Source of the DNA: Clostridia bacterium
GTDB taxonomy: Bacteria > Bacillota > Clostridia > UMGS1883 > UMGS1540
Length of the DNA stretch: 64,000 nt
Reading direction: 5' to 3'
NCBI GenBank assembly: GCA_045533905.1
Contig: JAZSIR010000016.1
Coordinates: 1-64,000, forward strand
The notes beneath the pieces are model-generated. The model was not told the DNA's origin. It saw nothing but the letters and a program-made list of their open reading frames with translations, and made no database searches. This document shows positions 1-64,000 of this stretch, piece after piece; within the stretch, counting starts at the first letter, position 1; each line of letters opens with the position of its first letter. The position numbers and the translations under genes were made by a program.

Positions 1-163
1 ACATTTTTACAACAATGAAAGAATACAAATTAAAACAAAACTGACACCGCTTGAAAAACGATGTCAGTATGTTGCTTAAAATTTAATATTGTTTACCATA
101 GGGTGCTTTTTTGTGTTGTCTGCACAAATTGGTGCAGTTCACTTTATCGGTGCTTTTTTCATT

Positions 164-1042
164 TTATATATTTCTCGAGGCTTTCCGGTAGGCAAGCGGG
201 CCCATCCCCGTCAGCGTTTTGAAAACGCGGTTAAAATGCGTGGTCGAGCCAAAACCGACCGCTTCCGCCACATTCGTGATCTGCATATCCGTTTTATATA
301 AAAGCTTACGCGCTTCCTTCACCCGCACATTATTCAGATATTCGCTGAAGGAAATGCCGCACAGCTTTTTGAAGGTACGGGAAAAGTAGCAGGGGCTGAT
401 GTAAAATAAATCGGATATAGTGTTGAGCGAGAGATTTTCCGTATAGTGATTATTGATGTACCCCGTGATTTCCGCAATGGATTTATGGGTGGAGTTTGCA
501 TAGCTGTCAATGTCGCTGGCGGGGCGGCGGTTGTTTTTGTTGATGAAAAGAAGAAGCTGCATCAGCGAAAATTGCATATAGGGACTTTCACATATGTCGC
601 CTTTTTCCTTTTCAGCTACCATCGTTTCAAGAAGTGTTTCAACAAACTGTTTTTCTTTGGGGTTCAGAACAATGGTGTGAACAGCTTCATCGAAGCACAG
701 AAGCGGATTTTCTTCTTTGCAGACGGGAAGGAGGTCTTTTATAAATTCTTCCTTAAAATTGATAAGCAGTCTGTCATAGCCACATTCTGCGAAATTTGCG
801 GTACAGTGGATTTCGTAGGGCTTTATCAGCACAAGCGAGCCGCCTTCCACGTGGTAGGTTTTGTCTTTTATAAAATAGTATCGCTCGCCCGAATAGAGGT
901 AATATAGCTCATAGCAGTCGTGATAATGATACGTTTGTGACGGAATGGGCGAGGGGACAGAGGCACGCTCTATAAAAAAGGACGATTTATAGATGGCCTG
1001 AAAATTAAATTTTTCGCCGGTATTCGGGCTTGCTTTTTTCAT
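164..1042 (-). CDS. AraC family transcriptional regulator (cupin sensor + HTH)
   Basis: N-terminal cupin motif YHYHDCYELYY; C-terminal AraC HTH (ISPCYFSRTFKK...VGFGSTTHFNRVFK); divergent from catabolic operon. Confidence 0.93.
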   Translation of the reverse strand: MKKASPNTGEKFNFQAIYKSSFFIERASVPSPIPSQTYHYHDCYELYYLYSGERYYFIKDKTYHVEGGSLVLIKPYEIHCTANFAECGYDRLLINFKEEFIKDLLPVCKEENPLLCFDEAVHTIVLNPKEKQFVETLLETMVAEKEKGDICESPYMQFSLMQLLLFINKNNRRPASDIDSYANSTHKSIAEITGYINNHYTENLSLNTISDLFYISPCYFSRTFKKLCGISFSEYLNNVRVKEARKLLYKTDMQITNVAEAVGFGSTTHFNRVFKTLTGMGPLAYRKASRNI

Positions 1043-1223
1043 ATGGCATCCGCTCCTTATTTATAAGTATAATGCCTTCTTTGGAAAAAAACAAGTAAAA
1101 AATAAAAAACAATGCACCTAAAAAGACAAAATATGTAAAGAATGTGGCAAAAAGGACAATATAAGTGTTGAAAAATATATGAAAATTGTGCTAGTATAAA
1201 GAAAAATACGGAGGTGTTGTAAA

Positions 1224-2513
1224 ATGGCGAAAAAGAAAAGATATGTTCAGGTTGGTATTGGCGGCAGAGCCAGATTTTTCTACGAGGCGCTTGTAGGCAA
1301 GTATGCAGATACTTGTGAACTTACCGGTTTTTGCGATCTGAACCGTTCCCGTATGGAATATGCGCAGAAAGTGGTCAAAGAAAAGTACGGTTACGGCGAT
1401 ATCAAGATGTACGATGTGGAAGAATTTGAAAAGATGATTGAGGAACAAAAGCCCGATTATGTAATCGTAACTTCAATTGACAGAACACATCATAAATATA
1501 TTATAAAGGCTATGGAAATGGGCTGCGATGTTATTTCCGAAAAGCCGATGACGATGAGCGACGATAAGTGCCAGGCCATTTTGGATGCGGTAAAGCGGAC
1601 GGGCAGAAATCTCCGCGTATCGTTTAACTACCGCTACGCGCCGTATAATTCCAAGGTGCGCGAGCTGATTATGGCCGATACTATCGGCGATGTAAAACAG
1701 GTACATTTTGACTGGATGCTCAACACCGTGCACGGCGCCGACTATTTCAGACGCTGGCACCGCGACAAGCGTAACAGCGGCGGTCTTTTAGTACATAAAG
1801 CAACGCATCACTTTGACCTTGTAAACTTCTGGCTCGGTACAAAGCCGCGCGAGGTTTTTGCATACGGAGATCTGATGTTCTACGGCAGAGAAAATGCAGA
1901 AAACCGCGGCATTACCAAGTTCTATTACAGAACACACGGCTCCGAAAATGCCAAGGGCGATCCGTTCGCATTTGATATGCAGGGCAGCGAAAGCCTCGAA
2001 GGGCTTTACCTCAATGCAGAGAAGGAAGACGGCTACCTGCGTGACCAGAGCGTCTTCGGCGACGGCATCAGCATCGAGGATGTAATGAATGTGCTTGTCA
2101 AATATGAAAGCGGCGCACAGATGTCCTATTCGCTCAATGCATTTTCGCCGACAGAGGGCTTCCGTGTAGTCTTTACGGGCACAAAGGGCAGGCTGGAGCT
2201 CGTTGTTTCCGAAAGAGTTTATGTAAATGCGGCAGGCAGCAAGGATATTGAAGGCGCGGCTAAAAAGAGCCAGATTACTGTAACGCCTATGTTTGGCGAG
2301 CCGTATATTGTGGAAACGGAGAAAGCCGAGGGCGGCCACGGCGGCGGTGACCCCGTGCTTTTGGAAGATATCTTCGGCAATCCTCCGCACGATCCGCTCG
2401 GAAGAGCTGCTTCGCACGAGGATGGTGCCATGAGTATTCTTACAGGTGTTGCGGCCAATAAATCCATTGCAAGCGGTCTGCCTATAAAAATCAAGGATCT
2501 TGTAATATTCTGA
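1224..2513 (+). CDS. Gfo/Idh/MocA family oxidoreductase (YteT-like)
   Basis: Rossmann VGIGGR, ISEKPM, FNYRY, GGLLVHKATHHFDL, C-terminal GGHGGGD; RBS GGAGG upstream. Confidence 0.9.
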   Translation: MAKKKRYVQVGIGGRARFFYEALVGKYADTCELTGFCDLNRSRMEYAQKVVKEKYGYGDIKMYDVEEFEKMIEEQKPDYVIVTSIDRTHHKYIIKAMEMGCDVISEKPMTMSDDKCQAILDAVKRTGRNLRVSFNYRYAPYNSKVRELIMADTIGDVKQVHFDWMLNTVHGADYFRRWHRDKRNSGGLLVHKATHHFDLVNFWLGTKPREVFAYGDLMFYGRENAENRGITKFYYRTHGSENAKGDPFAFDMQGSESLEGLYLNAEKEDGYLRDQSVFGDGISIEDVMNVLVKYESGAQMSYSLNAFSPTEGFRVVFTGTKGRLELVVSERVYVNAAGSKDIEGAAKKSQITVTPMFGEPYIVETEKAEGGHGGGDPVLLEDIFGNPPHDPLGRAASHEDGAMSILTGVAANKSIASGLPIKIKDLVIF

Positions 2514-2526
2514 GGAGGAAGAAACC

Positions 2527-3285
2527 ATGACAATTGCGGCACTGAAAGAAAAACTGGAAAAAAGAGAAAAGCTGTATTCCACAATGCTGTGTCATATCGG
2601 CTACACGGGCCTTCCGGCACTTTATAAGGCAAACGGCCTTGACTTTCTGGTGATGGACCTCGAACACGGCTCCTTCTACCCTGAAAATATCGGCGACTTT
2701 ACGCAGATGTGCCATAAGGAAGAACTGCCCGTGATCGTGCGCGTGCAGGACTGCGAGTATCACTGTATCTCGAAGCCGATTGATATGGGAGCAGACGGTG
2801 TTCTGATTCCCCGCACAGAAAGTATGGAGCAGGTGGAAACTGCCATCTCGTCCATGCGCTTTTACCCCTACGGGAAGAAGGGCGTCGGCGGCAGAGCGCT
2901 GCTTCGCGCGGGCGAGGATATTTATGATATCAACAAAAACCGCCTCCTGTTTTTGCAGATAGAATCGGAAAAGGGCGTAAACCTTCTCGATGGGATTCTC
3001 ACAAAGTACGGCGACCAAGTTGCAGGCCTTATTATAGGGCCGTGCGATATGGCGGTTTCTATGGGCTGTGGCCTGGATGTAAATCACCCTAAAATGATTG
3101 AAAGCATCCGGAAAACCATCTCGATTTGCCAAAAGCACAAGAAATCCCTTGGTATCTTTATGGACGATGATACCGTTGCCGAAAGATGGCACAAAGAGGG
3201 AATGAATATTTACTGGGTGGGTACAGAACTCACAATGCTCGGCGCCGAGATTGCACGTAACCGCCGCAGAATCGACGAATTTTAA
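2527..3285 (+). CDS. HpcH/HpaI class II pyruvate aldolase family protein
   Basis: Motifs MDLEHG, VIVRV, QIES, IIGPCDMA; RBS GAGGAGG. Confidence 0.9.
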   Translation: MTIAALKEKLEKREKLYSTMLCHIGYTGLPALYKANGLDFLVMDLEHGSFYPENIGDFTQMCHKEELPVIVRVQDCEYHCISKPIDMGADGVLIPRTESMEQVETAISSMRFYPYGKKGVGGRALLRAGEDIYDINKNRLLFLQIESEKGVNLLDGILTKYGDQVAGLIIGPCDMAVSMGCGLDVNHPKMIESIRKTISICQKHKKSLGIFMDDDTVAERWHKEGMNIYWVGTELTMLGAEIARNRRRIDEF

Positions 3286-3304
3286 TCGAACGGGGGCATT
3301 TTAT

Positions 3305-4117
3305 ATGATACACGGATATGAAATGGAAATGAAGCCGTGGGAGGCATATATGGAACCCTTCCGGATTTTCGGCAATTTATATTTTGTAGGGAACCGGTAT
3401 GTGTCGTCGCACGTGATTGATACGGGAGAAGGCCTCATTCTGCTCGATTCGAACTTCCCCGAATGTACATTTCTTCTGACAGAGGGGATGCGGAAGCTCG
3501 GCCTTAATCCGTATGATATTAAGTATATTCTCCATTCCCATGGCCATTATGACCATATCGGCGGCACGAGAGCACTGACGGAGTATTTCGGCGCAAAAAC
3601 CATCATCGGTGCGCCCGATGTGCCAATGGTGAACGGCAGTGAGAATTTATCGTGGGCAGAAGAACTTGGTTTTAAGTTCTTTGAAGCGTTTGAGCCGGAT
3701 ATTCTTTTACACGACGGGGACATATTCGAATGCGGCAAAACGAAAATCCGTGCGGTGAGCACTCCCGGACACACCCCTGGAACAATGTCTTACTTTTTTA
3801 ATGTGGATGACGGCAAGACCACTTACATCGCAGGTATGCAGGGCGGCGCAGGCGTAAATTCGATGACAAACCGCTTCCTCAAGGCCTATAATCTCCCGAT
3901 TTCCTGCCGTGAGGACTTTGTAAATTCTATGGAAAAAATCAGGAATGAACATGTGGATATATTGATTGGCAATCACCCGGGAGATGTTGATACAAAGGGT
4001 AAGTATGAAAGAATGCAAAAAGGGGAGAAAAATCCCTTTATAGACAGCAGTGCGCTTGAAAGAAGACTTGCATATATTATGAATCAGTTTAACGAGATGG
4101 TTGCATCCGGAAAGTAA
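3305..4117 (+). CDS. MBL-fold metallo-hydrolase, subclass B3-like, no signal peptide
   Basis: PFRIFGNLYFVG, HSHGHYDHIGG (HxHxDH), TPGHTPG, GNHP; start moved to ATG 3305 (ORF-track start overlaps the previous gene). Confidence 0.88.
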   Translation: MIHGYEMEMKPWEAYMEPFRIFGNLYFVGNRYVSSHVIDTGEGLILLDSNFPECTFLLTEGMRKLGLNPYDIKYILHSHGHYDHIGGTRALTEYFGAKTIIGAPDVPMVNGSENLSWAEELGFKFFEAFEPDILLHDGDIFECGKTKIRAVSTPGHTPGTMSYFFNVDDGKTTYIAGMQGGAGVNSMTNRFLKAYNLPISCREDFVNSMEKIRNEHVDILIGNHPGDVDTKGKYERMQKGEKNPFIDSSALERRLAYIMNQFNEMVASGK

Positions 4118-4140
4118 TTAACGCTAAAAGGAGCATAAAA

Positions 4141-5172
4141 ATGGCAGTAGTTAAAATTAAAGAAATTAAAGAGCGCATATTAAACATATTTGAAAAAGCG
4201 GGCGTTCCTCATAGTGATGCAGTGCTTATCACAGATGTTCTGACCGATGCACAGATGAAGGGTATTGTAACACATGGCTATGTGCGTGTGAAAAAATACA
4301 TAGACTGCATAAAAAGTGGCGGAATAAAGAGTGAGGCAGAGATTAAAACAGTTGTTGATTTGCCGTCATGGGCACTTATTGACGGTGACGGCGGCTTAGG
4401 TATAGCAATATCGTGCAAAGCGGCTGAAATTGCCATTAAAAAGGCAAAGGAAACAGGCGTGGGTCTAGTTAATGTATTTAACAGCCATCACCTTGGCCCC
4501 GCAGGATATTATGCCGCTATGTGTGCTGATGAAGGTATGGTGGGTATGGCCATGAGTAACGGTGACGTATTGGTTGCCGCTACGGGAAGCTGTGAAAAGA
4601 CAATAGGTAATAACCCATTTGCATATGCAGTGCCGGCAGGAAAGTATGATAAAATTCTTTATGATATTGCTATGAGTATGGGCTCAGATATGAAAATCCT
4701 GCGTATGCTCGAAGAGGGAAAAGCAGTCCCCGAGGGTTGGATGATTGACTCCAAGGGACGTCCCTCAACAAACCCTGCGGATTATCCTGCGGGCGGAACA
4801 CTCCTTCCCTTTGGCGGATATAAGGGTTACGGTCTTGCTATGATGGTTGAAACCTTTGCAGGTGCACTTTCAGGCTCTGCATTGACAAAAAATATTCACG
4901 CATGGAATGCTGTCCCCGGTACATCAGGAAATGTAGGTCATTTCTTCATGGCACTTGATATTTCAAAAATTGCCGATGTCAGGGACTACGAAAAGAAGGT
5001 TGAGGGAATTATTGACGAGATAAAATCCTCAAATCTTGCAGAGGGTGCAGACGGCATTTACTACCCCGGAGAGAAGGAGCGTGTTACACAGCTCGCTTGC
5101 TTAGAAACAGGGGAGGTAGAGGTCGCGGATTCTACTATGCTTCTTTTAGAAGAGGCAGAAAAGTCCTTATAA
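4141..5172 (+). CDS. Ldh_2 family oxidoreductase (AllD/YiaK/ComC-like)
   Basis: GIVTHG, NSHHLGPAGYY, IGNNPFA, LLPFGGYKGYGLA, YYPGEKE. Confidence 0.9.
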   Translation: MAVVKIKEIKERILNIFEKAGVPHSDAVLITDVLTDAQMKGIVTHGYVRVKKYIDCIKSGGIKSEAEIKTVVDLPSWALIDGDGGLGIAISCKAAEIAIKKAKETGVGLVNVFNSHHLGPAGYYAAMCADEGMVGMAMSNGDVLVAATGSCEKTIGNNPFAYAVPAGKYDKILYDIAMSMGSDMKILRMLEEGKAVPEGWMIDSKGRPSTNPADYPAGGTLLPFGGYKGYGLAMMVETFAGALSGSALTKNIHAWNAVPGTSGNVGHFFMALDISKIADVRDYEKKVEGIIDEIKSSNLAEGADGIYYPGEKERVTQLACLETGEVEVADSTMLLLEEAEKSL

Positions 5173-5177
5173 AACAA

Positions 5178-5219
5178 AAAATGGGATGTAATGAAGTAGT
5201 CTTTTTTGCATCCCATTTT
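5178..5219 (+). terminator. Intergenic stem-loop (terminator or mRNA stabiliser)
   Basis: AAAATGGGATGTAA ... TTGCATCCCATTTT inverted repeat. Confidence 0.55.
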
Positions 5220-5242
5220 AAAAACACAACGTGGTGATTAAT

Positions 5243-6202
5243 ATGAAAAAGATTGTTGCACTCAGCAGTTTTCCGCACGAGCTTGGCTATGAAAAAGAAG
5301 TGTTCGGCAAGCTGGAAAACGTGGAATTTATTATTTCTCCCCTCAAAAATCCATCAGAAGTTATTAGGGTTGTGTGTGATGTAGATGTAATACTTTTTAC
5401 AGATGTGCCGATGGATAAGGAGTTTATAAATCAGCTTGAAAAATGCAGACTTATAATTCGCTACGGTATAGGCTATGATAATATTGATATAAAAAGTGCC
5501 GCTCAAAAAGGTATTATTGTGTGCAATGCCCCGAATTACGGCGTAATCGATGTGGCAGAGCACGCCGTAAGTCTCCTTCTTTCCTGCACGAAGCGCCTTA
5601 CCTATATGAGCGACTGCATAAGGGAGGGGAACTGGAGCACCGGCACAATGGGCTCCTCGCGAAGACTTTTTGGCAAAACGGTGGGCTTTGTCGGCTTCGG
5701 GAAAATCGCGAGATGTGTATGCGAGCGCACCAATGCTTTCGGAACAAAGGCGCTTGTGTATGATCCGTATGTAAATGCTGAAACGCTTTCGGCCTATCGC
5801 GCGGAAAGTGTGGATTTTGACACGCTTCTTAAAATGTCCGACTATGTGACCTTACATCTCCCGCTTTCGGAGAAGACGCGGCATATGTTCGGCGCAGAAG
5901 CATTTGCCAAAATGAAAACCACGGCCTGCTTTATCAATACGAGCCGTGGCGGACTTGTGAAGGAAGCGGACCTTGTGGATGCCCTTGAAAAAGGGGTAAT
6001 TGCAGGGGCGGGTCTTGATGTATTTGAGGATGAAAGCGGCGGGATCGATCGGCGCCTGCTTTCTATGCAAAATGTAGCGCTGACGCCGCATGTCGCCTGG
6101 AACACGTTCGAGGGAATGGAAGCACTGCACAAAGAGGTGACGGACAATGTCGTCCGTTTTCTCAGCGGCGAAACGCCGGAAAGCATTGTAAATGCTTTCT
6201 GA
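5243..6202 (+). CDS. D-isomer-specific 2-hydroxyacid dehydrogenase (CtBP/SerA-like)
   Basis: RYGIGYDNID, GFVGFGKIA, INTSRGGLV, AGLDVFEDE, LTPHVAW. Confidence 0.92.
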   Translation: MKKIVALSSFPHELGYEKEVFGKLENVEFIISPLKNPSEVIRVVCDVDVILFTDVPMDKEFINQLEKCRLIIRYGIGYDNIDIKSAAQKGIIVCNAPNYGVIDVAEHAVSLLLSCTKRLTYMSDCIREGNWSTGTMGSSRRLFGKTVGFVGFGKIARCVCERTNAFGTKALVYDPYVNAETLSAYRAESVDFDTLLKMSDYVTLHLPLSEKTRHMFGAEAFAKMKTTACFINTSRGGLVKEADLVDALEKGVIAGAGLDVFEDESGGIDRRLLSMQNVALTPHVAWNTFEGMEALHKEVTDNVVRFLSGETPESIVNAF

Positions 6203-6212
6203 TTATCCGAAT

Positions 6213-6246
6213 AAATAAAGGATGCACTAAAGTGCATCCTTTATTT
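6213..6246 (+). terminator. Rho-independent terminator
   Basis: AAATAAAGGATGCACT-AA-AGTGCATCCTTTATTT perfect inverted repeat right after the stop codon. Confidence 0.8.
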
Positions 6247-6301
6247 GTGGAAGAGCCGAATGGATTAGATTGCATATATTTTTAGTAAAATATCTCGCTT
6301 C

Positions 6302-6342
6302 AAAACAAAAACAAAGAGTGCACTTTGTGCACTCTTCGTTTT
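6302..6342 (-). terminator. Terminator downstream of tRNA-Trp
   Basis: AAGAGTGCAC-ttt-GTGCACTCTT hairpin followed by T-runs on the minus strand. Confidence 0.75.
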
Positions 6343-6418
6343 TGGCAGGGGCAGTAGGACTTGAACCCACGGCACTCGGTTTTGGAGACCGATGCTCTAC
6401 CAACTGAGCTATACCCCT
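6343..6418 (-). tRNA. tRNA-Trp (CCA)
   Basis: AGGGGTATAGCTCAGTTGGTAGAGCATCGGTCTCCAAAACCGAGTGCCGTGGGTTCAAGTCCTACTGCCCCTGCCA; full cloverleaf, encoded CCA end. Confidence 0.97.
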
Positions 6419-6460
6419 AAACAGCAAATATTAAGTTTTATTGAGTTACCATACGAATAT

Positions 6461-6509
6461 AGGGACACGGCTTTGGAGACCGTTGCTCTACCAGCTGAAC
6501 TATACCCCT
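6461..6509 (-). pseudogene. Truncated tRNA-Trp-like element (D arm and anticodon arm, no T arm, no CCA)
   Basis: AGGGGTATAGTTCAGCTGGTAGAGCAACGGTCTCCAAAGCCGTGTCCCT; 38/43 identical to the first 43 nt of the adjacent tRNA-Trp. Confidence 0.8.
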
Positions 6510-6543
6510 ATATGTAGACTAAAACGCCCGCTTACGCGGGCAA

Positions 6544-6619
<76 letters not shown>

Positions 6620-6630
6620 ATGACCCGTTT

Positions 6631-6659
6631 ATTATAGCATGCACCCGCATAAATGTCAA
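6631..6659 (-). promoter_or_regulatory. SigA promoter of tRNA-Ala
   Basis: TTGACA-17nt-TATAAT perfect consensus. Confidence 0.85.
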
Positions 6660-6727
6660 GAGAAAAATTTCTTTTTTTTCAAAACGCGTACAAATAAAAA
6701 TTCCAAAAACCGAAGTTCTTGGAATTT

Positions 6728-6803
<76 letters not shown>

Positions 6804-6820
6804 ATCTCGAATACCTACAT

Positions 6821-6849
6821 AGTATAGCACACGGCTTTCGGTTTGTCAA
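6821..6849 (-). promoter_or_regulatory. SigA promoter of tRNA-Thr
   Basis: TTGACA-17nt-TATACT. Confidence 0.8.
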
Positions 6850-7031
6850 GAACTTTTTTTGAAAATAGAACTTCAAAGAGGCGAGTGCACAACCAGGGCA
6901 AAAGGAAGCTGTAAAAGCGCAGAACAGGCCGCACATCCGGACAGTCTTTTTTGGAAACAATTGCATTTTGAAATTGGCTATATTAAAATAAAATTAGGGA
7001 ATGGAAGAACAATTTAGAGAAGAGGGTGTTT

Positions 7032-7310
7032 ATGGATTCAATTTTAGGCTTCTGGGATCAGATGACAGCAAATCCACTCTTGTTTATGGCCGTAACTTTA
7101 ACGCTCGGCGTTATCCTCGTTAATGGCTGGACGGATGCTCCGAATGCAATTGCCACCTGTGTGGTTACAAGATGTATGCCGCCGAAAGCGGCAATCCTGA
7201 TGGCGGCACTTTTCAATTTCCTCGGCGTTTTTGTAATGACACTTCTAAACGTCACCGTTGCCGAAACGATTACGAAAATGGTGGATTTCGGCGCGGATGC
7301 TGACCTGTGA
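7032..7310 (+). pseudogene. Inorganic phosphate transporter (PiT) N-terminal fragment
   Basis: PiT signature VNGWTDAPNAIAT and AALFNFLG, but stops after ~92 codons (PiT proteins are >300 aa). Confidence 0.8.
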
Positions 7311-7659
7311 GGATATTGTGCAGAAGATCTACATCAACAATATTCATTCGATTAATCCCGGGGCGATTGTGTTTGCGGAAAATATCGTAAAAGCTGCAGA
7401 GGTTTTAGGGGAGATTATGGGTGAATTTGAGAATTTCAAGAAATCAAAGAAGATTCAGCCGCTCATCGTAAAGCTTAACGACATCGAGGAGGAATGCGAT
7501 AAGATTTACCTCCATTCTGTACAAGATCTTATGAAAAATGCCACGGATATTCCGGAAACTATCGCATGGCGTGAAATATTCGATTGCCTGGAGTCCTGCA
7601 TCGATGCTTGTGAGCGTGTAAGTGAATGTATCGGCTCTGTCATTATGAAGAATACCTGA
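7298..7659 (+). pseudogene. DUF47/PhoU-like phosphate transport regulator, C-terminal fragment
   Basis: EDIVQKIYINNI...LNDIEEECDKIY...WREIFDCLESCIDACERVSECIGSVIMKNT resembles a DUF47 C-terminal half; N-terminus missing; start approximate. Confidence 0.75.
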
Positions 7660-7663
7660 TTTC

Positions 7664-7698
7664 AAAAAACCGCCTGCCTCGAGAAGCAGGCGGTTTTT
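7664..7698 (+). terminator. Rho-independent terminator
   Basis: AAAAACCGCCTGC...GCAGGCGGTTTTT. Confidence 0.8.
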
Positions 7699-7815
7699 CA
7701 TTTCCGCAGAGCATAATCGCAATATAATGATATTTTCCCGCAAGATTTTATATTGCTTTTTATAGTAAAAGAGTATAAGATTAGATACAAGAAAAGCAAA
7801 TGAGGAGGAATTTCC

Positions 7816-8724
7816 ATGCAGTATGAAAATAACGTTATGTTCACAGGCACGATGCCTGCGCTTGTGACACCCTTTGATAAAAATTGCAAGCTGAAGAGAA
7901 ACACCGTAAAGGAACTTATCGACTGGCAACTTTCGGAAGGCTCCACAGGCTTCTATATCTGCGGCTGGACGGGGGAAGGCCCAGCGCTTTCTGCATCCCT
8001 TCGTATGGAAATGGCAGAAGCTACCGTGGAAGCGGTTGCAGGCCGCGGCGCAGTTATCAACCATATTGGTGCTGCCAACGTGTATGAAGCCATTGCGCTT
8101 ACAGAACATGCGGATAAAATCGGCGTAGATGCGGTGGCCTCTTTGGTACCTACATATTTCTACCAGCTCACGCCCGATGAACTTTTCGATTACTATAAAA
8201 CAATTGCAGCCCATACGGATAAACCCGTTTTAGTATATGCACTTCCTTCCGTGAAGGGTTTTGATTTCCCGACCTTTATGGAAAGACTTATGGAAATCCC
8301 GAACGTAATCGGCCTTAAGTGCACCATCGGGGATGATTTTATTCAGCATAAGCTGAAGGAAATCAACGGCGGCAACATCAACGTTATCAACGGGCCGGAC
8401 GAAACACTTATCTGCGGTCTCACCATGGGTGCAGACGGCGGTATCGGCTCCACCTATAACGTAATGCCCGGCTGGTTCGCAAAGCTTTTTGATTCGTTTA
8501 AAGCAGGTGACCTTGCCACCGCACAGGAATATCAGTATAAGGCAAACCGCGTAATTGACGCGCTCCTTCGTTTCTCGAAGTTCGGCGCTATCCGCGGCAC
8601 AAAAGCAGCACTCGCACTCAAGGGTTTTGATGTGGGCGATGCCATTTTCCCGGCACGTCCGTATGATAAAGATGAGCTTTTGGCATATAAGAAGGAACTT
8701 TCCGGCCTTGGCATCGAATTTTAA
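7816..8724 (+). CDS. DapA/NanA family class I aldolase (N-acetylneuraminate lyase-like)
   Basis: PALVTPF, GxTGE (GWTGE), Schiff-base Lys in IGLKCT, GPDE, GADGGIGSTYN. Confidence 0.88.
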   Translation: MQYENNVMFTGTMPALVTPFDKNCKLKRNTVKELIDWQLSEGSTGFYICGWTGEGPALSASLRMEMAEATVEAVAGRGAVINHIGAANVYEAIALTEHADKIGVDAVASLVPTYFYQLTPDELFDYYKTIAAHTDKPVLVYALPSVKGFDFPTFMERLMEIPNVIGLKCTIGDDFIQHKLKEINGGNINVINGPDETLICGLTMGADGGIGSTYNVMPGWFAKLFDSFKAGDLATAQEYQYKANRVIDALLRFSKFGAIRGTKAALALKGFDVGDAIFPARPYDKDELLAYKKELSGLGIEF

Positions 8725-8822
8725 AAGAAATCTTCTCTGTGAATAAAAAATGGGCGGAAGAATATCTCTCGTTATCATAACGGGAGATGTTCTTTTACAC
8801 CCGGATTTTTGGAGGATATAGA

Positions 8823-9509
8823 ATGAAAAGAAGCGAAATCAATGCGGCCCTTCGGGAACTGGAGGAAATGACAAAGACCTGTAAGTTTCCGTTGCCGCCG
8901 TTTTGTCATTTTACCCCCGAGGAGTGGCAGGAAAAAGGGCACGAATACGACGAAGTGCGCGAGTGCATGCTCGGTTGGGATATTACGGATTATGGCATGG
9001 GAAAGTTTGACGAGCTCGGCTTTTCTCTCATCACCATTCGAAACGGAAACCGCGCTATGCAGGATAAATACCAAAAAGTGTACGCTGAAAAGCTTTTGTA
9101 CCTGAAGGAAGGGCAGTATTCGCCGAATCATTTTCATTGGTATAAGACGGAAGATATCATAAACCGCGGCGGCGGTAATTGCCTCATCCGCGTGTATAAT
9201 AGCCTGCCGAACGAAGAAATCGATTACGATTCTCCCGTCACAGTCTACACAGACGGGCATAGCCGCGTAGTGCCTGCAGGCACGCAAATTCGTTTAACAC
9301 CCGGGGAGAGCATTTTTATCCCGCAGTATCTCTACCATGATTTTGAGGTGGAAAAAGGCACAGGTCCGGTCCTTTTAGGTGAAGTGAGCCAGTGCAATGA
9401 TGACGAAACGGACAATCGGTTCAATCCTCCGATGGGGCGTTTCCCGGCCATCGAAGAAGACGAAGAGCCGTATCGGCTTTTGTGTAACGAATATCCGCCT
9501 GCGAAATAG
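8823..9509 (+). CDS. D-lyxose/D-mannose family sugar isomerase (cupin)
   Basis: MKRSEIN, LGWDITDYG, YAEKLL, SPNHFHWYKTEDIINRGGG, GEVSQCNDDETDNRF; RBS GGAGG. Confidence 0.9.
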   Translation: MKRSEINAALRELEEMTKTCKFPLPPFCHFTPEEWQEKGHEYDEVRECMLGWDITDYGMGKFDELGFSLITIRNGNRAMQDKYQKVYAEKLLYLKEGQYSPNHFHWYKTEDIINRGGGNCLIRVYNSLPNEEIDYDSPVTVYTDGHSRVVPAGTQIRLTPGESIFIPQYLYHDFEVEKGTGPVLLGEVSQCNDDETDNRFNPPMGRFPAIEEDEEPYRLLCNEYPPAK

Positions 9510-9522
9510 GGAGGGTAAAAAA

Positions 9523-10479
9523 ATGTATGATGTAATTGCCATCGGCGAAGTTCTTATCGATTTTGCGGCAAAAAGCACGGATGCGGACGGCTATCCCACC
9601 ATGTGCGCAAACCCCGGCGGCGCCCCGGCAAACTTTTTGGCGGCGGCAAGTGCATATGGCGCCAAAACGGCTTTTATCGGTAAGGTGGGCGAGGATACCT
9701 TCGGGCATCTTCTTATAAACACGCTCGAAAAAGCGGGAATAGATACAAAAGGCATCGCTTTGGACCCTTCTGTTTTCACAACGCTTGCGTTTGTAACTTT
9801 AGACGCGGCGGGCGACCGCGCCTTTAGCTTTGCCCGAAAACCGGGCGCGGACACGAAGCTTTCCTGGGAGGATGTGGACACCGATATGCTGGATGCGGCG
9901 AAGGTAGTACACTTTGGAACGCTGAGCCTTACGGACGAACCGGCGAAAACCGCCACGAAAGAAACGATTGCCTACGCAAAAGAGCATGGCAAACTCGTAA
10001 CCTTTGACCCGAATCTTCGAAAACCGCTTTGGCGGAGTATGGAGGAAGCAAAAGAAGCGATGCTTTGGGGTCTTACCGTGGCGGATGTAGTGAAGATTAG
10101 CGATGAAGAAGTGGAATTTCTCTGGAATGTAAGGCCTGAGGAGGGCGCGGAGAAACTCCTTTCGGAATATGGCGTGCGGCTTGCGATGGTAACGCGCGGC
10201 AAAAACGGATGCATTCTCAAAAACAGGAGGGCGGAGGTGCGCATCCATAGTCCGCACGTAGCGCCTATCGATACCACAGGCGCAGGCGATATCTTCGGCG
10301 GCAGCGCCCTTTCACGCATTTTAGAGCTTTCGAAGGATGTGTCACTTCTTGACGAAGAAGACCTTCTTTATATCGGCCGTTTTGCCACGGCGGCGGCAAG
10401 CCTTTCTACGGAACGCGCAGGGGGCATACCGAGTATCCCTCCTAAAGATGAAGTGCTTACTTGTATGGAAAAAATATAA
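9523..10479 (+). CDS. PfkB family carbohydrate kinase (fructokinase-like)
   Basis: GGAPANF, FDPNLR, DTTGAGDIFGG; start set at ATG 9523 after GGAGGG. Confidence 0.93.
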   Translation: MYDVIAIGEVLIDFAAKSTDADGYPTMCANPGGAPANFLAAASAYGAKTAFIGKVGEDTFGHLLINTLEKAGIDTKGIALDPSVFTTLAFVTLDAAGDRAFSFARKPGADTKLSWEDVDTDMLDAAKVVHFGTLSLTDEPAKTATKETIAYAKEHGKLVTFDPNLRKPLWRSMEEAKEAMLWGLTVADVVKISDEEVEFLWNVRPEEGAEKLLSEYGVRLAMVTRGKNGCILKNRRAEVRIHSPHVAPIDTTGAGDIFGGSALSRILELSKDVSLLDEEDLLYIGRFATAAASLSTERAGGIPSIPPKDEVLTCMEKI

Positions 10480-10514
10480 AAAGAGGCTGAAAACATATGT
10501 TTTCAGCCTCTTTT
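10479..10514. terminator. Bidirectional terminator
   Basis: AAAAGAGGCTGAAAAC-ATAT-GTTTTCAGCCTCTTTT between convergent genes. Confidence 0.85.
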
Positions 10515-11384
10515 CTACTTCGAAGAGGAACGCCTTGCAAGCTCGCGGTAGGCAAGCGGCGTCATAAGTTGCGCACGCTTAAAAACCTGAATAAAATACG
10601 AGGGACTTTCAAAACCGCAGGCGACGCTTACTTCTTGCACCGATTTTCCGGCTGACAGCAGAAGACAGGCGTTGGAAATGCGCACGGCATTTAAGTAGTT
10701 AAAGTATGTCATCCCCGTGAGGGATTTAAAAACGCTGCAAAAATGGTGTTTGCTGTAGCCCATAAAAGCCGCCACATCATCGAGCTTGATTTTTTCGTGG
10801 AAGTGTGCATCCGTCCACGAAACAAGTGCCTGCAAACCGGCATTATTTAAAGACGGAGGTGCCTCGGAAGACTTTTCGGCTTCATAGAGCGTGAAGTGGT
10901 GCACAAGGCTTAAAAGCGTGGGAATGCAAAACGCTAAATCTGCATCGTTTTCTATAAGCGTATTTAAAAACTTCCGGCATCCGTCATAGTCGGGGCATAT
11001 GCGCACGGCTTCCTCAATACTGCAGCTGAAAAGCGAAAAATAACGGTCAAGGTTCATGTAATGGGCAAAATGCGGCAGGCTGATTTTCAGCACTATCATT
11101 TCACCGCTACATGCGCGGATGTCATTCGAATGTACAATCTTCGGAGGAATAATAAACACCTGTTTTCCGCCGAGCTCGTATGTGGTGTCTTCAATAAAAA
11201 GTGTGCCCGAAAGGTTTTCGCAAAACAGAATTTCGATAGCCTTTGCATAGTGAAGTGGCACAATGTCATTTGACGGGAACCGCTTAAAGCAGATGCTGTA
11301 AGGCGCCTCAAGGGAAAAAACATCTTGTTCCTCAAAGGTGTTTGGCCTTTTGAGACAGTCATAATCGTATGAAATTTTGTTCAT
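10515..11384 (-). CDS. AraC family transcriptional regulator
   Basis: PLHYAKAIEI cupin; YSKHHFCSVFK...CGFESPSYFIQVFK HTH; start MNKISY after GAGGAA. Confidence 0.9.
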   Translation of the reverse strand: MNKISYDYDCLKRPNTFEEQDVFSLEAPYSICFKRFPSNDIVPLHYAKAIEILFCENLSGTLFIEDTTYELGGKQVFIIPPKIVHSNDIRACSGEMIVLKISLPHFAHYMNLDRYFSLFSCSIEEAVRICPDYDGCRKFLNTLIENDADLAFCIPTLLSLVHHFTLYEAEKSSEAPPSLNNAGLQALVSWTDAHFHEKIKLDDVAAFMGYSKHHFCSVFKSLTGMTYFNYLNAVRISNACLLLSAGKSVQEVSVACGFESPSYFIQVFKRAQLMTPLAYRELARRSSSK

Positions 11385-11504
11385 GCCACTTCCTCCTCTC
11401 GCGCATCTTACTAAAAGTATAGCACTTCTCGCTGCAAAAAGCAAGAAACTTTCGCAAAAGACAAGCGCCACGCGATATCGCGCCGAATTTAAACGGGAAT
11501 AGTA

Positions 11505-11533
11505 TTGACAAAATGGGAGAAATATGGTACAAT
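11505..11533 (+). promoter_or_regulatory. SigA promoter of TIM-SIS-YjbQ operon
   Basis: TTGACA-17nt-TACAAT with extended TG. Confidence 0.75.
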
Positions 11534-11597
11534 ACCAGAAACGAAAGAGAATTAAAAGCGGAAGAAAACAAAACGAAACTAAAATAGGAGGGAAAGT

Positions 11598-12299
11598 ATG
11601 TATAAAGGTATCACAATTAAACCGCCGTTTTTCGAAGTAGGCCCCAAGGCATATCTCTACGGAGAGGAAATGCTGGCGCTTGCAAAGGTAATTGATAAAA
11701 CGGCCATGAAATATGATGTAGACGTTATTGTAACGCCGCAGTACACCGATATTAAACTTCTTGCGGATAACACCGAGAGAATTTTGGTGTTTGCACAGCA
11801 TATGGATTCTCTGCCGATCGGCCGTGGCCTTGGCAGCGTTTTACCGGAAGCCGTAAAGGCGGCAGGTGCTGTGGGCGTTATGTTAAACCATGCAGAAAAG
11901 CCGATTTCTTTTGAAGAAATTGAAAAAACCATCAGGCGTGCCGACGAAGTGGGCCTTGCCACCATCGTTTGTGCCGACACGGTAGAAGATGTAAAGGCCA
12001 TTGCCAAAATGGGCCCGAACCTCATCGTAGCCGAGCCGACAGACCTTATCGGCACCGGCCAGACGAGTGATTCAAACTACGTGCTCGACACGATCCGCAC
12101 CGTAAACGAAATCAATCCTGATATTATGGTACTGCAGGGCGCAGGCATTTCGAACGGTCAGGACGTATATAACACCATAAAGCTTGGCGCACAGGCCACG
12201 GGCTCTACAAGCGGCATTATCAAAGCGGCGGATCCCTATGCTATGGTAGAAGAAATGCTTTACAATCTCAGAAAGGCATGGGACGAACTTCACAAATGA
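11598..12299 (+). CDS. Triose-phosphate isomerase family protein (short, archaeal-type paralog)
   Basis: GPKAY (Lys), FAQHMD, LNHAEK (His), VAEPTDLIGTG (Glu), GAGIS; 233 aa. Confidence 0.87.
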   Translation: MYKGITIKPPFFEVGPKAYLYGEEMLALAKVIDKTAMKYDVDVIVTPQYTDIKLLADNTERILVFAQHMDSLPIGRGLGSVLPEAVKAAGAVGVMLNHAEKPISFEEIEKTIRRADEVGLATIVCADTVEDVKAIAKMGPNLIVAEPTDLIGTGQTSDSNYVLDTIRTVNEINPDIMVLQGAGISNGQDVYNTIKLGAQATGSTSGIIKAADPYAMVEEMLYNLRKAWDELHK

Positions 12300-12892
12300 G
12301 AGAAGAAGCGAAAGCGGCGGCTATAAACGCATATAAAATTGAAAGTGAATGCCTTATGGAAATGCTTTCGTATTTTGATGAGGACGCGTTTTCAAAGGCA
12401 GTAGAGCTTCTTGCGGGTGCTACGCGCATCGGCACCTGCGGTTGCGGCCATTCCGGCATTATGTGCCAGCATTTCTCGCACCTACTTTGCTGCATTGAGC
12501 GCCCTTCGCGCTTTATTTCGCCGGCAGAAGCCGTGCACGGCGCAACAGGCTTTTTAGAGGCGGGGGACGTAATGGTATTCGCTTCCCGCGGCGGCAAAAC
12601 GAAAGAGCTTTTGCCGATTATGGAAATCTGCAAAAAGAAAAATGTGAAAACGATTACCATCACGGAAAATCTCGAATCTCCGCTCGCACTCGATGCCGAT
12701 GTTGTGTTAAAGCAGTACGTTAATCGCGAAACTGATAAGTACAATGCACAAGGCACAACCTCATCCACCGCGCTTTGCATGATTTTCCATGCACTGCAGA
12801 CGGCGCTGATTGAGGAAACCGATTACCAAAATGAACAATTTGCCTTAATCCATCCCGGCGGGGCCGTGGGGGAAAGGCTAAATAAAAAATAG
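12296..12892 (+). CDS. SIS domain sugar-phosphate isomerase (KpsF/GutQ-like, no CBS)
   Basis: GCGHSG, PAEAVHG, ASRGGKTKE, TTSSTA, FALIHPGGAVG; ATGA overlap with TIM gene. Confidence 0.88.
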   Translation: MREEAKAAAINAYKIESECLMEMLSYFDEDAFSKAVELLAGATRIGTCGCGHSGIMCQHFSHLLCCIERPSRFISPAEAVHGATGFLEAGDVMVFASRGGKTKELLPIMEICKKKNVKTITITENLESPLALDADVVLKQYVNRETDKYNAQGTTSSTALCMIFHALQTALIEETDYQNEQFALIHPGGAVGERLNKK

Positions 12893-12904
12893 GAGGAAAG
12901 AAAA

Positions 12905-13525
12905 ATGGAATTTAAAGTGTATCAGAAAGAACTGGAATTACAATCGAGAGGTTGGATTCCCACATTTCACGATGTGTCGAAGGAAATTATCGAAATCGTA
13001 AAGGCTTCCGGCGTTAAGAACGGTACTGTATGTATCGCTTCCCACCACACCACCTGCTCTGTTATGATTCAGGAATGCTCGCACGATATCGATTCTTTTG
13101 ACCTCGAATTTTTGCAGCATGACCTTCTCGACATCATGCGCAAAATGATTCCGGACTTTGCAGAAGAACATCAGTACCGTCATCCGGGCCCGATTCACGC
13201 ACAGTTCGGCAGATACGTAAACGAACCCGGCGACTACACCAGTATGAACACAGACGGTCACCTTCGCAGCGTTTTCTTCGGCAGAAGCGAAACGATGACG
13301 ATTAAGGACGGCGTCCTCGATGGCGGCGAATTTGCCCACATCTACTTCATCGACTGGGACCATGTACGCGCCCGTCGCCGTCAGCTCAATGTAACCGTTA
13401 TGGGTACCACAGAGGATGTAGAAGACAGAAAGTGGAATAACGGCGAAGTGATCAACACACTCCACAAGTACACCGACGAAGAAAAGGCATACGATGTGCA
13501 CTACGATCTGCAGCTGAAGAGATAA
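12905..13525 (+). CDS. YjbQ family (UPF0047) protein
   Basis: SHHTTCSVMIQE, NTDGHLRS, DGVLDGGEFAHIYFIDWD..R.R motifs. Confidence 0.85.
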   Translation: MEFKVYQKELELQSRGWIPTFHDVSKEIIEIVKASGVKNGTVCIASHHTTCSVMIQECSHDIDSFDLEFLQHDLLDIMRKMIPDFAEEHQYRHPGPIHAQFGRYVNEPGDYTSMNTDGHLRSVFFGRSETMTIKDGVLDGGEFAHIYFIDWDHVRARRRQLNVTVMGTTEDVEDRKWNNGEVINTLHKYTDEEKAYDVHYDLQLKR

Positions 13526-13538
13526 CAGAAGAAATCAA

Positions 13539-13568
13539 AAAGAGCTCTCGAATTTTCGAGAGCTCTTT
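13539..13568. terminator. Bidirectional terminator
   Basis: AAAGAGCTCTCGAA-TT-TTCGAGAGCTCTTT. Confidence 0.8.
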
Positions 13569-13579
13569 ATATTTGCTTT

Positions 13580-14275
13580 TTAGATGATGCGCCGTGCCGC
13601 ATACAGCGTGCGGTTGGCCATACTGTCGATACTGATTGTTCTGCCCGTTTGCGGCGCGTGGATGTACTGGTTATTTCCTACATAGATGCCCACATGGCCT
13701 GCACTGCGGAAGAAGACAAGGTCGCCGGGGGCGAGGTTTGCGCGGGAAACAGAACGTCCCATCGCAATCTGCGAGTAGGTTGTACGCGGCAGATAGATGC
13801 CGAAATGGCGGAATACATACTGCACAAAGCCGCTGCAGTCAAAGCCTGCGGGCGTGGTGCCACCCCAAACGTAGGGAACACCGAGGAAGTTCTTCGAGTA
13901 TGCAATAATCTGCGAAGCGAGCGAGGCATTCGGTGCTGCTGTATACGAACCGGAGGAAGAGGAACTCCTACCCGAGGAGGAACGTGCTACCGGTGTCGGA
14001 TCGGGAACAAGGCTTCTGTCAAAAACGATTAAATCCTTGTGCACATATCCGATCTTGTCTTCAATACGGACTTTGCACCAGGAACCTTCTGTGGTGATAA
14101 CGGTGACGGGATCTGCAAGATAAATTTCAGTCAGAATTTTCGCGTCCATCGCCGGCACCTGGCGGACGTTGATAACATCGCCTGCCGCAAAGCCGGTGGT
14201 ATCGGCGAGGGCGGTAAATCCGAAAAGAAGCATACCGGCCACAAATAAAACTAGGAAAACGGCAAATTTTTTCAT
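13580..14275 (-). CDS. SH3b + NlpC/P60 peptidoglycan endopeptidase
   Basis: Signal peptide, INVRQ SH3b, Ser-rich linker, PYVWGG...FDCSGF...HVGIY...IHA. Confidence 0.93.
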   Translation of the reverse strand: MKKFAVFLVLFVAGMLLFGFTALADTTGFAAGDVINVRQVPAMDAKILTEIYLADPVTVITTEGSWCKVRIEDKIGYVHKDLIVFDRSLVPDPTPVARSSSGRSSSSSGSYTAAPNASLASQIIAYSKNFLGVPYVWGGTTPAGFDCSGFVQYVFRHFGIYLPRTTYSQIAMGRSVSRANLAPGDLVFFRSAGHVGIYVGNNQYIHAPQTGRTISIDSMANRTLYAARRII

Positions 14276-14342
14276 AAAAACCTCCGTAGAAAACCAAGAT
14301 GCATTTTAGTATACCATACCTTTTAAGGCTTGTCAAATCAGA

Positions 14343-14960
14343 TTAGAAAAGGCGGCGTACTGTCGAAATCGGTCGGTTTAAGGGATCGACGGAAACACTG
14401 CGGCCTGTCTGCGGCGCGTGGATATATGTACCGTTTCCGGCGTAGATGCCTACATGGCCGCCGCCGCGGAAAACGATAAGGTCACCGATCTGCATATCTT
14501 CGATGCTTACGGGTGTGCCCGAGTACATCTGCGAATAGGATGTACGCGGAAGAGATACGCCAAAGTTTGCATATACATATTTGGTGAAACCGCTGCAGTC
14601 AAAGCCGTAAGGGGAGGAACCACCGTATACATATGGAACGCCGAGGAAGCTTTTGGCGTATTCCAAAACAGCATCGCCCATAGTAGCTGCAGCCGTCTCG
14701 GCGGCCTCATCGGGTGTTACGGAGACATAGTTTCCGTAAATGTAACCGGTTTTGTCACCCATAAGAATGCGACACCAGCCACTTTCATAGCCGACAACCG
14801 TAACATTCTCGCCGTAGAAAAGCTGACCTATAACGCCGGCGCCGGGTGCTTCGCGCACATTCAGAACGCTTGCTGTAACCGTGCCGGTATCCGCCAGAGC
14901 GGCGGTGGATGTAAATAAAACGATAGCGGCAGTCAGTACCGCACAAACTTGCTTTTTCAT
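14343..14960 (-). CDS. SH3b + NlpC/P60 peptidoglycan endopeptidase (tandem paralog)
   Basis: Signal peptide, LNVRE SH3b, PYVYGG...FDCSGF...HVGIY...IHAP. Confidence 0.93.
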   Translation of the reverse strand: MKKQVCAVLTAAIVLFTSTAALADTGTVTASVLNVREAPGAGVIGQLFYGENVTVVGYESGWCRILMGDKTGYIYGNYVSVTPDEAAETAAATMGDAVLEYAKSFLGVPYVYGGSSPYGFDCSGFTKYVYANFGVSLPRTSYSQMYSGTPVSIEDMQIGDLIVFRGGGHVGIYAGNGTYIHAPQTGRSVSVDPLNRPISTVRRLF

Positions 14961-15017
14961 AAAAAGTCCTTTCTTTTTGCTGAAGAAATTTGCGCCAGTT
15001 TCTCATTCAACAAGCTT

Positions 15018-15046
15018 AAGTATAACACAAATATTTCATTTTGTCA
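15018..15046 (-). promoter_or_regulatory. SigA promoter of NlpC/P60 gene
   Basis: TTGACA-17nt-TATACT; a second TTGACA-17-TATACT lies at ~14308-14336 for the downstream paralog. Confidence 0.7.
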
Positions 15047-15224
15047 AACTTTTTTAACAATTTATTCAATTTGAGCCAAACAAATTGTAGGGAATAACGA
15101 GAGAAATTCCCATAAAACGGGCGTTTTGGTGTAAAAAAGCAAAAATAAAAATGTAATAATTTATGTCTTGTAATTTTGTGAAATTTTTGGTATGCTATAA
15201 GAAAACGAGAGAAAGAGGAAGCGT

Positions 15225-16211
15225 ATGGCATATATATTAGGAATAGAATCCTCCTGCGATGAAACAGCGGCCTCCGTTACGCTTGACGGGCGCACCGTTT
15301 TAAGCGACGTTGTATATTCGCAGGCAGACATACATAAAAAATATGGTGGCGTAGTGCCGGAGATTGCTTCCCGCAATCATATTCTGTCTGTAACGCAGGT
15401 TATTGAGGAAGCGATTGAGAAGGCAGGCATTAAAAAGGAAGAACTGGATGCTGTGGCCGTCACGGTGCGCCCGGGTCTTATCGGGGCGCTCCTTGTGGGA
15501 CTTTCTGCAGCAAAGGGGTTTGCATATGCTCTTGGGAAACCGCTTGTCCCTGTAAATCATCTGCACGGGCATATTGCCGCAAATTATATTGCGCATCCGA
15601 AGCTCCGGCCGCCTTTTATTTGCCTTGTCGCTTCCGGCGGCCACAGCCACGTGGTACGCGTAACGGACTATAATCAGTTTACCGTACTCGGCGCTACGAT
15701 GGATGATGCCGCAGGCGAAGCCTTTGATAAGGTGGCAAGAGTACTCGGCCTTGGTTATCCCGGCGGTCCGCTTGTAAGCGCGTGCGCCGAAGGCGGGAAG
15801 GCAAGTATTGCATTTCCGCGTCCGATACAGGGGCTTGATTTCAGTTTCAGCGGCGTGAAAACGGCCGTAATTAATTATGTACACCGCGCCGAGCAAAAGG
15901 GGGAACCGATTATAAAAGAAGATATCGCAGCTTCTTTTGAAACTGCGATTGTGGATGTCCTCCGGACGGTTACGATGGAAGCCGCCAAAAGGGAAGGTAT
16001 TTCCAAAATTGCGCTTGCCGGTGGCGTTGCGGCAAATAAATGCCTTAGGAAAGCACTTTTGGAGGCGGCGGAAAAGGAAGGCATGCAAATGTATATGCCG
16101 CCACTGCCGCTTTGTACCGACAACGGCGCAATGATCTCCTGCGCCGGCTATTATGCCTATCGCGCAGGCGCGCGCGGAGATCTTTCCCAGAACGCTTTCG
16201 CATCTTTATAA
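15225..16211 (+). CDS. tsaD: tRNA N6-adenosine threonylcarbamoyltransferase TsaD
   Basis: GIESSCDET, GGVVPEIASRNH, NHLHGH, SGGHS, DDAAGEAFDK, CTDNGAMI. Confidence 0.97.
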   Translation: MAYILGIESSCDETAASVTLDGRTVLSDVVYSQADIHKKYGGVVPEIASRNHILSVTQVIEEAIEKAGIKKEELDAVAVTVRPGLIGALLVGLSAAKGFAYALGKPLVPVNHLHGHIAANYIAHPKLRPPFICLVASGGHSHVVRVTDYNQFTVLGATMDDAAGEAFDKVARVLGLGYPGGPLVSACAEGGKASIAFPRPIQGLDFSFSGVKTAVINYVHRAEQKGEPIIKEDIAASFETAIVDVLRTVTMEAAKREGISKIALAGGVAANKCLRKALLEAAEKEGMQMYMPPLPLCTDNGAMISCAGYYAYRAGARGDLSQNAFASL

Positions 16212-16311
16212 GACCAGTAAAAGGGGCCCGAATTCGCAAAAACCGAATGGGGCCCCTTATATATAAACAGCCGGGCTGTACAGTACAGTGTATGAAAGGA
16301 AGGGAGAAACC

Positions 16312-17049
16312 GTGACCGCTATGCACGAAATCATAAAAACGCCAAACCTGCCGGAAAAACCGGTAACTTTGGCCGTTTCGGCTGTGCCCATCGAGGGCGT
16401 CCGGTGCATTACGCCGCCCTGCCTTTCTTTTTTGCCGTCGGCGATGGGACGGCATGCGGACCTGCAGCTTTGCCACCTTGGCGGCAGTTTTATTCTGGCC
16501 GCGCCCGAGGTGTTCTCTTTTTATGAAGAAACCCTTTCGCCGTATGGCTTTTCCGTACTTTGCGGTGAAACCCATTTGCAAAGTACCTACCCGGGGGATG
16601 CCGCATATACTATAGCGAGAATTGGGAATGTGGCCATTCATAACCCCGAAATTACGGATCCTGTGGCGCTTCGCTTTTTTGAAAAGCACGGCATTTCCGT
16701 CATTCCGGTGCGGCAGGGGTATGCCAAATGTATGGTGGTGCCCGTGGATGAAACCTCGCTGATTACGGCTGACCGGGGCGTTGCCCGCGCGGCCCGCGCG
16801 GCGGGCCTTTCTGTTTTGGAAATTGCAGAGGGCGGCGTGGAACTTTCCGGCTTTCCGTATGGATTTTTAGGCGGGGCATCCGGAAAAACGGCGGCAGATA
16901 CGCTTTTTTTCACCGGAAAAATTTCTGCACACCCTTCATATGCAAATATTAAAAATTTTTTAGACGAAAGAGGCATAAAAATCAGAGAAGGACGCATTCC
17001 TATATCCGTAGACATCGGTTCTGTCCTGCCGCTTGTGACGACAGGATAG
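16312..17049 (+). CDS. Conserved hypothetical protein (DUF6873/GME-fold-like)
   Basis: HADLQLCHLG, YPGDAAY, VRQGYAKC, ITAD.G, YGFLGGASG, DIGS typical of a clostridial family; start GTG 16312 or ATG 16321. Confidence 0.65.
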   Translation: MTAMHEIIKTPNLPEKPVTLAVSAVPIEGVRCITPPCLSFLPSAMGRHADLQLCHLGGSFILAAPEVFSFYEETLSPYGFSVLCGETHLQSTYPGDAAYTIARIGNVAIHNPEITDPVALRFFEKHGISVIPVRQGYAKCMVVPVDETSLITADRGVARAARAAGLSVLEIAEGGVELSGFPYGFLGGASGKTAADTLFFTGKISAHPSYANIKNFLDERGIKIREGRIPISVDIGSVLPLVTTG

Positions 17050-17067
17050 AGGGAAAGGAGCAGGCGG

Positions 17068-17859
17068 ATGCCGCACAGTTTAACGGTTTTAGGGCATATT
17101 CCGGATGGGGATATGCCGGACGTTTGTGGCGTGGAAATAGAAAAGGATGCGGATGGTGTCACCTTTACCACCGCATCGGAGGATGATATGCGGCGGCTGA
17201 AACGTATTCTCGCGGCGGAGATGGCCGAGAAAATTACAAAAGAACACGAGGAAAAAAGCCTTACGGCCTTCATCACGGCGGCACATCCCTATTTTCTGCC
17301 CGAGGAACGATGCGAAATTCTGGAGGCTGCCCGCACGGCAGTTTCCAAAACGCCGCCTGCCGTACGAACGGAATTTATCGAAAGACGGCTCTATCATTTT
17401 CTTTCGCATTCCTCCGTTCTTTCACTGGAAGGCTTTGTAAAGTTTCGTCTCAAAGAGTACACGGCACTACTGAAAAAGGCGGCAACTGCCGCGGTGGATG
17501 TGTATCTTGCCGAGAAAGAATATGCGGAATTTATTACGCTTTTGCAGCTTTTTATTTCCACAAGGGAATCGGGAATCGCGGCCATACACGTCCTTTGTGC
17601 GGACGGGCAGTATGTCCTCTTTTCGGAAAGCGGTGAAAAGCTGCCCGAAAGTTTTGACGAGGATTTTTGGGGTGATGCGCCGCTTACGGAGGATGACCGC
17701 CTCCTCAGCACGCTTCTCACCCTTGTGCCGCAGAGAGTTATCTTTCACGGCCCCCTTGATATTTGGAATGTCCGTCTTCTTCATACAGTGATGCAGGTTT
17801 TCGAGGGCAGAGTGCATCTTTGCCATACGTGCGCTCTTTGCAAAAATCCGCGCTTGTGA
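17068..17859 (+). CDS. ytxC: Putative sporulation protein YtxC
   Basis: LEGFVKFRLKEY, EKEYAEFITLL, DDRLLSTLLTLVP.RVIFH, VFEGRV..C..C.LC. Confidence 0.85.
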   Translation: MPHSLTVLGHIPDGDMPDVCGVEIEKDADGVTFTTASEDDMRRLKRILAAEMAEKITKEHEEKSLTAFITAAHPYFLPEERCEILEAARTAVSKTPPAVRTEFIERRLYHFLSHSSVLSLEGFVKFRLKEYTALLKKAATAAVDVYLAEKEYAEFITLLQLFISTRESGIAAIHVLCADGQYVLFSESGEKLPESFDEDFWGDAPLTEDDRLLSTLLTLVPQRVIFHGPLDIWNVRLLHTVMQVFEGRVHLCHTCALCKNPRL

Positions 17860-17869
17860 TAAAAAAAGC

Positions 17870-17898
17870 TTGCAACAGGAAGAAAAAAATGGTATAAT
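17870..17898 (+). promoter_or_regulatory. SigA promoter
   Basis: TTGCAA-17nt-TATAAT with extended TG. Confidence 0.7.
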
Positions 17899-17927
17899 AA
17901 CCCTAATAAAAAACGGGAGGTTTTATC

Positions 17928-18899
17928 ATGAAAAAAATAGCAGGCATTTTAGCCGCCGTTCTTTTGGTCACAGCACTTGGCGGCTGTTATAAGTCCGAAA
18001 CCACGCTTGATTTCAATGCAAGCGGCGGTGTTGAGGTAACATCCGTGCTTCTGGCAAGCCCGGAAATGTATGAAGCAGCAGGCGTTGCTGATGCCGATGC
18101 CCTTATCGAGACCTTTTCGGAGGAAACACTCGATTTATATGCATCTATGTACGGGATGAAGGAAACAGGTGAGCGCATTGAAATGACGCGCGTGGATGCG
18201 GAAGAAGCAGGCATGAGCGGGGCACTCCTTCGTATGCAGTATAAAAACGTCACCGACCTTACAAGCTCCTTCACGCTTCTTAATTTCCTCCGTGCCACGC
18301 CGCTTGTAGAAGATGGCGCAGGAAACGGCCTCAAGATTGAAGAAGAACGCACACTCTTCGGTACCCGGTACACAGGCTCCGGCAAAATCAACCTGTTTGT
18401 AGGGGACGATTATAAGACGGAGTATGACACGGCAGACGAAGCTACCAAGGCAAAAATCAGCGAAGCCGCGGCAAGCATCACCTTCAAGTTCCCGTTGGCT
18501 TTCTCGAAGAGCAATGCGGATAAGGCCGGTCTTTTCGGAAGCTCTCTTACCTGGGCGGTAACGGCAGAAGCGCCCGAAAAAGAAGTATACTTTACCGCGA
18601 CAGCCATAAATCCCGTGATTTTCGGTATGGCAATTGCGATTCTGATTCTCCTCATCGTGCTCATTGTGGTTCTGCGCAAGAAGAATGCCGGCCCCGATGC
18701 ATATTTCATCGACGAAGAGGGGAATGCAATTCCCGTATTTGATGAAGAAGAGGAAGCTTTCGATGAGGAAGAAGAATTCGAACTCGAAGAAGGCGAGGCC
18801 GAGGAAGTTGTTTCTGAAGAAGAACTGACGGAAACGGAAGAAATTCCAGCGACAGAAAGCGAGGAAGAACCCTCCGCTGAAAGCGAAACAGAAGAATAA
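17928..18899 (+). CDS. Lipoprotein with C-terminal TM helix and acidic tail (LppM-like architecture)
   Basis: Lipobox LGGC; TM helix VIFGMAIAILILLIVLIVVL-RKK; Glu-rich C-terminus. Confidence 0.75.
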   Translation: MKKIAGILAAVLLVTALGGCYKSETTLDFNASGGVEVTSVLLASPEMYEAAGVADADALIETFSEETLDLYASMYGMKETGERIEMTRVDAEEAGMSGALLRMQYKNVTDLTSSFTLLNFLRATPLVEDGAGNGLKIEEERTLFGTRYTGSGKINLFVGDDYKTEYDTADEATKAKISEAAASITFKFPLAFSKSNADKAGLFGSSLTWAVTAEAPEKEVYFTATAINPVIFGMAIAILILLIVLIVVLRKKNAGPDAYFIDEEGNAIPVFDEEEEAFDEEEEFELEEGEAEEVVSEEELTETEEIPATESEEEPSAESETEE

Positions 18900-18904
18900 A
18901 ATAT

Positions 18905-18931
18905 AGAGGCTACCCTCGGGGTAGCCTCTTT
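18905..18931. terminator. Terminator between convergent genes
   Basis: AGAGGCTACCC-tcg-GGGTAGCCTCT. Confidence 0.75.
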
Positions 18932-18934
18932 CCG

Positions 18935-19696
18935 CTAGTATAAAAGGTCAGATACCGTGGCCGAGGCACTGTGCCGAAGTGCCTCGGAAACGGCCGTCTC
19001 TGTGAGCATTTTCCCACTGCCGCGCACGCGGAAGCGGGCGTGATAAAAAGGGGAAAAGGCGTGCGAAAGTGATAAAAGCGAATCCTCTTTTGAAACGATA
19101 AAGGTACGTTTTTTGTGACTACCTGCCGCTTTCTTTTGCAGAATAGGGGAGGAAAGCGGAATCAGTCGTCTCTGCATAAGCAGAAGCGTGGCAATGGCGG
19201 CTAAAAACGGCGAAGGAAGCCGAAAGGCAAAATAGAAAAGCCCCGCACTGATAAAAAGCGCGGTGCGGCGTAAAATGCGGTTTCCGCGAAAGGTGCCGAA
19301 AATCCGCCAGAGAAAAAGCCGGAAGAGCCGGCCGCCGTCAAGCGGCAAGGCAGGCAGAAGATTGATACAGAATAGTGTGCCGTTTATGCGACCGATGGCA
19401 GTATCCCGAAAAAGAAAAAAGAGAAGAAGACTGCCGAGAGGACCCGCGAGCACGACTTTCATTTCCGCCGAAAGAGAGGACTTTCCAAGCCGCAGATGGC
19501 AGCCGTAGGGCAGAAGCGCAACGGACAGAACCGGCACGCGGAGCACGCGTGCGGTCATATAGTGGCACCCTTCGTGTACTGCCGCAAAGAAGAGGGCAAG
19601 CCACAGCTGTGCACCCTCGGGCGAAAAGAAAGAAAGCGCGGCTAAAAGCAAAAGGCCCACGTGTAAATACACATGGCGAAAGATGCGTATATACAT
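18935..19696 (-). CDS. M50 family site-2 protease, SpoIVFB-like
   Basis: HEGCH (HExxH), LAGP, NLLPALPLDGG; hydrophobic. Confidence 0.85.
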   Translation of the reverse strand: MYIRIFRHVYLHVGLLLLAALSFFSPEGAQLWLALFFAAVHEGCHYMTARVLRVPVLSVALLPYGCHLRLGKSSLSAEMKVVLAGPLGSLLLFFLFRDTAIGRINGTLFCINLLPALPLDGGRLFRLFLWRIFGTFRGNRILRRTALFISAGLFYFAFRLPSPFLAAIATLLLMQRRLIPLSSPILQKKAAGSHKKRTFIVSKEDSLLSLSHAFSPFYHARFRVRGSGKMLTETAVSEALRHSASATVSDLLY

Positions 19697-19743
19697 AGGA
19701 AAAACACCTCTTTCTAAAAAATATGCAGCTTTTTTAAAAAAAA

Positions 19744-19770
19744 GAAGGATTTTTTAATTTTGTGGCGAAT
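19744..19770 (+). promoter_or_regulatory. Putative SigH-type promoter of ppdK
   Basis: GAAGGATTT...GAAT with 17 nt between AGGA and GAAT. Confidence 0.6.
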
Positions 19771-19829
19771 ACTGCTATGGTATTTTAATAGGAAGAAAAA
19801 GAATGAGAAAAATGAAAGGAGTGATTCAC

Positions 19830-22454
19830 ATGGCAAATAAGTATGTTTATTTGTTTAGTGAAGGCGATGCGAGCATGCGTAACCTCCTCGGTGGTAAGGG
19901 CGCAAACCTCGCAGAAATGACGAAACTCGGCATGCCTGTTCCGCAGGGCTTTACCGTAACGACGGAGGCATGCACACGTTACTATGAAGATGGTAAACGA
20001 ATTCATGAAGATATCCAGGCAGAAATCATGGAATACATCGGCAAGATGGAGAAAGTTACCGGCAAAAAGTTCGGCGATATGGAAAATCCGCTTCTGGTTT
20101 CCGTTCGTTCCGGTGCACGTGCTTCCATGCCGGGCATGATGGACACGATTTTGAACCTCGGTTTAAACGAAGATGTTGTAGAAGCACTTTCTGCAAAGAG
20201 CGGCAATCCGCGCTGGGCTTGGGACTGCTACCGTCGCTTCATCCAGATGTACTCGGATGTTGTTATGGAAGTAGGTAAGAAGTACTTCGAACAGCTTATC
20301 GACATTATGAAGGAAAAGAAGGGCATCACGCAGGACGTGGACCTTACTGCTGACGATTTAAAGGAACTGGCAAGCCAGTTTAAAGCCGAATACAAGGCAA
20401 AAATCGGCGCTGACTTCCCGACAGATCCGAAGGAACAGCTCATGGGCGCGATCCAAGCTGTTTTCCGTTCTTGGGACAACCCCCGTGCAAACATCTACCG
20501 TCGTGACAACGATATCCCGTATGACTGGGGTACAGCTGTTAACGTACAGATGATGGCATTCGGTAACATGGGCGAAACCTCCGGTACAGGCGTTGCCTTT
20601 ACCCGTAACCCCGCAACCGGCGAAAAGAAACTCTTCGGTGAGTTCCTTATGAACGCACAGGGTGAAGACGTTGTTGCCGGTGTTCGCACACCGCAGAAGA
20701 TTGACCAGTTAAAAGAAGTTATGCCGGAAGTTTACGAAGAATTCACAAAAATTTGCGGCAAGCTGGAATCGCACTACAGAGATATGCAGGATATGGAGTT
20801 TACGATTGAAGATAAGAAGCTCTATATGCTCCAGACAAGAAACGGTAAGAGAACAGCCGCAGCTGCTCTTAAGATTGCTTGCGACCTTGTAGACGAAGGT
20901 ATGATTTCCGAAAAGGAAGCCGTTTTGATGATCGACCCGAGAAACCTTGACACGCTTCTCCATCCGCAGTTTGACCGTGCAACGCTTGATAAGGTAGAAC
21001 CCTTAGGCCGCGCACTTGCTGCATCTCCCGGTGCTGCTTGCGGTAAGGTTGTTTTCACGGCAGATGATGCCAAGGCATGGGCAGAACGTGGCGAAAAGGT
21101 TGTTCTCGTTCGTCTTGAAACCTCTCCGGAAGACATCGAAGGTATGAAAGCCTCCCAGGGTATTCTCACCGTTCGCGGCGGTATGACCTCCCACGCAGCT
21201 GTTGTTGCCCGTGGTATGGGTACCTGCTGTGTATCCGGTTGCTCGGCCATTGCAATGGACGAAGAAAATAAGGTATTCACACTCGCCGGCAAGACCTTCC
21301 ACGAAGGCGATGAAATTTCGATTGACGGTTCTACCGGCTGCATCTACGATGGTCTCATCCCGACAGTGGACGCTTCCATCGGCGGTGAATTCGGCAGAAT
21401 CATGGATTGGGCTGACAGCTACAGAGTGCTCAAGGTTCGCACCAATGCAGATACACCGGAAGATGCCGCACGTGCAAGAAGCCTCGGTGCAGAAGGTATT
21501 GGCCTTTGCCGTACAGAACATATGTTCTTTGAAGCAGATAGAATTGCCGCTATCCGCGAAATGATCTGCTCCGATACAAAGGAACAGAGAGAAGCCGCAC
21601 TTGCAAAGCTCGAACCGATGCAGCAGGGCGACTTTGAAAAGCTCTACGAAGTAATGGAAGGCTACGGCGTTACCATTCGTTTCCTCGACCCGCCGCTCCA
21701 TGAATTCGTTCCCACAGAAGAAAAGGACATTGAAGCACTTGCCAAAACACAGGGCAAAACGGTTGAGGAAATCAAGACCATTATTGCTTCTCTCCACGAG
21801 TTCAACCCGATGATGGGTCACCGTGGCTGCCGCCTTGCCGTAACATATCCGGAAATTGCAGCTATGCAGACCCGTGCCGTTATCAAGGCCGCTATCAACG
21901 TTTCGAAGAGAAAGAACGTAAAGATTGTTCCGGAAATTATGATTCCGCTCGTAGGCGAAATCAAAGAACTTGCATTTGTTAAGAAGGTTGTTGTGGAAAC
22001 GGCTGACGCTGTTATCCGCGAGCTGGGCGCAGATATTACCTACACAGTAGGTACAATGATTGAAATCCCGCGTGCAGCACTCACAGCTGACGAAATCGCC
22101 AAGGAAGCAGAATTCTTCTCCTTTGGTACAAACGACCTTACGCAGATGACCTTCGGCTTCTCTCGTGACGATGCCGGCAAGTTCCTCGATGCCTACTATG
22201 ACACGAAGATTTACGAACATGACCCGTTTGCAAAGATTGACCAAAAGGGTGTTGGTAAACTCGTGAAGATGGCAGCTACGCTCGGCCGTGAAACCCGCCC
22301 CGACATTAAGCTCGGTATCTGCGGCGAACATGGTGGCGACCCGTCTACCGTAGAGTTCTGCCATAAGGTAGGACTCACCTACGTATCCTGCTCGCCGTTC
22401 CGCGTGCCGATTGCACGTCTTGCAGCAGCACAGGCAAAACTCCGCGAAGAATAA
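19830..22454 (+). CDS. ppdK: Pyruvate, phosphate dikinase
   Basis: LLGGKGANLAEM, SMPGMMDTILN, GGMTSHAAVVAR, GICGEHGGDP; start MANKYVY after AAAGGAGTGA. Confidence 0.98.
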   Translation: MANKYVYLFSEGDASMRNLLGGKGANLAEMTKLGMPVPQGFTVTTEACTRYYEDGKRIHEDIQAEIMEYIGKMEKVTGKKFGDMENPLLVSVRSGARASMPGMMDTILNLGLNEDVVEALSAKSGNPRWAWDCYRRFIQMYSDVVMEVGKKYFEQLIDIMKEKKGITQDVDLTADDLKELASQFKAEYKAKIGADFPTDPKEQLMGAIQAVFRSWDNPRANIYRRDNDIPYDWGTAVNVQMMAFGNMGETSGTGVAFTRNPATGEKKLFGEFLMNAQGEDVVAGVRTPQKIDQLKEVMPEVYEEFTKICGKLESHYRDMQDMEFTIEDKKLYMLQTRNGKRTAAAALKIACDLVDEGMISEKEAVLMIDPRNLDTLLHPQFDRATLDKVEPLGRALAASPGAACGKVVFTADDAKAWAERGEKVVLVRLETSPEDIEGMKASQGILTVRGGMTSHAAVVARGMGTCCVSGCSAIAMDEENKVFTLAGKTFHEGDEISIDGSTGCIYDGLIPTVDASIGGEFGRIMDWADSYRVLKVRTNADTPEDAARARSLGAEGIGLCRTEHMFFEADRIAAIREMICSDTKEQREAALAKLEPMQQGDFEKLYEVMEGYGVTIRFLDPPLHEFVPTEEKDIEALAKTQGKTVEEIKTIIASLHEFNPMMGHRGCRLAVTYPEIAAMQTRAVIKAAINVSKRKNVKIVPEIMIPLVGEIKELAFVKKVVVETADAVIRELGADITYTVGTMIEIPRAALTADEIAKEAEFFSFGTNDLTQMTFGFSRDDAGKFLDAYYDTKIYEHDPFAKIDQKGVGKLVKMAATLGRETRPDIKLGICGEHGGDPSTVEFCHKVGLTYVSCSPFRVPIARLAAAQAKLREE

Positions 22455-22464
22455 GATGAACCTT

Positions 22465-22500
22465 AAAAAGGCCTTGTTGGTTTTCCAACAAGGCCTTTTT
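22465..22500 (+). terminator. Rho-independent terminator of ppdK
   Basis: AAAAAGGCCTTGTTGG-TTTT-CCAACAAGGCCTTTTT. Confidence 0.88.
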
Positions 22501-22508
22501 GCATATTT

Positions 22509-22576
22509 GACAAGACATTTGACTATGTGACATGTCTTGTCGGAGTATTGTAAGCTGAAAGTGGGATTGGTATAAT
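22509..22576 (+). promoter_or_regulatory. SigA promoter with upstream inverted repeat
   Basis: GACAAGACAT-13nt-ATGTCTTGTC then TTGTAA-17nt-TATAAT. Confidence 0.6.
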
Positions 22577-22611
22577 AGACATAGAATCACACATTCGGAG
22601 GAGGAAGCAGT

Positions 22612-23994
22612 ATGGCATATACATGTAAAAGTTGGGAGCCACTTTGGGACTATTATTTCATTGACAAAGAGAAAACCACGGCCCGCCTTAGCGTGAATAG
22701 GCTGCAGAAGCAGGAGGTTATGTTTGAATATAAACTTCCGCACGGGCGTGAAATTTTTTATCCTGTTATTTTTAAGGACGGCGATATTTACCGTATGTAC
22801 TACGGCTCAGGGTTCCGATACAAGGACCCCGAAACCGGAAAACTGAACGAGGATAATACAATGGGTTGCTACGCCGAAAGCCGCGACGGGAAAACTTGGG
22901 AATTCCCGAATCTCGGTATTTATGGCGACAACAATATCATTATTGATTATCCCGGTGAGCCGTTCGGCGGTTTTTGTGCGTTTCGTGACGAGAACCCCGA
23001 TTGCCCGCCCGAAAGCCGTTATAAGGCGATTATGCGTGTAGAGGACGGATGCAAGGTGTTCGCCGAAGGCGGTACGCTTGCGGCCTTTATAAGTGCCGAC
23101 GGCATCCACTTTGAAAGAATCGAAAATATCGCCAAAGAACCGGGCAAGTTCGATTCTTTGAATACGGTCTTTTGGGACAAATACGATAAAGAATATAAGA
23201 TTTTCTACCGCGACTTTGATAACGGCAGAAGAAACATCAAGATGATGACCTCGAAAGACTTTAAGACATGGGAAAGACATGGCTTCATTCAGTTTGATGA
23301 CGATGTGAAGTTTGCGCTTTACACGAATAATATCCGAAGATATTCTTCGGCACCCCACATGTTTATCGGTCTGCCTGTAAGATATGAAGACCGCGGAGAA
23401 ACCTGGTCGCCCTCGCATGATGCACTTCCTGACGTCGAGTCCAGAAAGTGGCGCTATAGCCTGCATCCACGTGCCGGCACCACAATGACGGATACGGTGT
23501 TCATGACTTCGCGCGATGGTCTCCATTGGCATAAGTTCAATGAAGCGATTTGCGACGCCGGCTATGAAGCACCGCGCACATGGAAATATGGCGATCTCTA
23601 TTTCAGCTACGGCTTTATTGAGGACGAAACAGAGCTCAGCCTCTTCTGTTCCGACTCCACTATAGAGGGCGATTACACGGCGTTTGTCCGCTACTCTATC
23701 CGCCGCGACGGCTTCGCCTCGTTTAAGAGCGGCTGGGAGAAATCTTGTCTCGTAACAAAACCGATGATTCTCGGCGGCGATACGATGTTCTTGAATTTCC
23801 GCACAAGCGGCTCGGGCACCATCCGCATCAAAATCACCGATGCGGAAGGCAACACCGCGCAGAGCTGCGATATTTTCGGAAATAACGTGCACCGCGAAAT
23901 TGTGTTTGATAAACCGCTTTCTGATTTTGCGGGTAAAGAAGTTACTATGGAAATGGAACTGCAGGATGCGGAAGTATTTGCTTTTGGCTTCTAA
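22612..23994 (+). CDS. Uncharacterised beta-propeller glycoside-hydrolase-like protein with Asp-box motifs
   Basis: Four SxDGxxW-like motifs (SRDGKTW, SADGIHF, SKDFKTW, SRDGLHW), YRMYY, RRDGFAS; strong RBS; no signal peptide. Confidence 0.65.
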   Translation: MAYTCKSWEPLWDYYFIDKEKTTARLSVNRLQKQEVMFEYKLPHGREIFYPVIFKDGDIYRMYYGSGFRYKDPETGKLNEDNTMGCYAESRDGKTWEFPNLGIYGDNNIIIDYPGEPFGGFCAFRDENPDCPPESRYKAIMRVEDGCKVFAEGGTLAAFISADGIHFERIENIAKEPGKFDSLNTVFWDKYDKEYKIFYRDFDNGRRNIKMMTSKDFKTWERHGFIQFDDDVKFALYTNNIRRYSSAPHMFIGLPVRYEDRGETWSPSHDALPDVESRKWRYSLHPRAGTTMTDTVFMTSRDGLHWHKFNEAICDAGYEAPRTWKYGDLYFSYGFIEDETELSLFCSDSTIEGDYTAFVRYSIRRDGFASFKSGWEKSCLVTKPMILGGDTMFLNFRTSGSGTIRIKITDAEGNTAQSCDIFGNNVHREIVFDKPLSDFAGKEVTMEMELQDAEVFAFGF

Positions 23995-24006
23995 TTTGAA
24001 AATAAT

Positions 24007-24030
24007 AAAAGGACGCGAGCGCGTCCTTTT
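24007..24030. terminator. Bidirectional terminator
   Basis: AAAAGGACGCG-AG-CGCGTCCTTTT. Confidence 0.8.
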
Positions 24031-24031
24031 G

Positions 24032-24550
24032 TTATTTTCTTTTTTTCAGAAGCGGCAGAATATCATATCGAACCGTGGCAATCATAATCGACGAGAACAA
24101 AAAAGTCTCCGTAATCATGCCGGGGTAGGAATGATATACATAGTTATAAATAAACCAAAGTGGCGAAGACGGGGCGGAAACAAGCCGCACAAGCCGCGGA
24201 TTCTTCACCCAGAAGGCAATCGTAGTCAGAAGAATTGCTACGATGGGGAGAAGGCTGATGGCGCCGTCCCAGAAGAAAATGCCAACGGCAATGAAAATAC
24301 CGCAGAATAGGAAAAACCAGCCGTGATGCGCAGCCCATGCCTTATCTTGATTCGAAAAAACAATAGCACGGAAAATGCCGATGCCGTTTAAAATCGAACC
24401 GAGCGGTGCTCGCAGCATATAAAAATGTACGCAGAAGAACACGGATGAAATAATCTGCAGCGTTACCACGCGCTTTTGCGTAGGCTGCTGAAAGGATATC
24501 ATCGAGATGATAAGGGCAATGACGCCAATGCCCTGTGCAATATAAAACAT
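24032..24550 (-). CDS. YgjV family inner membrane protein
   Basis: IAQGIG..SFQ, HFYML, SLLP, WFIYN..SYPGM pattern; multi-TM. Confidence 0.8.
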   Translation of the reverse strand: MFYIAQGIGVIALIISMISFQQPTQKRVVTLQIISSVFFCVHFYMLRAPLGSILNGIGIFRAIVFSNQDKAWAAHHGWFFLFCGIFIAVGIFFWDGAISLLPIVAILLTTIAFWVKNPRLVRLVSAPSSPLWFIYNYVYHSYPGMITETFLFSSIMIATVRYDILPLLKKRK

Positions 24551-24588
24551 AGCTTTCTCCTTGCGTTTTTTTTGTGAAAACCCGTTCG

Positions 24589-26034
24589 TTATTCACCTTC
24601 GTAGAACACGCAGGGCGTTTCTTCTCCCAAAAGTTCCGTTATGGTTTTCTCGGCACCGTCGAAGGGTTTTACGCCGTCATAGATCCAGCCGAGAGCGCCG
24701 TCGCGTCTTTGAATATAGACATTATCAAAGGTGCGGATTTTCTTGTCGTTTTCGTTTGCATAGCGGACGATACCGCCGGCACAGCGGTCAAAAATGTTAT
24801 TGTAAGCAATGTGGTTTTCCGTATCCCGGCAAAGCCCGAAGCTGTTGAAAAGTGCGGCCGCATTTTCTCTGCCGCGGCTTCCCCAGCCATACCCGCCGAG
24901 GCGCAGGATATTATGATGTATACGGACGTTGTGAACATATCGTACATTGTCCGGCGTTTCCATATTGTAGAATTCTATGGACCAATGGCAAAACTCGCAA
25001 AGATTGCCGACGTACCGGATATCATCCATAAGGGAAGTGGGAGGTATTTGTGAACACTGATGGGTAATGGCAGTGTCGTAGATCTGATATATCCAGTTAC
25101 CGTACACATAGAAGCCGTCACAACCGCCGAAGGATTCCACGGCATTGCCGAGGCCTACCGTCCGCTTGTTTTTATCGTATACTCTCCATATAGAGCCGCC
25201 CAGATAGCAGAATATGCAGTTGCGGACCGTTACATTTTTTCTTCCGTCAAGACCTGAAACTGCACAGCGCCCCACATATTTGATAAGGAGGTTATCAAAC
25301 GTGATGTCCTCCTGTGCATTCGGGGTTGCGTGGATGAGGTTATAATCTTCACCGAATTCTATGCTGTCATACACCTCGCCGGGATTGCCTTTGTCACAAT
25401 ACAGATATGTAATTGCCTCGTCCGGATTGCTGTGAAAATTAAACTCTTTGCAAAGCTGATGCGGCCCTTCAAAGCCGTCTTTCCCGAGGAGGTTGCGGTA
25501 GCACATAATCTCGTCATACTTACCGAGCACATCCGAATGGTTAATGGCGATCATACCTACATTATTGGAGCACAGGTCGGTATACCAAACATTTTCATAT
25601 TCGCTCTTTTTCCAGTATTCCGGTTTGGCATAGTTTCTGTAAGAACCGTAGAGACGGGGCTTTTGCCCCGTGCCATATGCGGAGAAGGTCATATGGGAGT
25701 GGGGGATTTGGATTTCTCCGCGCCAGATGCCACCGCGCTTAAAGAGGATATTGCACCCGGCAAATGTTTTCTCGGGGTCGTTTACATTTTTAAGCGTCTG
25801 CCAGGCGGTGGCAGGTGTTCTGCCGTCATTGTTATCATCGCCGGCATTGGAAATGTAAAAGCACGGGAGAGAAGCATCATATTCGCTGGGCGAATTGGTG
25901 ATTTCCTGTTTCATTTTTTCGGCAACCGTATCAATTCCGCTTTCAAAATCAGTATAGGTCTTATAATTTTGCATAAGCAGTTCATCGATGCAGGTTACCG
26001 CATTTTTGGTGCTTTCGGGCATACTGATTTTCAT
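24589..26034 (-). CDS. Hypothetical protein with predicted parallel beta-helix (pectin lyase-like) fold
   Basis: YISNAGDDNNDGRTPATAWQTL, ILFKRGGIWRG, SAYGTGQKP, repeated V/I-x-x-N strands; no signal peptide. Confidence 0.65.
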   Translation of the reverse strand: MKISMPESTKNAVTCIDELLMQNYKTYTDFESGIDTVAEKMKQEITNSPSEYDASLPCFYISNAGDDNNDGRTPATAWQTLKNVNDPEKTFAGCNILFKRGGIWRGEIQIPHSHMTFSAYGTGQKPRLYGSYRNYAKPEYWKKSEYENVWYTDLCSNNVGMIAINHSDVLGKYDEIMCYRNLLGKDGFEGPHQLCKEFNFHSNPDEAITYLYCDKGNPGEVYDSIEFGEDYNLIHATPNAQEDITFDNLLIKYVGRCAVSGLDGRKNVTVRNCIFCYLGGSIWRVYDKNKRTVGLGNAVESFGGCDGFYVYGNWIYQIYDTAITHQCSQIPPTSLMDDIRYVGNLCEFCHWSIEFYNMETPDNVRYVHNVRIHHNILRLGGYGWGSRGRENAAALFNSFGLCRDTENHIAYNNIFDRCAGGIVRYANENDKKIRTFDNVYIQRRDGALGWIYDGVKPFDGAEKTITELLGEETPCVFYEGE

Positions 26035-26045
26035 TTCAGTCCCTC

Positions 26046-28073
26046 CTATAATTTTCTGGATTTCCGTTTTTCTGTAAGTTCCTCTGCCACCATTTCCTTC
26101 TGGAAGAAACGGCCGCGCGTAAAGGGGAAGGGGGCCGGTGCACCTTCTTTATATAACGCAAGGATAGCTTCCACCTCTTTTCGGGTTTCCGTAGTAAACC
26201 GCAAAACAAAGGCATGGATATCTGCGTTTTGCAGAGTATGCAGCTTATCGAGCATATAAAGCGGCCGCGCGTTTAAAACCTCGTTTCGGTGCGGATACGC
26301 GCAAAGAACAGGGAAAACATTTCCCTTTGCATCGGTCAGCGGATAGGTGCGCCTAGCGCCGTGGCAAGTATCGTGCACTTTTGCGAGGCAGTTTTCCATC
26401 GTCATCAGCGTGTGCCGCCCGTATATCATAACAGAGAGCGGCAGGGGCTTTTTCATCGCACGGATTTGTGAGGCGAGAAGCTCAGGTGATGCCATGACAG
26501 ACTCCGTATCCGCCAAAAGCGCCGTCTGTGCATTCAAAATATGAAGGCCCGCGCCGCCGTGCGGCACAAAGCCCATCTCGCGGCAAAGCGTGCTTTGCCC
26601 GATGGTTTGACACATCACGTCCCGAATTCCAAATTCCCGGATGCGAAGAAGCTGTTTTTTCACGGGCTCTGCTTCTTCATCAAAAAAGATAGTCGGGAGA
26701 ATGGCACCCGCGGGACGGCTGATAGGCCGATCAATCGAAAAAAGCGGAAGCCATATAAAATCGGCATCCAAACCCTCGGGGATTTGCGAAAGGTTTGTAA
26801 ATATGCAATGTGTTTCCGTTTTCTGCACGGGTTTATGTAGCACAGAAAGGGAGACAGATGTGGAGGCGTACGGAGAAACAGAAGCTTCCTCGAGCGCCGC
26901 AAGTCCGTCACGTCTTAGGGCATTTAGAGAAGAAGCTGAAAGATATAAATTCTCGCCAATCTCTGCCGAAATTTTGGCCGTATAAGGTGTGCCGCCAAGC
27001 TTTGCAAGCGATTTTTCAGCGGATTCCGCAGAAAGAGGACGAGCCTCGGCGGTGTCCGGTACAGCGCCTTGTACGGTGGCAGTATACACGCCGTCTGACA
27101 CAGCAAGCACGCTCTCGCGGTTTGCCGCGACAGAAAGCTCCATAGAAAGCGGGATTTTGGGGGCCGACACCTCGGGTATCTCGAGGCGGGTAGAGGCGAG
27201 TTTATCTGCTTCCGTGCGGTAGCCGAACATTCTTTTACCGGTTTTACCGATGAAATAGCCGTCCGTAAACCCTTGTCTCGAGAAAAGATGCGTCAGAAAG
27301 TCCATTTCAGCCTTTGTGGCGGCACGTTTCTCGTCGATAAGGCGACGGTATACCGAGACAACACCACGCACGTATTCGGGCGATTTCAGCCTTCCTTCAA
27401 TTTTGAGGGAGGCAATCGGAAGAGACAGAAGCTCCGGCATATGTCCGGCAAGGCATAAATCATGCAGACTTAAGGCGTAGCCGTTTTGATACCGATGGCG
27501 GCAGGGCTGTGCACAGGTGCCGCGGTTGCCGCTTCTTTGCGCTAGCATACTGCTGAAATAACATTGTCCCGAAAAAGAGACACAAAGAGCGCCGTGTATG
27601 AAAACCTCAATTTCAAGAGGGGAATTTCGGATAAGATCACGCGAGAAAGCTTCGCGCGCAAGGACTACGCGCTGAAAACCGAGTTCCTTCGCTCTTTCAA
27701 TGCCGCGCGCGGAATGTATGGTCATCTGGGTGCTTGCATGCAGCGGCAAATCCAGTACCGTGCGGCGCAAAAGCGAGGCAAGGCCCACGTCCTGCACAAT
27801 AACGGCATCCACACCCGTTCCCGCAAGAAAGCGCGCGTACTGCGTCATTTCAGAAAGCTCCGCATCGGTAAGAAGCGTGTTTAGCGTAAGATACACCTTT
27901 TTGTGGCGTACGTGCGCATAGCGAACGGCCTCAAGAAGTGTTTCGTCTGTGAAGTTTTCGCCCGCGAGACGGGCGTTGTGGCGGCCGGCACCAAGATAGA
28001 CGGCATCCGCCCCGGCATCGAGTGCGGCCCGGAGTGCCGCAAAGGAGCCGGCGGGAGCTAACAGCTCATGCAT
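26046..28073 (-). CDS. U32 family peptidase, RlhA-like (DUF3656; probable rRNA hydroxylase)
   Basis: ELLAPAGS, HASTQM, HGALCVSFSGQC, NRGTCAQPCR, LKIEGRLK; 675 aa long form. Confidence 0.88.
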   Translation of the reverse strand: MHELLAPAGSFAALRAALDAGADAVYLGAGRHNARLAGENFTDETLLEAVRYAHVRHKKVYLTLNTLLTDAELSEMTQYARFLAGTGVDAVIVQDVGLASLLRRTVLDLPLHASTQMTIHSARGIERAKELGFQRVVLAREAFSRDLIRNSPLEIEVFIHGALCVSFSGQCYFSSMLAQRSGNRGTCAQPCRHRYQNGYALSLHDLCLAGHMPELLSLPIASLKIEGRLKSPEYVRGVVSVYRRLIDEKRAATKAEMDFLTHLFSRQGFTDGYFIGKTGKRMFGYRTEADKLASTRLEIPEVSAPKIPLSMELSVAANRESVLAVSDGVYTATVQGAVPDTAEARPLSAESAEKSLAKLGGTPYTAKISAEIGENLYLSASSLNALRRDGLAALEEASVSPYASTSVSLSVLHKPVQKTETHCIFTNLSQIPEGLDADFIWLPLFSIDRPISRPAGAILPTIFFDEEAEPVKKQLLRIREFGIRDVMCQTIGQSTLCREMGFVPHGGAGLHILNAQTALLADTESVMASPELLASQIRAMKKPLPLSVMIYGRHTLMTMENCLAKVHDTCHGARRTYPLTDAKGNVFPVLCAYPHRNEVLNARPLYMLDKLHTLQNADIHAFVLRFTTETRKEVEAILALYKEGAPAPFPFTRGRFFQKEMVAEELTEKRKSRKL

Positions 28074-28090
28074 ATATACGCCTCCAGAGA

Positions 28091-28966
28091 TTATAAGAGC
28101 AAGGAAATCGCACGCGGATTATTCTGGATTTCAATCACATTTCCGCCGGATTCATATTCGCCGTCAAGCGACCAGGGAAAAATCTGATCCATCGTGAAGA
28201 TAGCGTGCCGCATTTTGAAAAAGGTGATATATTCTGGGTTATACTGTCGCCGCAGAAGCGAAAAGAAAATCTGCTGAAAATCAAGGGGGGAGTGCGGCAT
28301 ACGGATCAGCATAACTTCAAAGAGGCCGTCACTGTAGCTGACATCCTCGGGGGAAAGGCGAAGCATACCGCCGAGCGAGGTGGAGTTGGAAACGGCACCG
28401 AACACATAGTCGCCGCTGAAGGTGGCACTGTCGGCCTCTACGGTCACATGACATGGGCGGATGTTCGGGATGTCGCGCATAGCCTCGAAAATATAGGCCA
28501 TATGCCCAAGACGGTTTTTGTTTTCCTGCGGCGCTTTATAAGAGGAATCGGTAAAAGCACCGAAGGAAGCTACATATGAAAAATGGCGGTTGCCGAACGA
28601 GCCGATATCAATCAGACGCGGCGTGCCGCTTTGGATGACCTTTGCCGCCGTTTCAATATCGCGCGGAATGCCAAGGCTTGCGGCAAAATCATTCGTCGTG
28701 CCGCAGGGGAGATAGCCGATTGGCGGGCGGGATTCAAGGCACATTATGCCGTTTATTACACGGTTTAAGGTGCCGTCACCGCCTGCGCAGACTACAAGGT
28801 CAAAGTCGGCGGCGTTTGCGGCCACATATGCCTCGGTTGTTTCGCCGTCCTTTGTGCAGTAGACAGAAATGGTATATTGGGAAAAGAGCGCTGGGATATC
28901 CACATTCCCGGCGCGTGCTTTCCCGGCAACGGGATTGAGGACTAAAAGCATTTTCTTTTTTGGCAT
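28091..28966 (-). CDS. Diacylglycerol kinase family lipid kinase (YegS/BmrU)
   Basis: LNPVAGK, AGGDGTL, PCGTTNDFA, LDGE; start MPKKKM after GGAGG. Confidence 0.92.
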   Translation of the reverse strand: MPKKKMLLVLNPVAGKARAGNVDIPALFSQYTISVYCTKDGETTEAYVAANAADFDLVVCAGGDGTLNRVINGIMCLESRPPIGYLPCGTTNDFAASLGIPRDIETAAKVIQSGTPRLIDIGSFGNRHFSYVASFGAFTDSSYKAPQENKNRLGHMAYIFEAMRDIPNIRPCHVTVEADSATFSGDYVFGAVSNSTSLGGMLRLSPEDVSYSDGLFEVMLIRMPHSPLDFQQIFFSLLRRQYNPEYITFFKMRHAIFTMDQIFPWSLDGEYESGGNVIEIQNNPRAISLLL

Positions 28967-29050
28967 TCGTGCACCTCCTTTTTGCAAAACAAATAAACAA
29001 AGGAAATTATCAAGCAGATAATTTCCTAAACTCTCATACTCCAAAAAGCC

Positions 29051-30064
29051 TTATGCAAACATGGGGCTTACGGAAATATCGGCATATATACGCTTAATGG
29101 CTTCTGCGAAAATCTCCGCAACGGAAAGAACGTGAATCTTGTCGAGCATCTTGTCGGGCGTGAGTGCGATGGTATCGAGAACAAGTAACTCACGGATGGG
29201 CGACTTTTCGATACGCTCAAGCGCAGGACCCGATAAAACGGGGTGTGTGCAGCAGGCGTAAATTTCCTTTGCGCCGCGTTCCATAAGGGCGGAAGCGCCG
29301 TTTGTGATGGTGCCTGCCGTATCAATCATATCGTCAACGAGGATAATGGTCTTATCCTTGATGTCGCCGATGATATTCATAACCTCTGCTACATTTGCAC
29401 GCGGACGTCTTTTGTCGATGATGGCAATCGGCACATCAAGTCGCTGTGCGAACTTGCGGGCGCGTGTTACGCTGCCGAAGTCCGGAGAAACGACAACCAC
29501 ATCGTCAAGACGGTCTGCAAATTTTTCAAGGTAATAAGGAGCAAGTTTGGTAAAACCGAGCAGATGATCCACGGGAATATTGAAGAAGCCCTGAATCTGT
29601 GCGGCGTGCAGGTCCATCGTCAGAATACGGTCGGCGCCGGCAGTTTCAATAAGGTCTGCCACAAGCTTTGCCGAAATCGGATCGCGGGCCTTTGCTTTTC
29701 TGTCCTGACGGGCGTAGCCGTAGTAGGGGATAACGGCGGTGATACGGCCGGCAGAAGCACGCTTGAAAGCGTCAATCATAATAAGAAGTTCCATAAGATT
29801 GTCGTTAACCGGATCGCAGGTGGACTGTACCACAAACACATCCGAGCCACGGACAGACTCATTAATATTTACAAAAATTTCACCGTCGCTGAACTTGCCG
29901 ACTTCGGCCTTGCCAAGGGAGATTTCGCCGAGCTGCAGACCGCTTCCGGGGGAACAGAGTTTGTACTCTGCAACCTTATTCTTAAGCTCTGCCACGATGC
30001 TGGCGGCAAGATTGGGGTTGGAGTTGGCGGTGAAGATTTTGATATCGTTTCCGTGGGTTATCAT
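29051..30064 (-). CDS. prs: Ribose-phosphate pyrophosphokinase
   Basis: [37 protein letters not shown]. Confidence 0.97.
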
Positions 30065-30145
30065 CTGTAATCGCTCCTTCTTAAATTCTCTTTTTATATT
30101 GTACCGCATTTTGCCTTAAAAAGCAATATAAACTTTAGGAAAAAA

Positions 30146-31435
30146 TCAAAAATTTTCCCGAAGTGCAGCAAGGGAACGTTGGGCGAGAGCCATATACCGT
30201 TCGCGCTTATCTCGGATGCGCGCAGATAGCGGCGGCAGGATGCCAAAATTCGCATTCATCGGCTGAAAAGAGCCGACCGATTCCGAAGAGATATAGCGGG
30301 AAAGCGCACCAATCATCGTCTCAGGCGGCAGAATTTCGATGGATTCACCTTTGACTCTTTTTGCGGCATTGCGCCCTGCCATAATGCCGGATGCGGCCGA
30401 TTCCATATACCCCTCTACACCCGTGATCTGCCCTGCAAAGAATACATCCGGATTTGCGCGAAGCGAAAAGTCCGCCGAGAGAAGATGCGGGGAATTTATA
30501 AAGCTGTTTCGGTGCATTACGCCGTAGCGCACAAATTCCGCATCGCAAAGCGCGGGAATCATAGAAAAAACGCGCTTTTGTTCGCCCCATTTGAGATTTG
30601 TCTGAAAGCCTACAATGTTGTAGAGTGTACCCTCTTTATTATCCTGCCGAAGCTGCACTACGGCATAGGGACGTTTGTCAGTCCCCGGCTCGCGAAGCCC
30701 GACGGGGCGAAGCGGTCCGTAGAGAAGCGTATCGTGTCCGCGGCCGGCCATCACTTCCACCGGCATACAGCCTTCAAATACCGAAAGCTTATCGGCACCA
30801 TGCTGCGGTGCACGCTCGGCGGTGATGAGTGCCTCGTAAAAAGCATCATATTCTTCCCGCGTCATAGGGCAGTTTATATAGTCGTCATCTCCGCGGCCAT
30901 ATCGGGCGCCGAAAAAGGCGCGCGTCATATCAATGCTGTCGCGTTCTATAATAGGTGCGGCGGCATCAAAAAAGCTCAAAGAGTCGCCGCAAAGCTTTTG
31001 GATTTCTTCGGCGAGGGCACCGTCGGTAAGCGGGCCCGTGGCAATTACTGTGATGCCGTCAGCCGGAATGCGCGTAACTTCCTCCCGCACGACGGTAATA
31101 AGAGGGTGCGCGGTGAGCCTTTTCGTAATTTCTTTTGCGAAAAGCTCGCGGTCAACGGCCAATGCGCCGCCGGCCGGCACGCTCGTTTCCTTCGCTACCG
31201 AAACGGTAAGAGAGCCGAAAAATTCCATTTCGGCTTTTAAAAGCCCGCCTGCGGAATCGAGGCGGGAGGCTTTTAAGGAATTACTGCATACAAGCTCACA
31301 TAAATCTTCCATTTGGTGGGCGGGGGAGAAGCGGTGCGGCTTCATTTCGTGCAAAACGACTTCTACGCCTCGCTCCGCCGCGGCAAACGCGGCTTCACAG
31401 CCCGCAAGTCCTCCACCGATTATATGGATTTGCAT
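30146..31435 (-). CDS. trmFO: Folate-dependent tRNA (uracil-5)-methyltransferase TrmFO
   Basis: GGGLAGCEAA, ELVCSNS, VPAGGALAVDR, VGFQTNLK, RYGVMHRN. Confidence 0.97.
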   Translation of the reverse strand: MQIHIIGGGLAGCEAAFAAAERGVEVVLHEMKPHRFSPAHQMEDLCELVCSNSLKASRLDSAGGLLKAEMEFFGSLTVSVAKETSVPAGGALAVDRELFAKEITKRLTAHPLITVVREEVTRIPADGITVIATGPLTDGALAEEIQKLCGDSLSFFDAAAPIIERDSIDMTRAFFGARYGRGDDDYINCPMTREEYDAFYEALITAERAPQHGADKLSVFEGCMPVEVMAGRGHDTLLYGPLRPVGLREPGTDKRPYAVVQLRQDNKEGTLYNIVGFQTNLKWGEQKRVFSMIPALCDAEFVRYGVMHRNSFINSPHLLSADFSLRANPDVFFAGQITGVEGYMESAASGIMAGRNAAKRVKGESIEILPPETMIGALSRYISSESVGSFQPMNANFGILPPLSARIRDKRERYMALAQRSLAALRENF

Positions 31436-31438
31436 ACT

Positions 31439-33508
31439 TTATTTCTCCTTTGATTTTTCACAATCACGGTTTGAGCATACAGCCTTTGTCGTACGGCCTT
31501 TTTTCTTTGAGACCATCGGACTCCGGCACACGTCACAAAGCGCACCTGTCGGCTTATCCCATAAGAGTACGCCGCAGGTTTCGTTGTTTTCACAGGCGTA
31601 GAATACGCGCCCCTTTTTCGAATGACGCTCCAGTACCTTGCCGCCGCAGCGGGGGCAGGGAATACCGATATCGGTCACAATGGGTTTTGCATTGCGGCAG
31701 GCAGGAAAGCCCGGGCAAGCCAGGAATTTCCCAAAGCGGCCCATTTTATAGACCATATTGCGGCCGCACTTTTCGCAGATTACATCGGAAACTTCGTCCG
31801 TAAGCGAAACCTTTCCGATGGCGGCATCAGCCTTTTCAAGCGTTTCCGAGAAGGGACTGTAGAAACTGCGTAAAATTTTCACCCAGTTTTCCTGTCCTTC
31901 TTCTACGCGGTCAAGCTGTGCTTCCATATCGGCGGTAAATTCCACATTGATTAGGGAACCGAAATGCTCGGTCATAAGGTCTGTTGTTACATAGCCGAGT
32001 TCTGTGGGCATAAACAGTTTTTTCTCGCGCACCACATAGCCGCGGTTTAAAATGGTGGAAATTGTCGGTGCATACGTACTCGGGCGTCCGATACCCTTTT
32101 CTTCCATAGCACGGATAAGCGCACCTTCTGTATAGCGGGAAGGCGGCTCTGTAAAGCGCTGCTGCTTTTCGAGGTTAACAAGCGAAAGCGCATCGCCGGA
32201 CTGGAGTGTGGGCATATCGGAAGATTCCTCTTCGTTTTCGGTTTCCACCTTATAAACCGATTCAAAACCGGCAAATTTCACTTTGGCAAAAGATGCCTTG
32301 AAGGTGTAAGCGCCGGCGCTGATATCTGTCTGCAGCGTCGTATACACCGCATCTACCATCTGGCTTGCCATAAAGCGCTCCCAGATGAGTTTGTAGAGCT
32401 TATACTGGTCGCTCGGCAAGGTTTTCTTGGCGATTTCAGGCGTAATCTGCACATTGGTGGGACGGATTGCTTCATGCGCATCCTGCGCCGCGGCACGCGA
32501 TTTGTAAACACGCGGGCGGGTGGGGACATAGGCACTTCCGTAGCGACTCTGAATGTAGGAAAGCGCAGAGAGAGAGGCTTCCGCAGAAATGCGGAGCGAG
32601 TCCGTACGCATATAGGTGATAAGACCGATCGTGCCGTGCCCTTCAATATCTACACCTTCGTAGAGAATCTGGGCTGCAGACATCGTCTTGCGGGAGGTGA
32701 ACCCGAGCCGTCTTGCCGCTTCCTGCTGCATTGTGCTTGTTGTGAAGGGCGGGGCAGGGGATTTCTTCCGTTCATCATATTTGGCAGAGGCCACAGAGAA
32801 CGAAGCGTTTTTGAGGTCTGCCGAAACGGCTTCGGCCGTCTTCTGGTCGCGAATCGTTATCCTTTTGCCATTTTTGCCGTGGAGCTTTGCGCGAAATGCC
32901 TTGCCGCTTTTGGCTTTCAGGTCCGCAGCAACATTCCAGAATTCGTCCGGAATAAACTTTTCAATTTCGCGTTCGCGTTCTACAACAAGACGTGTAACTA
33001 CCGACTGTACACGGCCGGCACTAAGCCCCTTCTTAACCTTTCGCCACAGGAGAGGGCTCAGCTTGTACCCTACAATACGGTCAAGCACGCGGCGTGCCTG
33101 CTGGGCATCTACAAGGTCGGAGTTTATGGCACGCGGCTCTTTAACAGCCGCTTTCAGTACGTTCTCTGTGATTTCATTAAAGGTAATGCGGCACTTCGAG
33201 GAGGGATCAATCTCCAGAATGTGCGCAAGATGCCAGGAAATGGCTTCGCCTTCGCGGTCAGGGTCAGTGGCGAGATATACGTGCTTGGCCGCTTTGGCTT
33301 CCTTTTTGAGGGTTGCCAGAAGGTCACCTTTTCCGCGAATGGTAATATATTTCGGTGCAAAATCGTTCTCGATGTCAATGCCGAGCTGACTTTTCGGTAA
33401 GTCACGAAGATGCCCGAAAGAGGCGAGGACTGTATAGTCCCGTCCCAGATATTTTTTAATTGTCTTTGCTTTTGCGGGAGACTCCACAATAATTAAATTC
33501 TTCGCCAT
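31439..33508 (-). CDS. topA: DNA topoisomerase I
   Basis: VESPAKAKTI, DPDREGEAI, SAGRVQS, ITYMRTDS, C-terminal Zn ribbons. Confidence 0.98.
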   Translation of the reverse strand: MAKNLIIVESPAKAKTIKKYLGRDYTVLASFGHLRDLPKSQLGIDIENDFAPKYITIRGKGDLLATLKKEAKAAKHVYLATDPDREGEAISWHLAHILEIDPSSKCRITFNEITENVLKAAVKEPRAINSDLVDAQQARRVLDRIVGYKLSPLLWRKVKKGLSAGRVQSVVTRLVVEREREIEKFIPDEFWNVAADLKAKSGKAFRAKLHGKNGKRITIRDQKTAEAVSADLKNASFSVASAKYDERKKSPAPPFTTSTMQQEAARRLGFTSRKTMSAAQILYEGVDIEGHGTIGLITYMRTDSLRISAEASLSALSYIQSRYGSAYVPTRPRVYKSRAAAQDAHEAIRPTNVQITPEIAKKTLPSDQYKLYKLIWERFMASQMVDAVYTTLQTDISAGAYTFKASFAKVKFAGFESVYKVETENEEESSDMPTLQSGDALSLVNLEKQQRFTEPPSRYTEGALIRAMEEKGIGRPSTYAPTISTILNRGYVVREKKLFMPTELGYVTTDLMTEHFGSLINVEFTADMEAQLDRVEEGQENWVKILRSFYSPFSETLEKADAAIGKVSLTDEVSDVICEKCGRNMVYKMGRFGKFLACPGFPACRNAKPIVTDIGIPCPRCGGKVLERHSKKGRVFYACENNETCGVLLWDKPTGALCDVCRSPMVSKKKGRTTKAVCSNRDCEKSKEK

Positions 33509-33576
33509 GACAAATTCCTTTCTGCGCGTTGCTTTAATTACAGTACCACAGATAATGTCTGTTTGTAAAGGTCTTT

Positions 33577-35412
33577 TTAATTTTTTTTCAATTTTTCCGA
33601 AAAATATGCAAACACATTTTCGGCGGTGCGCCGGTCGAGACCCTTTACTTCACAAAGTGTCTCAAGGGAAGCCGTGCGGATTGCCGTAACCGATTTGAAG
33701 TGGCGCATAAGAGCCTTCTTTTTTTGCGGACCCACACCGCGGATGCCGTCCAGCTCGCCCGAAAATGATTTTTGTTCTCTCAACTTTTTATGATAGGTGA
33801 TGGCAAAACGGTGCGCTTCGTCCTGAATGAGCGTTACAAGGCGGAAGGCGGCGGAAGCAGGTGCCAGGCCGACTTCACCGTCTGCACGGATAAGGCCGCG
33901 CGTGCGGTGACGGTCATTCTTCACCATACCGAGAACAGGCACGGCAATGGCAAGACGGGAAAGAACTTCTTCCGCGGCGTGCACATGCCCTATGCCGCCG
34001 TCCACGAGAATCAGGTCAGGCAGGGCGGCAAAGTCATCGCTCTGATCGTGGTACCGCATAAAGCGACGCACCAGAATTTCCTTCATACAGTCATAGTCAT
34101 TGGAGCCGATAATATATTTCACCTTGAAACGCTTGTATTCGGCAGGGGCCTTTTTGCCGTGCAGAAAGACAACCATCGAGCCTACGTTCTCGCTGCCGCC
34201 GGTATTTGAAATATCATACGCCTCAATGCGGTCGGGCAGTGCGGAAAGCCCGATTTCCTCGGCAAGCTCGGAAAGTGCCTTGTCCCGATTCGTTTTTCGC
34301 AGCACGTCAATTTTGAAGGTTTCGAGCGCGTGACTCGAATTTTTCGTGGCCATTTCACAAAGACGGCGCATTTCACCGCGTTTCGGTGCGCGAACGGCTA
34401 CGTTCTTTCCCCGTTTTTCGGAAAGCCACGTGCAAAGGGTATCTGCATCCGGAAGCGGCGTCGCTGTAAGCACTTCGGGCGGGACATCCACATCGCGGCT
34501 GTAATAGGCCTCTATAAAATCCGAAAGCGTTTCGGCCTCCAGGGAATAGAGCCTTTCGCTTTCGCGGTAGGAGCGACTGCCGAGAAGCTTTCCGCCGCGT
34601 AGGAAGAACACAGTGAAAACTGCAAGGTCCTCGTCAAGAGCCAGTGCAAAAATGTCAGCGTCCCGTGTGGAACCGATGACCTTCTGGTCGCGTGCGATGC
34701 GGCGGATGCCGTCAATTTTATCACGGTAAGAAGCTGCCGCTTCGAATGCAAGGCGGGAGGCGGCGTCTTCCATTTTCTCTTCGAGGTCAGATATCAGGCG
34801 CGCGTGTTCGCCGCGGAGGAAACGGGAAACTTCTTTGAAAATTTTTTTGTATTCTTCGGAGGAAATGTTCCCCGTGCATGGCGCATGGCAGCGGTGCATC
34901 GCGTGGTAGAGGCAGGGGCGCGCTTTGCCGATGTCCTCCGGAAAACGCTTTGCACAGTGCTGAATGCCGAAAATGCGGCGCACCACGGAAAGCGTTTCAT
35001 TGATAACCGCGCTACTCGGATACGGACCAAAATATTCAGCACCATCATCCTCTTCCTTTTTGCGGGCCAGCATAATGCGCGGATAAGCTTCATTTGTAAT
35101 TTTGATAAACGGATACCCCTTATCATCTTTGAGAAGAATGTTATAGCGGGGCTTGTGTTTTTTTATAAGGTTACTTTCAAGGCAGAGTGCCTCAAATTCC
35201 GTGTCGGTCAGAATGTATTCAAAGTCCGCAATTTTGGAAATCATAGCGCTGACCTTCGGGGGATGGTCAACGCCGTGAAAGTACTGGCGGACGCGGTTTT
35301 TCAGTATTTTGGCTTTTCCTACATAAATAATAGTGCCGCCCGCGTCGCGCATAATATATACGCCGGGGGAGGAGGGGAGGTTTTTCAGTTTTTCTGTCAG
35401 GATATCGTTCAT
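33577..35412 (-). CDS. uvrC: Excinuclease ABC subunit C
   Basis: GIY-YIG (PGVYIM...YVGKAK), RIEAYDISN, LVDGG.GH, QDEAHRFA, HhH. Confidence 0.97.
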   Translation of the reverse strand: MNDILTEKLKNLPSSPGVYIMRDAGGTIIYVGKAKILKNRVRQYFHGVDHPPKVSAMISKIADFEYILTDTEFEALCLESNLIKKHKPRYNILLKDDKGYPFIKITNEAYPRIMLARKKEEDDGAEYFGPYPSSAVINETLSVVRRIFGIQHCAKRFPEDIGKARPCLYHAMHRCHAPCTGNISSEEYKKIFKEVSRFLRGEHARLISDLEEKMEDAASRLAFEAAASYRDKIDGIRRIARDQKVIGSTRDADIFALALDEDLAVFTVFFLRGGKLLGSRSYRESERLYSLEAETLSDFIEAYYSRDVDVPPEVLTATPLPDADTLCTWLSEKRGKNVAVRAPKRGEMRRLCEMATKNSSHALETFKIDVLRKTNRDKALSELAEEIGLSALPDRIEAYDISNTGGSENVGSMVVFLHGKKAPAEYKRFKVKYIIGSNDYDCMKEILVRRFMRYHDQSDDFAALPDLILVDGGIGHVHAAEEVLSRLAIAVPVLGMVKNDRHRTRGLIRADGEVGLAPASAAFRLVTLIQDEAHRFAITYHKKLREQKSFSGELDGIRGVGPQKKKALMRHFKSVTAIRTASLETLCEVKGLDRRTAENVFAYFSEKLKKN

Positions 35413-35434
35413 ATGCTAAATCCTTTCATAGTCA

Positions 35435-35461
35435 AAAAAACAGCCATATAGGCTGTTTTTT
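35435..35461 (-). terminator. Terminator downstream of HPr gene
   Basis: AAAAAACAGCC-atata-GGCTGTTTTTT. Confidence 0.75.
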
Positions 35462-35473
35462 ATATTCATAGGA

Positions 35474-35737
35474 TTATTCAGACACACCTTCACTTATCAG
35501 CGCGGTCAAAGCCTCAATGGCTTCGCCTTCGTCAGCACCGTCGGCCGAGAGAAGAATTTCTGTGCCGCGGGTGATACCAAGGGATAAGATGCCCAAAAGG
35601 CTCTTGGCATTCACACGGCGCGATTCTTTTTCCACCCAGATGCCGGCTTTGAATTCGTTGGCTTTCTGGATAAATAATGTAGCTGCTTTGGCATGCAGGC
35701 CAACCTGATTGAGAACAACGACGCTTTTCGAAACCAT
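35474..35737 (-). CDS. ptsH: HPr family phosphocarrier protein
   Basis: GLHA (His15), VNAKSLLG (Ser46), ADGADE; 87 aa. Confidence 0.9.
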   Translation of the reverse strand: MVSKSVVVLNQVGLHAKAATLFIQKANEFKAGIWVEKESRRVNAKSLLGILSLGITRGTEILLSADGADEGEAIEALTALISEGVSE

Positions 35738-35894
35738 AAACTTACGCTCCTAAGGCTAAATTTCAGACTGTGTGCCTTTTTCAATACGCATATTGTAAAA
35801 GGAAGCAGCACGCGCGGCGCTTCACTTCCGTATTCTTCAGCACGATACAAAAGTCATAAGCGGGCGGCACAGCCGCCCGAACCATACAGACTTT

Positions 35895-36074
35895 TTATTC
35901 TGCTACCTTTACGACCTCTCTACCCTTGTAGTAGCCGCAGGCACTGCAAATGCGATGGGGACGAATCAGAGCATTGCACTTCGGGCATGCAATCATGCCG
36001 GGAACTTCGAGCTTGTATGTTGCACGTCTCTTATCGCGCCTCGCCTTAGATATTTTATTCTTCGGTACTGCCAT
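35895..36074 (-). CDS. rpmF: 50S ribosomal protein L32
   Basis: MAVPKNKISKARRDKRR, CxxC...CxxCGYY. Confidence 0.97.
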   Translation of the reverse strand: MAVPKNKISKARRDKRRATYKLEVPGMIACPKCNALIRPHRICSACGYYKGREVVKVAE

Positions 36075-36130
36075 CTTCCACACCTCATCTTTCCGGAATC
36101 CAAACTATGTGTTTAGTAGTAACACACGAT

Positions 36131-36159
36131 ATTATACCGCCTTTTGGGCGTTTTGTCAA
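36131..36159 (-). promoter_or_regulatory. SigA promoter of rpmF
   Basis: TTGACA-17nt-TATAAT perfect consensus. Confidence 0.85.
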
Positions 36160-36201
36160 GAAGTTTTTGCAAAAATTCTGTATTTTGGGGTTTTTTCGCA
36201 T

Positions 36202-37233
36202 TTATACGAGGCGAACACCTTCGTCGCCGCTTTCTACGGTACCGATTTTGTATACCGTTTCGCCGGCTGCTTCCAAAATTGCTTTTGCTTCATCTGCCGC
36301 ATCCTTCGGAACGGCCACAATCATACCAATACCCATATTGAAGGTGTTGTACATTTCGGAAGCGGGGATGTTGCCGGTCTTCTGCATCAGGGTGAAGATT
36401 GGCGGCATCGGGTAAGAAGCCGTGTCAATCACTGCAGTAAGACCTTCGCGCATCATACGCGGTACGTTTTCGATAAAGCCGCCGCCTGTGATATGGCTGA
36501 TGGCGCGAACTTCCACCTTTTCCATAAGGGCGAGGATGGCCTTTACGTAAATGCGCGTCGGCGCGAGGAGTGCTTCGCCAAGCGTTTTGCCAAGCTCGTC
36601 ATAGTGCTTTGCAAGTACCTCAGGCGCAGAAATATTGAAGAGCTTACGAACGAGCGAGAAGCCGTTCGAATGTACGCCCGAGGAGGCAAGGCCTAAAAGA
36701 ACATCGCCTTCCGAAAGCTTTGTGCCGTCAATAATGCGCTTTTTATCAACAATACCCACAGCAAAGCCCGCAAGGTCATATTCGTCCACGGGGTAAAAGC
36801 CGGGCATTTCAGCCGTTTCGCCGCCGATTAAGGCGCAGCCGGACTGTACACAGCCGTCTGCAACACCCTTTACAATGTCGGCTACCTTTTGCGGCTCATT
36901 TTTGCCAACGGCCACATAGTCGAGGAAAAAGAGCGGCTTTGCACCGGAGCAAACGATGTCGTTTACACACATCGCTACACAGTCCTGCCCCACAGTATCG
37001 TGCTTGTCCATTAAAAAGGCAAGCTTCAGTTTGGTGCCGACACCGTCTGTGCCGGAAACCAGAACGGGTTCTTCCATACCGGTAAGATTCGGAGCAAAAA
37101 GACCGCCGAAACCGCCGATGGGGGAGAGAACGCCGCTTGTTGTAGTTCTCTTTACGTGTTCCTTCATAAGGCGAACTGCCTCGTATCCGGCCTCAATATT
37201 TACGCCGGCTGCGCTGTAAGCATTATTACTCAT
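36202..37233 (-). CDS. purM: Phosphoribosylformylglycinamidine cyclo-ligase
   Basis: [44 protein letters not shown]. Confidence 0.97.
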
Positions 37234-38650
37234 TTTCACCGATTCTCCTTTCCTGGAAAGAGCGAAGTTCACGCTCTGCGGGAATTTCTATATCATATTT
37301 ACCCGTGAAGCACGCATCGCAGAAGCCGCGCGTTCTGTCGGGCAAAAGGGAACCAAGGTCTTCAATGCGGAGGAATGCAAGGGAATCTGCACCGAATTTC
37401 TCCCGCATTTCTTCGGGGGTGTACTTGTACGCGATGAGTTCGTCACGTGTCGGGATATCTGTGCCGAAGTAGCACGGCCAGAGGAAGAGGGGGGAGGAAA
37501 TGCGCATATGCACTTCCGTAGCGCCGGCTTTTTTCAGCATCATAATCAGCTTTCTGCAGGTGGTACCGCGTACGATGGAGTCGTCTACGATAACCACACG
37601 CTTGCCGCGCACGTTTGCGGCAAGAACATTGAGCTTTATATCCACGCTCTGCTCGCGCATTGCCTGCGAGGGCTGAATGAAGGTGCGGCCGATGTAGCGG
37701 TTTTTGATAAGACCGGTACCGTACGGAATACCGCTTTCTTCCGCATAGCCGATGGCGGCACAGATGCCGGAATCGGGAACGCCGATTACGATGTCTGCCT
37801 CTACAGGGTCAGACTTTGCAAGGGCGCGGCCCGCCTGCACGCGTGCATCATATACGCTCGTTCCTTCAATGATGCTGTCGGGACGGGCAAAATAAATGTA
37901 TTCAAAAATGCAGAGTGCACTTTTATCTGTGCAGTTTTCTGTGATGGAGCGGATGCCGTTTTCGTCAGCGATTACAACTTCACCCGGCTCCACATCGCGC
38001 ACATAGGTTGCGCCGATGGCGTCCAGTGCGCACGTTTCGGAGGCGAAGATGTAGCTGTTTTCCTTTTTGCCGATGCATAAAGGACGGTACCCGAGGGGAT
38101 CACGTGCGGCCATAAGCTTTCTGGGGCTCATTACAAGAACAGAGTAGCCGCCGCGGAGCTTTTTCAGAACACGTACAAGCGCCTCTTCAATGGAAGGTGC
38201 ATTTACACGTTCGCGTGCAAGAAGATAGTTGATAATTTCTGTGTCACTCGTCGTCTGGAAAATGGCGCCGTCCGCCTCGAGCTTTGCGCGCTCGCCGACA
38301 GGGTCGGCAAGGCTGCCGTTATAGGCTGTGGCGAGTGTACCTTTACTGTAGCGTGTTACAAGCGGCTGCGCATCCTCGCGCACCTTGCTGGATGCAGCAT
38401 AGCGCACATGGCCGAGAGCGGCCGTGCCCTTCAGGTGGTTCAGAACAACCTCATTGAAAACATCGGGCACAAGACCCTGGTCCTTGTGATAAATAATCAC
38501 GCCGTCGTCGTTTACTGCAATGCCCGCGCTTTCCTGACCGCGGTGCTGCAGCGCATAGAGGGCGTAGTAAGTCAGATGTGCAGGATCGAGGCCGTCGCGG
38601 TCAAATATACCGAAAAGGCCACATTCCTCGTGTAATTTTCCGTCGTACAT
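37226..38650 (-). CDS. purF: Amidophosphoribosyltransferase
   Basis: HEECG propeptide/Cys, [31 protein letters not shown]. Confidence 0.97.
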
Positions 38651-38673
38651 ATTGTATTCCCCCTGGTATCAGA

Positions 38674-39174
38674 TTAAAGATTTCGAAGTTCGTCCTGAAG
38701 CTTTGCATCCTTTTCGCCTACTTCGCGGAGCATAGAAAGCTTGTGTTCTTCCAACTTTTCCGCAACCGAAGGATTCGAAAGCGCAATTATCTGTGCAGCT
38801 AAAATGGCTGCATTTTCACCGCCGTCAATTGCCACGGTTGCTACCGGAATCCCCTTCGGCATCTGTACGATGGAGAGAAGGGAATCGAGCCCGTCCATTG
38901 TCGAGGATTTAATCGGGATACCGATTACCGGGAGGGTAGTAAAGGCAGCAAGCACACCCGGAAGATGTGCGGCTTTGCCTGCGGCGCCGATAATTACGGA
39001 GAAACCGCGTTCCTTTGCGTTTTTGGCAAAAGTGGCAGCGGCATCCGGTGTGCGGTGCGCGGAAAGAACGCGTGCTTCCACCTCGATGCCGAATTTACGG
39101 AGTGCCAAAATGCACGGGCGAAGTGCCGGTAAATCGGAATCGCTTCCCATAATAAGTGCTACTTTCGGAGACAT
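38674..39174 (-). CDS. purE: N5-carboxyaminoimidazole ribonucleotide mutase
   Basis: MGSDSD, SAHRTP, AAHLPG, SIVQMPKGIPVATVAI. Confidence 0.97.
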   Translation of the reverse strand: MSPKVALIMGSDSDLPALRPCILALRKFGIEVEARVLSAHRTPDAAATFAKNAKERGFSVIIGAAGKAAHLPGVLAAFTTLPVIGIPIKSSTMDGLDSLLSIVQMPKGIPVATVAIDGGENAAILAAQIIALSNPSVAEKLEEHKLSMLREVGEKDAKLQDELRNL

Positions 39175-39187
39175 ATGAACCATCCTT

Positions 39188-40138
39188 TCAGATCATAAAA
39201 GTATATATAAAGGGTAGAGTTACAAGGCTTGCCGCTGTCGTTATGCAAATGGCGGTTGCGGCATATTCGGTATCTCCGCCGAACTCCTCCGTCAGAACGG
39301 CAAAAACCGACTGGCAGGGCATAGCAATCTGCATCGCTACCACAGAGGGCAGGATGGCATCCATCGGGAGCTCGAGCGAAGGAAGAAGCCAGCGAAGGGC
39401 GAAGAGCGCCCCGAGCGGCATTAAAATCATCTTGATCAGAATAATGGTAATTGCAGAAAGCGAGGATAAAAGAGCGGCAGGCTTTACCGAGGCGAGCGAA
39501 GCGCCGAGGAAAAGCATAGATAACACCGTGGTGGTGTTGCCGATAGAAGAAGCGGCTTCGTGCAGAAAATCGGGAAGCCGGAGAGAAAAGATAAACATAA
39601 ACGCCCCGATAAGATACGAAAGCGTGGTGGGATTTAGGAGCCTTTGGAAATTGAATTTTCCGTTCTTTGTGCGGCTTAAAATCAGAACGCCCACGGTCCA
39701 GGCTGTAAGGTCATTTGCAATTGTGAAGAACGCGGCATAAAATACAGCTTCGGGTCCCCAAAGTGCTTCGAGAAGGGGATATGCGAGGAAAATGGTGTTC
39801 CCGAATGCCGTAAGGCAGGTGTGCACGTTTTTTCGTTTATTGCCGAAGCGGAAGGGCGCCGCCGAAACGCTCCCAAGAAAAAGGAGAATACCCACAAACA
39901 AAATACCGAGCACAAAAATGGCGATGGCGGTGTTTTGCGTTTCAGCCGTTTTCACCTGTCCCGAAAGCGTGGTGATAACGAGAAGCGGAAGCGTGATGCG
40001 GGTAAGAAGCTGGGAAGTAGCGCCTTTCAGGTTTTTCACGAGCCCTGTTTTGTCCGCTATGAGCCCTACCAGCATAATCACAAAAAGCCATACGATTTTC
40101 TCTAAGATTACGCTCAAAAAGACCACGCATCCTTCCAT
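39188..40138 (-). CDS. AEC (auxin efflux carrier) family transporter
   Basis: ITLPLL, FGNT.FLAYP, NP, GNTTTVLSMLFLG, IAMP; ~10 TM; start codon uncertain. Confidence 0.85.
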   Translation of the reverse strand: MEGCVVFLSVILEKIVWLFVIMLVGLIADKTGLVKNLKGATSQLLTRITLPLLVITTLSGQVKTAETQNTAIAIFVLGILFVGILLFLGSVSAAPFRFGNKRKNVHTCLTAFGNTIFLAYPLLEALWGPEAVFYAAFFTIANDLTAWTVGVLILSRTKNGKFNFQRLLNPTTLSYLIGAFMFIFSLRLPDFLHEAASSIGNTTTVLSMLFLGASLASVKPAALLSSLSAITIILIKMILMPLGALFALRWLLPSLELPMDAILPSVVAMQIAMPCQSVFAVLTEEFGGDTEYAATAICITTAASLVTLPFIYTFMI

Positions 40139-40317
40139 CAAAAATACACACTAGAGTATATCACAAAACACATCCCTTTGTAAATAGAAAATGCAAAAAG
40201 AAGGGAATTTTGTTGACAAAATATATAAATAGGAGAAAGAGGGGAGAAAAAATAGGGCAAACATACCAAAGTATGTGCATATACTATATATACAACTTCG
40301 GAAAAGGAGAGAACAAG

Positions 40318-41076
40318 GTGCGCATTTTTGTAGTCCATAAATCTATAATTCTGACGGGGATTGTCGCGGTGCTCCTTGCAGTATTTCTGGCACTTGGCAG
40401 CATACCCGCCGCACGGCCTGCGGCGGGGGAGGCTGTGCGCGATGTGCCGATTTATTCCGTGGAGACAGGGGAGAAAAAGGTGGCGCTTACCTTTAATGCT
40501 GCATGGGGAGACGAGGATATCGAAAGCATATTGCACACACTTTCGGAACAAGGCGTTTTCTGTACCTTCTTTCTCGTGGGGGAGTGGGCGGAGCGCTTTC
40601 CGGACAAAGTGAAAATGATCCGGGAGGCGGGGCACGAGATTGCGGCACATTCCTATGCCCACGCGCATTTCGGGGCACTTTCAGCCGAGGAAATCCGGCG
40701 GGATATTGCCGCGTGTGATGAAAGCATCCGTAAAATCACGGGCGAGGCACCTTTTCTCTTCCGTGCGCCATACGGCGAGTACACGGAAGAGGTGGTGCGC
40801 ACAGTGCGGGAAGCGGGCAAGGAAATTATCCAGTGGGATGTGGACAGTCTCGACTGGAAGGGCAGAACGCCCGAAGAAATGCTTTCGCACGTTCTGCCGC
40901 GTCTCTCATCCGGCTCCATTCTCCTTTTTCACACGGGAACCGCGCACACAGCCGAAGCCCTGCCGGGCATTCTGGAAAAAATAGAAAAAGAAGGCTATGC
41001 CTTTTCTACTGTAGGCGACCTTATCCATCAGGGGAAATATACTGTGGACCATACGGGCCGTCAGCATCCGCTTTGA
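40318..41076 (+). CDS. Polysaccharide deacetylase, PdaB-like (sporulation)
   Basis: PIYSVET, ALTFNAAWG, HSYAH, FRAPYG, WDVDSLDWK, ILLFH; GTG start after AAGGAG. Confidence 0.88.
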   Translation: MRIFVVHKSIILTGIVAVLLAVFLALGSIPAARPAAGEAVRDVPIYSVETGEKKVALTFNAAWGDEDIESILHTLSEQGVFCTFFLVGEWAERFPDKVKMIREAGHEIAAHSYAHAHFGALSAEEIRRDIAACDESIRKITGEAPFLFRAPYGEYTEEVVRTVREAGKEIIQWDVDSLDWKGRTPEEMLSHVLPRLSSGSILLFHTGTAHTAEALPGILEKIEKEGYAFSTVGDLIHQGKYTVDHTGRQHPL

Positions 41077-41172
41077 TAAAAAGAACGGAAGCAAAATTTC
41101 TTGATTTTTCGGCGTTTCTTGCGAATTCGCCCAAAAAGCGGAAGGAAAAACTCGCTTTTTTTATAAAAAGTA

Positions 41173-41201
41173 TTGCTAAATTTTAACCGCTATGGTATAA
41201 T
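41173..41201 (+). promoter_or_regulatory. SigA promoter of solute-binding protein gene
   Basis: TTGCTA-17nt-TATAAT with extended TG. Confidence 0.7.
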
Positions 41202-41253
41202 GTACCCGAAATAGGGATACGAATGTCCCAAAAAAGTATAGGAGGAGATTTCC

Positions 41254-42540
41254 ATGAAAAAAGTTATTTGCGCAGCTTTGGCAGCATTGATGGTTCTCAC
41301 ACTGCTTCCGGGTTGTCAGAATGACAAGGGTGGCGAAGGCGTTACAGAACTTCTCATCGGTATCCCCGGTGCTGACGGCGTAACCGTAAAGCTTGCTGAG
41401 AACTTCAAGAACGCAAACGCTGACAAGTATAAGGTAACCACAGACGAAACAGCCTGGGGCGACTTTGTACAGAAGATCAAGTTACAGTTCGTTGCAAAGA
41501 ACGACGTAACACCGGTATTCTTTACCGACTCTATGCAGGCTATGACATTCGGTGCACAGGGCGCTGTAGCTGACCTTACCGAATGGGCAGACAAAGAGCT
41601 CGACAAGGAACTTTACACAAGCGCTCTTACTGCTATCACTGACACAGAAGGTCGCCTCTGGGGTGTACCGCACGGTGTAAACTCTGTTGCTGTTCTTTAC
41701 AACAAAGACGTTTTTGATGCCCGTGGCGTTGCATACCCGACAGAGGACTGGACATGGCAGGATATGCTGGATATGGCAAAGGAACTTACCTACGACAGCG
41801 ATGGCGACGGTGAAGTAGATGTTTACGGTATTCAGTACTCCTACAACATCACACTTGGCTGGCTGCCCTTCATGGCTGCAGTTGGTGTAAATCCGTACAA
41901 GGATGACTACAGAAACTCCAACCTCGATGACCCGAAGGTTAAAGAAGCTATGGAAAAATATGCACAGCCGATCAATGATGGTCTCCGCATGCCTGCAGCT
42001 GACCTTGCTGCATACGGCGGCAACCAGGCATTTGCTGATGGCAAGATCGCTATGAACCTTGTACAGTACAGTGTTGTTAACGGCATTAACATGAACTATC
42101 CGGGCCTCAACTATGACGCAGTTATTATGCCGATTGGTTGGAACGGCGAACGCTCTTGCATCTACGTACCGAACACCTGGCAGGTGTATGCAGGCCTCGA
42201 CGAGAATGTAAAGGCTGCAGCACTTGACTGGCTCAAGTACTTCCTCAGCGAAGAAGCTCAGATGCTTATCGCTGCAGAAGGAACAGGTCTCCCGTCCATG
42301 AAAACAGCTCTTGATGCAGTTCCGGCAGCACAGCCTGTTCCGGCAAATCTCGATGCTTTCTGGAAGGGCATTGACGAGCACGGTATGACACTTCTCGAAA
42401 ACCCGGCTTCTGCAACAACACGTACATTTATTGATGCTATGTGCAATGATATCCAGAATGGTGGCAACATTGACGAAGCAATCGCAGTTGCACATGACAG
42501 TATGCAGAAGGAGCTCGACTACTTCTACGAAAATCGCTAA
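41254..42540 (+). CDS. Sugar ABC transporter substrate-binding lipoprotein (family 1), stand-alone
   Basis: Lipobox LPGC, GRLWGVP, LYNKDVFD, DWTWQDM, FADGKIAM. Confidence 0.88.
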   Translation: MKKVICAALAALMVLTLLPGCQNDKGGEGVTELLIGIPGADGVTVKLAENFKNANADKYKVTTDETAWGDFVQKIKLQFVAKNDVTPVFFTDSMQAMTFGAQGAVADLTEWADKELDKELYTSALTAITDTEGRLWGVPHGVNSVAVLYNKDVFDARGVAYPTEDWTWQDMLDMAKELTYDSDGDGEVDVYGIQYSYNITLGWLPFMAAVGVNPYKDDYRNSNLDDPKVKEAMEKYAQPINDGLRMPAADLAAYGGNQAFADGKIAMNLVQYSVVNGINMNYPGLNYDAVIMPIGWNGERSCIYVPNTWQVYAGLDENVKAAALDWLKYFLSEEAQMLIAAEGTGLPSMKTALDAVPAAQPVPANLDAFWKGIDEHGMTLLENPASATTRTFIDAMCNDIQNGGNIDEAIAVAHDSMQKELDYFYENR

Positions 42541-42560
42541 ATCGTATCGGTTTTGAAACA

Positions 42561-42592
42561 AAAATGGCGTAGCCTTTTGGCTGCGCCATTTT
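42561..42592 (+). terminator. Rho-independent terminator
   Basis: AAAATGGCGTAGCC-TTTT-GGCTGCGCCATTTT. Confidence 0.8.
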
Positions 42593-42619
42593 ATATTTTA
42601 CAAAAGAATAAACGGACAC

Positions 42620-42674
42620 GCACGAAATAAAACCCTCCGTCATACAATGCAAATATACTTGTTTGACGGAGGGT
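42620..42674 (+). promoter_or_regulatory. SigE/SigK-type promoter of sigK overlapped by an anti-RBS inverted repeat
   Basis: CACG-16nt-CATACAAT; ACCCTCCGTCA (42632-42642) complementary to TGACGGAGGGT (42664-42674). Confidence 0.65.
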
Positions 42675-42680
42675 AAAGTT

Positions 42681-43373
42681 TTGTGGGTATATCTTTTGGG
42701 AATCCTGTTTCAGAATCTTTGTATGGTTTCATATGTCAGCCAGCCCGGCGCTTTTCCGAAGCCGCTTTCTCCGGAGGAAGAGGATGCATATGTAAAGGCG
42801 TGGGAAGCGGGCGACGAGGAGGCGCGGAATGTTCTCATAGAGCACAATATGCGCCTTGTTGCACATGTCGTTAAAAAGTACCAGGGAAGCGGTGTGGAAA
42901 ACGACGACCTGATTTCCATCGGCACCATAGGGCTTATCAAAGCCGTAAATACATATAATAGCGGTAAGAAAATCCGCATCGCCACATATGCCGCACGCTG
43001 CATTGAAAACGAGGTTTTGATGGTCCTGCGGGCGAACCGCAAGCTTCAGGGCGAGGTTTCTTTGCAGGAACCTATCGGGTTTGACAAAGAAGGAAACGAA
43101 GTACGGCTTTTGGATGTTCTGGACAGTAGCGATGAGGATATCACCGAAAGGCTTGACCTGAAATACCGCGTAAAATGTCTGTATGCGGCTATGCGCGCCG
43201 CACTTCGCCCGCGGGAAAAGCGCGTTCTTATGATGCGCTACGGCCTCGGCGGCGGGGAAGAAGAAACGCAGCGGGAGATTGCCAAAGCCCTCGGCATTTC
43301 CCGATCCTATGTCAGCCGCATCGAAAAGAAGGCAATGCACAAGCTTTCAGAAGCACTCGTAAAGGGGATGTAA
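42681..43373 (+). CDS. sigK: RNA polymerase sporulation sigma factor pro-SigK (uninterrupted)
   Basis: Hydrophobic pro-sequence then SYVS..AFPKPLS, LIEHNMRLVAHVVKKY, DLISIGTIGLIKA, TQREIAK.LGISRSYVSRIEKKA; TTG start after GGAGGG. Confidence 0.93.
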   Translation: MWVYLLGILFQNLCMVSYVSQPGAFPKPLSPEEEDAYVKAWEAGDEEARNVLIEHNMRLVAHVVKKYQGSGVENDDLISIGTIGLIKAVNTYNSGKKIRIATYAARCIENEVLMVLRANRKLQGEVSLQEPIGFDKEGNEVRLLDVLDSSDEDITERLDLKYRVKCLYAAMRAALRPREKRVLMMRYGLGGGEEETQREIAKALGISRSYVSRIEKKAMHKLSEALVKGM

Positions 43374-43393
43374 AAAGGCAATAAACTGCCACT

Positions 43394-43431
43394 AAAAAGG
43401 GTTGTGAAACTTAGTTTTCACAACCCTTTTT
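43394..43431. terminator. Bidirectional terminator
   Basis: AAAAAGGGTTGTGAAAC...TTTCACAACCCTTTTT. Confidence 0.85.
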
Positions 43432-43443
43432 AAATGTACAATT

Positions 43444-45225
43444 TTATTTTGCTTGTAGATTTGCCAGCTCGTAAAAATATCCCTTTTGCGCCATCAGGGA
43501 ATCATAATCCCCGATTTCTACGCATCGGCCGTGCTTCATCACCACGATGCGGTCAGCATTTCGAATGGTGGAGAGTCGGTGCGCCACCACGAAAGTGGTG
43601 CGGCCGTGAATGAGTTTATCCATAGCATCTTGCACCTTTTGCTCGGAAACATTATCAAGAGCACTCGTGGCTTCGTCCAGGAGAATAATCTGCGGGTCGC
43701 GGACCATGGCGCGGGCGATGGCAATGCGCTGGCGCTGCCCACCCGAAAGCCGTCCGCCGTGCTCGCCGATTTGCGTGTGAATGCCGTTTGGAAGTTCGTT
43801 TATAAGGTCGCGCAAATTCGCAAGGTCAATTACGCGTTCAATTTCCCTGTCCGGGATATGGTTAAGACCATAGGCGATGTTATCTCGAATGCTGCCGGAG
43901 AACAGAATATTTGTTTGCGATACCACGGCAATGTGGTGCCGGTAAGCGGTGAGGTTGATATCTCTGATATCATGTCCGTCTACAGTAAGCGTACCTTCCG
44001 TGGGGAAGTGGAAGCCGATTAAAAGGTTTAACGCCGTTGTTTTGCCGGAGCCGGATTCACCTACAAAAGCAATACATTCGCCCTTTTTTACATGCAATGA
44101 GAAATCTTCAAGGACGTGTGCCGCAGGGTCATCCGGATATGTAAAGCCGACATGATCAAAATCAAATGTACCTTCCACCGTGGGAAGTCGCTTTTTGCCA
44201 CGGTTATTTTCAATATCGTCAGAGGCTAAAATTTCCGAAACGGAGCCGAGCGATTCAAAACCGATGGAAAGCTGCGGGAGAAGAGATATAATAAGGTTTA
44301 CATTTCCGAGAAGTTGGGAAAAATAGGTTTGGAATAGTGCAATTTCGCCTACAGAGATTTTTCCTTTGTAGGCGAGGATGCCGGTAAAGCCAAGACAGAG
44401 CATCTGGAAAATATTCATAACGGCCCAGGCAGAGGCGCCGAAGAGGTTCTGCATCGTATCGGTGCGGACGGCTTTGTTTCGCACAGCTTCCAGTGTACGC
44501 GACATCCTGCGTGTTTCTACGCCTTCCAGCCCGTGCGCCTTTGTAACCGGAATCATTTCCACCATTTCCGCTACATCTGCGGACATATGCTCGATTTCTT
44601 TCCGGAATTCCGAAACGCGAAGGCGAATCGGAGTACGGAAGCAGCGGTTTAAAACAGCCGCAACCGGAATGGTGAAAAGAAAGAAGAGCGCAACTAGGGG
44701 GCTATGCATAATCGTGATTGATGCAGAAATGATGAGGCCCACAATTGCCTGCATAATGTGTACCATAACATTATTTGAAAGTGCTACAATATGGTCAACA
44801 TCACGCAGAATTTTGGATTGGATACGTCCCGAGGAAAAGTTCTTGTGGAACGAAATGGTAAGGTGCTGGAGTTTTCTCACAAGTGCATGGCGAAGCTGCA
44901 TTTCAATATCGCGCGCCACGCGGATAGAAAAGTAAACCTGAGCCTGATGCGACGGGATGTTTTGGGCAATAATCAAAGTGCCGAAAAAAACATACATGAT
45001 GATTTTCTGACCGGCATTATCGGTGGGACTTATTGCGGTGTTAATAATGGCCGTGGTTACAAGCGGCGTAACCCATGCCGGTAGATTTTTGAGAATAAAA
45101 AAGACAATAGAGAGCAGAAACCTGCCCACATTGCCACGAAATAGCTGTAGTAAAGTTTTTACCGGTTGTTTTCTTGCATCATAATGGAGAAAAATTTCCT
45201 CGAAATCCAGTTTTTGCTTTTGCAT
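43444..45225 (-). CDS. ABC transporter ATP-binding/permease (half-transporter exporter)
   Basis: N-terminal TMD; GESGSGKT, LSGGQRQR, LLDEATSALD, VAHRLST. Confidence 0.93.
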   Translation of the reverse strand: MQKQKLDFEEIFLHYDARKQPVKTLLQLFRGNVGRFLLSIVFFILKNLPAWVTPLVTTAIINTAISPTDNAGQKIIMYVFFGTLIIAQNIPSHQAQVYFSIRVARDIEMQLRHALVRKLQHLTISFHKNFSSGRIQSKILRDVDHIVALSNNVMVHIMQAIVGLIISASITIMHSPLVALFFLFTIPVAAVLNRCFRTPIRLRVSEFRKEIEHMSADVAEMVEMIPVTKAHGLEGVETRRMSRTLEAVRNKAVRTDTMQNLFGASAWAVMNIFQMLCLGFTGILAYKGKISVGEIALFQTYFSQLLGNVNLIISLLPQLSIGFESLGSVSEILASDDIENNRGKKRLPTVEGTFDFDHVGFTYPDDPAAHVLEDFSLHVKKGECIAFVGESGSGKTTALNLLIGFHFPTEGTLTVDGHDIRDINLTAYRHHIAVVSQTNILFSGSIRDNIAYGLNHIPDREIERVIDLANLRDLINELPNGIHTQIGEHGGRLSGGQRQRIAIARAMVRDPQIILLDEATSALDNVSEQKVQDAMDKLIHGRTTFVVAHRLSTIRNADRIVVMKHGRCVEIGDYDSLMAQKGYFYELANLQAK

Positions 45226-45352
45226 AACCGTCCACTCCTTTTCGGGGCGTTTTGCCCGCAGATTGCTTTCGCTTTCCTGAAAATCCCTTGAGTGTTACGG
45301 TCATTGTAGCATCCAAAAAAATAAAAGTCAAGCCTTTTTGTAAAAAAGAATA

Positions 45353-45673
45353 TTACGTTTCTGTTACGGGGTTCCAAAGGTATTTGGCAAGGTCAACTTG
45401 CCCGTCTGAGACGCGGATGCCGTCAGCCTCAAGAAGGGAAATCTGCACATTTTCGCCACCGAAAACAAATGCCTTCGAAACATACCCGTTGCGGTTTACC
45501 ACGCGGTAGCAGGGGATGGAGTCGGGGTCGGGATTTACGTGGAGCGCATAGCCTACCACGCGTGCCCATCTGGGATTGCCCGCGAGTGCCGCAATCTGCC
45601 CGTACGTGGCCACTTTACCGCGGGGGATTTTTCTTACAACCGCGTAAATGCGCGAAAAAACGGAATCACTCAT
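45353..45673 (-). CDS. MGMT/Ogt-family O6-alkylguanine DNA-binding protein (single domain)
   Basis: IPRGKVATYGQIA, ARVVGYAL, IPCYRVV, LEADG. Confidence 0.9.
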   Translation of the reverse strand: MSDSVFSRIYAVVRKIPRGKVATYGQIAALAGNPRWARVVGYALHVNPDPDSIPCYRVVNRNGYVSKAFVFGGENVQISLLEADGIRVSDGQVDLAKYLWNPVTET

Positions 45674-46721
45674 TATTATCCTCCAGAAAGATGCGAAATG
45701 CCGTGGGAAGTGCAATGTCGCTTTCAAGTTTTTCTTTATCAGCCCAGACAAAGGAGTCGGGCGTATTTTTGACAGGGATGCAGTAGCAGACCATATGCCA
45801 CTCGGCGTGTGTGAATATGTGCACGCGCTCGAGAGAACGCGTAGGCGCCATAGGCGAAACACAAAATTCTTCCGCGCGGCGCACAGCCTCGTCGGCCGTA
45901 CATTTTCCTTCGATATTCGGAAGCTCCCACAATCCCTTCAGAAGGCCTTGTGCCTTGCGCTTTCGCACGGCGATTTTACCGTCCTTTATAAAAAGAAATA
46001 CTGTCTTCTCATAGATTGCCCGTGCGCGGCGCGGCGAGCGCTTCGGTAAGGCTGCGGCTGTGCCTTCTTTTTTTGCAAGACAAATGCCGGCAAGCGGGCA
46101 AAGCTCGCAGCGGGGTGCCTTTGGAATACAGACAAGGGCACCAAGCTCCATAAGGCTCTGGGTGAAATCACCGCATTGTCCCTCGGGATACACACGGGCA
46201 AGATTTGCGGAGACCTCTTTTTTGGCAGAAGGCAAATCAATGGGCGTCTCATCGTTTGTAAGGCGCGCCATCACGCGGAGTACATTTCCGTCCACCGCAG
46301 GGGTGGCCGCTTCAAAACAGATAGAGGAGACGGCACCGGCCGTATAGTCACCAACACCGGGGAGGGCGAGAATATCTGCATAGACTGCAGGGAATTTGCC
46401 GCCGTGTTTTTCCATCACGATCCTTGCCGCGTTCCTAAGATTGCGCGCACGTGTATAGTAGCCAAGTCCTTCCCAGAGCTTTAAGACGGCATCCTCCTTC
46501 GCATCGGCAAGCGCGGAGATGGTGGGAAAAGCATCTATGAATCGCAGAAAGTATCCGCGCACGGCTTCCACGCGTGTCTGCTGCAGCATAATTTCAGAAA
46601 GCCACACGTGGTACGGATTTTTGTCCTGCCGCCAGGGGAGATCCCGCGCGTTTTCCGAAAACCAGGGAAGAAGCAGCGAGGGTAGTGTATTGTAGATAGA
46701 GGAAATTTTCCGGTCTTTCAT
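45666..46721 (-). CDS. mutY: A/G-specific adenine glycosylase MutY
   Basis: RDLPWR, SEIMLQQTRV, WEGLGYY, LPGVGDYTAGA, VDGNV, Fe-S Cys cluster, C-terminal NUDIX-like domain. Confidence 0.96.
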   Translation of the reverse strand: MKDRKISSIYNTLPSLLLPWFSENARDLPWRQDKNPYHVWLSEIMLQQTRVEAVRGYFLRFIDAFPTISALADAKEDAVLKLWEGLGYYTRARNLRNAARIVMEKHGGKFPAVYADILALPGVGDYTAGAVSSICFEAATPAVDGNVLRVMARLTNDETPIDLPSAKKEVSANLARVYPEGQCGDFTQSLMELGALVCIPKAPRCELCPLAGICLAKKEGTAAALPKRSPRRARAIYEKTVFLFIKDGKIAVRKRKAQGLLKGLWELPNIEGKCTADEAVRRAEEFCVSPMAPTRSLERVHIFTHAEWHMVCYCIPVKNTPDSFVWADKEKLESDIALPTAFRIFLEDNNE

Positions 46722-46865
46722 AAGGGACTCCATATATTAAGGAAATAACACCGCGGAGGGTGCAGTTTCAGTATAGCATTTTCCACTTTCAAAGTCAAGT
46801 ATTCACCAAAATGAGGGGCGTGTCGAAAAAAATACTAAAAAATGAAAAAAATATTCTTTTTTCGC

Positions 46866-46894
46866 TTGACATCTTGCAAGAGATATGATAGAAT
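46866..46894 (+). promoter_or_regulatory. SigA promoter of rpoBC
   Basis: TTGACA-17nt-TAGAAT with extended TG. Confidence 0.8.
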
Positions 46895-47016
46895 ACTAAT
46901 CTGCATCATAAGAATGGATAAATATGCATATTTGATGCTGCTTTTGAAGGAAAACGCGGGGCCGCGCGCGGCACGCGTATACGCATATTTTGTAATTTTA
47001 AAATGAGGTGAGATTT

Positions 47017-50000
47017 ATGGTACATCCCGTGCAACTCGGCAAGAACACGCGTATGAGCTACTCCAAGATCGGTGAAGTATTGGAGATGCCAAATCTAATC
47101 GAGGTGCAAAAGAATTCTTACAAATGGTTTATTGAGGAAGGCATCCGTGAGGTTTTCCATGATGTGTCGCCTATTACGGACTATACCGGTAACCTCATTT
47201 TGGAATTTGTAGATTATTCTTTGGACGATAAGCCGAAGTACAGCATTGCGGAATGCAAGGAGCGTGACGCGAACTACGCCACCTCTCTTCGTGTAAAGGT
47301 ACGTCTCCGCAACCTCGAAACCGGCGAAATCAAAGAACAGGAAATCTTCATGGGTGATTTTCCGCTGATGACCGAGCAGGGTACGTTTATCATAAACGGT
47401 GCAGAGCGCGTTATCGTCAGCCAGCTCGTTCGCTCGCCCGGTATCTATTTTGAAGAAACTTTTGATAAGGTAGGGAAGAAGCTTCTCGCTGCCACCCTCA
47501 TCCCGAACCGCGGTGCATGGCTCGAATATGAAACAGATTCGAACGATGTACTTTGGGTACGTGTGGACAGAACACGTAAGCTTCCTATGACTGTCCTTCT
47601 CCGTTCTCTCGGACTTGTAACCGATATGGATATTACAGGTCTTTTCGGCGAGGACGAAAGAATTCTGACAACAATTGAAAAAGATGCAGCCAAAACAGAA
47701 GAGGAAGCACTTTTTGAAGTATACCGCCGTCTGCGTCCCGGTGAACCGCCTACGGTGGAAAATGCCCGCTCACTTCTGCAAATGCTGTTCTTTGACCCGC
47801 GCCGCTATGACCTCGCGCGCGTAGGCCGTTATAAGTTCAATAAGAAGCTTGCTATCTCTACCCGTATCGTAGGGCTGGAGGCAGCAGAAAATATCGTAGA
47901 CGCGGAAACCGGTGAAATTCTGGTAGCCGCCGGCGAAATTATAAAGCGCGAAGATGCAAAGGCAATCGAAAGCGCAGGCGTAAACCTCGTACACGTTGCT
48001 TTCACGGATAAGACAACGGGTGAGCGCAAAGTTATCAAGGTGTTCTCCAATAATATGGTAGACATTAATTCCTTCGTAGGCTTTGATGCCGCAGGTCTTA
48101 CCATCGGCGGTAAGGTGCGCCGCAGCGTTTTAGAAGAAATTCTTGCTGAAAATAACACGGAAGAAGATATCCGCGCTGCCATTGCACGCCGCATAGATGA
48201 ACTTTGCCCGAAGCATATCACGGAAGACGATATCTTCGCTTCCATTAACTACTGCTTAAACCTCTTTGATGGTCTCGGTAATGTAGATGATATCGACCAT
48301 CTCGGGAACCGTCGCCTCCGCGGCGTAGGTGAGCTTTTGCAGAACCAGTTCCGCATGGGTCTTGCCCGTATGGAGCGCGGCGTTCGCGAAAGAATGAGTA
48401 TTCAGGACCTCGATATCGTAACACCGCAGTCGCTCATTAACATTCGCCCGGTGGTCGCAACCATCAAGGAATTCTTCGGGTCCTCGCAGCTTTCACAGTT
48501 TATGGATCAGACGAACCCTTTAGGCGAACTTACACATAAGAGAAGACTTTCTGCTCTCGGTCCCGGCGGTTTAAGCCGTGAGCGCGCAGGCTTCCAGGTT
48601 CGTGACGTACATTACACACACTACGGCCGTATGTGCCCGATTGAAACGCCTGAAGGTCCGAACATCGGTCTTATCAACTCGCTCAGTACCTATGCAAGAG
48701 TAAACGAATACGGCTTCATTGAAGCACCGTATCGTAAAGTTATTAAAGAAGAAGGCCGTGTAACCGATGAAATTCATTATATGACGGCAGACGTCGAGGA
48801 TGATTTTATCGTAGCGCAGGCTAACGAAGAGCTCGATAAAAACGGCAAGTTCGCCCACAAAAAGGTAACGGCCCGTCACAGAGATGAATTTATGGAAGTA
48901 AGTCCCACAGAAGTGGATTATATGGACGTTTCGCCGAAGCAGGTTGTATCTGTTGCTACGACGATGATTCCCTTCCTTGAAAACGATGACGCGAACCGTG
49001 CACTTATGGGTTCGAACATGCAGAGACAGGCTGTTCCGCTTCTCAGCACCGATTCTCCCGTAGTTGGTACAGGTATGGAATACAAAGCCGCGAAGGACTC
49101 TGGTGTTGTTGTTCTTTCCCCGTGTGACGGTCTCGTAGAAAAGGTTTCGGCAAGCGAAATCGTAATCCGTGATGAAGATGGCGAACGCCATGCAATGCGT
49201 CTTTCTAAGTTTATGCGTTCGAACCAGGGCACATGCATTAACCAGCGCCCGATCGTAAGCCGCGGCGAGCTTGTGCATAAGGGCGATATCATTGCTGACG
49301 GTCCCGCAACTGCAAACGGCGAAATCGCACTTGGCCGAAACGTACTTATCGGCTTTATGACCTGGGAAGGTTATAACTACGAAGACGCTATCTTAATTAA
49401 TGAAAAGCTCGTTCGTGACGATGTATTTACATCGATTCACATCGAAGAATATGAATCCGAATCGAGAGATACAAAGCTCGGGCCGGAAGATATTACAAGA
49501 GAAATTCCGAACGTCGGCGAAGATGCGCTTAAGGACCTCGATGAACGCGGCATCATCCGCGTGGGTGCGGAGGTTCGTGCCGGTGACATTTTGGTTGGTA
49601 AGGTTACACCGAAGGGTGAAACCGAGCTGACACCGGAAGAACGTCTTCTCCGTGCAATCTTCGGCGAGAAGGCCAGAGAAGTACGTGACACATCGCTGCG
49701 TGTACCGCACGGCGAAGCCGGTATCATTGTAGACGTTAAGGTATTCACAAGAGAAAACGGCGACGAGATGCCCCCCGGAGTTAACCAGATTGTCCGCTGC
49801 TACATCGCACAGAAGCGTAAGATTTCTGTCGGTGACAAGATGGCAGGCCGTCACGGTAACAAGGGTGTTGTTTCCCGCGTACTTCCCGAAGAGGATATGC
49901 CGTTTTTGCCGGATGGCACGCCGCTCGATATCGTTCTGAATCCGCTCGGCGTTCCGTCTCGTATGAATATCGGTCAGGTTCTTGAGGTACATCTTGGTCT

Positions 50001-50763
50001 CGCGGCTAAGAAGATGGGCATCAAGATTGCCACACCGGTATTCGACGGTGCTTCGGCTGAGGATATTGCGGAAGCCCTCGAAAAGGTAGGCGCAAGACCG
50101 GACGGTAAGACGGTTCTTTACGACGGCCGCACAGGTGAGCCGTTCGATAACCCCGTAACTGTCGGTTATATGTATATGCTGAAACTGCATCACCTTGTTG
50201 ATGATAAGATTCACGCCCGTTCCACAGGTCCCTACTCGCTTGTTACACAGCAGCCTCTCGGTGGTAAAGCACAGTTTGGCGGTCAGCGTTTCGGTGAAAT
50301 GGAAGTTTGGGCCCTTGAGGCATACGGTGCAGCCTATACTCTCCAGGAAATCCTCACTGTCAAGTCCGATGACGTTGTCGGCCGCGTAAAGACATATGAG
50401 GCAGTTGTGAAGGGCGAGAACGTACCGAGCCCGGGGATCCCGGAATCCTTCAAGGTTCTTCTCAAGGAACTGCAGAGTCTTGGTATGGACGTCAAGGTGC
50501 TTAACAAAAACGGCGAAGAGGTCAACATCGGCGAATCGGCTGACGATGATATGGATGACATTATGCCTGAAGATCTCGGCCGCGGCGTAGAAGGCGAAGC
50601 CGGCGCATTTGAGCGCGCAGGCTACAGCGAAGTAGACGAGGATGACCTTCTGATGGATGCACTCGGCCTTAGCGACAATCAGCCGGTGATGGATGAGGAT
50701 GATGACCTCGACAGCTACCTCGACGCTGACATTGACGACTATGATGAGGACGATGAAGAGTAA
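47017..50763 (+). CDS. rpoB: DNA-directed RNA polymerase subunit beta
   Basis: [37 protein letters not shown]. Confidence 0.99.
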
Positions 50764-50842
50764 GGTGCTTTTTTCCTGAGAGAAAAAAGCAATTTAGGGT
50801 AGCCGTAAGGCTGCAAGAATATAGAAAGGGACGGTGCGACAA

Positions 50843-53800
50843 ATGTTGGAGTTTAATACGTTTGATGCCATACAGATTGGACTGGCTTCACCGGAAAAGA
50901 TTCGTGAATGGTCAAGAGGGGAAGTTAAGAAGCCGGAAACAATCAACTATCGCACATTAAAGCCGGAGCGGGACGGTTTGTTCTGCGAGCGCATTTTCGG
51001 GCCTACAAAGGACTGGGAGTGCCACTGCGGCAAATATAAAAGAATTCGTTTCAAGGGCATCGTTTGCGACCGCTGCGGTGTTGAAGTTACCCGCGCCAAG
51101 GTTCGCCGTGAGAGAATGGGTCACATTGAACTCGCGGCGCCGGTAAGCCATATCTGGTACTTCAAGGGAAGCCCCAGCCGTCTGGCACTTATGCTGAACA
51201 TTTCCCCGAGCGAGGTGGAAAAGGTTCTGTACTTTGCCGCGTACATCGTAATTGATCCCGGCAAGGCACACGAAATCGAAAAGACACAGATTCTTACAGA
51301 AAAAGAATACAGAGAACTGCAGGAAAAATACGGCAACGTATTCCGTGCAGCCATGGGTGCAGAAGCCATTCGTGAGCTTCTCGCTGAAATCGACCTCGAA
51401 GAGCTTGCAAAAGAACTTCGTGAAGAGGTAGAGGAGTCCCAGGGGCAGAAAAAGATTCGTCTTATCAAGCGCCTTGAGGTTGTAGAAGCCTTCCGCGCAT
51501 CCGGTAACCGTCCGGAATGGATGATTCTCGAAGCGATTCCGGTTATTCCCCCGGAAATCCGTCCGCTTGTACAGCTTGACGGTGGTCGTTTTGCTACATC
51601 TGACCTTAATGACCTTTACCGTCGCGTTATTAACAGAAATAACCGTCTGAAGAGACTTCTCGATCTGAATGCGCCTGACATTATCGTGCGCAACGAAAAG
51701 AGAATGCTGCAGGAAGCAGTAGACGCTCTGATCGATAACGGACGCCGCGGAAGACCTGTAACAGGCCCCGGCAACCGTGCCTTAAAGTCCCTTTCTGATA
51801 TGCTTAAAGGTAAGCAGGGACGCTTCCGTCAGAACCTTCTCGGTAAGCGTGTTGACTACTCCGGCCGTTCCGTTATCGTTGTAGGTCCGGAACTTAAGAT
51901 TTATCAGTGCGGTCTGCCGAAAGAAATGGCACTTGAGCTCTTCAAACCGTTTGTAATGAAGAAGCTTGTAAACGGCGGCTATGCACATAATATCAAGAGC
52001 GCAAAGCGTATGGTAGAGCGCGTCCGTCCCGAGGTCTGGGATGTTCTCGAAGAGGTAATCCGTGAGCATCCGGTACTCTTAAACCGCGCACCTACCCTGC
52101 ATAGACTCGGTATCCAGGCTTTCGAACCCGTTTTAGTAGAAGGCCGTGCCTTAAAGCTCCATCCGCTCGTATGTTCCGCGTTCAACGCTGACTTTGACGG
52201 TGACCAGATGGCTGTGCACGTACCGCTTTCTCCCGAGGCGCAGAGCGAAGCAAGATTCCTTATGCTTTCTGCAAACAACCTCTTAAAGCCGCAGGACGGT
52301 AAGCCTGTAACCACCCCGACACAGGATATGGTTTTAGGTAGCTACTACCTCACGCTCGTAAAAGAAGATGAACCGGGTGCCGGCAAGGCATTTTCGAGCT
52401 TTGAAGAAGCAAAGCTTGCATATACCAACGGCGTTATCGGTCTCCACGCTCCGATTCGTGTTATGAACGAAAAGGAAATAGGCGGTGTTAAAAAACGTGC
52501 GCTTCTCGAAACTACAGTCGGCCGCATTATCTTCAACGAAGATATTCCGCAGGATTTAGGCTTTGTAGACCGCACAATCGAAGGCAACGAACTGAAACTC
52601 GAAGTCGAGTTCTTGGCCGGCAAGAGTGCACTCGGTAAGATTATTGATAAGTGCATTAAGGTACACGGCATTACGGAAACGGCAATCCTTCTGGATAAAA
52701 TCAAGGCAATGGGATATAAATATTCCACAAGAGGCGCTATCACCATCAGCGTTTCCGATATGAAGGTACCGGAAGAGAAGAAAGACATTCTCGCAAATGC
52801 TGAAGTTGCAGTTGATAAGATTGAAGCACAGTTCCGCCGCGGTATCTTAACGGACGAAGAACGCTATGCCGGTGTTATTAAAACATGGGAAGGCGCTGTT
52901 TCCGACGTTACAGATGCACTTATGAAGGGTCTCGACAAATACAACCCGATTTATATGATGGCTGACTCCGGTGCTCGCGGTAGCATCAACCAGATTCGTC
53001 AGCTCGTCGGTATGCGCGGTCTTATGGCTGATACCCAGGGTCGTACCATTGAGGTTCCGATTCGTGCAAACTTCCGCGAAGGTCTTAACATTTTGGAATA
53101 CTTCATTTCCACACACGGTGCCCGTAAGGGTCTTGCGGATACCGCTATCCGTACGGCTGACTCCGGTTACCTTACAAGACGTCTTGTTGACGTCAGCCAG
53201 GATGTTATCATCCGTGAGGACGACTGCGGCACACACGAAGGCATCACCGTTTCTGCGATTAAGGACGGCAATGCCGTTATCGAACCGCTTTACGAAAGAC
53301 TCGTTGGCCGTGTTCCCACCAAGGACGTTACAACGCCCGACGGGAAAACAGTACTTGCAAAAGAAGGCGAACTCATTTCCGAACAGACTGCACACGCTAT
53401 CGAAGAAGCAGGCATCTTGGAAGTTGAAATCCGAAGCGTATTGCATTGCCACTCCAAAATTGGTGTCTGTGCAAAGTGCTACGGCGCAAACCTTGCAAGC
53501 GGCAGCCACGTAAATGTCGGCGAAGCTGTTGGTATCATCGCGGCGCAGTCCATCGGTGAACCGGGTACACAGCTCACAATGAGAACGTTCCACACCGGCG
53601 GTGTTGCCGGCGGCGATATTACGCAGGGTCTCCCCCGTGTAGTTGAACTTTTTGAAGCCAGAACACCGAAGGGCCTTGCAGTTCTTTCGGAAAACGGCGG
53701 TACGGTACACATCGACGAAACAAAGAAAAAGCGTGAAATCACGATTACAGACGATAAAGAAGGGGAGAGCCGCACATACCTTATCACTTACGGCTCCAAG

Positions 53801-54391
53801 CTCCGCGTTAGTGAGGGCGATGTAGTCGCTCCGGGTACGCCGCTTACGGAAGGCTCCTTGAATCCCCACGATTTGCTCCGCATAAGCGGTGCTGCTGCGG
53901 TTCAGCAGTACATCATTCAGGAAGTACAGCGCGTATACCGCCAGCAGGGTGTTGATATTTCGGATAAGCATATCGAAGTTATCGTTCGTCAGATGATGAA
54001 GAAAGTTAAAATCACAGAACCCGGCGACAGCCCCATCCTTATGGGTACGCTGGAGGACAGATTGGTTATGGAAGAAATGTGCAAGACCGCAGAAGCGGAA
54101 GGTCGCGCAGTGCCGGAGTGCGAAGATATCCTCCTCGGTATCACCAAGGCATCGCTTGCAACCGACTCGTTCCTGTCGGCCGCATCCTTCCAGGAAACCA
54201 CCCGCGTTCTCACAGATGCTGCTATCAAGGGTAAGATTGATCCGCTCCTCGGTCTCAAGGAAAATGTTATCATCGGTAAGCTGATTCCGGCCGGTACCGG
54301 TATGGAAAAGTACAGAGACATTTCCGTAGAACCGAAGGAGGAAGCACAGGCATTTGACGGATTTGATGCAAATTATCTTGACATGCGGTAA
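50843..54391 (+). CDS. rpoC: DNA-directed RNA polymerase subunit beta'
   Basis: KPETINYRT, Zn ribbon, [22 protein letters not shown]. Confidence 0.99.
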
Positions 54392-54406
54392 ATAATGTGA
54401 TATAAT
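54378..54406 (+). promoter_or_regulatory. SigA promoter of str operon
   Basis: TTGACA-17nt-TATAAT perfect consensus; -35 lies within the last codons of rpoC. Confidence 0.88.
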
Positions 54407-54472
54407 CCACTATTGTGTGGGCAAAACCACAGTTTACCGTGCAGGTGTTTTTGACATCGGCAGAGGAGAACT

Positions 54473-54712
54473 ATGTTAGAAGAGCTGAAAACAGACAAAA
54501 AAATTGTCGGTTTCAAACAATCTTTAAAAGCGGTACGGGCCGGTGAAGTAAAAAAAGCATTTGTGTCTATGGATGCGGATGTACACGTAACAACGCCGTT
54601 CGTAAGTGCCTGTCAGGCACAGAATGTACCGCTGGAATACTGCGAAAGCTGCAAAGTCCTTGGGGATGCCTGCGGAATTGATGTGGGCGCGGCTGTGGCA
54701 GTACTTCTGTAA
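54473..54712 (+). CDS. Ribosomal L7Ae/L30e-like protein (YbxF-like)
   Basis: IVGFKQSLKA, LGDACGIDVGAA; canonical position before rpsL. Confidence 0.9.
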   Translation: MLEELKTDKKIVGFKQSLKAVRAGEVKKAFVSMDADVHVTTPFVSACQAQNVPLEYCESCKVLGDACGIDVGAAVAVLL

Positions 54713-54813
54713 TAAGTATGTACGGGCGGTAGAGGATTCTACCGCCACTACCCGTGCTATGATGCGGCAAAAAAGCCGTCTATTATAGAAATTATAGGTA
54801 AGGGGGTGCAATG

Positions 54814-55227
54814 ATGCCAACATTTAACCAGTTAGTCCGTAAGGGCAGAGAAACCAGCGTTACCAAGTCGACAGCGCCGGCACTTTTGAAGGGTTTGAAC
54901 TCTCTGAAGAAGGAACTTACCGATCAGAATTCCCCGCAGAAGCGTGGCGTATGCACAGCTGTAAAGACAATGACGCCGAAAAAGCCGAACTCCGCACTTC
55001 GTAAAATTGCAAGAGTACGTCTTTCGAACGGAATTGAAGTTACTTCTTACATTCCGGGCGAAGGTCACAACCTGCAGGAGCATAGCGTTGTTCTGATTCG
55101 CGGCGGCAGAGTTAAGGACCTCCCTGGTGTGCGTTATCACATCATCAGAGGTACTCTGGATACAGCAGGCGTTGCAAAGCGCGAGCAGTCGAGAAGTAAG
55201 TATGGCGCTAAGAGACCCAAGAAGTAA
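54814..55227 (+). CDS. rpsL: 30S ribosomal protein S12
   Basis: [32 protein letters not shown]. Confidence 0.99.
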
Positions 55228-55386
55228 TACCGCCGGAAGTGCGAAGAAAGGGACAGGATACCCTTTCGCGTGCGATGCGGTTTTTTCGGTGGCGAAAGTC
55301 ACTGTATAAATAACGCGTTGCACTGACAAAGCAAAGCTTTGAGTACCTGTGAATTCATAAATAATTTAATGAAGGAGGGAAGTAAA

Positions 55387-55857
55387 GTGCCGAGAAGAGG
55401 ATTTATTGCAAAAAGAGATGTTTTGCCGGACCCGCTTTACGGAGACAAGATCGTAACACGTCTTATCAACAACATTATGCTTGACGGTAAGAAGGGTGTT
55501 GCACAGAAGATCGTATATGATGCTTTCGATATTATTCGTGAAAAGACCGGCAAGGAGCCTGTAGAAGTTTTCTTGCAGGCTATGGAGAACATTATGCCTG
55601 TTCTGGAGGTAAAGGCACGCCGTGTTGGTGGTGCTACTTATCAGGTACCGATTGAGGTACGTCCGGAAAGACGTCAGACCCTGGGTCTGCGCTGGCTGAC
55701 AACCTACTCCCGCGCAAGAAGTGAAAGAACTATGCGCGAACGTCTTGCAAACGAAATTTTGGATGCTATCAACAATATGGGTGCCTCTGTTAAGAAGCGT
55801 GAAGATACCCACAAGATGGCAGAAGCCAACAAGGCATTCGCACATTACAGATGGTAG
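55387..55857 (+). CDS. rpsG: 30S ribosomal protein S7
   Basis: GTG start [28 protein letters not shown]. Confidence 0.99.
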
Positions 55858-55914
55858 GATTCACCTTACCAATCTGCTTTTTCACAAGAGATTTGACGAG
55901 AGGAGGAATATTGC

Positions 55915-57990
55915 TTGGCCAGAGAATTTTCGCTTGAAAATACAAGAAATATCGGCATCATGGCACACATTGACGCCGGTAAGACTACTACTACAGAACG
56001 TATTCTGTTCTACACAGGCCGTGTGCATAAGATAGGTGAAACCCATGAGGGTTCGGCTACTATGGACTGGATGGAACAGGAACAGGAGCGTGGTATTACC
56101 ATCACCTCCGCTGCTACAACTGCACAGTGGAAGGGCACCCGTATCAACATCATTGATACCCCGGGCCACGTTGACTTCACGGTTGAGGTTGAGCGTTCCC
56201 TTCGCGTACTGGACGGTTCTGTTACCGTATTCTGCGCTAAGGGCGGCGTTGAACCGCAGTCTGAAAACGTTTGGAGACAGGCTGATAAATACAGAGTTCC
56301 CAGAATGGCTTATGTAAATAAGATGGACATTATGGGTGCTGACTTTTACAATGTTGTCCAGATGATGAAGGACCGTCTGCAGTGTAATGCAGTTCCGATT
56401 CAGCTCCCGATTGGTGCTGAAGATACTTTCAAAGGCCTCATTGACCTCGTAGAAATGAAGGCATTTGTGTACTATGATGACCTTGGCAAGGATGAACGCA
56501 TCGAAGATATTCCTGCGGACATGGCCGAAAAGGCAGAGGAGTACCGTGCAGCTCTTATCGAAGCTGTTGCAGAACAGGACGAAGAGCTCATGATGAAGTA
56601 TCTCGAAGGCGAAGAGCTGACCGTAGATGAAATCAAAGCTACAATCAGAAAAGCTACTATCGCAAACGAAATGGTTCCCGTACTTTGCGGTACATCCTAC
56701 AGAAATAAGGGTGTACAGAACCTTTTGGACGCAGTAGTTGCTTACATGCCCGCGCCGACGGACATTCCCCCGATTCAGGGTATTGTTCCGCGCACAGAGG
56801 AAGAAACCGAACGTCGCGCAAGCGACTCGGAGCCGTTCTCTGCTTTGGCATTTAAGATTATGACTGACCCGTTTGTAGGTAAGCTTTGCTTCTTCAGAGT
56901 TTACTCCGGTACCCTCAATAAGGGCTCCGCTGTATACAACTCCACGAAGGACAAGACCGAAAGAGTTGGCCGTATTCTCCAGATGCACGCAAATGACAGA
57001 CAGGATATCGATATCGTATACTCCGGCGACATTGCCGCAGCCGTTGGTCTTAAGAACACCGGCACAGGCGACACGCTTTGTGACGAATCGAACCCCGTAA
57101 TCCTGGAATCTATGGAATTCCCGGAACCGGTTATCCGCGTTGCTATCGAGCCGAAGACAAAGGCCGGTCAGGAAAAGATGGGTATTGCGCTTGCTAAGCT
57201 TGCTGAAGAAGACCCGACATTCCGTGCATATACAGACGAAGAAACAGGCCAGACCATTATCGCCGGTATGGGCGAGCTGCATCTGGAAATCATTGTTGAC
57301 CGTCTCCTGCGCGAATTCAAGGTAGAAGCAAACGTAGGTAAGCCGCAGGTATCCTACAAAGAAGCAATCCGTAAGCCTGTTCGTGTGGACCACAAGTATG
57401 CACGTCAGTCCGGTGGTAAGGGTCAGTACGGTCACTGCGTACTGGAAATCGAGCCGATGGAAGCAGGCACCGGTTACGAATTTGTTAACAAGATTGTTGG
57501 TGGTGCAATTCCGAAGGAATACATCCCCGCTGTTGATGCCGGTATTCAGAGCGCTATGCAGAATGGTGTTCTGGCAGGCTACAACGTTGTGGACGTTCGC
57601 GTAACACTTGTTGACGGTTCTTACCACGAGGTTGACTCTTCTGAAATGGCATTTAAGATTGCCGGTTCTATGGCATTCAAAGATGGTTGCCGCAAGGGCG
57701 ATCCGGTTCTCAAAGAACCCATCATGCAGGTTGACGTTATCGTACCGGAAGAATACATGGGTGATGTTATGGGTGACCTTAACTCTCGCCGTGGTCAGAT
57801 TCAGGGTATGGAAGCAAGACCGGGTGCACAGGCCATCGCTGCATTTGTGCCGCTGAGCGAAATGTTCGGTTACGCTACCGACCTTCGTTCCAAAACACAG
57901 GGCCGCGGTCAGTACACCATGCAGCCCAGCCACTATGAAGAAGTTCCGAAGAGCATTATGGAAGCAATCATAGCCGGCAAACAGAAATAA
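55915..57990 (+). CDS. fusA: Elongation factor G
   Basis: [30 protein letters not shown]; TTG start. Confidence 0.99.
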
Positions 57991-58085
57991 ATCGCAGTTT
58001 TTCTAAAAAATACTTGATTTTTTCGTGATTTTATAGTATTATAGCTATAAGCGACAAAAAAGTTAATTAAAGGAGGATTTTCCAA

Positions 58086-59288
58086 ATGGCAAAGGAAAAA
58101 TTTGAAAGAAGTAAACCCCATGTAAACATTGGTACCATTGGTCACGTTGACCACGGCAAGACATCCTTGACCGCTGCTATCACAAAGGTTCTTGCTTTCC
58201 AGGGCAAGGCTCAGTACGAAGCATACGACATGATCGATAAGGCTCCGGAAGAAAGAGAAAGAGGTATTACCATTTCCACAGCTCACGTAGAGTACGAAAC
58301 TGACAACCGTCACTACGCTCACGTTGACTGCCCGGGCCACGCTGACTATGTTAAGAACATGATCACCGGTGCTGCTCAGATGGACGGCGCTATCCTCGTT
58401 GTTTCCGCTGCAGACGGCCCGATGCCCCAGACAAGAGAACACATCCTTCTCTCCCGTCAGGTAGGCGTTCCCTACATCGTAGTATTCCTCAACAAGAAGG
58501 ACCAGGTTGACGATCCGGAACTTCTTGAACTGGTTGAAATGGAAATTCGCGAACTCCTCAACGAGTACGAATTCCCGGGCGACGATATTCCGATCGTTGC
58601 AGGTTCCGCTCTCCAGGCTCTCGAATGCGATTCCAACGATGTAAGCGCTCCGGAATACGCTCCGATCCTCGAACTCATGGAAGCTGTTGACAGCTACATT
58701 CCGACTCCGGAAAGAAAGACAGACCTTCCGTTCCTTATGCCGGTTGAAGACGTATTCTCCATCACAGGCCGTGGTACAGTTGCTACAGGCCGTGTAGAGA
58801 GAGGTGCTCTTAAGGTTTCCGACGAAGTTGAAATCGTTGGTCTTACCGACGAAGCTCGCAAGGTTGTTGTTACCGGTATCGAAATGTTCCGCAAGCTCCT
58901 CGATCAGGCAGAAGCTGGCGATAACATCGGTGCTCTTCTCCGCGGTGTTCAGAGAAACGAAATCGAACGCGGCCAGGTTCTTGCAAAGCCGGGTTCCATC
59001 AATCCGCACACTGCATTCAAGGGCGAAGTTTACGTTCTGACCAAGGATGAAGGCGGCCGTCACACACCGTTCTTCAACAACTACAGACCGCAGTTCTACT
59101 TCAGAACAACTGACGTTACAGGTGTTGTTCAGCTGCCGGAAGGCGTTGAAATGTGCATGCCTGGCGATAACGTATCCATCTCCGTTGAGCTGATCACTCC
59201 GATCGCTATCGAAGAAGGTCTCCGCTTCGCTATCCGCGAAGGTGGCAGAACAGTTGGTTCCGGTGTTGTAAGCGCAATCAACAAATAA
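58086..59288 (+). CDS. tuf: Elongation factor Tu
   Basis: [29 protein letters not shown]. Confidence 0.99.
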
Positions 59289-59299
59289 GACATCTTTCC

Positions 59300-59325
59300 A
59301 AAGGGCTGCCCTATGGCAGCCCTTT
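59300..59325 (+). terminator. Terminator of tuf
   Basis: AAAGGGCTGCC-CTAT-GGCAGCCCTTT. Confidence 0.85.
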
Positions 59326-59361
59326 GTTGCTCTTTAGAAAAATGCAGGAGGGTGGATACAC

Positions 59362-59832
59362 TTGGAAAGAAGAGATAAATACAATTACTACTTGGATATT
59401 GCAGAAACCGTTATCGGCCGCGGCACATGCCTGCGCCGAAACTACGGTGCTATTATCGTAAAGAATGATGAAATCATCTCGAGCGGCTATACCGGCGCGC
59501 CGCGCGGTCGCCAAAATTGTATTGACCGTGGCACTTGTCGCAGGGAGGAGCTTTCCATCCCGAGCGGTCAGCGCTATGAGCTTTGCCGCAGTGTACATGC
59601 GGAAGCAAACGCCATAATAAGCGCATCCCGCCGCGATATGATCGGCGCGGTTTTGTACCTCGCCGGAAAAGATGCAAAAACGGGCGAACTTGTTGAAAAT
59701 GCTACTTCCTGCGCCATGTGCCGCCGCATGATTATCAATGCCGGTATTGAGCTTGTGGTGGTACGGCAGACAAAAGATAAGTACGAAATTGTAAACGTGC
59801 AGGACTGGGTGACGAATGACGAGTCCCTGTAA
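59362..59832 (+). CDS. dCMP deaminase family protein
   Basis: TCLRR.YGAII, VHAEANA, CAMC zinc ligands; TTG start. Confidence 0.88.
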   Translation: MERRDKYNYYLDIAETVIGRGTCLRRNYGAIIVKNDEIISSGYTGAPRGRQNCIDRGTCRREELSIPSGQRYELCRSVHAEANAIISASRRDMIGAVLYLAGKDAKTGELVENATSCAMCRRMIINAGIELVVVRQTKDKYEIVNVQDWVTNDESL

Positions 59833-59856
59833 CCTGTACGAATTTTCAAAAAAAGC

Positions 59857-59885
59857 TTGACTTTATCATGATAAAGTGCTACTAT
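59857..59885 (+). promoter_or_regulatory. SigA promoter containing a perfect 18-bp palindromic operator (HisR-type)
   Basis: TTGACT-17nt-TACTAT; ACTTTATCATGATAAAGT at 59860-59877. Confidence 0.75.
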
Positions 59886-59918
59886 AAAGAAGCACAATAA
59901 AGTAAAGGAGTAATGAAA

Positions 59919-60746
59919 ATGAAAAAATGGATTGCACTCGCACTTGCCCTTTGTGTAGTATTCACATTTGCGGCATGCACAAAAACAGACGTAGAAACCC
60001 CGGCTCCCTCCGCACCGGTAGCTGAAGATGCTTCCTGGGATTACATCCAGGCAAACGGAAAGCTGATTGTCGGTCTTGACGACACATTTGCTCCCATGGG
60101 CTTCCGCACAGAAGATGGTGAACTCGTTGGCTTTGATATCGACCTTGCAAATGCAGTTGGCGAAGAGCTCGGCGTTGCAGTAGAATTCAAGCCCATCGTT
60201 TGGGATGCTAAGGAAATGGAACTCGACGGCAAGAAGATTGACGTTATCTGGAACGGTATGAGCAAAACACCGGAACGCGTTGAAAAGATGAATCTTTCCA
60301 AAGCGTACTTCAATAACTCTATCGTTATTATGACAATGGCAGATAAGCCCATCGACAAGAAGGCAGACCTCGCCGGCAAGAACATCGGCACACAGGCCGC
60401 TTCTGCTGCTCTTGAAATGATTCAGGCTGACGCCATTTACGGTGACATTGCTGACGGTCTTGCAGAATATGATACCTATGATGAAGCTGTTATGGACCTT
60501 GAAGCAGGCAGACTTGATGCCGTTATCATCGACAAGGTTGCCGGTATGTACAAGGCAAACCTCAAAGCTGGTACTTTCGCATTCGCAAGTGAAGACTTCG
60601 GCGAAGACCTTTATGTAATCGGTATGCGCAAGGGCGAAGATGCTCTTACCGCAAAAATTGATGCCGCCCTCGATGCAGTAATTGCAAACGGCAAGGCAAG
60701 CGAAATCTCCACCGAATGGTTTGGTGAGGACTTAGTTCTTCGATAA
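59919..60746 (+). CDS. Polar amino acid ABC transporter substrate-binding lipoprotein
   Basis: Lipobox FAAC, GLDDTFAPMGF, GFDIDLA, WNGMS. Confidence 0.93.
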   Translation: MKKWIALALALCVVFTFAACTKTDVETPAPSAPVAEDASWDYIQANGKLIVGLDDTFAPMGFRTEDGELVGFDIDLANAVGEELGVAVEFKPIVWDAKEMELDGKKIDVIWNGMSKTPERVEKMNLSKAYFNNSIVIMTMADKPIDKKADLAGKNIGTQAASAALEMIQADAIYGDIADGLAEYDTYDEAVMDLEAGRLDAVIIDKVAGMYKANLKAGTFAFASEDFGEDLYVIGMRKGEDALTAKIDAALDAVIANGKASEISTEWFGEDLVLR

Positions 60747-60760
60747 ACAAAAGCGAGAGA

Positions 60761-60790
60761 AGGGCTGGTCGCAGAGATGCGGTCAGCCCT
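60761..60790 (+). other. Intra-operon stem-loop after SBP gene
   Basis: AGGGCTGGTCGCA-GAGA-TGCGGTCAGCCCT; typical position for differential mRNA stability or partial termination. Confidence 0.6.
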
Positions 60791-60841
60791 CTTTACTGAA
60801 AAGAAAAGGAGACGTACGCGTTTTCGGAAAAGGATTATAGA

Positions 60842-61537
60842 ATGGATTTTATTGCTGAAAACTGGGCCAATGTGGTAGAATGGTTTACATATTCGGGCAG
60901 AATTTTGCCGGCACTTTTGCGCGGTGGACGGATTACACTTTTAGTCTTTACGCTTACGCTTGTGCTGTCGCTTCCGCTCGGTCTTATTTTTGGGCTTATG
61001 CGCATTTCGAAAGTGGCACCGCTTCGGTGGTTCTCGTCGGCGTACATCTGGGTACTTCGCGGAACGCCTCTTTTGTTGCAGCTTTATTTTGTATATTACG
61101 GCCTTCCCAATATGGGTATTACCTTCAATGGCGTAACGGCGGCCGTTGTTGCCTTTACGCTGAATTATGCCGCATATTTTGCAGAAATTTACCGCGGCGG
61201 CATCGAATCGATTGACCGCGGCCAGTATGAGGCCGCAAAGGCACTCGGCTTTACAAGCAGTCAGACGATGCGGAAGATTATTATTCCGCAGACCTTAAGC
61301 CGCATCATTCCGCCCATTACAAATGAAACCATCACGCTCGTAAAAGATACGGCCCTTATTACCGCGATTAGCGTTTCGGAATTACTTCGTGCTGCCAAAG
61401 GCGCCGTAAACCGCGACCTCGATACCACGGCATTTTTGCTTGCGGCCCTTTTATATCTGTTCTTTACATTGATTCTGACCGTACTGTTCAAATCTACGGA
61501 AAAACGGTGCTCGCGTCACTTGAGGAGGGATAACTGA
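60842..61537 (+). CDS. Polar amino acid ABC transporter permease
   Basis: RGTPLLLQL, YAAYFAEIYRGG, GQYEAAKALG. Confidence 0.95.
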   Translation: MDFIAENWANVVEWFTYSGRILPALLRGGRITLLVFTLTLVLSLPLGLIFGLMRISKVAPLRWFSSAYIWVLRGTPLLLQLYFVYYGLPNMGITFNGVTAAVVAFTLNYAAYFAEIYRGGIESIDRGQYEAAKALGFTSSQTMRKIIIPQTLSRIIPPITNETITLVKDTALITAISVSELLRAAKGAVNRDLDTTAFLLAALLYLFFTLILTVLFKSTEKRCSRHLRRDN

Positions 61538-62298
61538 TGGCTATTTTGGAAGTAGAAGGTCTCAAAAAGAATTTCGGTAGCCTGAAAGTTTTAAAGGGCA
61601 TTGACTTCAAAACAGAAAAAGGACAGGTCACAGCCATTTTAGGTCCTTCCGGCAGCGGCAAGAGCACATTTATCCGTTGCCTTAACCGTCTTGAAAAAAT
61701 ATCTGCCGGTACCATTCGTATTGACGGCGAAACGCTTGCGGAAACGGTGGATGATAAAGTTATCTATGTACCGGAAAAGGAAGCGAGACGTATTTGCGGC
61801 AAAACGGGGATGGTGTTTCAAAACTTTAACCTGTTTCCGCATATGACGGTGCTCGATAATATCACCGCGGCACCGATTACCGTGCAAAAGCGCGATGCGG
61901 AAGAAGTAAGAGAGACGGCTATTTCGCTTCTCAGCCGCGTGGGCCTTTCTGAAAAGGCAAATCAGTATCCTTCTGCACTGTCCGGCGGGCAGCAGCAGCG
62001 CGTGGCGATTGCCCGTGCCCTTGCCTTAAAACCGGAGATTCTTTTCTTCGATGAGCCTACAAGCGCACTTGACCCCGAGCTTACGGGGGAAGTACTGCAT
62101 GTTATCCGTGACCTTGCCGCCGAGCATATGACGATGCTGATTGTAACGCACGAAATTGAATTTGCGCTCGGTGTTGCCGATCACGTTGTTTTTATGGACG
62201 GTGGCTACATCGTGGAAGAAGGCACGGCGGACGCACTGATCAATCATCCGCAGAACGAGCGCACGAGAGCGTTTTTAAATCGAATGAATGAGGTGTAA
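61537..62298 (+). CDS. Polar amino acid ABC transporter ATP-binding protein
   Basis: GPSGSGKST, FQNFNLFPH, LSGGQQQR, FDEPTSALDPEL. Confidence 0.95.
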   Translation: MAILEVEGLKKNFGSLKVLKGIDFKTEKGQVTAILGPSGSGKSTFIRCLNRLEKISAGTIRIDGETLAETVDDKVIYVPEKEARRICGKTGMVFQNFNLFPHMTVLDNITAAPITVQKRDAEEVRETAISLLSRVGLSEKANQYPSALSGGQQQRVAIARALALKPEILFFDEPTSALDPELTGEVLHVIRDLAAEHMTMLIVTHEIEFALGVADHVVFMDGGYIVEEGTADALINHPQNERTRAFLNRMNEV

Positions 62299-62301
62299 AC
62301 T

Positions 62302-63420
62302 ATGCACGCTTTAGGCATTGTGGCCGAATACAATCCGTTTCATACGGGGCATGCATATCATATAGAAAAAGCAAAACAAGAGACCGCGGCAGAGGGCGTT
62401 GTTGCCGTTATGAGCGGGAACTTTGTGCAGCGGGGAGAGCCTGCGATCCTGGATAAATGGACGCGGGCTTTTCGTGCTATTTCCGGTGGCGTGGATCTGG
62501 TGCTGGAGTTGCCCACCGTTTACGCGCTTTCCTCCGCAGAGGGCTTTGCCCGCGGTGCGGTGGAGACGCTTCGCAGCACCGGCGTTGTGGATACACTTTC
62601 TTTCGGTAGCGAATGCGGCGATATAGCCCTTCTTAAAAGGGCAGCCAACATCTTAGAAGAGGAGCCGCCGCACTTTCGGGAGGTCCTTCAAAAAGAGCTT
62701 CGGGAGGGTAGGTCCTATGCCGCTGCCCGCATGGTGGCACTCGCCGCGATAGATGCAGAAGCCGCAAAACTTCTTTTAGAGCCGAATAACATTTTAGGCG
62801 TTCATTATTTGCGCTTTGCAAAGGATTTGGCGGTGCATACCGTAAAAAGGGAGGGGAGCGGATATCTTGCCGAGGAGATTGAAGAAGGTTTTCCTTCTGC
62901 GATGGCGCTTCGGCAAAAACTCCTTTCGGGAGAACCTGTGGATGTATACCTAAAAAAACCAATAGATAGAGAGGAACTCCATTCGCTCGAGGACTATGCC
63001 GATCTTATTTTATATGCCGTAAAGGCTACAAACTGGCAAGCCTTTGAAACGATTCCGGACGCGGTCAAAAAACGTATTGCCTCGGCAGATACATCGAGCC
63101 TTTCTGCACTTTTAGAAAGCGCAAAAACGCGGCATATACCGATGGCAACCCTAAAACGTGCTCTTTTGCAGATTCTCCTTCAAAACACGCGCACAGCCGA
63201 AGAAAAGCCGCAGTACATCCGCGTACTAGGCTTTACTGACCGCGGACAGGAAATTTTGAAAGAAATGAAGAAGACGGCGAGCCTTCCGATTATCACAAGA
63301 CCTGCCGCGTTTTCAGAGCCTTCACCAATTTGGGAACTCGAAAACCGCGCAACCGATATATATTTTTTAGGAGCGCGTCGCGTGGGCGAAAACATCCGCC
63401 GCGCACCTGTAAAGGCCTAG
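62302..63420 (+). CDS. tmcAL: tRNA(Met) cytidine acetate ligase (TmcAL/YlbM)
   Basis: AEYNPFHTGH, MSGNFVQRGEP, PNNILG, YIRVLGF. Confidence 0.9.
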   Translation: MHALGIVAEYNPFHTGHAYHIEKAKQETAAEGVVAVMSGNFVQRGEPAILDKWTRAFRAISGGVDLVLELPTVYALSSAEGFARGAVETLRSTGVVDTLSFGSECGDIALLKRAANILEEEPPHFREVLQKELREGRSYAAARMVALAAIDAEAAKLLLEPNNILGVHYLRFAKDLAVHTVKREGSGYLAEEIEEGFPSAMALRQKLLSGEPVDVYLKKPIDREELHSLEDYADLILYAVKATNWQAFETIPDAVKKRIASADTSSLSALLESAKTRHIPMATLKRALLQILLQNTRTAEEKPQYIRVLGFTDRGQEILKEMKKTASLPIITRPAAFSEPSPIWELENRATDIYFLGARRVGENIRRAPVKA

Positions 63421-63430
63421 AAAAAAATAA

Positions 63431-63459
63431 TTGCAATTTATGCAAAAATATGCTATACT
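63431..63459 (+). promoter_or_regulatory. SigA promoter of metY
   Basis: TTGCAA-17nt-TATACT with extended TG. Confidence 0.7.
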
Positions 63460-63496
63460 GTAAAAGAATTTTACCTTATACTGTGGAGGGATAAAC

Positions 63497-64000
63497 ATGA
63501 AAGATGAAACAAAATGCCTGCATGCAGGGTACACCCCGAAAAACGCGGAACCGCGTGTGGTACCGATTGTGCAGAGCACAACATATGTATATGATTCTAC
63601 CGCGGACGTGGCGGCTGTATTTGATGACCCGACAAAGTCCCTCATCTATTCCCGCTTTGCAAACCCCACCGTTATGGCAGTAGAAGAAAAAATTGCGGCG
63701 CTGGAGGGCGGCGTAGGTGCAATGTGCACCTCGTCCGGTCAGGCGGCCACACTTCTTTCTATCCTCAATATTTGTCAGGCAGGCGATAGCTTTATAAGCC
63801 TTTCTGAGGTGTACGGCGGCACAGTAAACCTCTTTGCCGTAACACTCAAGAAACTCGGCATTGAGTGCATTTTTGTGGATAAGAACGCTACCGACGAAGA
63901 ACTCGAGAACGCTTTTAAAGAAAATACGAAGGCCGTTTTCGGCGAAACGATTGCAAACCCCGCACTTTCTGTTTTGGATATCGAGCGCTTTGCAAAGTTT
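63497..64000 (+). CDS. metY: O-acetylhomoserine aminocarboxypropyltransferase (partial, runs off window)
   Basis: Manual translation: MKDETKCLHAGY, PIVQSTTY, YSRFANPT, AALEGG, SSGQAA, VYGGT, ETIANP; absent from ORF track (no stop in window). Confidence 0.9.
   Translation, partial: MKDETKCLHAGYTPKNAEPRVVPIVQSTTYVYDSTADVAAVFDDPTKSLIYSRFANPTVMAVEEKIAALEGGVGAMCTSSGQAATLLSILNICQAGDSFISLSEVYGGTVNLFAVTLKKLGIECIFVDKNATDEELENAFKENTKAVFGETIANPALSVLDIERFAKF

Follow-up and report, generated by a model that had tools for sequence, protein, structure and literature searches.

The region 8823..13525 of the window (the whole stretch analyzed, 64,000 nucleotides from a gut Clostridia bacterium) consists of two separate units and not one system: a trio of genes encoding a TIM paralog, a SIS protein and a YjbQ protein (11598-13525, + strand), and an AraC-isomerase-PfkB unit. 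Comparison with other genomes supports the conclusion that the trio is a conserved, uncharacterized sugar-phosphate module, and our literature searches found no paper on a TIM-SIS-YjbQ module. The linkage of the three genes, proposed in a sequence-only reading of this DNA, was conserved elsewhere, as 74 of 80 YjbQ loci contained SIS and 67 contained TIM, in varied gene order and on both strands. Across 41 genomes, YjbQ (20 genomes), TIM (21) and SIS (22) formed nearly one common set, and the genes for an FGGY kinase (16) and a FucI-like isomerase (12) all fell within the YjbQ-positive set; the trio was present in 17 of the 21 genomes of the family. In two sets of distant loci TIM lay directly 5′ of YjbQ in 41 of 50 and in 53 of 56, an adjacency that spans several phyla. 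The analysis places the YjbQ subfamily in a defined metabolic context and makes an inexpensive, specific assay possible for it.

The sequence-only reading had placed all six genes in a single AraC-controlled pathway, in which a lyxose-type isomerase and a PfkB kinase were the entry steps to SIS, TIM and YjbQ and AraC was the sensor. The six predicted genes, the promoter, the ATGA overlap and the terminators were each confirmed in the sequence, and AraC (10515..11384, − strand) does lie between + strand genes, divergent from the trio and convergent with the isomerase-PfkB pair. The gene neighborhoods, however, upheld only the TIM/SIS/YjbQ part of the linkage: the lyxose/mannose isomerase and PfkB occurred in 0 of 80 YjbQ loci and the trio in 0 of 80 isomerase loci, counts that contradict both the single pathway and its entry steps. 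Nor does AraC fit as sensor for the trio, as 12 of 80 isomerase loci have an ortholog of it beside the isomerase gene, no ortholog was found in 40 relatives, and synteny with the closest locus (L004) ends at 11466. A leftover of a different AraC gene (its last 10 codons and stop, 11470..11502, + strand) marks a rearrangement breakpoint, and the intact version of that gene still lies 5′ of the trio promoter in L004. The adjacency of the genes in the window and the divergent orientation of AraC would favor one pathway, as would the finding that a lyxose isomerase, present in 7 of the 41 genomes, was always accompanied by the trio, but this overlap is expected because most family genomes carry the trio, and the other 6 lyxose isomerases are 53-55% identical and on different contigs. 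A six-gene pathway is thus highly improbable. GC and GC3 showed no separation between the two units.

The trio has its own sigma-70-type promoter (TTGACA-17-TACAAT, 11/12 match; 11505..11533, + strand), which is kept in L004. Because 8 promoter-like sites were found in the scan versus 9.8 in shuffles, this match counts by its position and not as enrichment. Just 3′ of the −10 box, AAACGAAA occurs twice in direct orientation, the copies lying 32 bp apart (11539..11578, + strand), and this is likely the operator of a DeoR-family repressor: at least two copies preceded 8 of 65 transcript-leading core genes as compared with 0 of 408 other leading genes, and 1 of 744 in the trio's own genome. A two-way intrinsic terminator (13539..13568) closes the trio. 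The FGGY kinase, the FucI-like isomerase and DeoR are encoded on other contigs, the isomerase-kinase pair on contig C14 and DeoR on C16, and we infer that the FucI-like protein and the FGGY kinase are the entry enzymes of the trio in place of the lyxose-type isomerase and PfkB; DeoR is probably its regulator. The AAACGAAA operator was looked for upstream of the C14 pair and was not found. Searches for solved relatives gave only distant kinases for the FGGY kinase and none for the G000 FucI-like protein, which also had no plasmid match. Four other clustered sites in the genome (C1, C4, C16 and C17) were set aside as a LacI-like palindrome or as terminator-region, coding-region or unrelated matches.

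The first protein of the trio (233 aa; 11598..12299, + strand) is a predicted ketose 1-phosphate C2>C3 isomerase that passes the archaeal-type TIM model NF003302 (201 bits, cut-off 132). It keeps the catalytic Lys, His and Glu as claimed, with K17 and H98 in 164 of 164 homologs and E146 in 163, but it has Gly15, as do 111 of the 164, in place of the strand-1 Asn next to the Lys, a substitution that the earlier description overlooked. The suggested search for a separate canonical tpiA found one on contig C8 between pgk and gpmI, so the window TIM is the second of the genome and is not the glycolytic triosephosphate isomerase. It is not orthologous to the bacterial-type TIM of the ery locus (27% identity over 100 aa, E 0.001), which is 41% identical to tpiA and carries Ser where the window TIM carries Gly.

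The start of the SIS gene overlaps the end of the TIM gene by ATGA, and its product (198 aa; 12296..12892, + strand) is, as described, a CBS-less KpsF/GutQ-like protein of a single domain, with the Listeria single-SIS protein 3fxa as its nearest structure. It has the SIS fold, the phosphate loop and both His motifs in common with HxlB, KdsD/KpsF and 3fxa, but unlike these isomerases it scores under all model cut-offs (KdsD, KpsF and GutQ, 111/204, 106/481 and 102/505 bits; HxlB model TIGR03127, 46/160 bits). In addition, the API loop Lys is replaced by His52 and the Asp of HGDLG by Ala/Gly (HGATG in the window), the Lys and the motif being what we take to be catalytic in the KdsD/KpsF/GutQ isomerases. 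HxlB and KdsD/KpsF shift the carbonyl between the fourth and fifth carbon from the phosphate, and the trio SIS is predicted to convert a 3-hexulose 6-phosphate into a ketohexose 6-phosphate.

To our knowledge the main function of the YjbQ/UPF0047 family, for which several structures have been solved, was never settled. Both bacteria and archaea have members, which were found in 10 of 14 control genomes; in the available excerpts the family is known only for thiamine-phosphate synthase complementation (PMC3020362) and is described as having no clear function (bioRxiv 10.64898/2026.06.26.734693). The trio member (206 aa; 12905..13525, + strand), a predicted metal-dependent internal carbonyl isomerase, scores 85.7 bits against PF01894 (cut-off 27) and narrowly misses TIGR00149 (64.7 versus 67.75 bits), and fold searches matched it only to YjbQ structures (Z 15-18.5), with no characterized enzyme among them and only YjbQ clusters in the Atlas. 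It was called His-rich, and it does contain 13 His, but only H48 and H119 are invariant among them; the other invariant residues are D73, D152, R155, R157 and R159, with C51 and E57 near-invariant. The His48/Cys51/His119 positions, conserved in 252-253 of 253 sequences, are those of ST2072, where they presumably have a Zn role. At 19-27% identity to the solved members, it belongs to a distinct sugar-operon subfamily marked by additional invariant residues (Y91-x-x-PG, E57, D73 and R159), and the trio YjbQ also has a C-terminal extension of ∼40 residues. Its proposed role as the missing metal-dependent step stands insofar as it is likely metal-dependent and catalytic. An isomerase is more likely, however, than the suggested aldolase or epimerase, since related loci already have dedicated aldolases (class II FBA, DhnA, FSA) and epimerases (psicose-3-epimerase-like, Rpe) next to YjbQ. 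The representatives matched in a profile search were mostly fragments and lacked gene context, no TIM-YjbQ fusion was found, and the one SIS-YjbQ fusion, a singleton among 8 longer matches, is too weak to serve as evidence.

The closest known systems are the erythritol/threitol modules EryC-EryH-EryI of Brucella and rhizobia and LerI-DerI of Mycobacterium smegmatis, which, in the excerpts of PMC10733421 and PMC5468441, likewise have an FGGY kinase, an epimerase and a TIM paralog without the strand-1 Asn that is followed by a second isomerase, with the carbonyl leaving the phosphate end. The trio differs in that its TIM is archaeal-type and non-orthologous, in having YjbQ in place of RpiB, and in its third isomerase, SIS, which is consistent with a longer chain. 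Polyol loci (15 of 50) have the layout SDR, 3-epimerase-like gene, TIM, YjbQ and FGGY without an aldolase, the rhizobial locus used for comparison reads FGGY-dehydrogenase-TIM barrel-TIM-RpiB, and RpiB occurred in 1 of 245 loci; by this analogy YjbQ occupies the place that RpiB has in the erythritol route. A link of the 3-epimerase-like gene to apiose isomerase could not be made. The trio also resembles fuc/ara-type operons in its presumed FucI/AraA-like isomerase and FGGY kinase entry and its probable DeoR control, but its ketose phosphate would go to three isomerase-type genes, with an aldolase optional and absent here.

From gene context and family chemistry, taken with the observed linkage, unit separation, partners, conserved residues and fold, we tentatively propose, at somewhat under an even chance, that the trio performs a carbonyl walk, in which three successive isomerizations shift the carbonyl of a ketohexose 1-phosphate along its chain until a ketohexose 6-phosphate results. 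The FucI-like isomerase and FGGY kinase would form the ketose 1-phosphate; TIM would move the carbonyl from C2 to C3 by LerI/EryH chemistry, with the Asn to Gly change giving space for a longer chain; the shift from C3 to C4 would fall to YjbQ, at a His-Cys-His metal site; and SIS, at the KdsD/HxlB position, would take the carbonyl from C4 to C5. The chain would thus be read from its opposite end, by a route that needs neither redox chemistry nor cleavage, and the DeoR protein would repress the operon. The positions acted on by TIM, SIS and aldolases are established family chemistry, and YjbQ is assigned its step because they leave only C3>C4 unfilled. The layout PTS-YjbQ-Rpe-HxlB was seen in 23 of 54 further loci; its SIS protein passes TIGR03127 in both copies tested, and YjbQ therefore likely supplies 3-hexulose 6-phosphate. 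It counts against the walk that TIM is absent from these loci, which means that their YjbQ clade, defined on a quick tree used solely for this purpose, must act elsewhere (C2>C3 of a 6-phosphate). As no FSA or transaldolase was found in the trio's own genome or in 8 congeners, the expected end product of the route is a central metabolite, and D-tagatose 1-phosphate is the sole hexulose 1-phosphate that the walk turns into fructose 6-phosphate. A stereochemical rule that reproduces LerI and HxlB (2 of 2, with two controls only) yields tagatose in both hexose layouts, yet this substrate remains a doubtful assignment. We regard as possible, though not probable, the joint claim that the subfamily is a new class of metal-dependent internal-carbonyl isomerases, in which the trio converts D-tagatose 1-phosphate to fructose 6-phosphate, TIM-YjbQ converts L-ribulose 1-phosphate to D-ribulose 5-phosphate, and YjbQ-Rpe-HxlB starts from tagatose 6-phosphate. 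If the walk is right, it would represent a new isomerase fold and give rare ketoses a new entry into glycolysis, one that many uncultured gut Clostridia, as well as cultured Bacilli, Proteobacteria and Chloroflexota, would use. Lacticaseibacillus paracasei, Paenibacillus elgii, Faecalicatena contorta and Gilliamella are among the cultured carriers.

Several observations count against the walk. Xylulokinase-type models give the FGGY kinase its highest score (315 bits versus 132 for fuculokinase), and kinases of this type phosphorylate the far end of the sugar; in PTS-FBA-TIM-YjbQ loci the TIM Asn is retained and there is an aldolase for which the walk has no use; and the Leloir pathway, a 1-phosphofructokinase-family kinase and two class II aldolases of the trio's genome could process galactose or tagatose more simply. 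The walk also gives no detailed account of the NagA-like (19), NagB-like (17) and ceramidase-like (14) neighbors in the 80 YjbQ loci. The kinase type would suit the opposite direction, in which a ketohexose 6-phosphate (D-tagatose 6-phosphate, from the kinase or from an amino sugar via the NagA/NagB-like pair) is converted to fructose 1-phosphate for 1-phosphofructokinase or a DHAP aldolase. Consistent with this idea, DHAP-type aldolases accompany TIM-YjbQ in distant loci (class II in 48 of 56, DhnA in 21 of 50), the genome's 1-phosphofructokinase-family kinase is over its cut-off, and the stereochemical bookkeeping pairs fructose 1-phosphate with tagatose 6-phosphate. However, the trio's own loci carry as their aldolase a Gln/Tyr FSA, a type whose substrates are fructose 6-phosphate-type and not DHAP, the polyol loci have no aldolase at all, and KpsF-like SIS proteins work on the D-erythro configuration next to the phosphate, which leaves the reverse direction rather unlikely.

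It is also conceivable, though unlikely, that the trio acts on tetroses, TIM serving as LerI and SIS as DerI (L-erythrulose 1-phosphate to D-erythrulose 4-phosphate to erythrose 4-phosphate), with YjbQ acting upstream on a hydroxymethyl-branched plant sugar of the apiose or hamamelose type, either as an aldolase or by rearranging the carbon skeleton, or else serving as an EryC-like epimerase. Rearrangement of hamamelose 5-phosphate would also yield the 3-hexulose 6-phosphate of HxlB, and many of the loci come from herbivore-gut assemblies, as judged by their titles. Activity of TIM-type isomerases on tetrulose phosphates is proven (PMC10733421, in excerpt) and LerK-EryH-EryI lie downstream of apionate routes (PMC13753588, in excerpt). 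But the polyol, DhnA and most PTS layouts keep TIM-YjbQ without SIS, the 3-epimerase-like gene and YjbQ occur together in the polyol loci, no formaldehyde-handling gene was found among the recurrent annotated neighbors, and the TIM, with its Gly, is no EryH ortholog. Mutarotases are common in sugar operons, and some loci have two YjbQ paralogs, one next to TIM and the other next to SIS, as might be expected if YjbQ had an accessory function as a ring-opening protein or mutarotase and all isomerization were left to TIM and SIS. We consider this improbable, as TIM alone would bring no pentulose 1-phosphate to a central metabolite in the polyol loci, HxlB has no other possible feeder in the PTS-YjbQ-Rpe-HxlB loci, and the 88-97% identity of YjbQ across genera, with ∼20 near-invariant polar residues, suits a core catalytic step.

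The separate unit (8823-11384) comprises a D-lyxose/D-mannose isomerase family protein (8823..9509, + strand), its partner PfkB kinase (9523..10479, + strand), a two-way terminator between PfkB and AraC (10478..10515), and AraC. Like the mannose route of D-lyxose/D-mannose isomerase and fructokinase, it has a PF07385 isomerase (324 bits), a PfkB and an AraC, and it probably uses mannose, although, unlike in that route, both enzymes fall under the named NCBIfam cut-offs (251/350 bits for the narrower NF051472; 202/450 bits for PRK09434 fructokinase, still the best match of the kinase). PfkB lies directly 3′ of the isomerase in 23 of 80 isomerase loci, and in relatives the unit has aldose epimerase and GH2 mannosidase-type neighbors.

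The TIM paralogue (11598-12299, +), the SIS protein (12296-12892, +) and the YjbQ protein (12905-13525, +) form a real, widespread and uncharacterised three-gene module. Inspection of the window sequence located the promoter of the trio (11505-11533), the ATGA overlap of TIM and SIS (12296-12299), both terminators and all six reading frames described in the sequence-only reading, and family scans bore out its assignments: a D-lyxose/D-mannose isomerase (8823-9509, +), a PfkB kinase nearest to fructokinase (9523-10479, +), an AraC regulator (10515-11384, −), an archaeal-type TIM, a single-domain, KpsF-like SIS protein and YjbQ. The genome (1.57 Mb, 95.5% complete) holds one YjbQ copy, that of the window, and its second TIM is a separate canonical tpiA, for which the reading had proposed a check, flanked by pgk and gpmI on contig C8. 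The TIM/SIS/YjbQ linkage is kept across genomes: of the best 80 YjbQ loci (90-97% identical), drawn from at least 588 confirmed matches, 74 carry SIS and 67 carry the TIM paralogue, with varied gene order and both strands represented.

That reading had also joined all six genes into one uncharacterised pathway, which holds for the trio but not for its neighbours. Lyxose isomerase and PfkB were each absent from these 80 YjbQ loci (0/80), where AraC-like matches occurred in four, at 23-26%. Conversely, TIM, SIS and YjbQ were found in 0/80 isomerase loci (the best 80 of 359 metagenome loci, 35 of them reaching at least 4.5 kb downstream). PfkB lies immediately 3′ of the isomerase in 23 of these, a divergent full-length AraC orthologue (40-47%) lies upstream of it in 12, and neighbours include an aldose epimerase (10/80) and a GH2 mannosidase-type gene (6/80); the window AraC has no orthologue among 40 related genomes. 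Synteny with L004, the closest trio locus, begins at 11466. There, a different, intact AraC gene ends immediately 5′ of the trio promoter, and the last ten codons and stop of this AraC persist in the window at 11470-11502 (+), directly 5′ of the promoter; judged from this comparison, the remnant is a rearrangement scar. Because of the co-location counts, the AraC distribution, and the synteny break with its AraC remnant, we regard the left three genes as a separate unit, probably for mannose and probably brought in by rearrangement. Against this, all seven lyxose-isomerase genomes among 41 also carry the trio, although the other six isomerases are 53-55% identical, lie on different contigs and all come from a family with the trio in 17 of 21 genomes. 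A single six-gene pathway is highly improbable.

The trio has partners of its own. In the best 80 YjbQ loci we found an FGGY kinase in 46 (plus 4 of a second FGGY group), a FucI-like isomerase in 23 (plus 9 AraA-like), FSA/transaldolase in 33, DeoR in 25, and NagA-like, NagB-like and ceramidase-like genes in 19, 17 and 14. The NagB-like protein (318 aa; for example L083:5993-6946, − strand, G000 C12) lacks a Pfam match and is named from a weak match (E 0.15) to a glucosamine-6-phosphate deaminase structure. Of 32 aligned FSA/transaldolase proteins linked to the trio, at least 90% are Gln/Tyr-type aldolases; no FSA/transaldolase was found in the window's own genome or its 8 congeners. That genome has adjoining FucI-like (86% identical) and FGGY (53-64%) orthologues on contig C14 and a DeoR orthologue (42-56%) on contig C16. 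Across 41 genomes, its own included, YjbQ occurs in 20, TIM in 21, SIS in 22, FGGY in 16 and FucI-like in 12, the last two always with YjbQ; these genomes are kin and some are incomplete, so that the counts are descriptive.

Two AAACGAAA repeats stand immediately 3′ of the trio's -10 box. Among transcript-leading core genes, 8 of 65 have at least two copies upstream; this is so for 0 of 408 among the other leading genes, and for 1 of 744 in the window's own genome. The window and L004 are non-independent in these counts, since the motif was derived from them. Copies are often spaced by 11, 22 or 32 bp. Such position and spacing are properties of DeoR-type repressor sites, and on both points the repeats fit a predicted site of this type.

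TIM lies immediately 5′ of YjbQ in 41 of 50 loci recovered with a Shinella TIM query and in 53 of 56 with an Enterococcus YjbQ query; some of the exceptions involve contig ends or fragments, and two involve unrelated TIMs. Five layouts recur: Gat-type PTS, class II aldolase, TIM and YjbQ (A); polyol MFS or ABC transporter, SDR, psicose-3-epimerase-like protein, TIM, YjbQ and FGGY, without aldolase, in 15 loci (B); DhnA, FGGY, AraA-like, DeoR, TIM and YjbQ (C); the trio (D); and PTS, YjbQ, Rpe and HxlB without TIM, in 23 of 54 new loci (E). Layout B mirrors the rhizobial FGGY-dehydrogenase-TIM barrel-TIM-RpiB locus (EryA/B/C/H/I order) with YjbQ at the position of RpiB; RpiB itself occurs in 1 of 245 loci. 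Layout E (L090:9360-13773, L197-L218 and L228; PRD-PTS(Gat)-YjbQ-Rpe-HxlB) also lacks a kinase and a dehydrogenase. Its carriers include Gilliamella, Streptococcus, Vibrio and plasmids of Enterococcus, and a quick tree groups its YjbQs in a single, supported clade. Twelve loci (L015, L016, L019, L026, L030, L033, L047, L052, L053, L063, L076, L079) carry two YjbQ paralogues: the short copy follows a divergent TIM with a GTK/GVK motif, the long copy follows SIS. The protein collection also contains a single SIS-YjbQ fusion (P0122, 413 aa).

Among aligned TIM homologues K17 (164/164), H98 (164/164) and E146 (163/164) are conserved; at the strand-1 Asn position 111 carry Gly, whereas the 53 that have kept Asn are those of layout A. 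The ery-locus TIM has Ser there; because it is bacterial-type and not orthologous to the module TIM, loss of this Asn looks convergent. SIS retains both His motifs and lacks the API-type Lys and Asp. In YjbQ, H48, D73, H119, D152, R155, R157 and R159 are invariant (253/253), and C51, E57, Y91 and N115 are each kept in 252; the predicted model (pLDDT 90) matched YjbQ structures only. The protein would bind a metal through a putative His-Cys-His site and phosphate through a putative Arg site.

Counting carbons from the phosphate, KdsD and HxlB move a carbonyl between carbons 4 and 5, and Rpe epimerises carbon 3 if the carbonyl is at 4. Cleavage takes place at carbonyl 5 with FSA and at carbonyl 2 with DHAP aldolases. 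TIM-type enzymes act between carbons 2 and 3, as LerI does (PMC10733421). In layout D, TIM would make the 2-3 move and SIS the 4-5 move, leaving the 3-to-4 move to YjbQ, the sole unassigned gene; in layout B, TIM and YjbQ would make two moves, from tetrulose or pentulose 1-phosphate to a central metabolite; and in layout E, YjbQ with Rpe would have to supply HxlB with 3-hexulose 6-phosphate. A same-face hydrogen-shift rule reproduces LerI and HxlB (2/2); under it D-tagatose 1-phosphate alone of eight hexuloses yields fructose 6-phosphate, and in layout E D-tagatose 6-phosphate alone yields the HxlB substrate. Layout E is a candidate tagatose 6-phosphate to fructose 6-phosphate route and the simplest system for a YjbQ assay.

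We tentatively favour a walk of the carbonyl away from the phosphate; the full version, with YjbQ as an isomerase, is doubtful, and tagatose 1-phosphate as the substrate of the walk slightly more so. Several points count against the walk: the FGGY kinase looks xylulokinase-like, layout E requires another register for YjbQ, the layout A aldolase would be superfluous, and the window's own genome encodes, besides galK and galT, a kinase of the 1-PFK family as well as two class II aldolases, although GatZ was not found in it. Because SIS is retained without FSA in the window's own genome, a hexose ending as fructose 6-phosphate fits best. A tetrose or branched-sugar module is unlikely, a walk in the reverse direction is somewhat less likely again, and improbable are both an accessory mutarotase role for YjbQ and, equally, all other explanations.

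The trio is not itself a LerI/DerI module, but if the carbonyl does walk away from the phosphate it would work like an extended one. YjbQ complements thiamine auxotrophy (PMC3020362), and yjbQ "has no clear function" (bioRxiv 10.64898/2026.06.26.734693). A literature search of listings and abstract starts, with most subscription journals outside its coverage, found no paper on a TIM-YjbQ module.

Around these genes, a tandem pair of SH3-NlpC/P60 cell-wall hydrolases (13580-14960, −) lies 3′ of the trio, in synteny with L004. A DHDPS/NanA-family aldolase (7816-8724, +), below all named cut-offs, lies directly 5′ of the lyxose isomerase and recurs in 4/80 trio and 2/80 isomerase loci. At 7026-7659 (+), a 94-codon PHO4 phosphate-transporter start overlaps, in a different frame, a 133-codon DUF47 C-terminal piece, as would be expected of a pit-DUF47 pair that had undergone deletion or fusion. 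An AraC gene divergent from genes for a Gfo/Idh/MocA oxidoreductase, an HpcH/HpaI aldolase, an MBL-fold protein, Ldh_2 and a 2-hydroxyacid dehydrogenase (164-6202) probably marks a sugar-acid operon; the MBL-fold protein has a B3-like metallo-beta-lactamase fold, scores under every bla cut-off and has relatives in 4/80 trio loci.
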